DNA from: a virus
Length of the DNA stretch: 64,000 bases
Strand: one strand, 5' to 3'
IMG/VR virus record: IMGVR_UViG_3300025168_000063
Span: 11,536 to 75,535 of that record
Shown: positions 1 to 64,000 of the stretch, piece by piece
How positions within the stretch are numbered: position 1 is the first letter of the stretch
Layout: every line of letters starts with the position of its first letter
The notes under the pieces: generated by a model
Databases searched by the model: none
What the model saw: the letters and a program-made list of their open reading frames with translations, nothing else
Told to the model about the DNA's origin: nothing
Program-made: the position numbers and the translations under genes

Positions 1-1
1 A

Positions 2-529
2 ACCCATTATGTAGATTTATTTGAAGTAGCTGGAGCGAAGACATTTATAGGTAATATGAATATGTATCACGTATGGCAGGATGTTTATAAAGATGTTGAA
101 GAGAATGGAAAATTTGACTTTTGTGTATGTACACATACGTTAGAGGATGTTTGTAATCCTCAGATGCCATTATACTTTATGCCAATCATTGCGCATGAAG
201 GATATATAGCTACTCCATCTAAGTATGCAGAGTTGACAACTAACATATATGCATTCAAAGGATCACTCCACCATAGATGGATATTCAACAACCAAGACGG
301 TCAATGTGTAATATATCCAAAAGTCAGTTACATCGAACGTGAACAAAAGTTTGATAGAATCTGCTACCCTACTTGGGATGCAATGCTAGCTGATAAGGTT
401 GAGGAGTTGCAGTTCTTTTGGAAAGAATCCATAGATTATAGATTTATGAACAATGACTATATGGGCCCATCTGATGCAGCTGTGTTTAGATATTATGATG
501 GATTGTTAAACGATGAAGTTAAGATTTGA
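2..529 (+). CDS. Class I SAM-dependent methyltransferase-like protein (5' truncated by window edge)
   Basis: The frame is open from position 2. FDFCVCTHTLEDV resembles the post-motif II 'FDxxxxxHxLEH' of Methyltransf_11/23, followed by GYIATP and HHRW. Confidence 0.6.
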   Translation, partial: THYVDLFEVAGAKTFIGNMNMYHVWQDVYKDVEENGKFDFCVCTHTLEDVCNPQMPLYFMPIIAHEGYIATPSKYAELTTNIYAFKGSLHHRWIFNNQDGQCVIYPKVSYIEREQKFDRICYPTWDAMLADKVEELQFFWKESIDYRFMNNDYMGPSDAAVFRYYDGLLNDEVKI

Positions 530-893
530 TATTTATATGCAGACAATGAATAGTAACTACGATATAAACGATCCGGATAACAATGATTTAATAGTACATG
601 AATCAATGGATAACGTGTATAGTATAATAACAAAGCAGGATACATATCATACCATCTCAGAGCGTAAAGGTAGAGTATTAATGTTATTCAATCCCTTTGA
701 TAAACGTCCTGATGTGGATGAGCTTATTGACACGCTTATTGAATACTATGCATTACCAGACATTGAGATGTATGAGAGATGTGCTGAGCTTGTAAAGCTA
801 AAGCAATCAGATAAGAAGTTTTCTGTTGAAGACATATTTGAATCTGATATAGAGTTTGATCCTGACTGGGATATTGAAGATAATGACCGCTAG
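513..893 (+). CDS. Hypothetical protein with UVR (UvrB/C)-like helical motif; true start may be 537 or 546
   Basis: EMYERCAELVKLK resembles the UVR motif E-x-Y/F-E-x-A-A-x-x-R-D; acidic tail. An ATATTTAT motif at 529-536 suggests a downstream start. Confidence 0.5.
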   Translation: MKLRFDIYMQTMNSNYDINDPDNNDLIVHESMDNVYSIITKQDTYHTISERKGRVLMLFNPFDKRPDVDELIDTLIEYYALPDIEMYERCAELVKLKQSDKKFSVEDIFESDIEFDPDWDIEDNDR

Positions 894-1085
894 TACTTTT
901 ATTAGCTGCTCTTTTGGACGAGGGTTCGAAACCCTCCACCTCCACTAAACAATTTACATTATGGGGGTGACTGGCTTTGACAGGGAGATAAGGATAAGAG
1001 GAAGGTCAACGCGTAACTGGCGAACAAGTTGAAATGGCGATGGCGGCTTAGGCACCCTGACCCCCCGGCCTAAAAGGGTATGGTC
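884..1085 (+). ncRNA. ssrA: Circularly permuted (two-piece) tmRNA: acceptor piece ~884-944, intervening segment 945-962, coding piece 963-~1085
   Basis: T-arm GAGGG-TTCGAAA-CCCTC (920-936) and CACCTCC-A (937-944) lie upstream of GGGGGTG-ACTGGCTTTGAC (963-). They form a 7-bp acceptor stem with G3-U70 (G965/T941). The tag frame 1019-1051 follows TAACT and encodes GEQVEMAMAA*. The outer ends are approximate. Confidence 0.92.
1019..1051 (+). other. tmRNA proteolysis tag reading frame, (A)GEQVEMAMAA
   Basis: GGC GAA CAA GTT GAA ATG GCG ATG GCG GCT TAG, with a TAACT resume context and C-terminal AA. Confidence 0.88.
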
Positions 1086-1135
1086 GTCAAATAACCTGGT
1101 TGGGTGGAGGTACTAATAAAAAAGGAATGATAGAC

Positions 1136-1582
1136 ATGGCAGCTAAAAAGTGGACAATAGAGGATGTACTCGATCCCGATTCTGACTTCTGGATATTTGA
1201 AGAAGAAGAAATTTGGGATTGGTTAGACCGTATACCAAATGAGCGCCAAGACCAAGCATTTAAAAATATAGAAGAATGGATCGCAGATGGAGATATCAAA
1301 CTAGAAGAACCATTTGATACGAAACCGCTCAAGGATCAATTTGAATCCAACCTCAACAACTTGCAGGACACTAAACGTCTGCAGAGTATGATTCAATCTG
1401 ATATGATTAATGTTACTATGGTAAATAATATGGTTGCACTATCAGCTAAGAATCTACCAAAGCTCAAAGAGATGAAGGATCTAATGGAGAGCCACGGAAA
1501 CAAATTTGTCGAGTACAGATTTAGATTAAATAAAAATGAAGAAAAGGTACATACGTACATATTTATTATTGAAGGCAACTAA
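1136..1582 (+). CDS. Hypothetical protein (acidic N-terminus)
   Basis: The track ORF starts at TTG 1100. ATG 1136 has an SD-like AAGGA at 1122-1126 and is the more likely start. Confidence 0.65.
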   Translation: MAAKKWTIEDVLDPDSDFWIFEEEEIWDWLDRIPNERQDQAFKNIEEWIADGDIKLEEPFDTKPLKDQFESNLNNLQDTKRLQSMIQSDMINVTMVNNMVALSAKNLPKLKEMKDLMESHGNKFVEYRFRLNKNEEKVHTYIFIIEGN

Positions 1583-1584
1583 TA

Positions 1585-2082
1585 CAGTAGGTTGGGTGTC
1601 TTAACATAAAATCATTTAAGGAGATTAATATGACAACATTCTTTCAAGAAAGGTTCTATCCAACGGACCTATTATTCAGAAATTTTTTCGACGGAGAAGC
1701 TTCATTTAGAGGCTTACAAGATAACAAACCAAGCTATCCAGTAGATATATATCTACAAGAGGATAATTTATGTTTTGATATTGCATGCGTCGGGTTGGAA
1801 AAAAGTGATATAGATGTCACAGTAGAAGGCAGTACATTATTGATTGCCTATACAAAACCAAGTGTAGAATCAAACCCATCAGATGTTAAAGCACCGGACT
1901 ATATCCATAAAGGTATAGCTCGAAGAAGCTTTGATATGGGATGGAAAGTAAGTCCGAAGTTCGATCTTACAAATATAAACGCAACAATGGCTAACGGATT
2001 ATTGAAAGTGGTAGTACCAGTTTCAGAGGAAAGTAAGCCAAAATTAGTTACAATTAAGTAAAATATGATACCCAACCTACTG
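1585..2082. repeat. 16-bp inverted repeat bracketing the Hsp20 gene (arms 1585-1600 and 2067-2082)
   Basis: CAGTAGGTTGGGTGTC versus GATACCCAACCTACTG gives 15 Watson-Crick pairs plus one G-U. It extends with AACT (1577-1580)/AGTT (2084-2087). Confidence 0.9.
1630..2061 (+). CDS. Small heat shock protein (Hsp20/IbpA family)
   Basis: YPVDIY, IACVGLEKSDIDVTVEG, YIHKGIARRSF and ATMANGLLKV are alpha-crystallin motifs; C-terminal VTIK; SD AAGGAG. Confidence 0.95.
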   Translation: MTTFFQERFYPTDLLFRNFFDGEASFRGLQDNKPSYPVDIYLQEDNLCFDIACVGLEKSDIDVTVEGSTLLIAYTKPSVESNPSDVKAPDYIHKGIARRSFDMGWKVSPKFDLTNINATMANGLLKVVVPVSEESKPKLVTIK

Positions 2083-2092
2083 GAGTTATATG

Positions 2093-2123
2093 GAATAGAG
2101 TAGCAATGCTCTATTCTTTTTTT
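2093..2123 (+). terminator. Rho-independent terminator
   Basis: GAATAGAGTA-GCAA-TGCTCTATTC hairpin with a GNRA loop, followed by T7. Confidence 0.9.
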
Positions 2124-2175
2124 ACAAACACACATATGTATAATATATGAATATAAGTTATAAAAGAGAAAAACT

Positions 2176-2355
2176 ATGAAGTATAAACAAGAAGTACAAG
2201 AAAAACTGAATCAAGCAGATCAATTATTATTCACTATTCTAGAAGGCATGCGCGATAAAAAAATTACTGTTGAACTAGCCGTTGATAAAATGAGACAAGC
2301 AAGGCAATTGGTAAAGGAATGTGAAGCTAGGGTTCAAATAAATTACGATAGCTAA
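2176..2355 (+). CDS. Small helical hypothetical protein (59 aa, not in ORF track)
   Basis: MKYKQEVQEKLNQADQLLFTILEGMRDKKITVELAVDKMRQARQLVKECEARVQINYDS*. It fills the gap and abuts the next ATG (TAATAATG). Confidence 0.75.
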   Translation: MKYKQEVQEKLNQADQLLFTILEGMRDKKITVELAVDKMRQARQLVKECEARVQINYDS

Positions 2356-2357
2356 TA

Positions 2358-3488
2358 ATGAAAAAAAGACTTTTTCCATTTACAATAGGACTAGCTGCAT
2401 TGGCCGTCTCTGGCTCTGCTGCATTCTATTCTGTATTTGGTTTAAGTAAATTGTTCGCAGGAGCTAGCCTACAAGTAATTATAATGGCTGGTTCATTAGA
2501 ATTTGCTAAACTGGTTACTGCATCCCTACTATATCAGTACTGGGACTCTATCAATAAATTTTTAAGAACATACCTATCAATAGCTGTATTTATTTTAATG
2601 GTAATTACCTCCGGCGGTATATACGGATTCTTATCTGGTGCATATCAAGAGACAGCAACCAAATCAGAATTTCTAGATAAGTCATTAGCTGTATTGGAAA
2701 TCAAACAAACCAGATTTGAAGAAAGTAAGTCTGATGCTAAGATAGAAAAGACACAGTTAACTAAATCAATATCAGATTTAAGAATTGCACTTTCTAATCC
2801 AGCTCAGGTACAATATATAGATAAAGAATCAGGACAGCTAATTACAACAACATCTAGTTCTTCCAGAAGAGCATTGCAATCTGAATTAAATAAAACGATA
2901 GAAGATAGAAATAACCTTAATCTAAAGTTAGAGGTAATACAAGATTCTATTATGTCGTTAGATACTCGATTGTTAGATTTAGCTATTTCAAATGAAGATG
3001 AGAGAGAGCTGGGCCCATTAAAATACCTAGCAGAAACAACGGGTAAGGATATGGGACAAGTTGTTAATTGGTTTTTACTATTGATAGTATTTGTTTTTGA
3101 TCCATTAGCAATTGCAATGGTGGTCGCAGCTAATTTTGCTTTTGCACAAATCAAACCTAAAGAAGAAATAAAAATGTCAGTACCTGATGGAATGGAATTT
3201 AATAAACCATATCCCATACCACTACCGCCTTCACCACCACTAGAAGAATTTGATAACATTCCAGAGGAGACAAAGAATAAAGAAGATCAGTTAATGTTAG
3301 AAGCAGAAAAGCGAATGAACATAATAGGACAAAATGGAAATGATGGACTCCATTATGAGGAACAAGAAAATAATTTATATGGTGATAAGGCAACAGATAA
3401 TGCTAGACGACAAGCTGGATGGTATCAATTTCCCAACGGACATTGGAGAGATTCAGAAGGAGACGAGCATCCGCCATTAGGTTTATAG
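2358..3488 (+). CDS. Membrane protein with coiled-coil region
   Basis: Three N-terminal hydrophobic helices, GIYGFLS, a long heptad region, then TM LLIVFVFDPLAIAMV. Confidence 0.7.
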   Translation: MKKRLFPFTIGLAALAVSGSAAFYSVFGLSKLFAGASLQVIIMAGSLEFAKLVTASLLYQYWDSINKFLRTYLSIAVFILMVITSGGIYGFLSGAYQETATKSEFLDKSLAVLEIKQTRFEESKSDAKIEKTQLTKSISDLRIALSNPAQVQYIDKESGQLITTTSSSSRRALQSELNKTIEDRNNLNLKLEVIQDSIMSLDTRLLDLAISNEDERELGPLKYLAETTGKDMGQVVNWFLLLIVFVFDPLAIAMVVAANFAFAQIKPKEEIKMSVPDGMEFNKPYPIPLPPSPPLEEFDNIPEETKNKEDQLMLEAEKRMNIIGQNGNDGLHYEEQENNLYGDKATDNARRQAGWYQFPNGHWRDSEGDEHPPLGL

Positions 3489-3495
3489 AAAAAAA

Positions 3496-3527
3496 GTTGG
3501 TTGTTTGAAAAAAATTATGTATATTTA
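3496..3527 (+). promoter_or_regulatory. Host-type (Bacteroidota-like -33/-7) promoter
   Basis: GTTG-N20-TATATTTA; the same spacing recurs at 4018 and 29111. Confidence 0.65.
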
Positions 3528-3540
3528 ATTAAAGTTACAG

Positions 3541-4014
3541 ATGAAGAAAACAGAAGACATAGAATACGACGTACAACACGTAGATGGTGTTAGACACATG
3601 GAGTGTAGAGATTGTGGACAATATGTTCCAACAGCAGAAGGAACATCAGCTACCACATGTCACGAGTGCGTCAGAGAAAATTATGAGAAGGAGTTTCCTT
3701 TTACTCCAACAAAAAGTTATAAAGGATCTGGGAAGCCAAGAGGGTGGGCTTTCATGAAGGAATTCGTTGATAAAGATGGTAACGTATTTCATAAAGGTAA
3801 AGAGCAACCAAAACTAAAAGGAACGCTTAAACCAACACCACCGAAGCCGAAGTCGGCAAAACCAAAACTCTCAAAGATACAAAAAGCTAACCTCAAGCGT
3901 CAAGCTATGATCACATATCATAAGCTAAAGAAGTCTCTAAACAAAGCTAAAACAAAAAAGGCTGCAAGAGAAATTCAGAGGGAAATCAGAAAGCTGGAAA
4001 AAATAATCAAGTAA
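3541..4014 (+). CDS. Zinc-ribbon protein with basic C-terminus
   Basis: CRDC...CHEC followed by a Lys-rich tail. Confidence 0.7.
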   Translation: MKKTEDIEYDVQHVDGVRHMECRDCGQYVPTAEGTSATTCHECVRENYEKEFPFTPTKSYKGSGKPRGWAFMKEFVDKDGNVFHKGKEQPKLKGTLKPTPPKPKSAKPKLSKIQKANLKRQAMITYHKLKKSLNKAKTKKAAREIQREIRKLEKIIK

Positions 4015-4017
4015 ATC

Positions 4018-4049
4018 GTTGCGTAATCCAAATAAATGTTGTATATTTA
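4018..4049 (+). promoter_or_regulatory. Host-type (Bacteroidota-like) promoter
   Basis: GTTG-N20-TATATTTA in an intergenic gap. Confidence 0.65.
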
Positions 4050-4074
4050 AGTATAAATATAAAAGCGGATAACT

Positions 4075-4620
4075 ATGACTAAAAAAAGAATATATATTGA
4101 TATGGACGGCGTCTTAGCTAACTTTCAAAAAGAAGCTGATAAGATTCCAGAGGTAGGACACCCAGACGAAGTATTAGATTTCTCAACATTTGAAGTGATG
4201 CCAGGTGCCACGGAAGCGGTGGAAGCATTATGGGAGGCAGGTTATGATTTATTCATTGCAACTACTCCACCATGGGACAATCCAGATTCTTGGGGACAGA
4301 AGAGAAACTGGATAGCAGAACACTTTCCATCTCTCAAAAGAAAAATGTTCTTAACACACCGTAAGGATTTATTGATAGGAGATATTCTAATTGATGATAC
4401 AACTCGTAGAGGTCAAACAGAATTCCAAGGTGAATTTATACACTTTGCAACTGACAAATTTCCAACTTGGAAAGAGGTCGTGAATCATTTAACTGAGGAT
4501 ACTCAGATTTCATTATTTGATGATCCACAATACATATATGAAAGAAACCCAGACACTAACGTTATTAGAAAAAGAATAGCTGGTGACTATAGCAATGAGG
4601 TTGAGATAACAAATGGATAA
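4075..4620 (+). CDS. 5'(3')-deoxyribonucleotidase (NT5C, HAD superfamily)
   Basis: IYIDMDGVLANF (HAD motif I), KRNWIAEHFP and KDLLIGDILIDD. Confidence 0.9.
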   Translation: MTKKRIYIDMDGVLANFQKEADKIPEVGHPDEVLDFSTFEVMPGATEAVEALWEAGYDLFIATTPPWDNPDSWGQKRNWIAEHFPSLKRKMFLTHRKDLLIGDILIDDTTRRGQTEFQGEFIHFATDKFPTWKEVVNHLTEDTQISLFDDPQYIYERNPDTNVIRKRIAGDYSNEVEITNG

Positions 4621-4822
4621 GATTGAATACACTAGAGGCACATATTCTAAGGAAGCTCAGAAAGTAGTTTTAGAAGTTAGAGAAGATTTAGATATACACG
4701 AATTCAAAACAATGTGCAGAAGATTAGCTGCATCGTTAGGATATAACTCGGAAAGTATTAATGAAGCTTTTGGAGATATAACACCTAAAGCAGATGCTAT
4801 TAAAAAAATATTAAAAGGATAA
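4613..4822 (+). CDS. Small hypothetical protein
   Basis: 69-aa ORF tightly packed between its neighbours. Confidence 0.7.
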   Translation: MDKIEYTRGTYSKEAQKVVLEVREDLDIHEFKTMCRRLAASLGYNSESINEAFGDITPKADAIKKILKG

Positions 4823-4825
4823 TAT

Positions 4826-5431
4826 ATGTCAATATATGAAGACAAGGTGGCCCCAATTAAACCGGTAGAAGATAATCAACCAAACGCTAAAGATATATTC
4901 AATGAGATAACATATCAGTTTGATATAACCGATAGTGTTGTATATTTAGTTGGAGAGATAGACGGATTTACGTTATTAGATATGATGACACGTATTCGAA
5001 CAATCCTAAAAAATAGAGCAGATGAAGATGCGCAACCAATTAATATGATTATAAATTCGGAAGGGGGATGTGTATATGAAATGTTAGCAATAGTTGATTA
5101 TATGAATTCACTACCAGTACCTGTAAACACAATCTGTAGAGGTAAAGCCTTTTCAGCAGCTGCATTAATATTAGCTAGTGGGACTGGTACAAGATACGCT
5201 AGCAAGCACTCATCGATAATGTTCCATCAATCATCAGCATGGTTACAAGGAAAACAGTCAGATATAAAAGCTAGCATTCATCATGTATCTGAAATAGATA
5301 AAACGTCTAATGTATTATTGAGTGATAAGACTACACTATCTGCAGAAGAATGGGAGCAAGCTCAACGGACTGACTATTGGTTATCATCTCAACAAGCACT
5401 CGATATAAAAGTTATTGACCAAATAATATAA
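4826..5431 (+). CDS. clpP: ClpP-family serine protease
   Basis: INSEGG, GKAFSAA (catalytic Ser), MFHQ (His) and TDYWLS...IDQI (Asp). Confidence 0.9.
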   Translation: MSIYEDKVAPIKPVEDNQPNAKDIFNEITYQFDITDSVVYLVGEIDGFTLLDMMTRIRTILKNRADEDAQPINMIINSEGGCVYEMLAIVDYMNSLPVPVNTICRGKAFSAAALILASGTGTRYASKHSSIMFHQSSAWLQGKQSDIKASIHHVSEIDKTSNVLLSDKTTLSAEEWEQAQRTDYWLSSQQALDIKVIDQII

Positions 5432-5433
5432 TT

Positions 5434-6006
5434 ATGAAAAAGGAAAAAATTTATACCTACGACCAAGTGGCAGGAGTATTGATGACGATAAGCGTTGCAA
5501 TGCTATTTCTAGCATGGACGTGGAGTATGGAAAATCAAATAGAAAGGCTAGAGCATAAACTGGAACATACTACGGATAGTTTAAATACTGCAATTGATAG
5601 TTTAATACATGAGATAGATACGCTAACATGGGAAACTCAAATATGGGATTTCAATCTATCTCAGAATACAACTCATTTATTATCAGCTATCATCTATGTC
5701 GAAAGTAGCAATAATGACTCCGCGTATGCAGCTAGTGAAGATGCAGTCGGTTGTTTACAAATTAGAAAATGCATGGTTAAAGATGTTAATAGAATATTAA
5801 AAAGACAAAAATCAGACTCAAGATTTACATACGATGATAGATGGTCAAGAAGTAAGTCAATTAAAATGTTTGATATTTACTGTAAGCATTACGGACTAAC
5901 TACAGCAGAAGAAATAGCAAGATGTTGGAATGGAGGACCAAGAGGAATGGATAATAATATGACAGTAGGTTATTGGAAAAAAGTAAAATCAAAAATAGAT
6001 AGTTAA
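5434..6006 (+). CDS. Membrane-anchored lysozyme (i-type/destabilase-like or lytic transglycosylase fold)
   Basis: N-terminal TM helix and coiled linker, then AIIYVES (catalytic Glu), GCLQI and ARCWNGGPRG. Confidence 0.75.
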   Translation: MKKEKIYTYDQVAGVLMTISVAMLFLAWTWSMENQIERLEHKLEHTTDSLNTAIDSLIHEIDTLTWETQIWDFNLSQNTTHLLSAIIYVESSNNDSAYAASEDAVGCLQIRKCMVKDVNRILKRQKSDSRFTYDDRWSRSKSIKMFDIYCKHYGLTTAEEIARCWNGGPRGMDNNMTVGYWKKVKSKIDS

Positions 6007-6008
6007 AT

Positions 6009-6758
6009 ATGACAGCAGAACAAATAGCAGAAAATTGGGAACGTTTACTTCAATGTATTGATACAGAAATAAGCGGAGACCGTAAAAAGAAACTAACAGA
6101 ATTCTATACTCACTATGAGGATAGAATAAGTATGATGCCGGCATCCAGCTTCGAGCATTTTCATAATTGCTTTCCAGGAGGATATGTAGATCACATTCTA
6201 CGAGTAGTGGAATGTGCTGTAGAGTTATATGAAGTGTGGAATCGTATGGGAGCAAACTCTGAAGATTATACTCGAGAAGAGTTAGTATTCGCAGCAATCA
6301 ATCACGACCTAGGAAAGATAGGAACTGAAGAAGGACCACAGTACTTGCCTAATCCAAGTGAGTGGCACAGAAAGAATCAAGGAAAGATTTATACAAACAA
6401 TCCAGAGATACCTTTCATGATGGTACCAGATAGAACATTATTCTTATTACAAGAATGGAGCATCCCAGTATCGTATAACGAGTATGTAGGTATCAAGACA
6501 CATGATGGGGTATATGACGATTCAAACAAACCTTACTTCAAGGCAAGTGGGAAGGATTCTAAATTACAATCACACATGCCAATACTTTTACATCATGCGG
6601 ACCACATGGCCTCTCGTATAGAGTATGAGAAGTGGGTGGCACAAAACGGTTCCAAACCCGCTACCCCAACTCGCGCTACAAAATCCCGCGCGCTCTCCAC
6701 TGACACCTCCGAATCTGCCAAGGATGCATTCAAGAGTTTGTTTGGAGAAGATTCGTGA
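6009..6758 (+). CDS. HD-domain phosphohydrolase
   Basis: FHNCFPGGYVDH...HDLGKIG...HDG...LHHAD. Confidence 0.88.
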   Translation: MTAEQIAENWERLLQCIDTEISGDRKKKLTEFYTHYEDRISMMPASSFEHFHNCFPGGYVDHILRVVECAVELYEVWNRMGANSEDYTREELVFAAINHDLGKIGTEEGPQYLPNPSEWHRKNQGKIYTNNPEIPFMMVPDRTLFLLQEWSIPVSYNEYVGIKTHDGVYDDSNKPYFKASGKDSKLQSHMPILLHHADHMASRIEYEKWVAQNGSKPATPTRATKSRALSTDTSESAKDAFKSLFGEDS

Positions 6759-7057
6759 TCACTGCAATAATAATATTATCTGTATTACTCGTAGCAAGTT
6801 GTTTTATTATATATAACTTACTACATAAGGTGGAACGACATGAAGATTTCTCAAGCCAATTGTCTAAATGGGTAGATGGTTTAAATCAAATAGCATCCAA
6901 CATAGTTAAAAAAATAGATATAATTGATGAGAAAGGAATCTTCAAATCAGATGATTATGTCGGTGACATGTATAAACAAATAAATCAACTAGTAAAAGAA
7001 TTAGACACTATAATAATTAAAGATGGAACAAAAGATGGAAATGACACAAACGCTTAG
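6755..7057 (+). CDS. Small single-pass membrane protein
   Basis: GTG start overlapping the previous stop; N-terminal hydrophobic helix plus coiled coil. Confidence 0.7.
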   Translation: MITAIIILSVLLVASCFIIYNLLHKVERHEDFSSQLSKWVDGLNQIASNIVKKIDIIDEKGIFKSDDYVGDMYKQINQLVKELDTIIIKDGTKDGNDTNA

Positions 7058-7880
7058 CCCAGTACAACAATTTTATATTGACTACGCAAATAAAGTTCAA
7101 AAGGAAGAAGAACATAAGGCATGGCTGGCATCGCTGACTCCTAAAGAACGTAAGGAGCTGAAAAAGAAACGTGGTCGCCCTAGAACTAAGAAATATTACT
7201 TCGATCAAAATGTTGAAGATGCAATTATTGCATACACAGCTGAAGAACACCAACACCTCCGTGATAAGGTATATAAAGATCATATATATAAAGCATTTGA
7301 TAAACTTGCTGAAAATATAATACACACATTCAAGTTTTATTACATGGATGGAAATCATAGTGATGTTAAGCATGAAGTAGTTGCATTCCTAATAGAGAAG
7401 ATGCCTAAGTTTACTAAAGGCAAAGGAAAGGCCTTTTCATATTTTTCAATAGTAGCTAAGAACTACCTCATCATAAACAATAATAAGCAGTATGCAAGAA
7501 TGAAGAAGAAGGCAGCTGTTATTACAATCGATACGGATAGAAATGTCGCAAATGAGATCTTCAGAGAAGATCGTATAGTAGAGATAAAAGATTTCTTCGA
7601 TGAGTTTATTGAATATTGGGAAGTATATCTATTTAAGAAATTTTCGAAAACGAGAGATAGGCAGATAGCAGATGCTCTTCTTGAGTTATTTAGAATACGA
7701 GAAAATATAGAGAATTTTAATAAGAAAGCATTGTATATAATGATACGTGAAATGACTGGTGTTAAAACTCTATACATAACTAAAGTAGTAAATACAATCA
7801 AACGAAGTTATCAAGTCATGTATCCGTTATATAAAAAATATGGATCAATATCTAAGATACCATCAGAACACCTCAGATAA
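7023..7880 (+). CDS. Phage RNA polymerase sigma factor (gp55-like late sigma)
   Basis: Sigma region 2-like KF...KGKAFSYFSIVAKNYL and N-terminal YF...EDAI. It sits immediately before the structural cluster. Confidence 0.75.
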   Translation: MEQKMEMTQTLSPVQQFYIDYANKVQKEEEHKAWLASLTPKERKELKKKRGRPRTKKYYFDQNVEDAIIAYTAEEHQHLRDKVYKDHIYKAFDKLAENIIHTFKFYYMDGNHSDVKHEVVAFLIEKMPKFTKGKGKAFSYFSIVAKNYLIINNNKQYARMKKKAAVITIDTDRNVANEIFREDRIVEIKDFFDEFIEYWEVYLFKKFSKTRDRQIADALLELFRIRENIENFNKKALYIMIREMTGVKTLYITKVVNTIKRSYQVMYPLYKKYGSISKIPSEHLR

Positions 7881-7893
7881 TCTAACTAGCTCC

Positions 7894-7901
7894 ATATTTA
7901 T
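7894..7901 (+). promoter_or_regulatory. Putative late promoter ATATTTAT
   Basis: The same motif precedes gene starts at 529, 1559, 11294, 23950, 28702, 33235, 53277, 57916, 59857 (CTATTTAT) and 62917. Confidence 0.7.
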
Positions 7902-7925
7902 TATCAGGAATTAGGAGTTTACAAT

Positions 7926-8306
7926 ATGAATTTTGAAGATCAGGAATTATTTAAAGGTAAGTCGTTCTCATCCTTATTAAAGGATATATACACTACCACT
8001 AAAAATAAAGAAAAACAAATCAATATACTAATTAGTGAATTAAAACCACTAGTTAAGAATATTGGTGATGCTACTATTATAGTACCTCTAATCAAAGAGT
8101 ACTTGGAAGTTGGTGTTAAGAATGATGAGCATCTAGTCAAGATGGCAGCGGTAGTTCAGCGAGCAATGACTCGTGTAGAAGCTTCCGGAGGAGATTTGAT
8201 ATTGTCTGATGATGAAAAGCAGCAACTATTAGATACGATGAACGACATGGAAGATCCGGTTCAACAAAGCAAACTTGATGTCGTAAAGTCGAAAGTGAGT
8301 AAATAA
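7926..8306 (+). CDS. Hypothetical protein, first gene of late cluster
   Basis: Clean ORF with SD AGGAG. Confidence 0.75.
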   Translation: MNFEDQELFKGKSFSSLLKDIYTTTKNKEKQINILISELKPLVKNIGDATIIVPLIKEYLEVGVKNDEHLVKMAAVVQRAMTRVEASGGDLILSDDEKQQLLDTMNDMEDPVQQSKLDVVKSKVSK

Positions 8307-8307
8307 C

Positions 8308-9600
8308 ATGACGGGCTATTATGGACAATTTGAAAGTAATGATAATGCTACTACAAGTGGAATTCACTCTATACCACCTGCAGAAGGACCTGACTCAGTA
8401 ATGCAATTAGCTTTAGTAGTTAAGGTAGTAACAACTCCAACAAAAACCCATTCAGCAGGAACGATACAATTCAGACCATTACAAGATGGTAGTGTAATTG
8501 ATGCACCCAATAAACACCTACAATACGCAAGACCTGTAAATCAATTATTTGTTACTGTCCCAGTTATAGGTGAATATGTTTATATAATCAATGGTCCGCA
8601 CGGTACGAGCAATAGACCTGACCAGTTAGGAAAGGATGTGTGTCGACATTTCTATATGACTCCAATTTCTATTCGAGGAGATATAAATCATAATGTAAGT
8701 AGTGATAATTGGAATGTACTACTATCACATTCCCCAATGGAAGGTGACGCTGAAAACTATGAATCTAATTCAGACACACCACCACCCGATACTGATGAAG
8801 ATATAAGAAAAAGTCTCGGTAACGATTTCCATCGTAATTCAACGTACGAAGAAGGAGTTGAATCTACATTGGTAATGTCTCCTACAATATTTGAAGGTGA
8901 TGTATTGTTAAATGGAAGATTTGGTCAATCCATTAGAATGTCTACAACTATATCAGAAGGTGCAAGTGAAACATGGAGAGGAACAGCTAATCTAGAATTA
9001 GATCCACCATACTTAAAACCAATAACTATTATTAGAAATGGCTTACCAGAGGGAACTGAAGATAGGTATGTAGATAATCTAGAAACGGACCCATCAGCAA
9101 TTTATTTAACAAATGGCCAATTCATACCAGAACTGAAAAATCTAACACCGTTTGGTAATTCTAGAGGTATGGATATAGGCGAATTATTTGAACATGGTAA
9201 CCTAGGTGCAGGTGTCAATCAATGTATAATCAGAGCGGATCGAATTATGTCTATAGCACGTAGAGAAATATACGCTTGGAGTGAGCTCGGTATATCATTA
9301 GCAACAAGAGGTACAGTTTCGATAGATGCAGGACCACTATGCATTATTGATGGCTCTCAAATTAATCTAGGTACAGGAGCTGGAAGTAACACCGATGATA
9401 GAGATCTTACTTATGCGGTAAGAGGAGAACAACTGCAAAGAGTGCTATTGGAAATAATAAATGCATTCTCAACAACAACCGTAGTAGCAGGTGGTGTCAC
9501 TGGTAATCTGATCCCACTACCATCACTAAGCCAGATGTATTCAGATATAGTAGATGGACAAGAAACGGGATTATTTAGCAAAAAAGTTTTCTTAGAGTAG
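8308..9600 (+). CDS. Baseplate hub/spike protein (gp5/VgrG-like OB-fold plus beta-helix)
   Basis: VPVIGEYVYI (OB-fold 'PxxGexV' motif), GDVLLNGRFGQSIRM and C-terminal AVRGEQL; lies upstream of gp25/gp6. Confidence 0.65.
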   Translation: MTGYYGQFESNDNATTSGIHSIPPAEGPDSVMQLALVVKVVTTPTKTHSAGTIQFRPLQDGSVIDAPNKHLQYARPVNQLFVTVPVIGEYVYIINGPHGTSNRPDQLGKDVCRHFYMTPISIRGDINHNVSSDNWNVLLSHSPMEGDAENYESNSDTPPPDTDEDIRKSLGNDFHRNSTYEEGVESTLVMSPTIFEGDVLLNGRFGQSIRMSTTISEGASETWRGTANLELDPPYLKPITIIRNGLPEGTEDRYVDNLETDPSAIYLTNGQFIPELKNLTPFGNSRGMDIGELFEHGNLGAGVNQCIIRADRIMSIARREIYAWSELGISLATRGTVSIDAGPLCIIDGSQINLGTGAGSNTDDRDLTYAVRGEQLQRVLLEIINAFSTTTVVAGGVTGNLIPLPSLSQMYSDIVDGQETGLFSKKVFLE

Positions 9601-9603
9601 ACA

Positions 9604-11277
9604 ATGGCACTATCCTATAGAGAAGGCGGACTTCCCCAATTCAGACCACCACCGTGTATGGCCACTCCACCTATCCCACCCGTAATGAATCCAATGGTTA
9701 AGTTAGAACAACTAACAATCAAGCTTGCGATCAAGAAGGCTCAGATATTAGCTGGTCTTGAACAAAAGAAGCAAGAGGTCATTGCGAAAGCAAAATTAGA
9801 AATACAAAATGCAATTAAGAATGCATTGGGAATTCTTAAGAATCCACTCGAAGAACCAATCAAGATCAAAAAAGAACAACTGAAGCGTGCAAAAGCAAAG
9901 TTGGATAAAATTATAGCTAAAAAAGAAGAGCTGGAAAGAAAGATTCAAAAATTAGTCGATCTGTATGAGAAGTATAAAAATCTAGACGAAGTTCTATATG
10001 CAGAAGCAATGAAACTTATACAAGAGCAAATCGCAAAATATAAAATTAAGATAGAAGAAGAGCTAGCAGAGCTGAAGGCAAAAGCAAAAGAAAGAATAGA
10101 TGCTGAGAAGAAACGATTAATGGCCAAGCTAGAGATTGAAGAAAAGAAAAGAAAGATTGATGAGTATAAGAAGAAGATAGATAATGTAAAGAAAGAATAT
10201 AAAAAGATTCAGGAAACAGTTCAAGAGATTAAAGAGATAGCAGAAAAGATACAGTATATAATAGAGCACGCAGACGAAGAAGCTATGAAATTTGTAATAG
10301 AAAAGTCAAAGCCAATCTTGGAGGAAAAGAAAAAAAAGTTGGAAGCAAAGCTTGAACCTCATAAGAAACGTCTTGATGAAAAGATGAAAAAGATAAAAGC
10401 TAAGATAGCTGAAATAACAGCTGGAATACCAAATATTCCAGGTGCACTTAGATATCAAATGTTTAGCATGGGAGTCACTCTGTATTGGACAGGAGCAATA
10501 ATAAATCCGGGTCCAGGAGCTCCTAATGGAATTATAGTATTAAATCCAGGTTCTCCAATTATGACATTCAATCCAACATTTGATCTTAAAACTCAAGGAA
10601 CCGATCCTGCAGAACCTATTAGACAATTAATTCCAATGTTGAAAGGACATCTAGCAACGGTAAGTGGATTGTATCTATTGCCAACTGGAACACCACCATT
10701 TACACCTCTGCCTTGGGTGGGTTACGGATCTACCATTGAGTGGGAATCGACATTTGTACAGCCAGTAGCTATGGGATTAAAAAATGGAGTAGATAGTTTA
10801 GGAAATTTATTAGCTGACAACTATGATAGAGCTATAAAGACAGGATTTCCAAATGCTCCTGCGATACCAATTCCTTTCACATCAGGAGTAGCTCAAAAAA
10901 TAAAATCTATGACTATGATAGCTGATCTTGATGGAATAAAGGATATGTTAATGGCAATGGCGTATGAAATTCCGATAGTACCAATAAAGCGTGAGATGGA
11001 TAAACTTATTAAGAAAAAGAAGGAGCTTGAGGAGCGGATCGTCAAGCCTATACTAATAGAAAAGGAAAAAATAGAAGCAGAAATAGCTAAATTAAAAAAA
11101 TACCAAATAAAGGTAGAAGAATATATGGAGTGCATGAAGGAATATGCGTTATGGGCCCAAGAACAGCAAGCTGCTGTAGCATACTACTCCGACCCATCAA
11201 ATGTATTAGCGGGAGCTATAGATGGAGTAGGTAATCTTGCCAATGAAGCAGGAGACTTAGGCAGTATCCCAAGCTAG
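9604..11277 (+). CDS. Coiled-coil protein with central globular domain (baseplate cluster)
   Basis: Long K/E-rich heptads flank a Pro/Gly-rich YWTGA...HLATVSG...PWVGY domain. Confidence 0.6.
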   Translation: MALSYREGGLPQFRPPPCMATPPIPPVMNPMVKLEQLTIKLAIKKAQILAGLEQKKQEVIAKAKLEIQNAIKNALGILKNPLEEPIKIKKEQLKRAKAKLDKIIAKKEELERKIQKLVDLYEKYKNLDEVLYAEAMKLIQEQIAKYKIKIEEELAELKAKAKERIDAEKKRLMAKLEIEEKKRKIDEYKKKIDNVKKEYKKIQETVQEIKEIAEKIQYIIEHADEEAMKFVIEKSKPILEEKKKKLEAKLEPHKKRLDEKMKKIKAKIAEITAGIPNIPGALRYQMFSMGVTLYWTGAIINPGPGAPNGIIVLNPGSPIMTFNPTFDLKTQGTDPAEPIRQLIPMLKGHLATVSGLYLLPTGTPPFTPLPWVGYGSTIEWESTFVQPVAMGLKNGVDSLGNLLADNYDRAIKTGFPNAPAIPIPFTSGVAQKIKSMTMIADLDGIKDMLMAMAYEIPIVPIKREMDKLIKKKKELEERIVKPILIEKEKIEAEIAKLKKYQIKVEEYMECMKEYALWAQEQQAAVAYYSDPSNVLAGAIDGVGNLANEAGDLGSIPS

Positions 11278-11293
11278 AAACTTAATGTAACAT

Positions 11294-11301
11294 ATATTTA
11301 T
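11294..11301 (+). promoter_or_regulatory. Putative late promoter ATATTTAT
   Basis: Intergenic and followed by SD AGGAG. Confidence 0.7.
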
Positions 11302-11317
11302 ATCCAGGAGATACTAA

Positions 11318-11830
11318 ATGAAAAAATCAGAATTAATTCAAACAATTAAGGAAGCATTGATTCCAGAAATTGAAAAAATCGTAACGAAACGTGTAAACAT
11401 CGCAACTGCGCAGATTATCAGAGAGAATAGAAAATCTGCAAAGCCCGCGATTCAAAAAACTGAAACATCTTTGTCAAGTTTAATGAGTGAAAAGTCTGAA
11501 CCTAATTCTTATGAAGTACGGGGAGAAAAAAGTTATACTAAGCAAACATTCGTTAAAGGTAATGATGTGTTGAATGATATGCTGAATGAAACAGCTCAAC
11601 AAGCTCAAGAGTATAAAACGATGGGAGGTGGTGAGTATACATCAGATATGGCTAAAAACTTCAGAGCAGCAAATCCAATGGATGCTTTCGGAGGTGGTAA
11701 GCCAACAGCTGATCAAATGATCCCAGACGATCGTAGAGGTAGAGATATACCAGATGCATTGGCTACTGCATTAACAAAAGATTATTCATCATTGGTGAAA
11801 TCAGATTCATTCAATAAAAGAAAAAAATAA
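11318..11830 (+). CDS. Hypothetical late protein
   Basis: SD AGGAG; MKKSELIQTIKE...IIRE; LNDMLNETA; ALTKDYS. Confidence 0.7.
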   Translation: MKKSELIQTIKEALIPEIEKIVTKRVNIATAQIIRENRKSAKPAIQKTETSLSSLMSEKSEPNSYEVRGEKSYTKQTFVKGNDVLNDMLNETAQQAQEYKTMGGGEYTSDMAKNFRAANPMDAFGGGKPTADQMIPDDRRGRDIPDALATALTKDYSSLVKSDSFNKRKK

Positions 11831-11841
11831 GAGTACGGTAG

Positions 11842-12438
11842 ATGCCAAATTACTTGGATCCATTAACAGCAGCAGAACTGCAAGCTAATCAAGAGCAGGC
11901 AGGACTAGCTAATTATGCAGCAGGATTTATTCCTAAGTTCATAGCTCCTATTGATATGGACCCAAATATATCCATAGGATTTACGTTACCATTTGGTACG
12001 ACTCAGACTGGACCTAGCTTTAATGCAAGCTTCACAACAATAGAAGCGGTACGACATAATTTAGCAAATCTACTACTAACTACAAGAGGTGAGCGGTTAT
12101 CAAATCCAAGCTTTGGTTCAAATCTAAAATTTATATTATTCGAACCAAATGACGATAATGTTATAGCACTAATACGAGCAGCAGTAAATGAGGCAGTTAA
12201 AGAGCACATGTCGTATATAGATATATTGGATATAGATGTAGATAGATATGATAACGGAACATCACTATCTGCAACTTTAAATGTAACAATAACATTCTCC
12301 ATAAACGATGGTGCGGATCAAGCGGCTATAGGAATACCTCTAGTGCTAGCAGACTTCGATGGAGGAATGGGAGGAACGTCTCAACAGAATATGGACTTAG
12401 CGGCGAATAGTCTTTCGTCAGCAGGAGGAGGATACTAA
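11842..12438 (+). CDS. Baseplate wedge subunit, gp25-like
   Basis: NLLLTTRGERLSNPSFGSNLKFILFEP is the GPW_gp25 signature. Confidence 0.9.
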   Translation: MPNYLDPLTAAELQANQEQAGLANYAAGFIPKFIAPIDMDPNISIGFTLPFGTTQTGPSFNASFTTIEAVRHNLANLLLTTRGERLSNPSFGSNLKFILFEPNDDNVIALIRAAVNEAVKEHMSYIDILDIDVDRYDNGTSLSATLNVTITFSINDGADQAAIGIPLVLADFDGGMGGTSQQNMDLAANSLSSAGGGY

Positions 12439-14315
12439 TGCCAACAGAAAATGTAAAACGTGAAATAAGATATTTAAGCAAAGACTTTGCTGGGTTTCGT
12501 GATGCACTAGTGCAACACGCCAAGACTTATTTTCCATCTACCTACAACGACTTTAGTGATGCATCATTAGGTATGATGCTAATAGAAATGTCAGCTTACG
12601 TTGGCGACGTTCTATCATACTACATGGACGACCAGATTAAAGAAACAATGCTATCACACGCAACACAACGAGATAATGTAGTTGCAATGGCACAAGCTCT
12701 GGGATATAGACCCAAACCATCAGTACCAGCCATAGCTAAATTAAAACTATACCAATTGATTCCGGCTAAAGATTCTAATGATGAACCAGACTTCAGATAC
12801 GCTTTAAATATAAAAGAAGGCATGACGGTTAAATCATCCGCTGGAAAGACTGAATTTAGAACCAACGACTCAGTTGACTTTGCAGCATCTAGTTCTCAAA
12901 ATCCAACTGAAATATCTGTATACTCATCTGATGATGCTACAAATAAACCAACATATTATTTGGTAAAGAAAGATGTGTTCGCAACATCGGGAAAAGTAAA
13001 GAGTCATTCTGTTACCGTTGGAAATCCATCACAATTCTTTAAAATTAAACTACCTGACAATAATATCATTCGAATAATAAAAGTCGTAGATTCAAACGGA
13101 AACACGTGGTCGGAAGTTCCATATCTAGCCCAAGATGTAAAGTTTGAAGATATAAGAAATGACGCTGCTAATGATAGTCGTCTATCACAATATAGTGATG
13201 AGTCTCCATATCTACTTAAACTAAAACGGATACCAAAACGATTTACAACCAAGATAACATCTAAAAATCTAATGGAGCTGCAATTCGGATCGGGTATATC
13301 AACACAAGCTGATGAAGAATTAATACCAAATCCAGATAATATTGGTATTCAAACTAAGGATGGTAGACAATCATTAGATGCGGGATTCGATCCAAGCAAC
13401 TTTATGTATACTAAAGCATATGGAGAAGCGCCAGCCAACGTCAGCTTAACAGTAACTTATATGATAGGTGATGGATTACAATCCAATGTATCTGCTGGCA
13501 CACTGACAAAGATTCAAACAATATCATATACGGAAAATGCTGTAGCACAGCAAGATCTGTCATCTGCAGTATTGGCTTCGGCAAGGAACTCGGTAGCAGC
13601 CACGAATGAAGACCCAGCTCAAGGAGGTCGTTCATTTGAAACTACAGAAGAAATTAGACAAAATGCTATGGCAGCATATGGATCTCAAATGAGAGCTGTA
13701 ACACGAGAAGATTATATTGGGAGATTGTATTCAATGCCATCACAATATGGTAGTGTAGCCAAAGCATACATAGTACAAGATTTTCAATTGAATGCATATA
13801 CTAACGAAGAAGAATCAAATCCTCTAGCATTATGTCTCTACACTTTGAGCTATAACAAAAGCAAGAAACTAACCACTACTGGTGAAGCAACTAAGGAAAA
13901 TATTAAAACATATTTGTCTCAGTATAGACTAATGACTGATGCAATAAATATAAAAAATGGCCATGTTATTAATATTGGAATTAACTTTGAAGTAATAGTA
14001 ATCCCAAGCTTCAATAGCAACGAAGTTTTATTAAAGTGTATAAACGGGTTAAAGGGAAAATTCTCAACTGATAGAATGCAGTTTAACGAACCAATATTAA
14101 TAAGTGAGATATACTCACAACTATCATCAGTGGAAGGTGTACAATCGGTTACCAATGTTGCACTTGTAAATAAAGTAGGAGGAGATTATTCTTCAAACGC
14201 ATATGATATCGAAGGTGCAACTATAAACAAAGTACTCTACCCAGCTGTCGATCCATCAATATTTGAAATCAAATATCCAGATGTAGATATCGTGGGAAGA
14301 CTAGCAACCTATTAG
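12438..14315 (+). CDS. Baseplate wedge subunit, gp6/baseplate J-like
   Basis: KDF...YNDFSDASLGMMLIEMSAYVGDVLSYY, ALGYRPK, LQFGSG and GGRSFETTEEIR...QMRAVTREDY. Confidence 0.92.
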   Translation: MPTENVKREIRYLSKDFAGFRDALVQHAKTYFPSTYNDFSDASLGMMLIEMSAYVGDVLSYYMDDQIKETMLSHATQRDNVVAMAQALGYRPKPSVPAIAKLKLYQLIPAKDSNDEPDFRYALNIKEGMTVKSSAGKTEFRTNDSVDFAASSSQNPTEISVYSSDDATNKPTYYLVKKDVFATSGKVKSHSVTVGNPSQFFKIKLPDNNIIRIIKVVDSNGNTWSEVPYLAQDVKFEDIRNDAANDSRLSQYSDESPYLLKLKRIPKRFTTKITSKNLMELQFGSGISTQADEELIPNPDNIGIQTKDGRQSLDAGFDPSNFMYTKAYGEAPANVSLTVTYMIGDGLQSNVSAGTLTKIQTISYTENAVAQQDLSSAVLASARNSVAATNEDPAQGGRSFETTEEIRQNAMAAYGSQMRAVTREDYIGRLYSMPSQYGSVAKAYIVQDFQLNAYTNEEESNPLALCLYTLSYNKSKKLTTTGEATKENIKTYLSQYRLMTDAINIKNGHVINIGINFEVIVIPSFNSNEVLLKCINGLKGKFSTDRMQFNEPILISEIYSQLSSVEGVQSVTNVALVNKVGGDYSSNAYDIEGATINKVLYPAVDPSIFEIKYPDVDIVGRLATY

Positions 14316-14325
14316 GAGACTGTAA

Positions 14326-15498
14326 ATGATATATTTTTATTATCCAACAAAGGATACAACCATATATGAAGAGGATACTAGTAAGAATACTGGTAAGGAT
14401 GAGATAATCGAGCTTACTAAGATAACATCTGGTTCGACAAGGCGAGAAGATAATTTAGCTGTATATGGTAATACATTCAACACTAGAATCTTATTACAAT
14501 TTGATTATGCAAATTTGTCTGCATCTATTGTTGGTGGAACAATACCAACATTTAGCACTTCGTCTACAACCAACTCAGCTGCCTTTATGAAGCTTCACGT
14601 ATCAAGAGAAGAAGCAATCACAGACTCAGAAACTATTGAAATGCAACCACTGAGTATGAGTTCTGATTTGAATTGGACTGAAGGAAAGGGTAGAGATAAA
14701 AGTATAAACGAATCCGGACTTGCGATCGCAGAAGGGGGAGCGTCGTGGACTCACTCTCGACTAGAATCAAATACGGTTTGGGATACAACGCGATATAGTC
14801 CAGCTGTAAACGCTAAAAACAATTGGGCAACAAATTCAGGTGGTGGTACGTGGCATAGAAATGATGCATATTCAGGCTCGCAAGATTTGACAACCACATC
14901 TGGTGATATATCCATAGACATAACAAATGGAATAGGACATCATTTAGATGGGACTCTAGCTAACAAAGGATGGGTAGTAAAAAGAACAGATGCTAATGAA
15001 ACTAATAATAGCCGTTATGGATCGCATAAATATTTTTCAATAGATACTCATACAATATATGCTCCTAAATTAGAAATAAAGTGGGATGATTCAACAATTG
15101 AAGGAACTGGATCATCTACAACTCTATCAGCTGATGACATATTAGTATATCCAAAGAATAATAAAGGAGAATACAAAAAAGATTCGAGAGAGCGAATTAG
15201 AGTTTCAAGCAGAGAAAAATATCCAACGAAGACTTACGCAACATCGTCAGACTATTCCACTACAAATTATCTACCAGCAACTTCGTATTGGGGAATTAAA
15301 GATTTACAAACAGAAGAACATGTTATAGATTTTGATACTAACTATACAAAGCTGAGTTGTGATGCAAACGGGAATTACTTTGACTTCTGGATGGATGGAT
15401 TACAACCCGAAAGATATTATAAATTTATATTCAGAGTAGACCGTGGAACTAGAAAGCAGTTCTTTGATGAAGATTTTGCATTTAAGATAGTGAGATAG
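14326..15498 (+). CDS. Virion structural protein (baseplate-associated, carbohydrate-binding-like)
   Basis: KDTTIYE...NTG...RILLQFD...WTEGKG...PKLEIKWDD; cluster context. Confidence 0.55.
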   Translation: MIYFYYPTKDTTIYEEDTSKNTGKDEIIELTKITSGSTRREDNLAVYGNTFNTRILLQFDYANLSASIVGGTIPTFSTSSTTNSAAFMKLHVSREEAITDSETIEMQPLSMSSDLNWTEGKGRDKSINESGLAIAEGGASWTHSRLESNTVWDTTRYSPAVNAKNNWATNSGGGTWHRNDAYSGSQDLTTTSGDISIDITNGIGHHLDGTLANKGWVVKRTDANETNNSRYGSHKYFSIDTHTIYAPKLEIKWDDSTIEGTGSSTTLSADDILVYPKNNKGEYKKDSRERIRVSSREKYPTKTYATSSDYSTTNYLPATSYWGIKDLQTEEHVIDFDTNYTKLSCDANGNYFDFWMDGLQPERYYKFIFRVDRGTRKQFFDEDFAFKIVR

Positions 15499-15502
15499 GA
15501 AT

Positions 15503-16324
15503 ATGGTAAAAGTAGCAGGCGGATATAGTGTTGGTGATGATATAAAAATGGACAACAAACAATCCATGAAATCATACGTTAACTTCAGCAGGCTTGGAGA
15601 AGATATGCTTTCTGAATCGGATTATACTCCAGAAGAAGATTATGTATACAAACCAGTATCTGAAACAGATCCTTGGTTCACTAAGGATTACATTACTGTA
15701 CACCATACATCCGGAGGAGAATTTTTCATACAACGAAAGGATGGTACAGAACCAAACAATATGGCACAAACATATGCCGGACCATATTTTGTATGGAAAC
15801 GGGATCCAGAATATAGCTCAGGGCGACGAACTAACTATGGTATTGAAGGAGAGGCTGTAATAGGTAAATCATATTATGGGAAGCATGGATATGGTAAGCC
15901 AAAAAATCAAGGACTACGATCTAATAGGATATTAGAGGGACTCACAACTATACTAAGACAGCCATTAGGTGGCGAGTCTTTCTTCGTTAGTGATGCTCCA
16001 GATCCAGAACCGTCTCCACAGCCAAAGAATAGATATGAGATTGAAGAGGCTAGAAAAAAGGGCATCCATTTAGACAAAGTAGCCCAAAAGTCAGTCAACC
16101 TACCATCAGCTATAAAGATAAATAATATTAGTGAGCATAAATACATACACACTACGGATTTGATATCACTATCTCCTGGAATAGAAATCCTAAAACAGCC
16201 AAATACAAATATAAATGCTCTTGCTCCATCGAACAAGAAGTTTGGTATGAAAGGAAGAGCTCCAATAATAACAGATCAACCAAATACAAAAATAGACTTT
16301 AACAATAGACCGATAGGTGGATAG
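15503..16324 (+). CDS. Hypothetical protein (baseplate cluster)
   Basis: 273-aa ORF with tight packing. Confidence 0.65.
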   Translation: MVKVAGGYSVGDDIKMDNKQSMKSYVNFSRLGEDMLSESDYTPEEDYVYKPVSETDPWFTKDYITVHHTSGGEFFIQRKDGTEPNNMAQTYAGPYFVWKRDPEYSSGRRTNYGIEGEAVIGKSYYGKHGYGKPKNQGLRSNRILEGLTTILRQPLGGESFFVSDAPDPEPSPQPKNRYEIEEARKKGIHLDKVAQKSVNLPSAIKINNISEHKYIHTTDLISLSPGIEILKQPNTNINALAPSNKKFGMKGRAPIITDQPNTKIDFNNRPIGG

Positions 16325-16326
16325 TC

Positions 16327-19300
16327 ATGGCGAATACAGACAATAATACAGCTGCAATAATAGATCAGTCTAATAGAAGAATATTGGCGGGATATCCGTT
16401 TACTATAGATTGTGGTGTCTTAGGTGAAGATAATGTAAACACTACTGGTGGAGAAGTAATTGTAACATGGTATAAGGATGGAACATCACTGGCAACAGGA
16501 TTATCATATACGGTGACTAAGCCAACAGAAGAAGATAGTGGTAATTATTATTTTGTCGCAACAAATAACTTTGGATCTACAACCAGTGAATCAGTAACTA
16601 TAGAAATAATCACTCCAGGAGAAGACCAATTCAAAGTTAATATGGTACAGAATGCATATGGAGAAAATGGGATTGCAAATTGGACTCCACAAATAGGAAG
16701 CTTCAGAATTAAAAAATTCTGGGCCACTTCTGGAGATAAAAGTTGGGCAGGAGCTAATTCTAGATTCCCAAACCCAGCATTGATTGATCCTAAATATGCA
16801 TTACGAGATGGATTGGTATTCTTTACTCCCAATCATATAGAGTATCTAGTTGTAACGGGTACGGGGGAGAATAAAATCAGGACAATGGTTGAAGCCAACG
16901 ACGGTCTAGGTTTTACCTCAACATTTCAAGATATTTATATAACAGATCCAGACACTGTTGATATTATTGATAGAAAAGTTGAAGGAGTATTTGATGTAGA
17001 GGCCAAGTGTTTTGGATATCTAGGTCAAGCAAGAGCTATGGAGGTATATCCTAAAAGTTCTAAATACAATAGTGGTTTTATAACTAAAACTGGAAATGGA
17101 GCAGATGATAGACCTGACTATGTAGAAACTATACGTGAGTGTAGAGATGAAGCTAAATTACGATATGAATTTTATGATGCTAATGATGAGATGATGAAGG
17201 AATTCGAGATGGACAGCTTTAGACCAACTGCAGTAAAAGCTGCATTTGCTATAGGGTACAGATCAATTTCAATTCCTCCTGGAACAAGAAGAGTTAGAAT
17301 CCATATGTTATTTCGAAGAGATGATAGAGAGCATGAGTGGTTGAGCGAAAAGCAAACATTTGCAAAATCATTTTATTGTGGAATACATGCAGTAAACTTT
17401 AGAATATTTATCAACAAGGATGGCTTAAAATTTCCATCAGTAAAATTCAACCCAGATGATATCATAGACTCTAATTTAGACGACTTACTCGAACAGCAAA
17501 TAATGGATGCTCAAGTAGAGCGAGCTAAATGTTCTAACTTGATTGAGACTTTAGGAAATGTAGAGCTTAGAAATCATATTACTAGCGATTATAAACACCC
17601 AACCCAAGATGGGGTCTTGCAAGGAGGTATTGAACAGCTCACAAGGTGGGCAATGCACGAGCAAATTAGATACAAACTCACCAACGGGCATACTACCTCC
17701 CCATTACCAGGAAAACAAGGAAGTTTATTTCCTATATATGATATAAATAATATTGAAGCAGGCCCTAGAAGAATCGAACACGGTGATCGTCATTTTGCTT
17801 CACGAGCGTGGGATGTAGACAAAAAGACTAGTGGCCATTATGTTCCTCAAGCTGTGACTGCTAATCTACATATTAGTAAAAGACTGTCAGCTATCAGCCA
17901 AGGACAAGCAAGAGACAGTCATTTATTTCTACAAAAGATGAACTTTATATATAATAATGAAAAATTAATAAATCTTATTATTGAAGCCTTTACTGACAGC
18001 TACACTTCACTAATGGGACCAGACGGTCTTTCTTGGTGGGAAGCATTTTGGGCAGAATATGGTGTAAGAGGAGAATTTGGATACAATGCAACACATAAAA
18101 AAAATTGGATAGCAGCTGTTGTCGGAGGTAAACCAGAAGATCAAGATTCTGGTACAGTGTCCGATAGAATTAAAATTGCTTACGCATTAGCTGGCAATAG
18201 AAAAACTAATTCCTATCCATACAACCTCGGCGCTTTATTCTTCAGACCTGGAAAAGGTTTTGGAGGATCTGATATGATGGATGATGTTTTAACTAATTTA
18301 TATGGTGGTTTTGAATCTTACTATACTGTAAATTTAGGATTTTTCTGGCACTCTGTAACTCATCACTACTGGCAGTCAACGACGGAGGTTGAATTCTCCA
18401 AATATTATAATAAAGGATCAAATTATTCAATCCTCAATACTAGCACTTATAATAAGGAACGTTGGTTAAGTGATGAATATCTCGATGAGTTTAAAGAGAG
18501 ATTAAATGATGTTGGTGAAGATAGAGTCTACGATGATTCTATTAAAATGACCGTAAAGGAAATATACGAAAGTATATATGATGGCGATAAATCATCAGCA
18601 ATATTTCAAGATTGCGTGCAGGCGTATGTACCACCAAGTTCCTTCAGCACAAACCACTGGTTCAAACCAAACCCAGACGATCCGGATACGTGGTACGATC
18701 TTCAAGAGAACTCTGATAAGAAGGAAGTTTATATAGCAAGACTAGAAGATTTATCAGAAACAAAAAGAGGAGAATTTACATACTCTCCGTATGATAGAGG
18801 TGGTTATACAATTGGATATCACTATCCGTGTGAGATAATCGATCAAAATCCTGTAGCATATTCCACATGGGATAACAATCTTATTCTTACCGAATCACAG
18901 CCAATGATTGCAAAAATTATTTGGCCAGGAATGGGTAGTAGTCTTTGGTTTAAATACCGAGATCTAATGTATAATATAAACGAATATACCATAATGGATT
19001 ATAGTCTGGATGATATGGTAGGTAAAATAACTGAATCAAAATGGAAAATGTTAGAAAACTTCTTTATAACAACAAGATCTCCTATCGTATTTAATGAAAA
19101 AATTTCAATGAAATCTGCTCCATACAATGGAAGCCCTACGGGGAATTTTGATTTTAAGGACTCTGATCGAAACAATACATGGCATGGATATTATTCTCAA
19201 CATAAGTATTTGGATGATAATATGATATTTGACACTCCTGGCAAGTCCTATAATGGGGAAAGCTTCATAACAAAGAGCACCACTCTCGGTACTGGTAATA

Positions 19301-19692
19301 AGGACAGATGGATAGACCATAAGCAACTAACCGTTCCTGAATTTTACAAGAAAAGTGTATTATCAGGAGACTTAAATAATATGCCGCAAGATGCACCTTT
19401 CAGATATCAAGGAGCTAACCCAACTAAATGTTTAACAAACTACTCAGCTGATGATGGAGTAACGAGTCTTGTATTAAATAAAGGAGCTAACCTAGGACCA
19501 TCATCTGCTTCAAGACTTGCAAGACTCGATAAGATGTTAAGAACATATGCAATGGCCTTTGCACGAAGATATTACTTATCCAAACGAATAAGTTTTCTGA
19601 ATGCTGAACTACAAGAAGCATTGGATTGGGTTGACACACAAGGTGATGAATATGGATACGATCAAACAAATACGGCCGTCGAAGACGACTAG
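16327..19692 (+). CDS. Large virion protein with N-terminal I-set Ig domain and FBA-like sugar-binding domain
   Basis: C...VTWYKDG...EEDSGNYYFVATN (Ig) followed by NMVQNAYGENGIANW (FBA-like). Confidence 0.65.
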   Translation: MANTDNNTAAIIDQSNRRILAGYPFTIDCGVLGEDNVNTTGGEVIVTWYKDGTSLATGLSYTVTKPTEEDSGNYYFVATNNFGSTTSESVTIEIITPGEDQFKVNMVQNAYGENGIANWTPQIGSFRIKKFWATSGDKSWAGANSRFPNPALIDPKYALRDGLVFFTPNHIEYLVVTGTGENKIRTMVEANDGLGFTSTFQDIYITDPDTVDIIDRKVEGVFDVEAKCFGYLGQARAMEVYPKSSKYNSGFITKTGNGADDRPDYVETIRECRDEAKLRYEFYDANDEMMKEFEMDSFRPTAVKAAFAIGYRSISIPPGTRRVRIHMLFRRDDREHEWLSEKQTFAKSFYCGIHAVNFRIFINKDGLKFPSVKFNPDDIIDSNLDDLLEQQIMDAQVERAKCSNLIETLGNVELRNHITSDYKHPTQDGVLQGGIEQLTRWAMHEQIRYKLTNGHTTSPLPGKQGSLFPIYDINNIEAGPRRIEHGDRHFASRAWDVDKKTSGHYVPQAVTANLHISKRLSAISQGQARDSHLFLQKMNFIYNNEKLINLIIEAFTDSYTSLMGPDGLSWWEAFWAEYGVRGEFGYNATHKKNWIAAVVGGKPEDQDSGTVSDRIKIAYALAGNRKTNSYPYNLGALFFRPGKGFGGSDMMDDVLTNLYGGFESYYTVNLGFFWHSVTHHYWQSTTEVEFSKYYNKGSNYSILNTSTYNKERWLSDEYLDEFKERLNDVGEDRVYDDSIKMTVKEIYESIYDGDKSSAIFQDCVQAYVPPSSFSTNHWFKPNPDDPDTWYDLQENSDKKEVYIARLEDLSETKRGEFTYSPYDRGGYTIGYHYPCEIIDQNPVAYSTWDNNLILTESQPMIAKIIWPGMGSSLWFKYRDLMYNINEYTIMDYSLDDMVGKITESKWKMLENFFITTRSPIVFNEKISMKSAPYNGSPTGNFDFKDSDRNNTWHGYYSQHKYLDDNMIFDTPGKSYNGESFITKSTTLGTGNKDRWIDHKQLTVPEFYKKSVLSGDLNNMPQDAPFRYQGANPTKCLTNYSADDGVTSLVLNKGANLGPSSASRLARLDKMLRTYAMAFARRYYLSKRISFLNAELQEALDWVDTQGDEYGYDQTNTAVEDD

Positions 19693-19703
19693 TGAGGATA
19701 TAA

Positions 19704-22700
19704 ATGAGTAAATTTGGAACAGAAGACATATTAAACATTGGAACTGGAAGAATAGTTTCTGATGGTGCTCTATATAAGGCAGCACAGCCTATTGGAGCGC
19801 GGCTGTCCGTTATTGTATATAACGCTCAAGGTGAATTTATACAAAGCCAAACCTTCAATCCATCAACCGACGCTCCACGTGGTAATCCTAATTTTGTAGA
19901 ATACTACTCAATGTACAAAAGTCTGAAGATAGATGATATACCAAATACTTCAGGTCTGCAAATAAACATGCAAGGTGTATTGACAGCTATGGGATTACCT
20001 CAAGGCGTATATCACATCGTTACTAATTTGGTTACTATACTAGATCCAGCTGCTATCATAAAAGATATTTCAACCGATAGAACTGAAATACGGTTCGATG
20101 GAATTCCATCATCTGGAGATAACAATACTACTTTTGGACTCAACGAATTACCAGAACATTTGGGTAATCATAAGCTAGAACTAGGTATGGGTAGATTCGT
20201 TGGTATGATCAACTGGACAACGGAAGCTGGAAATATTATTACAAAACTAGACTCCGCTCTCCCAGCTGATATATTCACTGGCGGTGCCTATGGATTGTAT
20301 ATAAATATAACTGATCCATCAAAGACTATAATCGAATGGGAAATAGAAGGTGAGGATATTACATATCAATATCTACATCCCAACTTTGACATAAAAATAA
20401 GATCCGGAACTCCAGCAGCAACAGAATTCAAAACATCTGAAGATATTCTTGGAACGATCAAAGAAACAAAAGATAAGCTGATAAATAAACACCTCAGTCA
20501 AAGCTATGGTGAAACGGAAGTAAACATAAACTACCAAGACCCTACAGAGTTTATTCATTTTTCATCATATGAAGAGCGATTATTAAACTTTAAATACAAG
20601 CTTCAGCAAATAGAAAAATATTCAACGGAAATCTCTGCGTCTGATACAATAACTGGAGCTATAGCTTCTTCGGATGTGGTTGTGATAGATAGATCTGCAA
20701 TTGTCGATAAGCAATCAAATATAATATCATCATTTGACAAATTTGAACAGTATATGTATAATGAATCATCCTCAGACATCTCAGGATCGTATGGAGAATT
20801 CTGGTCGAATGCTTGGCCAAAGAGTACCACTATACCACCTCATAAAATACAAGCTACAACATCCTCAGAGGCTACAACTTGGTTGACAGGAGCACTTACA
20901 TCAGCTTCATATTATGATAGGATGAATCAAGATATGCTATCAAAAGCATTGCCTCAGTATATTCTAGAAGATCCAAACAATTCTACCATGTTTACACTAG
21001 TCGATATGATAGGACAGCATTATGATGTAGTATGGACATACATAAAAGGTATCACAGATACTAACATCAGAGATGAGGATCTTAATACTGGTATAGCAAA
21101 AAATCTATTATGGAATGTAGGAACATCTTTAGGTATGAATTTACCAAATGGAAACTCTGCTGAAGACCTTTGGAAATGGTCGTTGGGGACTGATGCATCT
21201 GGAAGTTTTGCATCATCCGGTACCGGATTTGAATCCGGATCTCTACCACAACTGACCTCAGAAGATGTGACTAAATCTATATGGAGCAGATTGATAAATA
21301 ATCTTCCATACTTCTTAAAAACAAAAGGTACTAAGAGAGGAGTAAAAGCTGTACTAGCTTGTTATGGTGTACCGGATACTGTAATAGATATAAAAGAATA
21401 TGGAGGACCAAAAGGCTTACAAGATAATGAGCGTCAATTTCTTCAAGAGGAACGAGCAACGTATGCACTTCAAATAGATAGAGGTGAAAAGCTACAATTG
21501 AAAACGGCAAAGCATGGTACGAGTGGACAAACGCCAAGAGCATTCGAATTCAGATTCAAAACAAATCAAAAAGACGATCAAGTTTTATTAGAGCGAAGCA
21601 AGCATACTGGAGGAAATGGAGGAAACTGGTTTATTAATATGCACCACAGCTCATCTATATCTCAAACAATTACACCTAACTACTCATCTACAAACATACC
21701 ACTAATTGCACAGACTCCAAAAACTGGAAAGGGTGAGTGGGGAAGATTAACATTTTTCCTCTCTGCATCAAATATATCAGATCCAGCAGCTAGCATGATC
21801 TCTGCATCTACTGATTATCTTCCTTTATATAATGGAGATTGGTGGAATGTAGTATTGCAAACGGAAGTAACTGCATCAACGGATGCAACATCAGACAATA
21901 CAAATGATGGTCAAAAATGGCAGTTGATATGTAAGAGTGCAAAAGACCATTCAAATGGAAAAATCACCCACTCAAGTACTACCACATTAAACAATCACAC
22001 AGGATCGTACTCAGCTAGTTTTAATTACGCTTGGAGATATATACACAATTCAGATGAGAGTCTTTGGAGCTTTGGTGGAGAAAAACAAACTTCTGTAGCT
22101 ACTAGATACGATGCAACTGGAATCACGGGTCTTACAGAAACCGTAAAACAGTTTAGTGGATCTATGCAAGAAATTAGAATATGGGGAGATGATGGTACAA
22201 ACTCAGATTACTTATCTGACAATGTTATAGAAACGCACACACTATCACCTAGATCGTATGTTGGAAACAACTTCTCATCTTCATATGATAATCTATGGGC
22301 AAGATTCCCATTAGGCTCTGAGTGGCAGAAATATAATCTATCTGGATCAGCCTTAATATCATCTAGCCACCCTAACCAACTAGTGGACTGGACTGGAGGT
22401 ACATCCCCAATAGGAAGTACCAAGCTACATTTAACAGCAAGCTCATTTACGGACGGTACTACTGGGAGCAATGGTACACATTTTGAACCTTCATATGAAA
22501 CATATTATACAACTATCCCATCATATCCTTCAAATGGTATATCATCGACTAAAGTTCGACTAGAAGACTCCATGTTGTTAAAACCGTTAAGTGCATTCGA
22601 TAAAGCTGAGCTCAGTGAATTCGACAGACATCCAAAGGATACCAATACGGTAGGTGTACATATATCACTACAACATCAAATCAATAGAGATATAGCATAT

Positions 22701-23909
22701 CAATTTGGTGATATGAGAGTAGATGATTATATAGGAGACCCAGCACATTTATCATTAGACAATTATCCAGATTTAGAAGAACTTAAAAACTTCTACTTTA
22801 AAAAATTAAATAACAAGCCTGATATGGCGGACTTCAATAGAATATTAACATACTATGATGTTAGTATGTTTGAGATGATAAAGCGAATGATGCCGGCACG
22901 AGCAAATGCATATGTTGGATTATTAATAGAACCACATATTTTAGAAAGAAGTAAAATACAAAAACTGCCAGTCCTAGAACAAAATCAACCTTTTTACTCA
23001 ACTAAAGTTGATGTACGCACAGACATATTTCCATTATCTATGTCATCAACATTTGTATCAGAACATTCAGCAAGTCTATTAACTACAGGAGGTGAAAATT
23101 GGTTCAGGTTTAACGCTGCAGCAGCAAACTCATCCTCACACGGTCAATTAGATGATACAATTATATTATCTAACAGTGCATCATATAATGGATCGAGGTA
23201 CCAATGGACACAACATTATAGAAACAAAAATGCAGATGGAACATTTACCGTTGGATCGTATATACATACGAGTAATCCATTCAACACAGTTGTAACGGGA
23301 TCTTCACTATCTCAAATTTGGAAAACGAGATTATTCAAATACAGCTCATCATTTTCAGCGTCATGGGATTCTGATAGAGGAATAATGGCAGGTACGTTAG
23401 GGTATGGATTAAATTCGACAAATGCAGATAGTTGGAATTCATCTCTTCAATCAGTCGAAAACGGAAAGTTTGACCGTCAGCGAGGTAAGGCGCATATATA
23501 TCCATTGATAGGAGACGTTCCATTAACAGCAGCTGAACGACAGGATACTAGATTCTCTGGATTTGATAATGCAAGGTATAACGGCTCTAAGCTTGTAGCA
23601 GGAGGATATAATGAAGACACGCCAAGCACACCAGATGGATCTCCAGTAATTTCACTGTTTGATACAAATCCAAACCAATTAATAGTTACCTCTCCAAGCG
23701 TTTATGGTGGCTCGTTACTTGTTCCTGGAATATCTAAATGGAACACGAAATCGAAATATGGAACTCAAGGGTGGGATAAATTTGGAAATCCAGTAATGCT
23801 GATAAGTAAAGATGGGCCACAAGTAACAACTCAAAAAGCTAATTCTGGAGTCAAGGTGACAACTGGAGGAAACACACAGCAAGCTTCACAAGGTAATGCT
23901 TATAAGTAA
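19704..23909 (+). CDS. Large baseplate wedge protein (gp7-like) with LamG-like insert
   Basis: LPQYI...DMIGQHYD, YFLKTKGTKRGVKAVLACYG (wedge 'KGT' motif), FSGSMQEIRIW and MPARAN...GLLIEP. Confidence 0.7.
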   Translation: MSKFGTEDILNIGTGRIVSDGALYKAAQPIGARLSVIVYNAQGEFIQSQTFNPSTDAPRGNPNFVEYYSMYKSLKIDDIPNTSGLQINMQGVLTAMGLPQGVYHIVTNLVTILDPAAIIKDISTDRTEIRFDGIPSSGDNNTTFGLNELPEHLGNHKLELGMGRFVGMINWTTEAGNIITKLDSALPADIFTGGAYGLYINITDPSKTIIEWEIEGEDITYQYLHPNFDIKIRSGTPAATEFKTSEDILGTIKETKDKLINKHLSQSYGETEVNINYQDPTEFIHFSSYEERLLNFKYKLQQIEKYSTEISASDTITGAIASSDVVVIDRSAIVDKQSNIISSFDKFEQYMYNESSSDISGSYGEFWSNAWPKSTTIPPHKIQATTSSEATTWLTGALTSASYYDRMNQDMLSKALPQYILEDPNNSTMFTLVDMIGQHYDVVWTYIKGITDTNIRDEDLNTGIAKNLLWNVGTSLGMNLPNGNSAEDLWKWSLGTDASGSFASSGTGFESGSLPQLTSEDVTKSIWSRLINNLPYFLKTKGTKRGVKAVLACYGVPDTVIDIKEYGGPKGLQDNERQFLQEERATYALQIDRGEKLQLKTAKHGTSGQTPRAFEFRFKTNQKDDQVLLERSKHTGGNGGNWFINMHHSSSISQTITPNYSSTNIPLIAQTPKTGKGEWGRLTFFLSASNISDPAASMISASTDYLPLYNGDWWNVVLQTEVTASTDATSDNTNDGQKWQLICKSAKDHSNGKITHSSTTTLNNHTGSYSASFNYAWRYIHNSDESLWSFGGEKQTSVATRYDATGITGLTETVKQFSGSMQEIRIWGDDGTNSDYLSDNVIETHTLSPRSYVGNNFSSSYDNLWARFPLGSEWQKYNLSGSALISSSHPNQLVDWTGGTSPIGSTKLHLTASSFTDGTTGSNGTHFEPSYETYYTTIPSYPSNGISSTKVRLEDSMLLKPLSAFDKAELSEFDRHPKDTNTVGVHISLQHQINRDIAYQFGDMRVDDYIGDPAHLSLDNYPDLEELKNFYFKKLNNKPDMADFNRILTYYDVSMFEMIKRMMPARANAYVGLLIEPHILERSKIQKLPVLEQNQPFYSTKVDVRTDIFPLSMSSTFVSEHSASLLTTGGENWFRFNAAAANSSSHGQLDDTIILSNSASYNGSRYQWTQHYRNKNADGTFTVGSYIHTSNPFNTVVTGSSLSQIWKTRLFKYSSSFSASWDSDRGIMAGTLGYGLNSTNADSWNSSLQSVENGKFDRQRGKAHIYPLIGDVPLTAAERQDTRFSGFDNARYNGSKLVAGGYNEDTPSTPDGSPVISLFDTNPNQLIVTSPSVYGGSLLVPGISKWNTKSKYGTQGWDKFGNPVMLISKDGPQVTTQKANSGVKVTTGGNTQQASQGNAYK

Positions 23910-23949
23910 TAACATAGTAGTGTATATATAAGTTTTTTGGTATAGCGAC

Positions 23950-23957
23950 ATATTTAT
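23950..23957 (+). promoter_or_regulatory. Putative late promoter ATATTTAT
   Basis: Intergenic, upstream of SD AGGAG. Confidence 0.7.
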
Positions 23958-23985
23958 ATTAGAGAAACAAAAGGAGAAATAATCC

Positions 23986-24618
23986 ATGGGATATTTAGAC
24001 AACACAACAGTAACAGTAGATGCAATTCTTACAAAGAAAGGAAGAGAATTACTCGCACAAGGCGGTAATGCATTTAATATTACAAAATTTGCTTTATCAG
24101 ATGATGAGGTAGATTATAATCTGTACATGCCAGCGCATACAGAAGGTACAGCAAAATATGGTGAAGCTATTGAAGCAATGCCAGTAGTAGAAGCGGTACC
24201 AGATCAGAATTATGTATTAAGACATAAATTAATTACATTACCTAAGGGTAATTTAAAACTTCCAAAGGTAGGTGTTGGAGGAGCTGAAACATTCAACTTA
24301 AGCAATATAAATACAACATCACCTATGATTACACCAGTAGTAACAAATTTCCAAAGTATAGACATGTCTCAAGGATTTACGTTTGTAATTGGAGACACTG
24401 ACGTCATTCAACCAATAAACTGGACAGCAGTCTCAGGAGTCCCAATTGGATCAGGAAATACAAGAGTTGCGAAAGCTATACAATTCCAAGCAATGCCACA
24501 GACGGTAGAAGCAAAATCAACTACAGTAACAATTACTGGTAGAGCTACGGGTGGACACTTGACATTAACGTTTAATGTAGCTAAGGATGTTGTTAATAAC
24601 GATACTTTCGCATCATAA
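23986..24618 (+). CDS. Baseplate/tail-fibre anchor protein (N-half of a DUF3751-like fold)
   Basis: ILTKKGRELLA...ITKFALSDDEVDY. Confidence 0.6.
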   Translation: MGYLDNTTVTVDAILTKKGRELLAQGGNAFNITKFALSDDEVDYNLYMPAHTEGTAKYGEAIEAMPVVEAVPDQNYVLRHKLITLPKGNLKLPKVGVGGAETFNLSNINTTSPMITPVVTNFQSIDMSQGFTFVIGDTDVIQPINWTAVSGVPIGSGNTRVAKAIQFQAMPQTVEAKSTTVTITGRATGGHLTLTFNVAKDVVNNDTFAS

Positions 24619-24630
24619 GGAGAATAAACC

Positions 24631-25650
24631 ATGGCATACACATATACAAATTTTGACGTATCTGATGATATAGTATCAGAAGTCTCAGAGATTCAAACTG
24701 CACCTATATGGTCAGATAATACTGCAACTCTATCTGCATTCTTCACTTCTTCCGCACAGAGTGGAAGTGCAAATGTAAACTCATATCTAGATATTTTAGA
24801 TGGTACAACAGCTACAGCAACATCACAGTTTTCTATAACATATGGACATTACGCGGGAAGCGGCTCAGCCGATTATGACAATACATCTAAACCTGGCGTA
24901 TCACCAACAAGAGCTATTTATGGCCAATACGCGAATATGCTTTTAGCTGATGGAACTGATAAATTTACTGTAGGTGGATCTGAGATAGATGATATCCTTG
25001 TTATCAATGTTAATAGAGCAAGATTCAAAGAACAACTAGATCCAGGAAACTGGCAATTGAATTTGGACGGAAATGGAAAGCAATTTAGTGATGTATTACA
25101 TCTAGTAGATTCTAGCGATTCAGCTACATCTACAATAAATGAAGCAGGTCGAGTATATGATATAGTATCAGGATCTATTACAAATGGTCCTTTCTCTACA
25201 GCAGCATCGCATTCATTTGGAAAAGTATTTGTAGATCAAGGCGTGTTAGTCTTAGATCCTACTAAACTTGCAAATGCGACGACTTATGTAAGAACAGTAG
25301 GGTCAAATGCATTTGGAGATAATGTTGCGTCATTCTTAAACACAATCACAGGTTCAGCGGTAGGCGCGACTCCGAAGTTTACAGCAAGAAACAAAGAAGA
25401 AGTAAAATCTACACATTATTTTGTTAGAGTAAAAAATCAAGCATATAATTACTCAGATAATCCAACATTCGTAACTGGTTCTGATGCAACTTTAAGATAC
25501 GCAGACTTTAAGAATAATCCAAATACATACATAACAACTGTTGGAATGTATGATGATAATGACAATTGTCTTGCAATTGCAAAATTAAGCAAACCATTGC
25601 TAAAATCATTCAGTCGCGAAGCGTTAATTAAAGTTAAACTTGAATACTAA
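24631..25650 (+). CDS. Baseplate/tail structural protein
   Basis: C-terminal YITTVGMYDDNDNCLAIAKLSKP. Confidence 0.6.
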   Translation: MAYTYTNFDVSDDIVSEVSEIQTAPIWSDNTATLSAFFTSSAQSGSANVNSYLDILDGTTATATSQFSITYGHYAGSGSADYDNTSKPGVSPTRAIYGQYANMLLADGTDKFTVGGSEIDDILVINVNRARFKEQLDPGNWQLNLDGNGKQFSDVLHLVDSSDSATSTINEAGRVYDIVSGSITNGPFSTAASHSFGKVFVDQGVLVLDPTKLANATTYVRTVGSNAFGDNVASFLNTITGSAVGATPKFTARNKEEVKSTHYFVRVKNQAYNYSDNPTFVTGSDATLRYADFKNNPNTYITTVGMYDDNDNCLAIAKLSKPLLKSFSREALIKVKLEY

Positions 25651-25681
25651 ACAATATTCAGGAACATTGGAATGATAAAAC

Positions 25682-27586
25682 ATGGGTCTAATAGTAAAGT
25701 CTTTACAGATAGGCGAGAAATCTCGTACTAAATTCAAGATACATAAGGGGTATGATGTAACACGTGCAAACTCCTCAAGTCTTGGAATAGAGACATACCT
25801 AGCAGAATACCAAACGGGATCTCTGGTTTCTTGGAACACCTCATCATCAGATCCAACTACAAAAGACGGATACTATCGAAATCAAATACACCATTCTATA
25901 AACACTTTATTCTACAGAAATTACACAAACCACCCAGGAGAAACAGCAAGTCCAGGAGGAGCCTTTCCTCAAAATCAAAAACGTATATTAGATCGAAAGG
26001 CTACTGTAATATCAGTCCCTCAGAAAAGATTTGGTGAGCGAGTACATCCAGGTACGTTTAAGATAGTAGGTAAGAATTCTGTAACTATTAATGATGATAA
26101 AAATGGAAACTTAATTGATCCGGATATAGCTACTACCTATATGATACCAAGTGCATCTGAATTGATGAGACTATCATTTAATGAGTGTCATGAATTTAGT
26201 GGATTGATGGATGGCTCAGAACCAAGCTACAGAAGAGAATATCAATTAAATTTTTCTGGATCAAAGCATCATTATGTGACTGACTTCCAATTGGATGATA
26301 CTAGTTTAGTAAGAAATAAAATATATGCATATAATATGCGATTCGAAGAACGGGATGGAACTTTTGGAACACATGCAGTATTTAATGGACTTGGAGGATC
26401 TAATTCTCCAATCAATGGAGTTAATCCTGGTCGAGGAGGTCATGGAAATATAATAGTATCAGATAGACATCAAATGTGGGATCGATTCAAGTTTGATAAA
26501 GACGATGATTTCGCTGTAGCATTCTGGACAAAAATACCAACATCACAATCTGTAACTCAAAGCTATGAAGGATATGAGTCAACATCAGACAATTTAGAAT
26601 ATGCAACCACAACATACGATCATGATACAAACGTTCTAATCGCTAGAAAAGGTATGGGAAAATGGAGGAAAAGTCCATTTATAATAGAAACCTATAATCA
26701 AAGAAGAGGTGATGTAGACACTGATGACTCAGGCGATGTAGGTAAACTAGTATTAAGAAGAGGTAGTCACGCTCAATGTCTACATGATGGTTCTCCACAA
26801 CTAACCTCATCAGCTCAACTTAATGATGGTGAATGGCACCACGTTGTATATCAACATCAAACTGGTAGTAATGAGTTTTGGGTAGATGGAATTAAACAGA
26901 CCTCAGCAAGCGATGGAGCTCTAAAATGTACTACAAACACTCCTATTTGTATAGGAGGAGCTCTCCAAGGATATGTAACTGCATCGGCTAAACGTGTGTA
27001 TGAAGGAACTTCTCCCGAACTAGCATCTAGAGGTGCCTCCTTCACTGATATAATTAAATGGCATTATTCAGATCAGGGTGGATACTCACACAGCTCGCCT
27101 AAAAACGTAGTACAACCACTTTCAGGTTCAATGGATGAAGTTAGGATATTTAATAAAGCTCTATCCCATAAAGAAATAGCTTTTCTAAGTGCGAGTAATA
27201 ATACAAATCAAGTAGGTAATATATTTTATAATCATGGATTTGGATGTATTACCCATCCTCACTCAAAATATCAAGACGTAATGAACGATCTGAATGCAAC
27301 CATCAATCTCAATGGCTCTACGCAATTGACCGAATTAGAATATGTACTAAATGTCAAGGCTCATGAGTTTGACGGATCAGAAAATATAACCCTACGAAAA
27401 GGAGAACTTCCAGATAATATAGAAATGAAAGATTTTGCAACAAGCTCAGCATTTTCACCATATATATCAACTTTAGGATTATACAATGATAGCTTAGAAT
27501 TGTTAGGAATTGCAAAGCTAGCTCAGCCACTAAAAAAACCTACTGATTATGATCTTACTTTTATTCTAAGACTGGATACACTGTAA
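25682..27586 (+). CDS. Baseplate/tail structural protein with LamG (concanavalin-like) domain; paralogue of the preceding gene
   Basis: FAVAFW...LNDGEWHHVV...WVDG...GSMDEVRIFNKALS, and C-terminal YISTLGLYNDSLELLGIAKLAQP. Confidence 0.7.
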   Translation: MGLIVKSLQIGEKSRTKFKIHKGYDVTRANSSSLGIETYLAEYQTGSLVSWNTSSSDPTTKDGYYRNQIHHSINTLFYRNYTNHPGETASPGGAFPQNQKRILDRKATVISVPQKRFGERVHPGTFKIVGKNSVTINDDKNGNLIDPDIATTYMIPSASELMRLSFNECHEFSGLMDGSEPSYRREYQLNFSGSKHHYVTDFQLDDTSLVRNKIYAYNMRFEERDGTFGTHAVFNGLGGSNSPINGVNPGRGGHGNIIVSDRHQMWDRFKFDKDDDFAVAFWTKIPTSQSVTQSYEGYESTSDNLEYATTTYDHDTNVLIARKGMGKWRKSPFIIETYNQRRGDVDTDDSGDVGKLVLRRGSHAQCLHDGSPQLTSSAQLNDGEWHHVVYQHQTGSNEFWVDGIKQTSASDGALKCTTNTPICIGGALQGYVTASAKRVYEGTSPELASRGASFTDIIKWHYSDQGGYSHSSPKNVVQPLSGSMDEVRIFNKALSHKEIAFLSASNNTNQVGNIFYNHGFGCITHPHSKYQDVMNDLNATINLNGSTQLTELEYVLNVKAHEFDGSENITLRKGELPDNIEMKDFATSSAFSPYISTLGLYNDSLELLGIAKLAQPLKKPTDYDLTFILRLDTL

Positions 27587-28716
27587 TGGCTTCTATTGAA
27601 TCAGCAGGCGAAATTCAATACTGGTTCGAACTAATAATACAAGCGGACCAAGGATCAGAAGAACAACAATACCTCATCAAGAAAATACCAAATCACTTAA
27701 TGCGTCAAATTTCTGACCTTTTGAAAAACTATTATAGCAATATCACAAATAAGAATCATCGAGATGAGGAGATTAAGAAAAACTATAAGGATGATGAAGT
27801 GTTTGGTACGGAGGCAATCAAAGATCGACCCCTAAGACCTGGTGCAACAAAACTCAACTCAGCCGAGCAAATCACTCCATTCATCAGAGGCCGGGATATG
27901 GAAGAACACCAACAACTGATGCGGGGAATGTCTTCATTGGGTCAAACTGTTCTTAATTCTTATAAACGTGACACTGGCTCAGCTAATCAAACTGATATAC
28001 TACCACATCTATTTAAACAGCAAAAGTGGTATAAAGGTATAGAGAGTAACATAGATAAAACAATAGCCGTAGCTGTTGAGGGATCCCTCAACACAAAACA
28101 AGTACACCTATTAACGCGTCTGAGACATAGAGCATCAGGCTCTTTATTTAGAGAGATGGCTAACACTACATTTGAAGAAGAACTTCAAGTAATGGATAAA
28201 ACTAAGGATCCTGGTGAAGTTATGGAAAAGACAATGACCAATGCAAATCCATTCAGAGGAAAATTTACATTCCATACCAGTTATGGACCTCCTCCCACAG
28301 CAAGTCTTTCTCAATCGACGGTATCATACACAGCTATAAAAGACTTAGGCGTACCTGAATACGGTCCTGAATTTACTCTTTATAATACTACAACTGGATC
28401 TTTAAGTAGTGGATCTTTCTTAAATGCAGACAGCGCAGGATCTCCATATATTTTTAATGGACAGGAACTTGATGCATCATCTGTAATCCCTACAACAGCA
28501 TCTGTATTAGAAACCCTTAGATTTAAAGCTACTTCTAAAGTTGCATATACTGCAAAATGGGAACAGGATATAACTGTTATTTCCCAAACTGCAACAACGG
28601 TAGAGGTATTGTATAGAAATAAAGAATACACACCAGCTCTATTTAATTCAAATATGAATACACTGTTTCCCACACAGAAGACTGTTTTGAGAAACGGAAC
28701 TATATTTATTACATAG
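27586..28716 (+). CDS. Hypothetical protein, probably structural
   Basis: TAATG coupling; S/T-rich C-terminal half. Confidence 0.6.
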   Translation: MASIESAGEIQYWFELIIQADQGSEEQQYLIKKIPNHLMRQISDLLKNYYSNITNKNHRDEEIKKNYKDDEVFGTEAIKDRPLRPGATKLNSAEQITPFIRGRDMEEHQQLMRGMSSLGQTVLNSYKRDTGSANQTDILPHLFKQQKWYKGIESNIDKTIAVAVEGSLNTKQVHLLTRLRHRASGSLFREMANTTFEEELQVMDKTKDPGEVMEKTMTNANPFRGKFTFHTSYGPPPTASLSQSTVSYTAIKDLGVPEYGPEFTLYNTTTGSLSSGSFLNADSAGSPYIFNGQELDASSVIPTTASVLETLRFKATSKVAYTAKWEQDITVISQTATTVEVLYRNKEYTPALFNSNMNTLFPTQKTVLRNGTIFIT

Positions 28717-28717
28717 A

Positions 28718-29110
28718 ATGGCAAGACGTATTAAAAAAATAAATGGTTATAGATCTGGATTTGAGAACACACTTGGATCCCAGCTAAAAGAATCCAAAAC
28801 TAAATTCACGTATGAAACTACTGTAATACCGTATACAAAACCAGAAACGGAGCATACATATACAGTTGACTTTACATTACCTAATGGCATATTAATTGAA
28901 GCTAAAGGAAGATGGGTAACGGAGGATCGTAAAAAACATATGCTAATCAGAGCACAACATCCAGAGCTAGACATCAGGTTTGTATTCATGAATTCAAATG
29001 GTAAGATACGTAAGGGAAGCAAAACGACATATGCAGATTTCTGCGATAAGCATGGAATATTATGGTCGAATAAAGTAATCCCAAGTCAGTGGTTAAAATC
29101 CAAGAAATAA
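28718..29110 (+). CDS. T7 endonuclease I-like Holliday junction resolvase
   Basis: YRSGFE, YTVDFTLPNGILIEAKGRW, DRKKH, HPELDIRFVF and TTYADFC. Confidence 0.93.
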   Translation: MARRIKKINGYRSGFENTLGSQLKESKTKFTYETTVIPYTKPETEHTYTVDFTLPNGILIEAKGRWVTEDRKKHMLIRAQHPELDIRFVFMNSNGKIRKGSKTTYADFCDKHGILWSNKVIPSQWLKSKK

Positions 29111-29142
29111 GTTGCAAATATAAAATAAATTCCTTATATTAA
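29111..29142 (+). promoter_or_regulatory. Host-type (Bacteroidota-like) promoter
   Basis: GTTG-N20-TATATTAA, 5 nt before the primase ATG. Confidence 0.6.
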
Positions 29143-29147
29143 GCCTA

Positions 29148-30065
29148 ATGAATATTAAAACTATTTTACAAGGTGTAATAGGGCAAGCTAGAACTATGTC
29201 TAACAACGAGCTAGCATTCAATTGTCCTTTCTGCCATCACCACAAAAAAAAGCTTCAAGTAAATACTGAAAGTCAAAAATGGCAATGTTGGGTATGTGGA
29301 GCTAAAGGTAGAAGTATATATGCATTAATCAAAAAGTTGGGAGTTGAAGATCGTATACTTAAAGTGGTAGAGAATTTAGTTGGAAAACCAAAACGATCGG
29401 TTATTGAGAAGGCATATGATGTACTATCACTTCCATCAGACTTTACATCTTTTATGAATGGCAATCCAAAAGATCCAGATTTTATAAATGCATTTCATTA
29501 TTTAACTATGCAACGTAAAATAACTAAATATGATATATTAAAATATAATATAGGATATTGCGATAAAGGATTGTATGCAGGAATGATTATAATTCCATCG
29601 TATGATGAGAACGGACAATTAAACTTCTTCACCGGTAGAACATACTACTCAGATAAATCTTTCAAACATAAGAATCCAAAAGTGTCAAAAGATATAATTG
29701 GATTTGATTTGTTTATCAATTGGAACGAACCGATAATAATTGTTGAGGGTGCATTTGATGCTATTGCAATTAAAAGAAATGCAATCCCTTTGTTTGGAAA
29801 GAAAATGATGAACACGTTAAAAACTAAAATAATTAACTCAGGAGTTTCACAAATAACTATTGCATTAGATACCGATGCAGTTTTAGACGCATTAGAAATG
29901 TGTGAATATTTAATGTCAAATGGAGTTGAGGTAAGATTATTAGAAATGAAGGATAAAGATCCAAGTGAATTAGGATTCGCCACAGTCACCCAGTATATCA
30001 ATACATCAGTGCCACTGACAGCGAGTTTACTAATGCAGAAAAAGATAATAGGGAGTTTTGCTTAA
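29148..30065 (+). CDS. DNA primase (Zn finger plus TOPRIM)
   Basis: CPFC...WQCWVC, IIIP...FFTGR, IVEGAFDA, IALDTDA and KDPSE. Confidence 0.9.
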   Translation: MNIKTILQGVIGQARTMSNNELAFNCPFCHHHKKKLQVNTESQKWQCWVCGAKGRSIYALIKKLGVEDRILKVVENLVGKPKRSVIEKAYDVLSLPSDFTSFMNGNPKDPDFINAFHYLTMQRKITKYDILKYNIGYCDKGLYAGMIIIPSYDENGQLNFFTGRTYYSDKSFKHKNPKVSKDIIGFDLFINWNEPIIIVEGAFDAIAIKRNAIPLFGKKMMNTLKTKIINSGVSQITIALDTDAVLDALEMCEYLMSNGVEVRLLEMKDKDPSELGFATVTQYINTSVPLTASLLMQKKIIGSFA

Positions 30066-33000
30066 ATGAAAAAAATAGAAATAGGATTTGATAAAATAAC
30101 GAAAGTAGCTCATATAGCTGACATTCATATTAGAAACGTAAAACGCCATAAAGAATATAAACGCGTATTTGCAAAATTATATAAAGATCTGAAATCTACT
30201 CTTCCTAAAGAAGGTGGGCTAATATATCTAGCAGGAGACATCGTTCACGCAAAAACGGAAATGAGTCCAGAACTTATTTCAATGACTGGTGAACTATTTA
30301 CTAAATTGAGTAAAATAGCTCCAACAATTCTTATAGCGGGTAATCATGATTGCAATCTGAATAACAAACATAGATTGGATGCACTAACACCAATTGTAGA
30401 TTCTCTCCAATTAGAAAACTTCCACTACCTATATGGTACTGACATATACGAAATAGCAGATTGTCGATTTGTAGTAGAATCAGTATTTGATGCGCCAGAG
30501 AATTACATCAAAGCTGACCAGGTTCCAAATGGTAAAACAAAGATAGCATTATATCACGGACCGGTAACGAGTGCACGTACTGATGTAGGATATGAGCTAC
30601 AAGGAGATCTAGATGTAGTCGACTTCAAGGGATTTGACTATGTAATGCTTGGAGATATTCACAAACACCAGTATCTAGATAAGAAAAAGAGAATAGCATA
30701 CGCCAGCTCATTAGTATGTCAAAACTTTGGAGAGCATCCAACCAATCACGGTTATATCTTGTGGGACTTAGAAACTAAAAAAAGCGAATTCAGACAGATA
30801 AAAAATGATAATGCGTATTATACGTTAATGATCAATGGAGGAGTAGCTGAGAATTATGAAGGTATGCCAAAGCAACCAAGATTAAGAATAAAAGCGGCTA
30901 ACTCATCACAAGCTGATATTAAAAAAGTACTGGCCACATTAAAGAAAGATCGTAAAATTTCAGACGTCACTGTAATACGAACAGATTCATTACGAGATCA
31001 GAAATCGAACGATAGAGACTCTCGACATAACACAATTGGCAATGTTAGAGATATAAATTATCAAAACTCTTTAATTCAAGAATATTTAGATAGAAACTTT
31101 ACTGTAGATGATGACACTGTAAAACATATACGTAAGATAAACAAAGATCTAAATTCTCAACTATCTCAATTAGAAGTTACGCGAGATATAGATTGGCAAA
31201 TTAAAAAATTCGAATTCTCAAACATGTTCAGTTATGGTAAAGACAATGCGATAGACTTTAGTGACTTCAAAGGAACTTATGGTATATTTGCAGCCAATGC
31301 ATCAGGCAAGTCAGCTTTGTTAGATTCGTTATGCTATTGTTTGTTTGATAGATGCAGTCGTGCATCCGATGCAAAGGGAGTAATGAATAATACAAAAAAC
31401 GATTTCTACTGTAAAGCAGAATTAGAAATCTCAGGACAGACGTTTGTAATTGAACGTAAAGCTAGAAGAACTACTAAAGGATATTTGAAAGGTAGAATAA
31501 GCGTAACTACAAATTTTTGGACGTATGATGAAAATGATCAAGAAATTTCATTGAACGGAGAACAACGTAGAGATACAAATAAAGCTATCCAAAGCTATTT
31601 AGGTAAATATGAAGATTTTATCCTAACCTCTATATCAGTGCAAAACAATAACACTGGATTTATCGACTTATCTCAATCTCAACGTAAAGATCTATTAGCG
31701 CAATTTTTAGATGTTACCGTATTTGAAGAGTTGTACGATTTAGCTATACAAGATATTAAAGAAGTTCAGATTCTACTTAAAGATTTTAAAAAGCAAGACT
31801 ATGATGAACAGCTATCACAAGCTGTAAAAAGTTATGATGAGAATACAAAGCTATTCAAAGAATTGACTCGAACGAAAAATGCACTACTAAAAAAACAATC
31901 GAGTTTGGAAAGTAAAATTAGAAAAGAAACTCAAAAGTATAAGCAGATTCCAAACATTACCAATGTTGATGTACTAGAACAGAAACGTGACTCGCTCAAA
32001 TTAGAAATATCTATAATTGAAAGTAGATTAAAAAATGATGAGAAAGAAGCAGTCGCAAATAATAAACTGATAGAAGATACTTCAGATATTCTGAGTAATA
32101 TTAATGACGATACTGTACGTGGAGATTATGAGTTGTGGCAAAAAACGAAAGCTGACAATTCTGACAAATCACATGAGTTGGAAAAAATGAAAATAGATGT
32201 AAGGCATAAACTTGAAAAGTTAAGACATCTAGAGAAACATGAGTACGATCCAAATTGCACATTTTGTATGGATAATCCATTTGTAATAGATGCACGCAAT
32301 ACTCAGCAAGAATTGGAAAGCGATAAAGTAGCAGTTCGTCAAATACTAACTGAAATATCTGATCAGACAAATCTTATAGAAACTCTTAGTAAAGCAGAAC
32401 AGCAATATGTATTCTTACATTCACAGCAAACTATACTAAAGACAGCTAACCAAGAAAAAACTACTGGTAGAGTTCTTTATTATGAAGCTAAGGAAAATCT
32501 AAGAACTAAATCATCTTTACTACAAGAGGTAAGCTCAAAGATATCTGAATATCATACAGCTAAAAAAGATATTATATACAACGAAAAAGTTGCAGAGCGG
32601 ATAACGGTAGCAGAAGATGATAAGAAACATATATCCAATATGATATCAATACATTCAGACGATCTAATGGATATCCACAGTGCTGTACGTGTTGCAGAAT
32701 CTACAAAGCAAACTATCACTGAAAAAATGCAACAAGCTGATGACATGGAAGAAAAATATAAGGCATATGAATACTATCTAGATGCTATACAAAGAGATGG
32801 TGTACCATATGAATTAATCTCAAAAGTTATACCGTTAATAGAAGATGAGGTAAATAATATTTTAGGTCAAATAGTTGACTTTAATATATTATTCCACGTT
32901 GATGGTAAAAATATCAATACGCACATCGTGTATGATGATAAATCGTGGCCATTAGAATTAACATCTGGTATGGAAAAGTTTATATCATCTTTAGCAATCC

Positions 33001-33233
33001 GATCCGCTCTTGTAAGTGTATCAAATCTACCAAAACCAAACTTCTTAGCAATAGATGAAGGATTGGGTAATTTAGATTCGGAAAATCTCAACTCCATGTT
33101 TATGTTATTTGATTATCTTAAATCTCAGTTCAATTTTCTACTAATCATATCACATTTAGAAGCGGTTAGAGATGTAGTAGACAATCTTATCGATATCCAG
33201 AAGGTAAACAACTACAGTAAAATCCACTACTAG
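30066..33233 (+). CDS. Fused Mre11/SbcD (gp47) nuclease - Rad50/SbcC (gp46) ATPase
   Basis: Phosphoesterase motifs ADIH, AGDIVH, AGNHD, YHG and GDIH; Walker A ANASGKS, Zn-hook CTFC, signature SGME, Walker B IDEG and H-loop ISH, all in one ORF. Confidence 0.93.
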   Translation: MKKIEIGFDKITKVAHIADIHIRNVKRHKEYKRVFAKLYKDLKSTLPKEGGLIYLAGDIVHAKTEMSPELISMTGELFTKLSKIAPTILIAGNHDCNLNNKHRLDALTPIVDSLQLENFHYLYGTDIYEIADCRFVVESVFDAPENYIKADQVPNGKTKIALYHGPVTSARTDVGYELQGDLDVVDFKGFDYVMLGDIHKHQYLDKKKRIAYASSLVCQNFGEHPTNHGYILWDLETKKSEFRQIKNDNAYYTLMINGGVAENYEGMPKQPRLRIKAANSSQADIKKVLATLKKDRKISDVTVIRTDSLRDQKSNDRDSRHNTIGNVRDINYQNSLIQEYLDRNFTVDDDTVKHIRKINKDLNSQLSQLEVTRDIDWQIKKFEFSNMFSYGKDNAIDFSDFKGTYGIFAANASGKSALLDSLCYCLFDRCSRASDAKGVMNNTKNDFYCKAELEISGQTFVIERKARRTTKGYLKGRISVTTNFWTYDENDQEISLNGEQRRDTNKAIQSYLGKYEDFILTSISVQNNNTGFIDLSQSQRKDLLAQFLDVTVFEELYDLAIQDIKEVQILLKDFKKQDYDEQLSQAVKSYDENTKLFKELTRTKNALLKKQSSLESKIRKETQKYKQIPNITNVDVLEQKRDSLKLEISIIESRLKNDEKEAVANNKLIEDTSDILSNINDDTVRGDYELWQKTKADNSDKSHELEKMKIDVRHKLEKLRHLEKHEYDPNCTFCMDNPFVIDARNTQQELESDKVAVRQILTEISDQTNLIETLSKAEQQYVFLHSQQTILKTANQEKTTGRVLYYEAKENLRTKSSLLQEVSSKISEYHTAKKDIIYNEKVAERITVAEDDKKHISNMISIHSDDLMDIHSAVRVAESTKQTITEKMQQADDMEEKYKAYEYYLDAIQRDGVPYELISKVIPLIEDEVNNILGQIVDFNILFHVDGKNINTHIVYDDKSWPLELTSGMEKFISSLAIRSALVSVSNLPKPNFLAIDEGLGNLDSENLNSMFMLFDYLKSQFNFLLIISHLEAVRDVVDNLIDIQKVNNYSKIHY

Positions 33234-33234
33234 C

Positions 33235-33242
33235 ATATTTAT
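33235..33242 (+). promoter_or_regulatory. Putative late promoter ATATTTAT
   Basis: Directly after the SbcCD stop and before the fibre cluster. Confidence 0.7.
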
Positions 33243-33275
33243 TAATAGAATATCTAACGTAGCTGGAGATTATGA

Positions 33276-36200
33276 ATGGCATACACTTACGAGTGGCGAA
33301 GAAGGGCTTTATACCTTGGTTATCAAGAAGACGATCGGTATCCGTGTTATTTAACGGATAGCTTAACTCCGTATTCACCATATTTCAATATAACCGGTTT
33401 GAAAGAAACTCTAACTGGTGGGAAAAATCTATTTAAGATTAATCCAACTGAAAACACGCTCCAAATTGGATCTGAGGTATATGTAGAAGTAGCTGATGCA
33501 TTTGGTAATACAATATATACTGAAAACACTGGATTAAGAAACGATCAGAATATACAAGAGCATCTAATCACAAGTTGGGTATATGACGATTATCCATCAA
33601 CACAAATCACATTAACAATTTTAGCTACTGCAATAGTTGATATGGAAGGTAATCCTATAACGGGAAATTTTCCCGATGGAGTACCATTTTGGAATGGAAA
33701 AAGATCTATAAATCCAAATAAAGAATTGGTACGACCAAATGTTAGATGGCAAAAACAACTCTTGGTTGATCCAAAAGCGGGTAATACCGATAAGATAGTA
33801 TTTTCACATCTACCTAAAGTAAGAGTAGCTGAAAAGATAAGAACGTATTTATCTCAATCGTATACATCAGCAAGAATATCATCATCAGTTCAATCTGCCT
33901 CTTTCAGTCATCCAGGAGGGATGATGCCAGCCAATCCAACTGCGGCAGAAATGAAGTCGGGAATAGTATCATTACCGAGACTTAATTCTATTACTCCATT
34001 CTTTTCATCATCGATGGTAGGAGCTACTATTAAATTTAAAGCAGATTTAATCCAGTCTACAAATCCATCGATCAATGTAAATGATTTACAGTCTGGTGAA
34101 ACACTTAATTACACCACTACGATACACTCTGTAGTAAATTCAACTCAAGCACGGTTAACCGATCCATATGAAGTAATAACGGTACAAACTGTAAATGCAA
34201 ACCAAAGTAAGGGTGGAGGAAATCCAGTATACCAATCAGTAGTAACATCTAATATGGTAGAATCATTTAATTTGAGTGCAATGGAAATAACGCATTCTAA
34301 TCCACCAACACTCACACCCACAGAAAATTCAGAATCATATGCATTAGTCGATTTCAAGAATTTGTCACCAGTAGCAGGAGATGTTCATAAAATAGTAACA
34401 AAGGTACGGACCAATGGGACGGTAGGAAGTACTTATCAAACAATTGGTGAGCAGATATTAGAACCAACTGAATTAATGATAGACACTGGAAGCTTCACTA
34501 TGAGAACTACGTGGGGAATTCAGGAGGAACATGATACTCCAGCAAAGTATTGGCAAGTTGCTGCAGCTAATGGAGCTGCCGTTCCTTCACCTCAAAAAGA
34601 CGATTCTCAATTAGCTAATGCACTCGCATTAGCTTTTACTGGCACGTTAAACGGTAGTAAATATGTAATATTAACCCCTAAAGATTTTATCGAATTTGAG
34701 AAGGGAACTGTATATCGACTATCATATAAATCAATCCTAAAAAGAACACCAGACTCATCAATTACATCTGGCTACGATCCGTTGAGTGTCAAAGTGTTCT
34801 TATCAGGGTCGGGATTCGTAGCAACCACTAATGACCCCGACCCTGAGCTAGGATTATATATTGGAAACATGGAGTCAAGTGCTTCATTTGTAGCAGAATT
34901 TGAATCCGAATATCACTTCCAAGCAACTCGTAATGGAATGGGTAAACCAGTATTCAAAATAGAAGCAGCCCACGAAGCACATTTTAGTGATATAAGTCTG
35001 ACGGCAGATACGGATAGTGGATTTACACCAGAACAATTCACAATAATATCGCATATTCCTACAACGCATAATGATGATTTACTAGATTTTAAGTTTGAAT
35101 TGTATAATTCGGAAGGTGTAAAGTCCGAAGTAGACTTACATCATAACGCAGTCGATTTCACTGGAGGAAATACATACATTAGCAATGCACTACTCACGGG
35201 TACAATGGATATCGGCCCAGACGTAGCATCTTCCGGATTTGTGGTAGGTGGTAATGCTTCTGCATATATAAGAACAGTCAATCCAGTATATCCTGGATTC
35301 CACTCATCTTCAGCTGGATCAGGTTCGGGAATATTATTATGGTCAGGATCTCTAGGTAATACAATATACGAGGGCTCGGGAGATGATTATAAAGGTATCG
35401 GAATGGAAATGATATTAGATAGCAGTAGCTATTTTAGATTCCGAACAGATCCATCAGAATTAGATATAAGAGCTCAGAAATTTTTTGTAGGAGATGATGC
35501 AACTCAATTTATCTCAGGAGCATTGGGGAATATAGAAATATCATCTTCAGGTTTCCATCTGGATAGTGAAGGTAATGTAATAATGCAAGGCCAAATCACA
35601 GCAGAAGCGGGTGGTACAATTGGAGGATGGGCGATAGGCGATACTTTCCTAAGTTCTAGTAATATTATACTGAGCTCATCTGGAACAATGCAAACAGCTG
35701 ATTTTGAATCATCTTTACTAGGAGCGGGTGTCGGAAAAGGATGGAAGATAGATAGTAGTGGAGAAGCTGAATTTGAAAATGCGAAGATTCGAGGAACTCT
35801 ACGAACAGCAGTATTTGAAAAAGATACTATATCCGCAGTAGGTGGAGCAGTAATTATTGCCAATGCAACAGTAACTACTGGTAGTGATGTTTTATCTGGT
35901 AGTATGAATGGTAATGTACATGGAGTCCCATCTGCTTCTTTCCAAGTTGATACAGTTGGAGGATGGTCAGTAGGAGAATACGCAATTGTAAAATCAGTTG
36001 AAACAGCTGGATTCACAAATGAGCTAATGAAAGTATTTAGTAGCTCAATCAATCCAACTCCAACATTACACATGTCACGTAGTTTGAATGGAAACACTAT
36101 ACCAACAATGTCAGCCGCTCAAGTCATAGTATCATATGCAAAAGAAGATCAAGGATTCATATTTATGAATGCAACATCTGGATCTGATACACCATTTATT

Positions 36201-36755
36201 GATATAATGGAAAGAACTGGAAGTGGACATCTTGATATAGAAACTAAAGTAAGATTGGGTGATTTGTCTGGATTGAATGCATCTAAAGTAGGATCAAATC
36301 CAGGCCATGGACTATATGGAGAAAATGTATTTCTGACTGGTAAATTAGAAGCATCGGTGTTATCAGGTCAGGTAATAGAAATTGACAATAGCAATTTCAC
36401 TCAATATTTATCATCATCTAATGGTGGAGGTGGATCTTCAATCGGATACTCACTAGTCTTGGACGGATCAGCGGGAGGAAGTCAAGCACTCAATGTAATA
36501 ATAACAGATACTAATTCAGTCGACCCACTAGTCATCAAAGGAATACTAGCACCAGATGTTACTAACGCAACAAACGTTGATGTAAATATAGAAATAGGCG
36601 AAGAGGTAACAGCAGCGATATCAATAGACCCAGATTCGGGAGGAGTCGCAGGAGCTACTATGAAAGTAAATGCAAGTAAATTTTGGAGTGCAATTCAATC
36701 AAATGCAATCCAAGCTAATGTAGCACACGTTGCCGCGAGCGCACTGGGAGTATAA
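33276..36755 (+). CDS. Large tail/fibre structural protein
   Basis: S/G/T-rich beta repeats (GTIGGW, AEFEN...RG, KVRLGDLSG) shared with the 3212-aa protein. Confidence 0.7.
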   Translation: MAYTYEWRRRALYLGYQEDDRYPCYLTDSLTPYSPYFNITGLKETLTGGKNLFKINPTENTLQIGSEVYVEVADAFGNTIYTENTGLRNDQNIQEHLITSWVYDDYPSTQITLTILATAIVDMEGNPITGNFPDGVPFWNGKRSINPNKELVRPNVRWQKQLLVDPKAGNTDKIVFSHLPKVRVAEKIRTYLSQSYTSARISSSVQSASFSHPGGMMPANPTAAEMKSGIVSLPRLNSITPFFSSSMVGATIKFKADLIQSTNPSINVNDLQSGETLNYTTTIHSVVNSTQARLTDPYEVITVQTVNANQSKGGGNPVYQSVVTSNMVESFNLSAMEITHSNPPTLTPTENSESYALVDFKNLSPVAGDVHKIVTKVRTNGTVGSTYQTIGEQILEPTELMIDTGSFTMRTTWGIQEEHDTPAKYWQVAAANGAAVPSPQKDDSQLANALALAFTGTLNGSKYVILTPKDFIEFEKGTVYRLSYKSILKRTPDSSITSGYDPLSVKVFLSGSGFVATTNDPDPELGLYIGNMESSASFVAEFESEYHFQATRNGMGKPVFKIEAAHEAHFSDISLTADTDSGFTPEQFTIISHIPTTHNDDLLDFKFELYNSEGVKSEVDLHHNAVDFTGGNTYISNALLTGTMDIGPDVASSGFVVGGNASAYIRTVNPVYPGFHSSSAGSGSGILLWSGSLGNTIYEGSGDDYKGIGMEMILDSSSYFRFRTDPSELDIRAQKFFVGDDATQFISGALGNIEISSSGFHLDSEGNVIMQGQITAEAGGTIGGWAIGDTFLSSSNIILSSSGTMQTADFESSLLGAGVGKGWKIDSSGEAEFENAKIRGTLRTAVFEKDTISAVGGAVIIANATVTTGSDVLSGSMNGNVHGVPSASFQVDTVGGWSVGEYAIVKSVETAGFTNELMKVFSSSINPTPTLHMSRSLNGNTIPTMSAAQVIVSYAKEDQGFIFMNATSGSDTPFIDIMERTGSGHLDIETKVRLGDLSGLNASKVGSNPGHGLYGENVFLTGKLEASVLSGQVIEIDNSNFTQYLSSSNGGGGSSIGYSLVLDGSAGGSQALNVIITDTNSVDPLVIKGILAPDVTNATNVDVNIEIGEEVTAAISIDPDSGGVAGATMKVNASKFWSAIQSNAIQANVAHVAASALGV

Positions 36756-36756
36756 C

Positions 36757-39700
36757 ATGGCAATAATAAAATTAGGCTCAGGACATAAATATAAATTTAC
36801 TTCATCGGGAAGTAATTTACAATTCAAGGAAGGAACGGATAATCCATTAGGATTAACGATTGCATCTGGAGGATTACAATCTCATGGTAATCTGGAAATC
36901 ATATCAGGTTCCGCAATATTCGATGGACCTTTATCAGCTTCAAACGCAGTTAGATTTACTGGACTGGGAGGAACATATCCTTCTACAGGAAATGTGAAAA
37001 CCGTATACGTTCAAGCAGATGGAACAGTGCAGTTGGGAGTAATAGGTTCTGGTACAGTAGATAGTTCATCTGGAAATATATTTACATCAGACGGTAATCT
37101 AGTATCATCTAGAGAAATAGGATTAGGAGATTCAAATGTATCATTTATGCCAGGTGCATTTAATACTGGAACTGCAACATTATTTATAGGTGGTAATGCT
37201 ACATATGAAAATAGGATAGGTATTAACACAGCTACACCAAAAGAAGCATTAGAAGTAGCAGGAACAATATCAGCAAGTGTAGACATCTATGCAGGTGGAG
37301 ATATCTTCTGTGAAGGAATTATAACAGCTGATGAGTTCCATACGAGTGTTGTTTCAACATCTGTACAATATTCAATTGGTAACACAGAGTTTGGCGATGA
37401 ATCCTCTGACCATCATAAATTTACTGGTAGTGTAGAAATATCTGGTAATTTAACTGTCACAGATGATGATAGTTATTTCTATGGCATGGTATCAATGAGT
37501 ACATTATCATCCAGTCTAGGAATTGCAACTCAGGGAGGAATTCATGGAACAAGTACTCTAAGAGCAGACGGTAATGTAGACTTTAACGGTGATCTAGATG
37601 TAGATGGGACAACTAATTTAGATGTTGTAGATGTAGATGGTACATTAACCGTTGGTGAAGATGATACCGGACACAATGTTAAATTTTATGGTGCAAGTGC
37701 AAACGCATATATGGAGTGGGATGCAAGTGAGGATGGTTTAGTAATTAAACATAGCCCAGATGAAGTCGGATTGGGAGTATACACAACTTCATCAGCTATA
37801 CCTTCAACACCACAATTCAAAGTAGGTAGAGACACAAACCAGTATGTGGGTATTAAAACATCTGATAGAGATGCATGGATCGTTCATAGACAAGATGAAG
37901 ATGATCCAGACAATGCATTAGTACAAGTAAGAACTCGTTTCCAGATATGGGATAGGAATAGTTCATCTGGAAGTCATAGGTGGACATTCGAAAGTGCAGA
38001 TGCATCAGGAGAAAATGTAGCTTCAGCTAGAATGTTAATTTCTTCCTCAGGTAACGTTGGTATAGGAACAACATCGCCAACAAAAACATTAGATGTAGTA
38101 GGTGATATATCCAGCACTACAACTGGTTCATTTGCTTATATAAGTGCTTCAGGCGATCTTGAAGTAAAAGGAAATGTATCAGCTTCAGGTACTATATCAG
38201 CAAGTGGATTACATGTAGTCGATAGAATTGACTTTGACGATAATCCAACAGTTTCAGATGCTGGTATATACTGGAGCAATGCTTCAGACACAAAAGCCTA
38301 TGTAAGAAGATTAGCTACAAACGACCAAATAGAAATAGGTTCAGATAACACAGTAGTGTTTACAGAAACAGATGGTGATACCACAAGGGCTACATTTACC
38401 CTAAATACAGGACAATTTGATTTCATTGGAAGTATATCAGCATCCAGTCATATAAGTTCAAGTGGAACTGGATCATTCACTGGTGGTGGTATATTTGAAG
38501 GTAACGTTGGTATAGGAACAACTAATCCACATCGCGCATTAGTAGTATCACAATCTGCTTTAATTGGTGGTACATCAATGAGTATAGCTAATTCATTTGG
38601 TGAATCAGGTAAAGCATTATTTTTTGATCATAGAACTGGAGCTACTACAGTACCCACCGCAAAAATTGTAGGATGGGGTAGAAACAGTACAAGTCACCTA
38701 CCATATCTTTCATTTGAAGTAAACAACACAACAGCTGCAGGAGCTTCTTCCTTAACACAGGAACGTATGAGAATATTAGCAGATGGTAACGTTGGTATAG
38801 GAACAACAGCACCAGAAGCTACGTTAGAGGTTCAAAGAGCAGCTTCTACATATGCAATAAACTTGGCCGATACATCCACTAGAGCAGGCCTGTTAGTAAA
38901 AAATTCATCACATGATAATTTCACATCTTTCACAAGAGGTGCAAGCGGCCTTCAGCAAATTCAAGGTGTCAATGACGTAGGAGATACTTCATACCCCCTA
39001 TCACTGAATCCATTTGGTGGTAAGGTTTCTATAGGAGGTGCAGCTGCAACCCCATCCGAATCGTTAGATTTAATCGGTGGGTTAGCAATGGGAGAAACAC
39101 TATCAACACGTAGAGTTTTATATCTAGGTGCTGAAACGGAAACAAGAGGACCATTCAATCCAATAGTAGGAGCTATTCAAAAATCAGGAAAATGTTTATT
39201 TTTAGATAAGGAATTCTCAGATGGTACAAATAGTGTCGTTATCTACAATAACGCAGGTGCTGGATATGTATCACATTCTTGGCAACCTTGGTCTCAACAA
39301 TTAGCAGATGACTTCTATGGATTCTCACCAAACGGTTCTTCATTAACGGGTAGTGTAGCACCAAATGGTTCTGGAAATGTTATCCAAATTACTTATGATG
39401 GAGGAGAAGCTACTCCAGGAGATGGTGGATTCTATCAAACATATACTGGAGAGGGTAAAACGGTTGTCCAAGTATTCCAAGCACTCATACCAGAAGGAAG
39501 ATACTTAAATGCTCATGAAAATAGCCAAGGACGTGATAAAGACACTTACTGGTTAACTAACACTGCAGGAACTGGTAAATGGGAATGGTATGCTAGAGTC
39601 AACCACGTTGGTTCTTACAATTCCAATGGAAATACCTTTGGCTCTGCAGGACATGTAGCTCTTAACGAATCTGATGTAGCAACCAAATGGTATTTAGCAT

Positions 39701-41163
39701 CTTGTACTGCATATGATATGACTGACCAAACCGAAGATGTATTTAGAAAGGTTGGTATTGGAACAACCAATCCACAATCACTTGTAACGATAGAAGGAAG
39801 TAATGGTATAGTTGTAGCTGGCACCGCTGAAGCAACCTATAAGGGATATTTACAGATCAATAGTAACGAAGGTACAGCTACTCAAAAGGGAGGTATTGAA
39901 TTCAAGGCAGCAGATAGTGGGAATGGCTATGGATTTAGAATATCTAATCCAGATCTAGGTAATGGTGAAACTCCACTATATTTCCAAAGAAGGTCAAATA
40001 ACGCAGCATGGACAGACGCTATGACTATCCTTGGTACTAACGGCAACGTCGGTATAGGAACAACAACACCAGGTGCAAAATTACATGTAGATGGTATCAT
40101 ATCAACAAGCAATGATATAATAATAGAATCAGGCGATCCAACATTACACTTCAAAGACACAGACGGAGCATATCAAGGACATGTTGGTGTAGCAAACACT
40201 CTGATGGAATTGAGAACGGATCAAAACGATGTTGATATTGAAATCAGAACAAATCAATTTGATAACGCAATTTATATAGACGATTCAACTCAAAAAATTG
40301 GTATAGGAACATCAACACCAGATTCCACATTAACAGTCCAAGGTGATATTTCTGCAAGTGGAGTAGTGTTTGCAGCTAGATTCGAATCATCGGGTTCTGA
40401 CACTGAAATTCAGATGGTGGATGACGTACTCGTAACTGGTAATCACACAGTAACCGGATCTCTATCAGCTCTCAGAGTAACATCAAGTTTAGATGGTATG
40501 CATGTAAGTGGAACACTTAGTATAATAAATAAAGATGGACCAACCGCATATATAAAAACAAAAGTTGGTTCATTTGACGAGTATCATTTAAGAAACGATC
40601 AAGATGCATTTCAAATATACAACGCAACTGATGATAGGAAAGAGTTAGTAGCAGATGGAGCGGGTGGTATTGGTATTGGAGTTGCAACCCCACATGCAAA
40701 TGGATTTGCATTACAAGTATCTGGTGCAATTGGAGTTTTAGGTGACAACGAACATGCGATAGGAACCAAAGCAGCAAGATTAAGTGATGTATTCGCAGTA
40801 CAAACAACAGTAGGTGCAATCTTTGAGACTGGACTTACAACTGAAGGTATAGGCAAGTTAAAAACAGGTTCGGTAGTAGTTTGGAAAAATGGTAAACTGA
40901 TCGAATCATATAAGGAAGATGATCATATGGTGATGGGTGTAGTTAAGCAAGGAAAAGATGAACCAATCATATTAGGAGCAGAGCCAATTCTAGTAACTGG
41001 AGATGTTATGGAGGGAGACTTTCTGATAACATCAGACGTAGCAGGACATGCAAAAGCTCAGTCAGACGAATATTTATTAAGAACGGGAACAGTAATAGCA
41101 CAAGCATTGGAATCAGCGGAAGGTGAATCCAATTTAATCAAAGGTATGATCAGAAAACTATAA
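36757..41163 (+). CDS. Tail fibre protein with GNVGIGT repeats and C-terminal peptidase G2-like autocleaving chaperone
   Basis: ATG 36757 follows the previous stop (the track uses TTG 36730). Repeated GNVGIGTT; C-terminal GVV...GDFLITSDVAGHA...VIAQALE. Confidence 0.75.
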   Translation: MAIIKLGSGHKYKFTSSGSNLQFKEGTDNPLGLTIASGGLQSHGNLEIISGSAIFDGPLSASNAVRFTGLGGTYPSTGNVKTVYVQADGTVQLGVIGSGTVDSSSGNIFTSDGNLVSSREIGLGDSNVSFMPGAFNTGTATLFIGGNATYENRIGINTATPKEALEVAGTISASVDIYAGGDIFCEGIITADEFHTSVVSTSVQYSIGNTEFGDESSDHHKFTGSVEISGNLTVTDDDSYFYGMVSMSTLSSSLGIATQGGIHGTSTLRADGNVDFNGDLDVDGTTNLDVVDVDGTLTVGEDDTGHNVKFYGASANAYMEWDASEDGLVIKHSPDEVGLGVYTTSSAIPSTPQFKVGRDTNQYVGIKTSDRDAWIVHRQDEDDPDNALVQVRTRFQIWDRNSSSGSHRWTFESADASGENVASARMLISSSGNVGIGTTSPTKTLDVVGDISSTTTGSFAYISASGDLEVKGNVSASGTISASGLHVVDRIDFDDNPTVSDAGIYWSNASDTKAYVRRLATNDQIEIGSDNTVVFTETDGDTTRATFTLNTGQFDFIGSISASSHISSSGTGSFTGGGIFEGNVGIGTTNPHRALVVSQSALIGGTSMSIANSFGESGKALFFDHRTGATTVPTAKIVGWGRNSTSHLPYLSFEVNNTTAAGASSLTQERMRILADGNVGIGTTAPEATLEVQRAASTYAINLADTSTRAGLLVKNSSHDNFTSFTRGASGLQQIQGVNDVGDTSYPLSLNPFGGKVSIGGAAATPSESLDLIGGLAMGETLSTRRVLYLGAETETRGPFNPIVGAIQKSGKCLFLDKEFSDGTNSVVIYNNAGAGYVSHSWQPWSQQLADDFYGFSPNGSSLTGSVAPNGSGNVIQITYDGGEATPGDGGFYQTYTGEGKTVVQVFQALIPEGRYLNAHENSQGRDKDTYWLTNTAGTGKWEWYARVNHVGSYNSNGNTFGSAGHVALNESDVATKWYLASCTAYDMTDQTEDVFRKVGIGTTNPQSLVTIEGSNGIVVAGTAEATYKGYLQINSNEGTATQKGGIEFKAADSGNGYGFRISNPDLGNGETPLYFQRRSNNAAWTDAMTILGTNGNVGIGTTTPGAKLHVDGIISTSNDIIIESGDPTLHFKDTDGAYQGHVGVANTLMELRTDQNDVDIEIRTNQFDNAIYIDDSTQKIGIGTSTPDSTLTVQGDISASGVVFAARFESSGSDTEIQMVDDVLVTGNHTVTGSLSALRVTSSLDGMHVSGTLSIINKDGPTAYIKTKVGSFDEYHLRNDQDAFQIYNATDDRKELVADGAGGIGIGVATPHANGFALQVSGAIGVLGDNEHAIGTKAARLSDVFAVQTTVGAIFETGLTTEGIGKLKTGSVVVWKNGKLIESYKEDDHMVMGVVKQGKDEPIILGAEPILVTGDVMEGDFLITSDVAGHAKAQSDEYLLRTGTVIAQALESAEGESNLIKGMIRKL

Positions 41164-42244
41164 CATGGCAGATATTTTTATATATGATGGACATATAAGT
41201 TCGAGTGATGGAATCAAACTACAAGTTTCCGAGTCCAACGCACTTTTCATATCCCATTCAGAAGGACTAGGATTTGATTTAGGTGGCTATGGCCCAAAGG
41301 TTGGAATTGGTACAATAACGCCTAGTGTTCCTTTAGACGTTGAAGGAGGAATTCTTGGAGCCCACATTGCTAGATTTACCAGAGTACAAGGATTAGGAGG
41401 TACCAACGCTCAAGTAGCAATAAATGCAAACTCAAGCGATCCTCAAATACAGTTTGCCCGCGGAACGGGTGCTTATGCTATAGGCTTGAATGATGGTGAT
41501 AATTCTTTTCAAATAATTGATGGAACTACAATATCTGGTGGTACTGCAAGATTTACAATAAACTCATCGGGTAATGTTGGTATAGGAACAACCAATCCTC
41601 AATCATTGCTAACCGTGAGTGGATCAGATGGAGGAAATTTCACAACTTTCTTAAGATTTGGAAAAGATAATTATACTGCTGGTTCAGGACCTGCCATGTT
41701 CTTTAAGACAAGTCCCAACACAACTTTGGATCGATATGGTGTAAAACTAGGAGCGATAAGAAAAGGTAGTGGAACTGCTGAATTTGTAATAGAACAAGAA
41801 TTGGATAATGGTTCTGGTGGTGCAGGCGGATTAAGTGAAACGCTCAGAATTACTAGTTTTGGAAATGTTGGTATAGGAACATCTACAGCAACTGCAAAGT
41901 TAGAAGTAATTGGAGACATAAGTGGATCTGGAGCTGCATCTTTTGAAACAAATCTAAAAGTAGATGGAAAAGTAGCAATAGCAGCTCCCAACAACACCTC
42001 AACTGCAGATTTAATTATTGGTGATGGAACCACCAATGTAAATGTAACTCTGTTTGGAAATGAAGATTCCGCAACGCAAGCATCCTTATGGTTTGGAGAC
42101 GTTGCTTCAGCAGCATCGCCTCACTACGGTGGATCGGGTTTTGTATATGATGGAAACGATAATCATCTTACAATCCGAAAAGGTGGTTCTACAAATAATT
42201 TATTTACAATAGACGCAGATAATGGAAACGTTGGTATAGGAAAA
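38050..42244 (+). repeat. Dispersed in-frame direct repeats GGTAACGTTGGTATAGGAACAAC (GNVGIGTT)
   Basis: Exact 23-mers at 38050, 38500 and 38785; variants at 40042, 41570, 41861 and 42224, spanning two genes. Confidence 0.88.
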
Positions 42245-45200
42245 GTATCAGGTGATCCTACTGCTAAATTAGAAGTAGTTGGAGATATGATAGTAGGAGG
42301 TATTGAAACAGGAAATATAATAAGTTCTCCTCAATACTTCAGTGGATTTGCAGGTTCAGGATTTAGAATACAATCAGGTTCAACTGGTGTGAAAGCGGAA
42401 TTTGATAATCTATCAGTTCGTGGATCATTTCAAGTATATGAATTAGTTGCAAATCAAGTAAGAGCAACAAACGGATCTTTATGGATATCTAATGCAGGAA
42501 AAATAATATCATCATCTCAATTAGATGGATTTGGAGGAGCATCTTGGCCGGTATCTTTTTCAATGTTTTTTGAAACTGGAAGTGATACATTAGATCATGG
42601 ATTTGTGAGAGGAGACGTGATCCGATCTCAAAAATTTGACGGTTCAAACGTTTTTCAATCAAACATGATAGTTTGTTCTAGAAGTGATAGTGGATCGATA
42701 ATAGCAGCCTTGGAAGATCAATCAACACCACCATCCGCAAGCATGGATTTTGTGAGAATTGGTCATACATTCGATGAAGATAGAGATGCAGCAATATACT
42801 TGACAGCTGAAGATACAAATGCACCATATATAGATGTTATAGACGGAGTAGATAGTCATACTGCATTTGCTCAATCAGATAAAATAAAAGTTAGATTAGG
42901 AAATCTAGCAGGAATAACAGATGTTAATGTAGGAGGAGCTTTAAGTGGATATGGATTGTATTCAGAAAATGTTTATTTAACTGGAACGATAAAAGCGGTA
43001 GCAGGAGAGATTGGAGGTTTTGGACTTAACGCAACTTCTATCTCAAGTTCAAATGATAATTTAATTTTAAGATCCACAGGACAAATAACAGCATCCGATT
43101 TCTTATTTGATGGATCGGGAACAATAGACGGAGATGTAACAATTGGCAGCAACGTTACTATAGCAGGGCAACTGTCAGTAGGAGCACTTCCAAATCTTCC
43201 ATCGGATGAAAGTTTGGTAGGATATTGGAATTTTGACCAAGGAACAGGAAGCCTTATCAGAGATCAAGTCGGTAGTCTTGATTCAAATGGAAACCGATAT
43301 GATATCCCAACTGTCGATCCTGATGGAACTCCTGATAGTTTAGGTGCATTTACATCTGAGTCAATAAGTGGGATTGCATGGAAACGCGACTCCGCTGGTA
43401 GTGCTCAATACGCTATCAATGTTACATCATCTTTCTCATCATCATTTGGAAATGCATGCTCCGGATCTATATCCTTTTGGTTAAATACTGACTTATCTAC
43501 TAATGGTGATGACCAGAGTAAGATATTTGGTGAAAACGGTGAAAACGCAGGATTTAACAAAGAAGATTTCTTCTTCATTGATCAACAACCAGGAGGCCAA
43601 ATCAGAATGTTAGCTTATTCTGGTAGTGGTGGTACTGGAGGTTTTGGAACCGGAAATGAATACGTAAGTGCACAGGGCGCTGGAACTTCACTTACTATTC
43701 TGCAGGATCTTGGTACTAATGCAGGTTCTGGAGGAGGAAGAGGAATCTCATCTAGTTTAGCTGCAGCTAATAGTGGAAGTAAAGGTTGGGCACATTGGGT
43801 AATTAATTGGGGATCTGGTTCTAACTTTGTTGGGAACTCTGACCATGCATTTAGAATTTATATAAATGGGGAGAAAGTGTCTCATAGGATTATGACTGGT
43901 TCAGATGCACGAATAAACTTCCGTCCATACAACCAAAGGCTGGCATGGATAGGCCAAAAAAATGATGACGCAACCATAGACGAAATCCGGATATATAATA
44001 GTGTTCTAACACCCAATGAAGTTAGAGCGTTATACCTATCTCCAGCTGGAATGAATACGGGAACAACTGTAACCGGTGATCAAATACAAACTGGCCAGAT
44101 TAGATCTAACAATTGGAATAATGATACTGATGGATCAATGATTGATCTTACAAACGGTAGAATGCATTTAGGTGGATTGGAAGCAAACGCAAAATTACAC
44201 TTTGATGGAACAAATTTATCAGTAGCAGGAACAGTATCAGCATCCGCTGGTAATATAGGTGGTTGGAAAATTGAATCAGATAAATTTGTAGATGGTTCAG
44301 ATACAATTCGTTTAGAACCAAATGGAACTTACGTGATATCATCGTCTGAATTCCAAGTGGATCAAGCAGGATCAATAACAGCAAGTTCTGCAAACTTCTC
44401 GGGTAATGTAACATCATCACAAGCATTGATTGGTGGGTGGACAGTTGATTCAGGATCCATATCATCTAACAATGCAAAACTAGATGCGGCAGGAAAATTA
44501 TCACTGAGCTCTTCTAAATTTACTGGCACTGGAATACAACTGGAAAACAACTCAGGAGCTCCAAGAGCATATATTGGTGATGGAAATTTAACTGGTAGTT
44601 TTATACAATACGATGAAACAAACGGAGTAAGATTAGGACCAGCAGTTACTTTAGCATTTGGTAGTACAATGCTGCCAGGCGAAAATATATTGAATGATTT
44701 TTCCAATCTATCAATAACAGATCCATGGGTAGCATCAGCAACACCAAATTATTATCCAATTGGTGAAGCAACAGATAATGAAGTATCAACATCAGTCGGA
44801 CCACATGGACTCAATGAAAAAGTTTGGGTAGCATCACCAGATTCAGATACAGATGGTGGTGGATGGATGTCAGATTGGTTTGAAGTAGATCACTCACAAA
44901 CATATCAATTTTCTGTGTATGTAAAATTCCCAGCTGAATCTAGGATGACTGGTTCATGGTACATGGGAGCACGTTCTGGAGATGAGAATATATTTATAGG
45001 TGCATCTGGTTCACAAAACCCAGCTACAAATCCTGGCCAAAATTCAGCGTATCACTGGCCAAAATATTATTCAGTTCCAACTTTTGGCCCACACGGTCAC
45101 CACTACGACCATGCCCATTACACATCTACAGGTCAAGCTTTAGCAGCAGGAGCTGCTTTAGGAGCGATGCAAGATTATCAAGCTGATAATAGTGGCATAA

Positions 45201-48200
45201 CTAACTGGAATCCATACTTCATGCATCTTACTGGAGATGGAACAAACTCCAAAGGACACTTCACACAATCCATTGCAGAAGGAGGTTTAGGAGGACAACA
45301 AGATCGTTGGTATTTATGTGTAGGATATATACATGGTTCTTCATCTTTATATAATAATTCTGTAGGTGATATAGGTGGTATGTATGATACTGTAACTGGA
45401 AGAAAGGTTAGAGATGGAAATGACTTCATCTGGGGTTCAGGATCCCAATGGCTTTCCGTACGAAGTTTCCACAATCATGATGCATACGGTGCAGATGACG
45501 ATACACCATACACACTTTGGGCAAAACCAGCAGTTAAAAAAGTCACACAAGCAACAACAGACATAAGTTCATTTATTGATATAGGTTCAGCAATTGCAAC
45601 CGGTCAATATTCTGGATCAAGTACATTCATAACAAGCACATCAATCTTCTCACCAAACATAGCTGGTACAGATGGATATATATCCAATAAACTTACAGTA
45701 GGTACTGCAGGTTCGGGTGTGACATTGGATGGTACAAATAAAAAATTATTCCTTGGAACGGGAGATTGGAAAGGTAGTAATACTCCGTTCATAGCTAGAG
45801 ATTCTGGATCCGATTTCTTAACAAACGGATCATTGACAAATGGAACAACTGGTTGGACAATAGGTGGTAGTCATTTAACTACTACAAATGCCCCCGAAGT
45901 AACAAATTTAATTACAAATGGATATGGTTATCAAGCAATTACTAATTTAGTAGTTGGACTTAGATACGATCTGAATTGGATCATTCCATCCTCCACAGGA
46001 ACTTGGTCATTCTACGTATCAGACGATACAACATATAATACTGGAGTAAATGGAGTCACAACTGCTGATACCAGCAATACTGGTTTTAACGCAGGACAGA
46101 AATCATTCACAGCCCATCAAACAACTGCATATATTTTTGCATTTAATATAGGAGGTGCGGGTACGGTGGGAACTTGGCCACAGCTGTCTGTAACCCAAGA
46201 AGGTGTATTCAGTCTAGGTGATAAGTTTGCTTGGGATGGATCAACATTACAAATAACTGGATCTTTATCTTTAACAGCAGGAGATGCATCAGCAAGTATA
46301 TCTCAACTGAACGTCGACTCAGCAAGCTTTTCAACCTTAATAGCAGATCATTCATCATCAGCTGCATCATCAATAACTCAAAACGCAGATAGTATAACAG
46401 CAGCAGTTTCAGTGAACGATGGTCAAGCATCAAGTATATCACAACTTCAAATATCAACTGGAGCAATAGAATTAGAAGTTAATTCACTTAATGAAGCATC
46501 TGGAGCATTATCTGGATCAGTTGTAGAATTAAACTTAACTACTGCATCAATCAATCTATCAGTTGCATCTATTCAAGGACAAGTAACTCAATCACAATTC
46601 AACAACTTGGATTGGTCGCAAGGATATTCAGGATGGAATTGGCATGGTTCTACTGGTAATTACCAAGGCCTCAATTCAGTTGGAGAAAATCTAGATGGGT
46701 GGACAACTGGATCAATGTCACACCTTAACGGTATAGCTTATACATCTGGTTCTCTTGCAGGAGCAAAAATGTTTGAAGTTGTGTCTGGATCAAATTTATC
46801 TGGTTCTAGATTTGGTAGAGCATTAGAAGCTAGGTCTTCAGAAAACGGTAATCAGACATGGGTATATGGCTCAGAAGCAGTACCAATAGATACTGACAGA
46901 GTTTATCAAGGACGTGTTCGAGTGAGAATGGCTCATGTTGGAGATAACGGTGAAACTTACTCAGGATTCTACGCAGGATTTGCATGTTTGGATCAGTTTG
47001 GTAATCAGATATCAGAATCACCAGGCACACACAGATACTTTACCGTAGGAGGAAAAAATATATTACCTTCAGATCCATACACATGGAATGAATACAGTGG
47101 ATCTATTTCAAGAACAACAACTGAAGCAGGAGGAGCAGGATCTGAAGATTTAAGTTTGATTGGAGACTTCATAGGAAACAATGGTAGAGCATCGGGTACA
47201 CCAACTACTCATAACGTATTCAAAACTGGAACCAAATTTGTCAGACCAATGATGATTTTCAACTACAGCAATAAAGACACTGCAATGCAAGTGGATGGAT
47301 TCACAATTGAAGATGTGACTCCAACAGTACAATCTAGTGCAAGTATATCAATCACTGACACTCAAGTTCAAACAAACGTTTCAAACATATCAGGAAACTC
47401 GTCAACCATAACACAAAATGCAGATGGAATAACCTTAGCAGCTGCCACGGCAAGTGATGTGGCAAGTCTAGCAATCAATCCACAAGGTGTACAAATATCT
47501 GGATCTAATCTGGAATTTAGTGGATCCTCATTCTACTTTGGAATAGGAGCAGCTCAGTCAGGATCGGGAGCATTCATATCAGGTTCAAATGGTAATATAG
47601 AAATATCATCATCCAATTTCCACATACAAGCATCTGGTAGTGCAATCTTCAGTGGTTCAATATCAGCAAGTGATGGTGATATTGGAGGGTGGTCATTACA
47701 ACCTGGAACATTCTCATCTAACAATATAACACTCGATTCAGCGAATGAAATAATAACTCTTGGTAGTGGTAATGAAATAACATTAGATGGTGATGGTAGT
47801 GGCCACGTAGCAGGTGGAAATGTAGCTTGGACATCCACTGGAGATTTAACAATAACAGATGCATCCATTGAAGTAAATAGTCTTCCAAGCTTACCATCAT
47901 CTGATAAAACAGTTAGACATTATGCATTTGATGCTGGACATGGAACAACGGTCCTAGACCAAGGTGGAACTGCACAAAATGGAACATTAACCGTTTCTAC
48001 TGGCACACCAAACGGACTACCGACTTGGATATCAGGTTCTGGAATATCAGGATCGGTATCTGGTAAAGCACTAAGCTTCAATGCTATTGCAGTACCTCAT
48101 TCTGGTTCAGGTCAACATATTGTCATACCAACATTAGCTATTGATTCTAACGGTGCTGGAAATGCATTTGCAATTTCATTCTGGGCCAGAAAAAGCTCTA

Positions 48201-50803
48201 TAACAGATGATTTCTCCGTGGGCTCGTATAACTACCAAAGAATATTCAGAGGAGGTAGTAGTAATAATTTCATTGACCTCGGTATAGCATCTGGTAAGTT
48301 TAGATGGAATCACGAAGGAACAGATAATACTGGAGGTAATCATTCTGTCTTTAATTCAAGTGTAACAGCTGACACAGAATGGCACCACTATGTACTAGTA
48401 TCCAAATATGAACTGAACGAATTATATATTGATGGAGAACTGGAAGGTACGGATGCATGGTCAGCAACTGGAAATTCAGCTCAAAACTATGGAGCAGGTT
48501 TTAGTTTCACAGGAATTGGACAAGGTGGTGATTTTGCTTCCAGTCAATATTCTCCAAATTATGGAGATGGTTGGAATGGAGCATTAGATGAAGTAAGAAT
48601 TTACACTGGAAGTTTATCGCCCAACGAAATAAAAGGATTGTATCTCAACCCTGCAGGAGATAAAGGTACTAAAATTACTGGTGATCAAATAACCACTGGA
48701 AAGATAAAATCGAATAATTGGAACGATAGCAACGCAGGTTCACTGATTGATTTAGATGAAGGAACTGTACATCTAGGAGGTTCTGGATCTAATGCAAATT
48801 TCTATTTCAATGAAGCAGGCGATCTTTCAATAACTGGATCTATCACAGCTGAATCCTCAACTATTACTGGAAACATTTATGCAGATAATATAGTTACCAA
48901 TAGTGGATCAATTGGTGGATGGACAATTTCAGCAGATAGTATTGAATCGGGAAGTTCTAATACTGCGGGTGGTGATAGTATTAGGTTATGGGGATCTCCA
49001 ACTGTAGTTGGTACCAACGCATATCAATCAACTCAGACAAAACTACAAGGATTATCAATACAATGGCATGAATCTAATAATGCAGGACATATTGTATTTG
49101 GTGATGTACTGACAGATGCAAATGGAGCTCCAGAAGATCCTAACGGTACTCCAGCTTATAATGGTTGGAAAGGAATTCAAGCGCAGAAATATAACGAGGA
49201 TAATCCATACTTCCAATTAGCCTTTAACACGGATGGTGCTTTTGCAACTAAAAATATAATTGCAGGGTGGGAATTCACTGAGCAAAAAATAATAAATTAC
49301 AATGGTACTGAACCATTGTTAGAATTAAAAAATACAACAACAGCAGGCGACTTTATAATCTCAGCATCCAACTTCCAAGTAGACACAGCAGGAGCATTCA
49401 CAGCATCAGCTGGTCTCATTGAAGGTGATGTAAGAATGCGTGGTAAGTTAGAAGTATTAGATCCAACTGGAGTACAAACACATACATTATATGCAAGAGG
49501 TACTGATTTTTCTAACATAAGTACTCATCCAGCTAGAGTACAAGGTGGAAACAACATCAGTGAAACTTCATTCACGATAGGACAGAATTTGGTAATTCTG
49601 TCTGAAAGTGTTGCGGGTGTTCTAGAGAAAAGACATAAGTCAGCATATGACACCCATAACTCAATTGCTAACGGTAATACACTGGCAGGAATCTTGATGG
49701 GTACTTCAACTTATTCTGATGTGAATGGAAATGCAACAACATTAGAAGGTACTGACGTGGTATTGATTGTTTCTCACGATGCATCAAAGATATCAACAAA
49801 TCTACATGCTGCATTAAAATCTGTAGGAGGTACAAATCCACATGCAAGAGATTCAAGCCAAAACGTTCAAGCAATACCAACTACTGCTACAAGCAGAACG
49901 CCCTACGCACTTATTGGACAACAAGGTTTAGGACATGGAAATGGTTTTGAAAAAGTTGGTAGATATGATGAAGCAGACCATCCAAGCGGTTCAGCCGAAA
50001 TAACTGCATTTTTCAAAAATGGACAAATTAGTGCAAACACTTCTACTGGAACTGAAATTGCAGGTAGTAAAATAAAGACTGGTGAAATCCAATCCAACAA
50101 TTGGACTGGATTAGCAGGTGCAAAAGGAACTTTACTTGATTTGGATAATGGTAAGTTAATCATGCGAACTAATACTGAAGATTATCTAAACTTTAATGCA
50201 GCAGCAGGTACAGCCAATATTGCAGGTTGGACTTTCAACCAACAGAAATTTTATTCAAATTCATCAAATGAAGTTCGTGGAATTAATATCAATAAAAATG
50301 AGGGTATTAGAGGAAGAGCAGCAAATGAAGCATATGCAATCTCTGGATCAAATACATTTACTAATCTAAGCTTCGGAATCCAATTGTTTGAAAATCCAGC
50401 AGAAACAGTAGCACAAGCTAAATCAGGTTGTTTCCCAATCGGAACAAGAATATTATTATCAAATGGTACTTGGAAAGCTATACAAAATATTGAAATTGGC
50501 GACCTTGTAAGAACAAAAGAAGGAACCAATGTACCAGTATTAGATTCATTTATTTGGAATGTAAATAAAGAAATGACTATGTATACAAATAAAGAATTAA
50601 CAGTAACGGATACTCACCCATTATGGATTAATGGTAAATGGCAAACTGCAGATAAATTAGGATGGGATAACGAATTGACGTATGTTGATAATTTATATTA
50701 TCTACAAACAGAAAACAATTATATAGTAGAAGGAACCCCTGCTACGGGTATTGTATTACCAACAGCACTGGGTGTAAGTATAAAAAATAAAGGAGAAGTG
50801 TAA
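41165..50803 (+). CDS. Giant modular tail fibre/adhesin (3212 aa): GNVGIG repeats, two LamG domains, CBM-like modules, ILEI-like lectin, C-terminal Hint domain
   Basis: LVGYWNFD...IDEIRIYN; VRHYAFD...LDEVRIY; RTPYALIG; GCFPIGTRI...IEIGDLV...TDTHP. Confidence 0.8.
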   Translation: MADIFIYDGHISSSDGIKLQVSESNALFISHSEGLGFDLGGYGPKVGIGTITPSVPLDVEGGILGAHIARFTRVQGLGGTNAQVAINANSSDPQIQFARGTGAYAIGLNDGDNSFQIIDGTTISGGTARFTINSSGNVGIGTTNPQSLLTVSGSDGGNFTTFLRFGKDNYTAGSGPAMFFKTSPNTTLDRYGVKLGAIRKGSGTAEFVIEQELDNGSGGAGGLSETLRITSFGNVGIGTSTATAKLEVIGDISGSGAASFETNLKVDGKVAIAAPNNTSTADLIIGDGTTNVNVTLFGNEDSATQASLWFGDVASAASPHYGGSGFVYDGNDNHLTIRKGGSTNNLFTIDADNGNVGIGKVSGDPTAKLEVVGDMIVGGIETGNIISSPQYFSGFAGSGFRIQSGSTGVKAEFDNLSVRGSFQVYELVANQVRATNGSLWISNAGKIISSSQLDGFGGASWPVSFSMFFETGSDTLDHGFVRGDVIRSQKFDGSNVFQSNMIVCSRSDSGSIIAALEDQSTPPSASMDFVRIGHTFDEDRDAAIYLTAEDTNAPYIDVIDGVDSHTAFAQSDKIKVRLGNLAGITDVNVGGALSGYGLYSENVYLTGTIKAVAGEIGGFGLNATSISSSNDNLILRSTGQITASDFLFDGSGTIDGDVTIGSNVTIAGQLSVGALPNLPSDESLVGYWNFDQGTGSLIRDQVGSLDSNGNRYDIPTVDPDGTPDSLGAFTSESISGIAWKRDSAGSAQYAINVTSSFSSSFGNACSGSISFWLNTDLSTNGDDQSKIFGENGENAGFNKEDFFFIDQQPGGQIRMLAYSGSGGTGGFGTGNEYVSAQGAGTSLTILQDLGTNAGSGGGRGISSSLAAANSGSKGWAHWVINWGSGSNFVGNSDHAFRIYINGEKVSHRIMTGSDARINFRPYNQRLAWIGQKNDDATIDEIRIYNSVLTPNEVRALYLSPAGMNTGTTVTGDQIQTGQIRSNNWNNDTDGSMIDLTNGRMHLGGLEANAKLHFDGTNLSVAGTVSASAGNIGGWKIESDKFVDGSDTIRLEPNGTYVISSSEFQVDQAGSITASSANFSGNVTSSQALIGGWTVDSGSISSNNAKLDAAGKLSLSSSKFTGTGIQLENNSGAPRAYIGDGNLTGSFIQYDETNGVRLGPAVTLAFGSTMLPGENILNDFSNLSITDPWVASATPNYYPIGEATDNEVSTSVGPHGLNEKVWVASPDSDTDGGGWMSDWFEVDHSQTYQFSVYVKFPAESRMTGSWYMGARSGDENIFIGASGSQNPATNPGQNSAYHWPKYYSVPTFGPHGHHYDHAHYTSTGQALAAGAALGAMQDYQADNSGITNWNPYFMHLTGDGTNSKGHFTQSIAEGGLGGQQDRWYLCVGYIHGSSSLYNNSVGDIGGMYDTVTGRKVRDGNDFIWGSGSQWLSVRSFHNHDAYGADDDTPYTLWAKPAVKKVTQATTDISSFIDIGSAIATGQYSGSSTFITSTSIFSPNIAGTDGYISNKLTVGTAGSGVTLDGTNKKLFLGTGDWKGSNTPFIARDSGSDFLTNGSLTNGTTGWTIGGSHLTTTNAPEVTNLITNGYGYQAITNLVVGLRYDLNWIIPSSTGTWSFYVSDDTTYNTGVNGVTTADTSNTGFNAGQKSFTAHQTTAYIFAFNIGGAGTVGTWPQLSVTQEGVFSLGDKFAWDGSTLQITGSLSLTAGDASASISQLNVDSASFSTLIADHSSSAASSITQNADSITAAVSVNDGQASSISQLQISTGAIELEVNSLNEASGALSGSVVELNLTTASINLSVASIQGQVTQSQFNNLDWSQGYSGWNWHGSTGNYQGLNSVGENLDGWTTGSMSHLNGIAYTSGSLAGAKMFEVVSGSNLSGSRFGRALEARSSENGNQTWVYGSEAVPIDTDRVYQGRVRVRMAHVGDNGETYSGFYAGFACLDQFGNQISESPGTHRYFTVGGKNILPSDPYTWNEYSGSISRTTTEAGGAGSEDLSLIGDFIGNNGRASGTPTTHNVFKTGTKFVRPMMIFNYSNKDTAMQVDGFTIEDVTPTVQSSASISITDTQVQTNVSNISGNSSTITQNADGITLAAATASDVASLAINPQGVQISGSNLEFSGSSFYFGIGAAQSGSGAFISGSNGNIEISSSNFHIQASGSAIFSGSISASDGDIGGWSLQPGTFSSNNITLDSANEIITLGSGNEITLDGDGSGHVAGGNVAWTSTGDLTITDASIEVNSLPSLPSSDKTVRHYAFDAGHGTTVLDQGGTAQNGTLTVSTGTPNGLPTWISGSGISGSVSGKALSFNAIAVPHSGSGQHIVIPTLAIDSNGAGNAFAISFWARKSSITDDFSVGSYNYQRIFRGGSSNNFIDLGIASGKFRWNHEGTDNTGGNHSVFNSSVTADTEWHHYVLVSKYELNELYIDGELEGTDAWSATGNSAQNYGAGFSFTGIGQGGDFASSQYSPNYGDGWNGALDEVRIYTGSLSPNEIKGLYLNPAGDKGTKITGDQITTGKIKSNNWNDSNAGSLIDLDEGTVHLGGSGSNANFYFNEAGDLSITGSITAESSTITGNIYADNIVTNSGSIGGWTISADSIESGSSNTAGGDSIRLWGSPTVVGTNAYQSTQTKLQGLSIQWHESNNAGHIVFGDVLTDANGAPEDPNGTPAYNGWKGIQAQKYNEDNPYFQLAFNTDGAFATKNIIAGWEFTEQKIINYNGTEPLLELKNTTTAGDFIISASNFQVDTAGAFTASAGLIEGDVRMRGKLEVLDPTGVQTHTLYARGTDFSNISTHPARVQGGNNISETSFTIGQNLVILSESVAGVLEKRHKSAYDTHNSIANGNTLAGILMGTSTYSDVNGNATTLEGTDVVLIVSHDASKISTNLHAALKSVGGTNPHARDSSQNVQAIPTTATSRTPYALIGQQGLGHGNGFEKVGRYDEADHPSGSAEITAFFKNGQISANTSTGTEIAGSKIKTGEIQSNNWTGLAGAKGTLLDLDNGKLIMRTNTEDYLNFNAAAGTANIAGWTFNQQKFYSNSSNEVRGININKNEGIRGRAANEAYAISGSNTFTNLSFGIQLFENPAETVAQAKSGCFPIGTRILLSNGTWKAIQNIEIGDLVRTKEGTNVPVLDSFIWNVNKEMTMYTNKELTVTDTHPLWINGKWQTADKLGWDNELTYVDNLYYLQTENNYIVEGTPATGIVLPTALGVSIKNKGEV

Positions 50804-51852
50804 TGGTATTCATACCAGTAAATCAAAACAAAAAATTTAGAATATTGATACGTTCCACGGAAGGGACTGAAATAAGTTATTACGGAGCTAGAGGAGGTAC
50901 AACAACCACTGCCACTGGAACGTTTGTAAACTCGTCTGATACTTCCGAGAGTCCATCTGATATAGTAGGCTATATAAACCAGATGGTAAAGTGCACTTAT
51001 GTAGATAGTAAAAATGCAAATTATGGATCTGGAACGGGTGAAGTTGATAATGAATATAGTAGCGCTGATGATAAATTTAATGCTGCATCCAACATATGGT
51101 TAGAAGTGGTAGCAGTACCAGAAACTGGAACTGCAAACCGTATTGTGTTTCGACATACAGACACAGCTGACACCGCAGATCCATTTGCAAAAGTCAAATT
51201 CTTCGGATCGGTGGTTTGTAATAAATTGGGACTAGCTGAAGATACTTGGTATCACGGAGCAGGATTCAATCTAAGTGTAAACCCAGAAGTAGAATCATTC
51301 TTCAGAGGAACGGTAGTTGCTGACGCACTTAATGTTCAAGGGACATCGTATTTTGGACCCAATTCCAGATGGAGAGGTGAAATGACGTTCGATGTTTCAG
51401 GTTCGGAATCTCAACGCCAAGGAATGCTAATAGCCACGGGTTCTGGAATTTTTGGAAAGTTCATATACGAACCATTCACATCAGGGTCTGTTTGTGAAGT
51501 TGATGTGGTACGATCGAGAGGTGATGTAATTGCATTATATTCATCCGATGAAAGATTGAAAGATGATATACAATATATCCTAGATCCAGTGGCAAAGGTA
51601 AAGCAATTGAAAGGTGTTACATTCAAGTGGAACGATAAACAAAAATACCGAGATCCAGGAAGTAAAGATGTTGGAATTATAGCTCAGGACTTGCAAAAGG
51701 TATATCCCGAACTAGTTGAAACCGGCTCAAGTGGGTATCTTGGTGTGAAGTATGAGAGACTGTCAGGATTACTTATAGAAGCTGTAAAAGAGCAAGCTAA
51801 CCAAATAGCCGATCTCAAGAGCCGGTTGAATAATTTGGAGAGTAGACAATAA
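50803..51852 (+). CDS. Tail fibre-associated protein with peptidase S74 intramolecular chaperone
   Basis: SSDERLKDDI...LKGVTFKW...VGIIAQD...PELV...YERL...LIEAVKE plus a coiled coil. Confidence 0.88.
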   Translation: MVFIPVNQNKKFRILIRSTEGTEISYYGARGGTTTTATGTFVNSSDTSESPSDIVGYINQMVKCTYVDSKNANYGSGTGEVDNEYSSADDKFNAASNIWLEVVAVPETGTANRIVFRHTDTADTADPFAKVKFFGSVVCNKLGLAEDTWYHGAGFNLSVNPEVESFFRGTVVADALNVQGTSYFGPNSRWRGEMTFDVSGSESQRQGMLIATGSGIFGKFIYEPFTSGSVCEVDVVRSRGDVIALYSSDERLKDDIQYILDPVAKVKQLKGVTFKWNDKQKYRDPGSKDVGIIAQDLQKVYPELVETGSSGYLGVKYERLSGLLIEAVKEQANQIADLKSRLNNLESRQ

Positions 51853-53213
51853 TGGCATTATCATTACTAATCAATAGAACCAATAAGAATTACTCAACTC
51901 CCTATGCATCTGGCTTTGAAATTGATTCATATAATGATGGAACCCATCCTAATGGAACAAATTTTGCATACGGTGGTGATCCTGCTAAACCGTTCGTACA
52001 GTTATCACAAGTTGTACGGCGAAATAAAGGCGAACAACCAGAAGTACCATTCGCTGGATACAACCCTGATAGACTTCATTATGAGATGAAAGGTAATACA
52101 AGTGGAAATGCTCCCGATAATGATTGGTTTAGCTACTGGGGTGTTGATTACTCTCCACCCAATAATAATACCCCAGGTGCTACGGAATGGTATTATTACT
52201 ATGACTTTTACAAACCATATGCAGCTACGAAATGGTCGGGATACAGTAACCCAACAAACCAAGCAGGTGTCAAGTCACGAGTTTTCTTTAACAATGAATC
52301 TTACGTCACATTACCAGGACCAAATGCTTATAAAGCTTACGCAATATCGCTAATAAACCGATTCGATGCTACCGGTCAAGGATATACAGATTGTTATCAC
52401 AATCATGCAGGTCATATGATGGCACACGCTCGAGCGGGAAATCAATACAAGGTATCATTCTATGCAATGTGTGTAACATCAAACACTGGTGGTGGTAGTG
52501 CAAACTCTTATAATAATGGTGGAGGAGGATATCCCAATATTTCAGCAGCTCAACTAAAGTCTCATTTTGATACAGCTCATAATTCTATCGCCGTAAAAGG
52601 TGAAATTGATCTATGGGTATTTGCAGCCACTAGTACATTCAATGCATTCAATACAGGTGCTGGATCAAACGCATATTTAACTTTGTCCCCATCAGATAGC
52701 GCAAATGGAGTGATGAATCAATTGGGTACTCACGAAGGTATAAGAATGACAATTCCAGAAGGTGATTTATCGCATACTGAATGGAAATATTTTGAATATA
52801 TGTTTGAAATAACCCAAGACAATTCAGTTTCAGGTGCAACGAGATATATATCAACTAGACTGGATAACAATACGCCAGGATCCTCAGTAACTACAACAGA
52901 TAAAAATGGAAACAATCCAGTAACTACTAAATATTATCCTTCAGTATCAATTGCAAATTGGTGTGTAGAACCAATGAATGTATCAATGCTAAAACGAATG
53001 GATGGAACTTATGATTCTAATGGAAATTTCAGGCGCTATAATACACCAGGCTTAAACCCAACGGGTCAAGATCATCCGGATATGGTTTTGGAGACTCAGG
53101 GACCAGTAGTATTCGGTACCGGTGTGAATAACAATTTTGATGGGGTCTCATACCCAGGCACAGGAACCATTGCAAATCTACCATTTGACTACAGTGATTA
53201 CGGTAATTACTGA
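51852..53213 (+). CDS. Virion protein with carbohydrate-binding-like domain
   Basis: N/G/Y-rich; GNQYKVSFYA...EWKYFEY is a galactose-binding-like pattern. Confidence 0.5.
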   Translation: MALSLLINRTNKNYSTPYASGFEIDSYNDGTHPNGTNFAYGGDPAKPFVQLSQVVRRNKGEQPEVPFAGYNPDRLHYEMKGNTSGNAPDNDWFSYWGVDYSPPNNNTPGATEWYYYYDFYKPYAATKWSGYSNPTNQAGVKSRVFFNNESYVTLPGPNAYKAYAISLINRFDATGQGYTDCYHNHAGHMMAHARAGNQYKVSFYAMCVTSNTGGGSANSYNNGGGGYPNISAAQLKSHFDTAHNSIAVKGEIDLWVFAATSTFNAFNTGAGSNAYLTLSPSDSANGVMNQLGTHEGIRMTIPEGDLSHTEWKYFEYMFEITQDNSVSGATRYISTRLDNNTPGSSVTTTDKNGNNPVTTKYYPSVSIANWCVEPMNVSMLKRMDGTYDSNGNFRRYNTPGLNPTGQDHPDMVLETQGPVVFGTGVNNNFDGVSYPGTGTIANLPFDYSDYGNY

Positions 53214-53276
53214 TACATCTTGACTAGTCAGTAACTTAAATAGTCTAATTATAAACTCGTTTAACTAGATGTAGAC

Positions 53277-53284
53277 ATATTTAT
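53277..53284 (+). promoter_or_regulatory. Putative late promoter ATATTTAT
   Basis: Intergenic motif copy. Confidence 0.65.
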
Positions 53285-53288
53285 ATAT

Positions 53289-53612
53289 ATGGCAAATAAG
53301 ATAAAGTGGGAAGATGCAGACTTTAAGTGGGAATTAGCACCTACTGATCCAGATGCATCAAGGTATACTTGGGACGAGGTAATACTTATAGAAGAAGTAG
53401 TAGGTGCAGTTGGATTAGGTACTGAAACAGCTCTAGAGGCCTTACCAGACGAGAAGAAGAAAAAGGTTATCAAATTAGTCATGCGTAGAAGAGGAATTAA
53501 AATGTATGATGAAGTCAAAGAAGTAAAAAACATAACTGCTCATGTAGAGTCAGTAGAAATGATTATCAAAGAAGTAAAAGCAACAATGTTAGCGGAGAAT
53601 ATTAATGTATAA
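53289..53612 (+). CDS. Hypothetical late protein
   Basis: ORF downstream of the late motif. Confidence 0.7.
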   Translation: MANKIKWEDADFKWELAPTDPDASRYTWDEVILIEEVVGAVGLGTETALEALPDEKKKKVIKLVMRRRGIKMYDEVKEVKNITAHVESVEMIIKEVKATMLAENINV

Positions 53613-54207
53613 ATTATATACTGATAAAAAAGAAGTATTCGAATGTGATATTTCACTTTCAGGCGCAAGCTTGAAGGATGCAACAGCTCGTCTAGTTGTA
53701 GAGACAGAAAACGTTAGTTTACTATATAAAGGCACTATAGGATCAGAAGGAAATTGTAAAGTACCAGTACACAAACTACGTGGTTTATTGGATGAATCAG
53801 CAAAAGGAAAAATTAAATTAGAAGTAATAGCAGAAGATACTTATTTCATTCCATGGGAATCAGATTTTGCAGTGGAAACGTCAAAATCGGTAACCGTAGA
53901 AATAAAATCACAATCTCCAAAAGTGATAAAAGAATCTTCAAAGCCAAAAATGGCAGTAACGGTAAAAAAGTCAATAGAAGAAGAAATATTCATAGAAGAT
54001 GATACACCAACCATATCGGAAACAGAACATGCTGTAAATTTATTAAAAATTCTGATTAAGGAAGACATCAATATGAAAAACATATCTGTAAAAAAGAATC
54101 GTTTGAATAATATTGTAGCTACTTATATAAAAGGAAATCCGATTGAAAAATCGAAGCGTGGTAAGATACTGAATAATGTAGTAAAAGTTCTTGCAAAGCG
54201 TAAATAG
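53605..54207 (+). CDS. Hypothetical late protein
   Basis: Overlaps the previous stop; beta-rich N-terminal half. Confidence 0.7.
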   Translation: MYKLYTDKKEVFECDISLSGASLKDATARLVVETENVSLLYKGTIGSEGNCKVPVHKLRGLLDESAKGKIKLEVIAEDTYFIPWESDFAVETSKSVTVEIKSQSPKVIKESSKPKMAVTVKKSIEEEIFIEDDTPTISETEHAVNLLKILIKEDINMKNISVKKNRLNNIVATYIKGNPIEKSKRGKILNNVVKVLAKRK

Positions 54208-54218
54208 AGGTTATTGAT

Positions 54219-56888
54219 ATGGCAGATTTTACGGGCCAAAATATTCAGGATACATATCAAAGAGTAATCCAGATTGACGGTGGTCGGCTGGAAGATGGTT
54301 TAGGTAATCCATTACCAATATCTATGTCTGGCAATGATGTTGTGATTGACGGAACACTTCGAGCTCAATCTTACATTGTAACTGAAAGCATAACCGTACA
54401 AACAACTGGATCCACTATATTCGGTAATTCACCAGATGATACTCATGAATTTACAGGAAGTCTTTTTGTATCAGGTAATATTACATTCCCTACAGTAACA
54501 AACACATTAAACGGACTATATTTTCAGGACACATCAACAAAAATAGTAGGTGATACCAATTATATACTAATTGATGGTGATAATCAAGTCAGTATTTTAG
54601 CAGATAATAATATTTTTATGACTGCAGGAAATGCTGTCGAAATTCAGTCTGGTGACTTTAAGGTAACTGATGGGGATATAAGTGCAAGTGGTGATATAAT
54701 TGGATCTAGATTCATAGGAGATGCGCAAGTATTAGTTCTTCCTAATGGGACTGACAGTGCAACATTTTCAAATAATAATATAACTTCTACACTAATTAAA
54801 GCTGGAAATGATATACGATTAGGAAATAATACAGCTGTTGAAGGTCATATAACAGCATCGGGTAACATAAGTGGAAGTGCAGTAGGAACGGTATCAGCAG
54901 GTTCAGGTTCATTTCATCATCTAAAAGGAGATACTACACAAGCAACGGGTCTTTTTGTACAAGGAACAATAACTGCCTCAGGTGATATAAGTTCAAGTGG
55001 TAATGTTTTAGCAGACCTTGCATTTGCAAATAGAGTTTATATTGGACCACATGATGAATCAGCAAGACTAACATTTGATGATACTAGCGTAGTAAATAAT
55101 ATGGGTCTTCATAATCAAGGCCACATAACAGCCTCAGGTAATATAAGTTCAAGTGGAGACGTATATGCAGAATCTATAATACTTCCATTTGGCCAAGCTA
55201 TAAATTGGGGAGGTCATGATGGAAATCATATTAGTGTAGATAGTGGTACTGGTAATATTATATTTGATACTTTACCTGTTCAAATGGGTAATGGATTAAA
55301 TGTTACCGGAACAAACGGTCACATAACAGCCTCAGGTAATATAAGTTCAAGTGGAACGGGTTCGTTTGAGGTGATAAATATAGCAAGTACTGCAAATTCA
55401 AATGGTAGTACATCTCCAGCAGCTTTAAAAGTTGTAGGTGGTGTATCAGTAGGTGAAAAAATTAACACCAAGCATTTAGTGGTGGAACAAGATTTTGCTG
55501 TTGGAAATAATGCAATACTTGGAAACGCAAGCAATGACCAAATTCTGATATATGGAACGGTAGGAACAGACATAAACTCCACTGCTAATATAATTTTATC
55601 AGGCCATATAACAGCCTCAGGTAATATAAGATCGGGAGGTAATTTAGAACTCACCGCATCAGCAGCCGGCCATATAACAGCCTCAGGTAATATAAGTGCA
55701 AGTGGAACTATAATTGGAAACGGAATATATACAGATGATATCCATGCAGTAGGAGGATCAATAACATTAAATAGTACAACATATACTAATAATTTAACAG
55801 TCCAATCTGGAACTACTTTTAGAGCTCTTGGAAATGTTGAATTAGGAAATGCATTAGGTGATACAATTGAAATAGATGGACATATAACAGCTTCAGGTAA
55901 TATAAAATTAGATGGATTCTTAACAGGTTCAAATGGAATTGTTGAAGTTAGAGGTAATATAAGTGCAAGTGGGACAATTACTGCAGATCAAATGACTTAT
56001 GGCTCACCAGGTTCTGGGCATGTTACTCTTGGAGCTTCTGATGGAGATATCCTTGGATATGAAACTGACAGTTCAACAAATAAAGCATTTATGTTATCCA
56101 ACCACTCAGCCGGTGGTAAATTATCTTTATATACAGGTAATACATTACATAATTTTTTAACCTATACTGGAGATAGTTATGTTAATGGTACTAACAATGC
56201 TAATGGATTTGTAGTAGGAGGAACTAGTACTGATAATAAATTTGAGGTAGTAGGAACAACGAAATTAGGTGGACACGTAACAGCCTCAGGTAATATACTA
56301 GCTAGTGGACATATATCTGCAAGTAGCCTTATATCAGAAACACATATAACAGCCTCAGGTAATATAAGCGCAAGTGGAACTATATATTCAAAAACTCCAA
56401 AATACTTTGCAGTAGGAGGTTGGTTGAAATCAACAGATGCTGCTAATTATTATGGACCACATAAACAAGGAACAAACAATTCTACTTGGAACAAATCATA
56501 CGGAACAGATCCATCAGGTACTATATCAAGGCTTTTCTATAATTCAGGAATTATTGTTCCAGAAGATATAGTAGTTACAGGTTTTAAAGCTACGTTTATA
56601 CCAAACGGAATAGCTAATTCAGAATATTATACAGCTTCTTTATACGTTGGACAGGAGGCCTTAAACAATCAGGTAAATAATCCATCCTTAGTATTCATAC
56701 AATCTGAAAGCGTAGTTGGTCCTGCAAACGCTGGTAATGCTAATTATATGGGAACAATGGTTGAGAATTATGATTCACAAGAATATCATGTTAGTGCTAG
56801 TTCAATAATATATCCTAGATTTAAGTGGAGCGATACAAGCGAACAATTTGTTAATTTAATTGTACAATACTATAGGATAGAAAGATAA
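54219..56888 (+). CDS. Fibre protein with GHITASGNISxSG repeats
   Basis: About 10 repeat copies; the FGNSPDDTHEFTGS motif is shared with the 36757 ORF. Confidence 0.75.
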   Translation: MADFTGQNIQDTYQRVIQIDGGRLEDGLGNPLPISMSGNDVVIDGTLRAQSYIVTESITVQTTGSTIFGNSPDDTHEFTGSLFVSGNITFPTVTNTLNGLYFQDTSTKIVGDTNYILIDGDNQVSILADNNIFMTAGNAVEIQSGDFKVTDGDISASGDIIGSRFIGDAQVLVLPNGTDSATFSNNNITSTLIKAGNDIRLGNNTAVEGHITASGNISGSAVGTVSAGSGSFHHLKGDTTQATGLFVQGTITASGDISSSGNVLADLAFANRVYIGPHDESARLTFDDTSVVNNMGLHNQGHITASGNISSSGDVYAESIILPFGQAINWGGHDGNHISVDSGTGNIIFDTLPVQMGNGLNVTGTNGHITASGNISSSGTGSFEVINIASTANSNGSTSPAALKVVGGVSVGEKINTKHLVVEQDFAVGNNAILGNASNDQILIYGTVGTDINSTANIILSGHITASGNIRSGGNLELTASAAGHITASGNISASGTIIGNGIYTDDIHAVGGSITLNSTTYTNNLTVQSGTTFRALGNVELGNALGDTIEIDGHITASGNIKLDGFLTGSNGIVEVRGNISASGTITADQMTYGSPGSGHVTLGASDGDILGYETDSSTNKAFMLSNHSAGGKLSLYTGNTLHNFLTYTGDSYVNGTNNANGFVVGGTSTDNKFEVVGTTKLGGHVTASGNILASGHISASSLISETHITASGNISASGTIYSKTPKYFAVGGWLKSTDAANYYGPHKQGTNNSTWNKSYGTDPSGTISRLFYNSGIIVPEDIVVTGFKATFIPNGIANSEYYTASLYVGQEALNNQVNNPSLVFIQSESVVGPANAGNANYMGTMVENYDSQEYHVSASSIIYPRFKWSDTSEQFVNLIVQYYRIER
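54843..56380 (+). repeat. Dispersed in-frame direct repeats, core CAYATAACAGCCTCAGGTAATATAAG
   Basis: Copies near 54843, 54963, 55119, 55317, 55602, 55668, 55878, 56271 and 56343. A 36-nt identical pair lies at 55122-55157/55320-55355 and a 29-nt identical pair at 55602-55630/55668-55696. Confidence 0.9.
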
Positions 56889-56892
56889 AATT

Positions 56893-57363
56893 ATGGCAAG
56901 AGCAAACAAAAAGAAATTCACAGACATAGCAAACGAATCCGATTCTAAATATGATAAGGTTAAATTGCAGGTTGCTGCAATAACAGAAACATTTTTAGAA
57001 GATGATGATGGACCCGGTCATAACGAAGAGGCATTAGTATATTTAAAACTAAAACTAGAAGATGTAGTAGACGATATAAATGTTTTAGCAACAGATGTTG
57101 TTGAAGCAAATACAGCCAAGACAGGAATTACCTCTACTCAAGCAAGTCGTATAACTGCAAACCATGCAAAGGTTGGAATATCAACATCACAAGCTTCAGC
57201 AATAACTGCTAACACAGCTAAGGTTGGTACTGAAACAGATTTATCTATTACTGAAGGAATGATACTTAAAGCAACAGTAGCAGAAAGTAGAGGTACATAT
57301 ACACTAACGTTTACTGTAACTCATGGTAAAGTAATAAAAACAGCAAACATAACAATGAGTTAA
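56893..57363 (+). CDS. Short fibre-like protein with ITANTAKxG repeats
   Basis: EANTAKTG-ITSTQASR-ITANHAKVG-ISTSQASA-ITANTAKVG, a 17-aa periodicity. Confidence 0.65.
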   Translation: MARANKKKFTDIANESDSKYDKVKLQVAAITETFLEDDDGPGHNEEALVYLKLKLEDVVDDINVLATDVVEANTAKTGITSTQASRITANHAKVGISTSQASAITANTAKVGTETDLSITEGMILKATVAESRGTYTLTFTVTHGKVIKTANITMS

Positions 57364-57371
57364 TATAATAT

Positions 57372-57911
57372 ATGGCAACTACAATATCATTACCAACACA
57401 GATAACTGGAGGCCCTGCAAGTTTTAATGGAAGTAATATGTTTGCTGATAATGGCCTTAACACTTCAGGCCTGTGGCAAAGCGGAACTACTGACGTTACT
57501 ATAAGAGGATTTAATCAACTAACAGTTCCAACTGGAGCAACTATTAATGGAATAGAAGTAGTTGTCAACGGTCAAGGTAATACTGGAGCTGGTGCACCAA
57601 GTATGAGAGTTTACAATGGAGATGGTTGGAGCAATAGTCTAGAGTTCCAAGGCATCTTTGGCAAGGGCAACGCAGAGTATGATCCAGGTTGGGGTTCAAG
57701 CAGTAACTTATGGGGACTGGAATGGACTACATCAGCTGCACAAGAAATTCAAATACAAGTAGATAATAGTAGTATACAACCAACTGGTACACAAATGTAT
57801 TGGGATTGGGTAAGGGTTAGAATAACATTTACACCTGGAGAATTCTCCAATGGAACAATATCACTAATAATGGGAAAAGTATCACTAACGGAAGGGGCTA
57901 TTACAATATAA
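57372..57911 (+). CDS. Virion protein (beta-sandwich, possible sugar binding)
   Basis: VPTGATINGIEV...GSSSNLWG..W...DWVRVRITF. Confidence 0.55.
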   Translation: MATTISLPTQITGGPASFNGSNMFADNGLNTSGLWQSGTTDVTIRGFNQLTVPTGATINGIEVVVNGQGNTGAGAPSMRVYNGDGWSNSLEFQGIFGKGNAEYDPGWGSSSNLWGLEWTTSAAQEIQIQVDNSSIQPTGTQMYWDWVRVRITFTPGEFSNGTISLIMGKVSLTEGAITI

Positions 57912-57937
57912 CCTAATATTTATTAGAGGAAAAGACT

Positions 57938-58237
57938 ATGCCAGGAATACACGACATAAATGATGATGCATTTGAATCAGTAAATACTGGATCACATCCA
58001 ATGAGCTTTCAATGGTGGCATGAAATCGCAGAAGCATCTGATCGAGATAAGACGATGGTTAAGTCTGGAAGATATATAAATTATGTATTATGGAAAAGTG
58101 TATCTATTGATAAACAAATTGTTCAACAATTCCATTACAAACAAGTTAATAACAGAACGGTAGAATATAGTAGTTCATTATACTCACACGATTATAATGA
58201 TAACATTCCAACGTATACATTTAGTTTGATAGAATAG
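57938..58237 (+). CDS. Hypothetical late protein
   Basis: ATATTTAT at 57916 and SD GAGGA. Confidence 0.65.
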   Translation: MPGIHDINDDAFESVNTGSHPMSFQWWHEIAEASDRDKTMVKSGRYINYVLWKSVSIDKQIVQQFHYKQVNNRTVEYSSSLYSHDYNDNIPTYTFSLIE

Positions 58238-58239
58238 AA

Positions 58240-59856
58240 ATGGCAGTATTATATTTAGATCATAGAGCTACTGGTAATGATGATGGAACATCAGTAACTA
58301 ATGCATTTCCAACATGGGCTATTGCAAAAGGTGAAGTATCTGCAGGAGATGTTGTATACATAGCTCCTGGATCTTACCATGAAAAGGTCACATTAGCTGT
58401 AGATGGAACAGCAGCTGCCAAGATCAAATGGATAGGAGACGTAAATTCAGAGATATTCACATTAGTCACTCCTGGGATTGTAATGTTAACGCAAGCAGAT
58501 ACAGCTGGAGTACTAGAACCTGCTACTGATAGTGGTCCTACATTAAATCTGAACGGGATAGATTTTCAAGAATTCTATAATATTACGTTTGTTGGACCAA
58601 GCTGTGCAGATACATCTGAGACTGGAGATGGTACCGCAGTATATTACTCAACAGCTGAAGGTGCATATTTTAAAAACTGTCACTTCCAATCAGGATATGC
58701 AGGAGTTGCATACGTTAAAGATGGAACATTCGTAGATTGTTTATTTACTGGATGTTATGTCGGCCTATCTGGAGTTGGATCATCTAACAGACCCACAGCA
58801 GTGAATTGCGTCGCTGTATGTGGTTCGGCTGGCTTTTTACTATGCGCTGTATATAATTCATTAGTAATAGCAGGCAAGAAAGGATTTAATAATTCCCACG
58901 CATGGAATTGTGCTATGGCTGGAGGTGAGTATGGGTACTATACAACAGCTAACAATTCGGAAGCGACAAATTGCATCAGTTGGGCCAACTATTTTCCATT
59001 TGGGGCTAGTGCAACTAACAAGCTAAATCTAAAAGGAGCGTTTTCATACGGAGCATCCTACCGAACATTCACAAAGACGTCGGGTTCGGGACATTATATG
59101 AATCAAGGACAAGACGCAATAACACATAACGCTCACGCAGATTTTGTAGCACATCCGGCAACATTTGTAATCCCAGACTATACAAAATTTATGTCATTAA
59201 GAGATGTATTTATTCCATCCCACGGTAAAGGTATGGTAGTATCAGCTAGTACACCAATAATACAAGACCCCCGATATGGTCCAACCGGTTGGACTCCATT
59301 CACATCAGCATCGGATCTGGACGGTAATATCATAAATCAACTAGATCATCCATATGAGCCATTCTACAGTCGTGATCATAGAGGATCAGAACGAGTTATA
59401 TCCTCAACCGGATTTCCATCACCTCCAGGTCTCCATGCCACTGTTCCTTTACAAGCTATTGGACTGGTAGACGCGACGAGTTCAGCTGCAGCAACTGGAA
59501 TGGTATCCCAAAGTGCACCCGCCATTGTACATCGAGGAAGAGGTGAGTCGGTATTTGAACTCCCTATACCAAGTGGATCATATTTTACAGCAAGTGTAAA
59601 TATGAAACACACAGGATCGACGCAGGTATCACTTGCAAGAATGGTAGTAAGTAGTTCAAGAATAAATCAATCATCTGGGTCAATATTTGGCCGATTTGCA
59701 ACAGCATCTGCACAACATAATAATAATTTTGCATTCACTAATGTAGAATTACGAATAGACTCAGTAGGATATGATACAACCTATGTATTAAAACTACAAG
59801 CACCGTCGACAGGGTCATATGCCACTGCAAGTTTCAGTGATTTAACAATAAGTTAA
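58240..59856 (+). CDS. Pectin-lyase-like right-handed beta-helix protein (putative depolymerase/tailspike)
   Basis: GNDDGTSVTNAFPT...AGDVVYIAPGSYHE...GTAAAKI N-cap motif followed by NC-type ladder repeats. Confidence 0.7.
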   Translation: MAVLYLDHRATGNDDGTSVTNAFPTWAIAKGEVSAGDVVYIAPGSYHEKVTLAVDGTAAAKIKWIGDVNSEIFTLVTPGIVMLTQADTAGVLEPATDSGPTLNLNGIDFQEFYNITFVGPSCADTSETGDGTAVYYSTAEGAYFKNCHFQSGYAGVAYVKDGTFVDCLFTGCYVGLSGVGSSNRPTAVNCVAVCGSAGFLLCAVYNSLVIAGKKGFNNSHAWNCAMAGGEYGYYTTANNSEATNCISWANYFPFGASATNKLNLKGAFSYGASYRTFTKTSGSGHYMNQGQDAITHNAHADFVAHPATFVIPDYTKFMSLRDVFIPSHGKGMVVSASTPIIQDPRYGPTGWTPFTSASDLDGNIINQLDHPYEPFYSRDHRGSERVISSTGFPSPPGLHATVPLQAIGLVDATSSAAATGMVSQSAPAIVHRGRGESVFELPIPSGSYFTASVNMKHTGSTQVSLARMVVSSSRINQSSGSIFGRFATASAQHNNNFAFTNVELRIDSVGYDTTYVLKLQAPSTGSYATASFSDLTIS

Positions 59857-59869
59857 CTATTTATATAAG

Positions 59870-60571
59870 ATGATAAAACTAACAGACATATTAAACGAAG
59901 GAGTATACGACCCAGGTATATTTAAGGCAGTGTTTACTGCTGGAGGACCGGGTTCAGGCAAATCTTATGCGGCATCAACGCTATTCGGCATGCCAGAAAA
60001 AATGCCATTCGTATCAGCTCAAGGACTAAAAGGTGTAAACTCAGATTCAGCATTTGAAACGTATATGGACAAAGCAAAAATGACAACTAATTTGCAAAAA
60101 TTAACTGGTAGTGAATTTAAAAAAGCTATGGAATTGAGAGATAAAGCAAAACGAGTTACTGTAAACAGAATGAATGATTTTATCAATGGGAAGTTGGGGA
60201 TGCTAATTGATGGTACGGGTAAAAACTATCCTAAAATTGAAAAAATGGTATCTGCACTTCAAAAGGAAGGATATGATTGCTACATGGTATTTGTAAATAC
60301 TGATCTAGACGTAGCATTAGAAAGAAACAAAAAAAGAGAACGTACACTTCCAGAAAAATTAGTAAAAGATTCATGGCAAGCAGTACAAAACAATATGGGT
60401 AAATTTCAATCACTGTTTGGAAGTAGTAATATGTTAGTTGTGGACAACTCAGAAAAGAAAAAATTTCCAGATGTAGTTAAGAAAGGTGCAAATAAATTTG
60501 TTAGAAGACCAGTAAAGAATCATATTGCCAAGAATTGGATCAAGAAAGAATTAGAGTTAAGGAAATCATGA
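59870..60571 (+). CDS. Zeta-toxin-like/AAA_33 P-loop kinase
   Basis: AGGPGSGKS, VNSD, LIDGTG and lid ALERNKKRER. Confidence 0.82.
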   Translation: MIKLTDILNEGVYDPGIFKAVFTAGGPGSGKSYAASTLFGMPEKMPFVSAQGLKGVNSDSAFETYMDKAKMTTNLQKLTGSEFKKAMELRDKAKRVTVNRMNDFINGKLGMLIDGTGKNYPKIEKMVSALQKEGYDCYMVFVNTDLDVALERNKKRERTLPEKLVKDSWQAVQNNMGKFQSLFGSSNMLVVDNSEKKKFPDVVKKGANKFVRRPVKNHIAKNWIKKELELRKS

Positions 60572-62916
60572 GTTTAGGTAAGTATTTAGCAGATCAACTT
60601 CTCAAAGAAGAGACAACCATCAAAACGATAGTGGCAATCTATCCAGGTAGATTTCAACCGATGGGTAAACACCATGCGGAAACTTATAAATGGCTACAAT
60701 CCAAATTTAAAGATGCTTACGTTGCAACAAGTGATAAAGTTTCATTACCTAAATCACCATTCAACTTTGCTGAAAAAAAGAAAATAGTAAACTCGTATGG
60801 GATATCAAAAGTAGTAAAGGTAAAGAATCCATATAAGGCAGAAGAGATTCTGAAAAAGTATGATCCAGAAACAACAGCAGCTGTATTTGTATTTGGTAAG
60901 AAGGATGCAGGAAGACTTTCGAGTGGTAAGTTTTTTCAAGACTGGAAAGGTAACGCAGAAGTAGGATATAGAGATGGAGCTTATATATTGGTTGCACCTC
61001 ACGTTAGTATGAATGTACCAGGGTATGGAGAGATGAGCGGTACTGCGATTAGAAAAGCATTAGGTGATGTAGACTTGGATCCAAAAGCTAAGAAAAAAGT
61101 ATTCAAGGGTATATTTGGACATACTAAATTATATAACATGATTATAAAGAAACTAGAATCGTTAAATGAAGTAATGGAAAAATTCTGTACAGAGTTTAAC
61201 ATAACTAAATTTATTACCGAGTCTACGAGCACTGGAACGGGTGTAGACGATGGACCAAGATACTTTAGATCAAGCATGAAGGGATATAAATCGGATACGA
61301 AAAAACAAGCCAATAGATTAGGATGGTCAGTAGTTGATTATATAGTAGGTGGATTGGAAAAATTAGAAAATCATGCAACTGACTACCCAAGACGTGTACA
61401 TAGTACAACAGGAGCTCCAGTTGGACCGGTTTCATTTGCACCTGCAGGAATAGCTGAACCTACTGATAGGCTAGATCGTACAGATTTCAGAGGAACCCAA
61501 TCATATACTCAATGGAAACAACATATAGAGAAAATTGTAAACACTCTAGGATGGAAGTTTGTGGATTGGAGTGGTCAAGATAAGAAAAGCATTGTCAATA
61601 CTACTAAGAATGAGCCTAAAAAGACGGAACGAACTCCAGATGGAAAAGCTGGATATGGTAGTGCGATGAAAGACCAAACAAAACGTGGTAGAGAAGCTAA
61701 AAAGCTATCGGAAGGTCTTATATTAGAAGGAGGAGCCTATGGACATATGTCTCACCCATTCGATGATAGAGGATTAACTTTTGGAGACTTTAAAGAAATT
61801 GTTAAAATATCACTGCAAGGTAATTTAGATCTAGAACAAGGAGCGACTGAAAAGACTGACGGTCAAAACTTATTCATAACATGGGATGGTAAGTTGAAGG
61901 CTGCAAGAAATGGAGGAGATCTTAAAAAAGGTGGGATGGACGCAAAAGCAGTAGCATCTAAGTTTGCTGGTAGAGGTAATATTGAAAAAGCTTTCACCTA
62001 TGCAATGAAAGATTTGTCTAAAGCCATTGGTAGTTTAAATGATAAGCAAAAAGAAAAAATATTTGATAGTGGAAACAATTGGGTAAATATGGAAATTATG
62101 TATCCAGCATCTCAAAATGTTATTATGTATGATGCACCATATCTACAATTCCATAACGTCTTGCAGTATAAGAATGGAACAGCAATAGGAGCAGTATCTG
62201 ATGGAGCAAGAACTCTTGCAGGTATGATTCGACAAGTCAATCAAAATGTACAAAAGAATTTTAGTGTAATAGGACCAAAAATATTAAAAGTTAAACCACA
62301 TCAAGACTTTTCCCAAAAACAATCATACTTTATAAGCAAGTTAACTAAGTTAATGAAGCCATATAATATGAAAGATACCTCAACTTTTGCAGAATACCAT
62401 CAAGCTTGGTGGGAACAATATGTGATTAAAAATCTAGGCGATCTAAGCAATGAAGTAAAATGGCCACTGATTCGCAGATGGGCATTTTCAGAGAAATCGT
62501 TTAGGTTAAATGCAAAAAGTATTCCATATCCAGATATTCTTGAAAAAGCTAAACAGATTGATAAGCAAAAACATCAAGCACAAGTAAAAAAGAATATGTT
62601 ACCGTTTGAAAAATTATTTTTTGAACTAGGCGCAGAAGTGTTAAAGAATGTTGAAAGCTTTTTAGCAGCTAATCCAGATAAAGCAGTTCAAAATATTAGA
62701 AAGCAAGTAGCTGCAGCTGTTAAGCATGTGCGTAAAGGAGGTGATCTAAAAAACATTAACAAGTTAAAAGCTCAATTGGAAAAAATTCAAGGTATTGGTG
62801 GGTTCAAAACAATAGTACCTTCAGAAGGACTAGTATTTATATACAAAGGAAAGACATACAAGCTTACTGGAGCTTTTGCTCCAGTCAATCAAATCACTGG
62901 AATGTTATACTTTTAG
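60568..62916 (+). CDS. Fusion of HIGH-family (cytidylyltransferase-like) nucleotidyltransferase with a C-terminal ligase-like (KxDG) domain
   Basis: YPGRFQPMGKHH, FGKKD and MSGTAIR; then GHMSHPFD, TEKTDGQN, SEGLVF and YKLTG. The ATGA overlap at 60568 is the preferred start. Confidence 0.75.
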   Translation: MSLGKYLADQLLKEETTIKTIVAIYPGRFQPMGKHHAETYKWLQSKFKDAYVATSDKVSLPKSPFNFAEKKKIVNSYGISKVVKVKNPYKAEEILKKYDPETTAAVFVFGKKDAGRLSSGKFFQDWKGNAEVGYRDGAYILVAPHVSMNVPGYGEMSGTAIRKALGDVDLDPKAKKKVFKGIFGHTKLYNMIIKKLESLNEVMEKFCTEFNITKFITESTSTGTGVDDGPRYFRSSMKGYKSDTKKQANRLGWSVVDYIVGGLEKLENHATDYPRRVHSTTGAPVGPVSFAPAGIAEPTDRLDRTDFRGTQSYTQWKQHIEKIVNTLGWKFVDWSGQDKKSIVNTTKNEPKKTERTPDGKAGYGSAMKDQTKRGREAKKLSEGLILEGGAYGHMSHPFDDRGLTFGDFKEIVKISLQGNLDLEQGATEKTDGQNLFITWDGKLKAARNGGDLKKGGMDAKAVASKFAGRGNIEKAFTYAMKDLSKAIGSLNDKQKEKIFDSGNNWVNMEIMYPASQNVIMYDAPYLQFHNVLQYKNGTAIGAVSDGARTLAGMIRQVNQNVQKNFSVIGPKILKVKPHQDFSQKQSYFISKLTKLMKPYNMKDTSTFAEYHQAWWEQYVIKNLGDLSNEVKWPLIRRWAFSEKSFRLNAKSIPYPDILEKAKQIDKQKHQAQVKKNMLPFEKLFFELGAEVLKNVESFLAANPDKAVQNIRKQVAAAVKHVRKGGDLKNINKLKAQLEKIQGIGGFKTIVPSEGLVFIYKGKTYKLTGAFAPVNQITGMLYF

Positions 62917-62936
62917 ATATTTATATAGAGGATAAA

Positions 62937-63620
62937 ATGAAAGCAAATTCAGATATAAAATTAGATGCAATGCTCAAGAAAATATCAGAAGCTACCGTAA
63001 CTGGTACTGGTGGTAGTGGAACTGGTATCTTAACGGGAGATGCTTGGCCTGATGGTATATATGTAAAAGCAGGTAGAAAGAAAGTAATATCACCTTCTGG
63101 ATTGATGAGAGGGATGACTCAGATGGATTTCCCACTAGCAGATGCAATATATGATAACGATGAAGAATATGCTGGTGAACTTAGAGATGATACTCCTCCA
63201 TTAAGTCCAATCCAACGAACTTGGAGAGGTACTGGTCCAAACGAATATCAAATTCCACCTGAAAGTTTGAATGGAACTCATTTGGCAACTGGTAAAGAAG
63301 ACGGTTGGTGGTGGGCAGGACATATTTCTCCAGATAGCGCACCAGAACAAGGAACTCCAGAAAAGTCAGGAAGGGATGGTGATAAGTTTACTTCAGATTA
63401 TTTAAGGGTACAAGATAAAAATACGTCTATCCATAAATTGGATAAGAAGAAAAGATATCATTCTGGCACTACCGTAAAATCGCAAGCACCAGTTAAAAAA
63501 TATACAGATAGAACTAATTTCAATAAATCTAAATTAAAAAACCAACCGAAAGATTGGTGGAATTTAGGAGGAAAGGGTAAAATGCAGGATGGTATGATAA
63601 AATTAAAAGATTTAATATAA
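62937..63620 (+). CDS. Hypothetical late protein
   Basis: ATATTTAT at 62917 and SD GAGGA; ends MIKLKDLI. Confidence 0.65.
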   Translation: MKANSDIKLDAMLKKISEATVTGTGGSGTGILTGDAWPDGIYVKAGRKKVISPSGLMRGMTQMDFPLADAIYDNDEEYAGELRDDTPPLSPIQRTWRGTGPNEYQIPPESLNGTHLATGKEDGWWWAGHISPDSAPEQGTPEKSGRDGDKFTSDYLRVQDKNTSIHKLDKKKRYHSGTTVKSQAPVKKYTDRTNFNKSKLKNQPKDWWNLGGKGKMQDGMIKLKDLI

Positions 63621-63630
63621 TAGGAGAACA

Positions 63631-63951
63631 ATGATGGGACGAATAGACTCGTATAACACAGTAGTAGATGAAAAAGCTGTACCACAATTATCTGCATTAG
63701 GAATTACATCAAGAGTGCATGTTGTAGCAGCATCAACACAATTTGATTTAACTGGATCGGATGCGGGAAATTCTGCATTCTTTATCACAGGAACGCCCAA
63801 TGCAGGAACAGTATTAACATTTGCAGATGGATCAAGTGTAACAGCAGCAGCAATTGCAACAGCAGCTACAACACTAGCTACTGAATTCAAATACACATTA
63901 AGTAAAATAGTAACACACGCTGATAACACAGTAGTGGTACTCTGGAAATAA
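63631..63951 (+). CDS. Small hypothetical protein, probably structural
   Basis: SD AGGAG; A/T/S-rich. Confidence 0.65.
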   Translation: MMGRIDSYNTVVDEKAVPQLSALGITSRVHVVAASTQFDLTGSDAGNSAFFITGTPNAGTVLTFADGSSVTAAAIATAATTLATEFKYTLSKIVTHADNTVVVLWK

Positions 63952-63958
63952 GAAACAT

Positions 63959-64000
63959 ATGAAAAAGGCTATTTCAGAAGCCAAAGTTCAGCGCATGCGA
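63959..64000 (+). CDS. Start of ORF truncated by window end (MKKAISEAKVQRMR...)
   Basis: ATG 7 nt after the previous stop; open to the end. Confidence 0.5.
   Translation, partial: MKKAISEAKVQRMR

Follow-up and report, generated by a model that had tools for sequence, protein, structure and literature searches.

Two-piece tmRNAs, encoded by circularly permuted ssrA genes, are a classic example of permutation, with three presumed origins in bacteria and one in mitochondria. The bacterial forms are represented in Rfam by the alpha (RF01849), beta (RF01850) and cyano (RF01851) class models and by a merged model (RF04321, tmRNA_permuted). In these forms the two pieces are joined by the acceptor stem and the P2 helix, and pseudoknots 3 and 4 have been lost, all of which also applies to the gene described here. 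The coding piece of bacterial two-piece tmRNAs typically contains pseudoknot 1 and pseudoknot 2, placed around the tag (PMC3985003). In phages, a two-piece tmRNA is known from OM43 phage Melnitz (Buchholz et al. 2022, PMC9004378). The same study counted 53 ARAGORN-permuted structures among ~18,000 phage genomes, and among the permuted entries of its Table S1 are Caulobacter phiCbK-like phages, pelagiphages, cyanophages, Cellulophaga phage phi4:1 and ~13 crAss-like phages. For Bacteroidota assemblies, Williams and colleagues (PMC11915505, Table S2) listed 48 permuted genes, each assigned to the alpha, beta or cyano type. In the paper on Maribacter phage Panino (PMC11590407), the tmRNA is treated only as a possible integration site and its permutation goes unmentioned. 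In the literature searched, no paper names a Bacteroidota-type permuted lineage or one without pseudoknot 1. That phages carry two-piece tmRNA is thus already known, and the dozens of ARAGORN-permuted phages in PMC9004378 contradict the premise of an earlier note on this DNA, which held the known phage tmRNAs to be one-piece. The general view of large phages as carriers of ribosome-rescue RNAs is unaffected; what is noteworthy is a compact, Bacteroidota-type family that lacks pseudoknot 1.

Here we describe a gene of this family in a window of 64,000 nucleotides, the whole stretch of DNA that was analysed, which corresponds to bases 11536-75535 of the linear 75.5-kb IMG/VR virus record IMGVR_UViG_3300025168_000063 (CheckV completeness ~45%). 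The locus is very probably a true ssrA gene in circularly permuted form, which looks functional and belongs to an uncultured marine myovirus with a host most likely among the Bacteroidota; it would give rise to a phage-borne two-piece RNA with a host-like tag. It is a member of a widespread phage-borne family, present in marine flavobacterial phages, Maribacter phage Panino, Chryseobacterium phage MA9V-3 and crAss-like Suoliviridae, that is characterized by a Bacteroidota-type tRNA-like domain and the absence of pseudoknot 1.

Detection and structure of the permuted gene

In the whole window, ARAGORN calls a single gene, a permuted tmRNA (tmRNA*) at 852-1142 with the tag GEQVEMAMAA*. The sole Rfam match above threshold is to RF04321, with 62.9 bits against a gathering score of 47 and a span of 885-1051, while the standard model RF00023 gives truncated matches to the 3′ half only (37.3 and 24.1 bits). 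Since RF04321 also matches the 5′ halves of standard tmRNAs at 47-65 bits (in a sample of 151 Pseudomonadota genomes), its score alone is no proof of permutation. The proof lies in the order of the parts: the T-arm and the acceptor 3′ strand sit 18 nt upstream of the acceptor 5′ strand, and downstream of the gene, where the next ORF starts at 1136, there is no tRNA-like 3′ half (no T-arm and no acceptor 3′ strand). The gene therefore combines a permuted order with a score above the RF04321 threshold, and departs from the standard Bacteroidota tmRNA with its one-piece order and pseudoknots 1-4. As in other tmRNAs, there is a 7-bp acceptor stem with G3:U70, a discriminator A, a canonical T-loop and a tag frame ending in A-x-A-A. 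The earlier note, made from the letters of this DNA, had proposed a phage-encoded circularly permuted tmRNA, and this reading is confirmed by the ARAGORN call, the RF04321 score and the gene order. The positions it gave for the T-arm (920-936), the acceptor strands, the 18-nt AU-rich spacer and the start of the 5′ half (963) are exact, while its 3′ limit of 1085 was drawn too short, as the conserved pseudoknot reaches 1097 (Table 1).

Table 1. Parts of the permuted tmRNA gene, in window coordinates
Feature	Position	Strand	Description and basis
Acceptor piece	885..944	+	P2 5′-side strands, T-arm, acceptor 3′ strand and discriminator; sequence, RF04321 alignment, pair counts
P2 5′-side strands	outer 885-888, middle 896-903, inner 909-914	+	pair counts
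T-arm	920-924 / loop 925-931 / 932-936	+	loop UUCGAAA; sequence
Acceptor 3′ strand and discriminator	937-943, A944	+	sequence
Intervening segment	945..962	+	18 nt, 15/18 A or U; alignments
5′ part of coding piece	963..1007	+	sequence, RNAalifold, pair counts
Acceptor 5′ strand	963-969	+	GGGGGUG; G3 = G965; 7 pairs including G965:U941 (G3:U70)
D-loop analogue	970-981	+	within the 5′ part of the coding piece
P2 3′-side strands	inner 982-987, middle 993-1000, outer 1004-1007	+	pair counts
Resume hairpin	1014..1031	+	5-bp stem 1014-1018 / 1027-1031, GGC (1019-1021) in 8-nt loop; RNAalifold and covariation
Tag reading frame	1019..1051	+	GEQVEMAMAA and stop UAG (GGC GAA ... GCU UAG); ARAGORN
P5-like hairpin	1042..1057	+	1042-1047 / 1052-1057, stop codon in loop; 3 pairs changing on both sides
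H-type pseudoknot, single, 3′ of tag	1065..1097	+	S1 1066-1069/1083-1086, S2 1075-1079/1094-1097; read by eye on extracted sequences
Conserved 3′ tail	1103..1110	+	GGUGGAGG; fully complementary to 933-940 (3′ strands of T-stem and acceptor)

The CCA end is not encoded, since CUA comes after A944. The first 9 nt of the acceptor piece overlap the end of the upstream ORF, whose stop codon TAG lies at 891-893. Sequence and length of the intervening segment vary freely, the latter between 16 and 20 nt in close relatives. The 3′ tail is found in the window gene and seven relatives, whereas four relatives instead end with an intrinsic terminator straight after the pseudoknot; a terminator scan at the window locus found none. 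A sigma-70 promoter scan of the locus gave 5 promoter-like sites where 4.8 are expected, with models that do not extend to Bacteroidota promoters.

An artefact of assembly is effectively refuted as a reading of the arrangement, and so is the miscalling of a standard one-piece tmRNA. Although the region is a contig-break hotspot in the marine DNA run, because many related strains share it, unitigs of that run cover 885-959 and 930-1043 with zero mismatches, and the same permuted layout is found in 64 IMG/VR contigs from many metagenomes as well as in complete genomes of isolated phages; this also disposes of the misjoined halves that the earlier note had considered. A miscall might be suspected from the RF04321 scores of 47-65 bits obtained with standard 5′ halves, but the T-arm and acceptor 3′ half that such a gene would have downstream are absent, and protein genes (ORFs 513-893 and 1136-1582) flank the locus tightly on both sides.

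Homologues show compensatory changes throughout the proposed structure. Among 12 close relatives, 96.3% of cells are paired over 40 pairs, and 13 pairs (35 cells) have changed on both sides (0/500 shuffles; best slid control 4 pairs). With 42 distinct homologues, 97.0% of cells are paired over 35 pairs, and 17 pairs (162 cells) have changed on both sides (0/500 shuffles; slid controls ≤27 cells), which answers the question of covariation that the earlier note had raised. Covariation is present in every helix with the exception of the alanyl pair already seen in that note, G3:U70, which is invariant in 42/42 homologues. Acceptor pair 5:68, for example, is CG in 19, UA in 18 and GC in 5 homologues, and the outer two T-stem pairs occur as three and four pair types. 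In the resume hairpin, the pair 1018/1027 is UA in 30, CG in 6 and AU in 4 of the 42 homologues; in two relatives, a Gln-to-His codon change on the 3′ strand is offset by a change on the 5′ strand. Read by eye, stem S2 of the pseudoknot also covaries (GGGC/GCCC, GGGAU/AUCCC, GAAGU/ACUUC, AGGU/ACCU, AGGAC/GUUCU), and S1 changes among relatives from ACGGC/GUCGU to ACGGA/UCCGU. In place of the middle P2 helix, a local hairpin (889-895/900-906) had been drawn first. It is 100% paired but near-invariant, with 1 covarying pair against 3-5 for P2, and RNAalifold picks the P2 helix over it; the local hairpin was rejected as the main structure, and is a possible alternative fold of this region.

Tag frame and resume codon

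The tag frame remarked on in the earlier note, GEQVEMAMAA, has counterparts throughout the family. Tags of relatives follow the pattern G[EAKT]QVE[MLY]AMAA or have 36-37 residues, still ending in AMAA. The frame is intact in all homologues and the resume context is conserved. In ten short-tag genes, the final three Ala codons vary at the third position only, which indicates selection on the tag peptide.

These observations bear on whether the RNA tags proteins at all. Both a decaying relic and a decoy or regulatory tRNA-like RNA, one that binds SmpB, AlaRS or ribosomes without tagging, are highly improbable given the intact frame, the conserved resume context, the synonymous variation of the Ala codons, the retention of the AMAA end even in tags of 36-37 codons and a structure that covaries across 42 sequences. 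A decoy has a precedent in the CDS-less tmRNA of mycobacteriophage DS6A (cited in PMC11915505) and would be in keeping with the absence of pseudoknot 1, with the failure to find a phage SmpB and with the 3′ tail GGUGGAGG, which could mask the acceptor/T region.

Only 11 nt (1008-1018) lie between P2 and the resume codon, which family members have 55-58 nt from G1, as compared with 94-102 nt in Bacteroidota standard tmRNAs, so that there is no room for pseudoknot 1. The window gene differs in this respect from bacterial two-piece tmRNAs, in which pseudoknot 1 before the tag and pseudoknot 2 after it are typical (PMC3985003): it has one downstream pseudoknot, and a hairpin presents the resume codon. 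The loss of pseudoknot 1 might impair frame setting. In E. coli, a hairpin in place of pseudoknot 1 is tolerated. A tmRNA that sets the frame without pseudoknot 1 would be a minimal natural template for studying resume-codon placement.

Phage relatives, class affinity and origin of the permutation

The same permuted type is found in Maribacter phage Panino (PP540027.1, 27557-27889) and Chryseobacterium phage MA9V-3 (PV245944.1, 22766-23124), where it is annotated just as ‘tmRNA’, and the crAss-like Suoliviridae cr114_1, cr60_1 and cr272_1 (RefSeq), which carry the same bare annotation, have the same gene order and a short distance to the UAACUGGC resume context. In all of these phages, the T-arm and acceptor 3′ strand are followed by a spacer and a GGGG 5′ strand, the 5′ domain follows the GACNGG..UUUGACAG pattern, and the tags begin with G. 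Panino and MA9V-3 score 62-65 bits with RF04321, near the 62.9 bits of the window gene. A short distance from G1 to the resume codon (56-60 nt) and a UAACUGGY context are shared by Panino, the relative L024 and the crAss-like phages, and cr114_1 and cr60_1 have the ACGGC...GUCGUAAAA pseudoknot in common with the window gene. The differences lie in the spacers, which are longer in Panino, MA9V-3 and the crAss-like phages (39 to ~170 nt, that of cr114_1 holding a tRNA-His gene), and in the tags, which are their own (GKVMNV..., GNVIDINK..., GNFYVTDYTRIAA).

With the published phage two-piece tmRNAs (Melnitz, HTVC008M, Mosig, phiCbK-like, S-SSM7 and S-CRM01; PMC9004378), the window gene shares a permuted ssrA in a large aquatic phage and the same presumed maturation and use of host SmpB. 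Of these, our scan covered HTVC008M, phiCbK, S-SSM7 and S-CRM01. Three of these four reference phages pass the model of their host class (HTVC008M alpha with 83.8 bits, S-SSM7 cyano with 109.4 and S-CRM01 cyano with 74.3), and phiCbK is recognised by the merged model only. The window gene, in contrast, stays below the cut-off of all three class models: it obtains 30.5 bits with the alpha model (cut-off 50, local match only), 46.5 bits with the beta model (cut-off 84; beta affinity was judged by this model score) and 47.1 bits with the cyano model (cut-off 70, match confined to the tRNA-like domain). Further differences from the scanned phages are seen in the non-canonical T-loops (UGCAAUA, UGCGAAU) and encoded CCA of HTVC008M and phiCbK, and in the ARAGORN tags of all four, which begin with AN, AK or VAAN rather than GE.

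Bacterial alpha genes are set apart as well. Thirty of them score 113-162 bits with RF04321 versus 62.9 for the window gene, and 29/30 have a T-loop of the GGCGGUA type (GGC(G/A)(G/A)(U/A)A), versus UUCGAAA in the window gene. Three alpha genes called by ARAGORN in short loci have ANDN tags, while the window tag begins with GE.

The closest resemblance is to the one-piece tmRNAs of Bacteroidota, as the earlier note had suspected from the style of the D-loop and the GE-initiated tag. The 21-mer at the 5′ end of the coding piece (963-983; one position free) occurs in 79 of 185,579 species genomes, nearly all of them Bacteroidota: Muribaculaceae, Prevotella, Dyadobacter, Telluribacter, Chitinophagia and the flavobacteria Wenyingzhuangia and Ochrovirga. 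Outside Bacteroidota, it was found in a Kaiserbacteria MAG, a Cloacimonadota MAG and a ‘Berkiella’ MAG, and, going by record titles, the 79 genomes include no alphaproteobacterium, betaproteobacterium or cyanobacterium. When 19 of the 21-mer loci were run through ARAGORN, standard one-piece genes were found at 15; the standard genes displayed by the program, 17 in number, mostly have GE..ALAA or GE..AMAA tags (e.g. GENNYALAA, GESTYAMAA, GEESFAMAA). The 3′ half of the tRNA-like domain, which took no part in selecting the 21-mer genomes, has a mean identity of 88% (maximum 97%) to Bacteroidota standard genes, 74% to cyano-phage forms and 66% to alpha genes. CCA after the discriminator is absent from 48/56 Bacteroidota genes and from 12/12 family members, and is present in 26/30 alpha genes. 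Judged by these sequence comparisons, the tRNA-like domain and the GE...AMAA tag of the window gene are Bacteroidota-type. Standard Bacteroidota tmRNAs (RF00023), such as those of Wenyingzhuangia, Ochrovirga, Dyadobacter and Telluribacter, thus share with it an identical 5′ 21-mer, a CCA that is usually not encoded and tags of the form GE..[YF]AMAA, and they have the same final codons, AUG GCU GCC UAA, as the relatives L011 and L020. They differ in their length of ~370-400 nt, in their four pseudoknots and in having the resume codon 94-102 nt away from the 5′ end. Sequences such as the window gene are typed as alpha, beta or cyano in Rfam and in the tmRNA database (97,179 sequences; PMC11915505), and both the annotation of phages and the prediction of their hosts would gain from a model of their own.

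The signatures in the sequence favour descent from a Bacteroidota-type ssrA. Whether the permutation itself is shared with other classes was addressed with the region alignable across all classes, 66 columns of the tRNA-like domain, in a sample that holds no beta-type sequences. In the maximum-likelihood tree, the bacterial alpha genes split off (93/93) and the rest form a polytomy. AU tests on the same 66 columns did not reject a clade of the family with alpha (p 0.71), of the family with the cyano-phage forms (p 0.59) or of every permuted form (p 0.15). Monophyly of the Bacteroidota-type permuted forms, taken as a whole, was rejected (p 0.011), a grouping chosen after the tree had been seen and based on a domain that may track the host. 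With an unresolved backbone, non-rejecting AU tests and a post hoc grouping behind the p of 0.011, no conclusion can be drawn on a single versus multiple origin.

Descent from a known permuted class (alpha, beta or cyano) would require transfer into Bacteroidota phages and remodelling, with convergence on or recombination with the host type, and no new permutation. We consider this unlikely, despite the alpha, cyano-phage and all-permuted clades that the AU tests leave standing. All three class models remain below cut-off where HTVC008M, S-SSM7 and S-CRM01 pass that of their host class, the alpha T-loop GGCGGUA is absent, the 21-mer is in no genome titled as an alpha- or betaproteobacterium or a cyanobacterium, and the gene differs in how its tag starts and ends, in its resume context and in lacking pseudoknot 1. 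Some of the likeness to Bacteroidota could nevertheless have been acquired: convergence is expected of a tRNA-like domain that has to work with host AlaRS, SmpB and RNase P, and selection to fit these and the host proteases could have remodelled a transferred gene. Cyano-type phage tmRNAs likewise combine a canonical T-loop with a GACAG motif and lack an encoded CCA, and the merged permuted model does recognise the window gene.

An origin of the permutation independent of the known permuted classes, the event in a phage lineage that the earlier note had put forward, is plausible and in our view somewhat favoured, but not proven. The failure of the class models and the T-loop, which differs from that of alpha, are on its side; what keeps it from being firm are the clades with alpha and with cyano-phage forms, which the AU tests on 66 columns cannot reject. 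Chances are about even for a fuller scenario, in which this would be a fourth origin of two-piece tmRNA, from a Bacteroidota-type ssrA and inside phages rather than in a cellular lineage, with a later spread from marine myoviruses to gut crAss-like phages, and the product would be the most stripped-down tag-encoding tmRNA known, with a hairpin displaying the resume codon in place of pseudoknot 1. If true, a further origin carried only by phages would be an additional independent natural experiment in gene permutation.

Genome setting and proposed function

The genes of the window are close-packed on the + strand and include gp25-like and gp6-like baseplate proteins, tail-fibre proteins and a primase. 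The best matches of the baseplate wedge protein (12438-14315) are in ‘Microcystis’ phage Mel-JY01 (47%), in Flavobacterium phage immuto (42%; 160 kb) and in a 484-kb uncultured phage, and the source element is on this account a large myovirus. No tmRNA was found in immuto or Mel-JY01, the nearest cultured relatives by baseplate protein. Given the Bacteroidota-type tRNA-like domain, the source is most likely an uncultured marine myovirus of Bacteroidota (Flavobacteriia). This host assignment is indirect, and the best protein match is to a phage reported on a cyanobacterium (Mel-JY01). SmpB (PF01668) was found neither in the 75.5-kb record (~45% complete) nor in 14 related contigs; as these records are mostly fragments, this is not evidence of absence. 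With no phage SmpB found, function of the tmRNA would depend on that of the host. The CCA-adding enzyme (PF01743) was likewise not found in the phage record, which represents ~45% of the genome.

Following the established two-piece pathway (PMC3985003), and starting from the demonstrated anatomy, covariation, tag conservation and Bacteroidota affinity, a route to function can be proposed. The region would be transcribed as one precursor; the stop codon of the upstream gene falls within the RNA, and read-through from that gene is the probable source of the transcript in this phage. Host RNase P would cleave before G963, and the 3′ end would be trimmed to A944 and completed with CCA by a host enzyme, which matches host ssrA in that most Bacteroidota tmRNA genes are also without encoded CCA. 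Through this trimming and cleavage, the 18-nt segment 945-962 is expected to be lost. An acceptor piece of ~60 nt and a coding piece of ~135-150 nt would then be held together by the 7-bp acceptor stem and ~18 bp of P2, and the RNA could be charged by host AlaRS via G3:U70 and A73. It would enter stalled ribosomes with host SmpB and EF-Tu, and translation would resume at GGC 1019, adding (A)GEQVEMAMAA, the AMAA end of which presumably mimics the degron of flavobacterial and cytophagal hosts. The phage would likely benefit by ribosomes being kept free and truncated proteins being recycled during host mRNA degradation.

One marine metatranscriptome library contains a 155-nt contig that matches 876-1021 with 99% identity. 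As it bridges the spacer, it represents either the precursor or carried-over DNA, and is silent on the mature ends. Contigs of RNA library X8 do not cover the flanks 600-870 and 1032-1400, and such contigs give neither depth nor ends. Very deep RNA contigs of 31-72 nt on 913-945 are assigned by their loose ends to standard tmRNAs of the host.

Possible alternative pairings in the tmRNA precursor

The tmRNA of the window carries a 3′ tail, GGUGGAGG, that is perfectly complementary over 8 bp to the 3′ strands of the T-stem and acceptor stem in the same RNA. The tail is conserved in 8 of the 12 close relatives, and in the remaining 4 an intrinsic terminator lies where it would sit. The tail might hide the tRNA-like domain while the RNA is still a precursor; another possible role is that of a Shine-Dalgarno-like element. 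Separately, a local 7-bp hairpin is paired in 100% of relatives. This hairpin and the covarying middle part of P2, the long helix that helps to hold the acceptor and coding pieces together, are mutually exclusive, and the hairpin may represent an alternative precursor fold.

Coordinates of features in the window and in two other phage loci
Feature	Locus	Position	Location relative to tmRNA	Model and score
3′ tail	window	1103-1110		
Complement of tail	window	933-940		
Local hairpin	window	889-895/900-906 (span 889-906)		
Middle part of P2	window	896-903/993-1000		
Hsp20-family small heat-shock protein	window	1630-2061	0.5 kb downstream	PF00011, 42 bits
ClpP-family protease	window	4826-5431	3.8 kb downstream	PF00574, 114 bits
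ORF of 3212 codons	window	41165-50803		
tRNA-His gene	L172, cr114_1 (NC_055897.1)	642-714	in intervening segment	
GOLLD RNA	L125, phiCbK (NC_019405.1)	506-992, minus strand	~0.5 kb upstream	RF02032, 165 bits (cut-off 150)

Neighbouring genes

Downstream of the tmRNA, the small heat-shock protein and the ClpP-family protease could together make up a proteostasis cluster. Alternatively, the protease, whose top PHROG match is ‘head maturation protease’, may be no more than the prohead protease. Further along, the ORF of 3212 codons is preceded by ORFs of 1055, 1159 and 1477 codons, all four presumably encoding tail-fibre or virion proteins.

Related permuted tmRNAs and false ‘permuted’ calls

A sub-group of the family (L014, L019, L176, L177, L179, L186, L191, L212 and others) has tags of 36-37 residues, such as GTQIKSVKAG...YAMAA and GKQVELAKVN...ALMAA, which are much above the usual tmRNA tag length yet retain the AMAA or LMAA end. 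Near-identical permuted tmRNAs of the Bacteroidota type were also observed in a MAG labelled Candidatus Berkiella (L089) and a Bacteroidota MAG (L102), with tags GKSVEMYPTQRKAA and GKTVDMYPTQRKAA, respectively. Both lie on contigs of 27-35 kb that are probably phage or prophage, and the ‘Berkiella’ contig is likely mis-binned.

In L166-L171, from the Pseudomonadota genomes G071, G151, G055, G127, G079 and G123, the 5′ half of a standard one-piece tmRNA is enough to pass the gathering score (47 bits) of RF04321, the merged permuted model of Rfam. The model thus gives false ‘permuted’ calls at 47-65 bits.

Two other phages combine a permuted tmRNA with further RNA genes. In the crAss-like phage cr114_1, where the tmRNA pseudoknot is followed by a tRNA-like acceptor/T-arm minihelix, the intervening segment of ~170 nt contains a complete tRNA-His gene. 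In Caulobacter phage phiCbK, a GOLLD RNA is found among tRNA genes.
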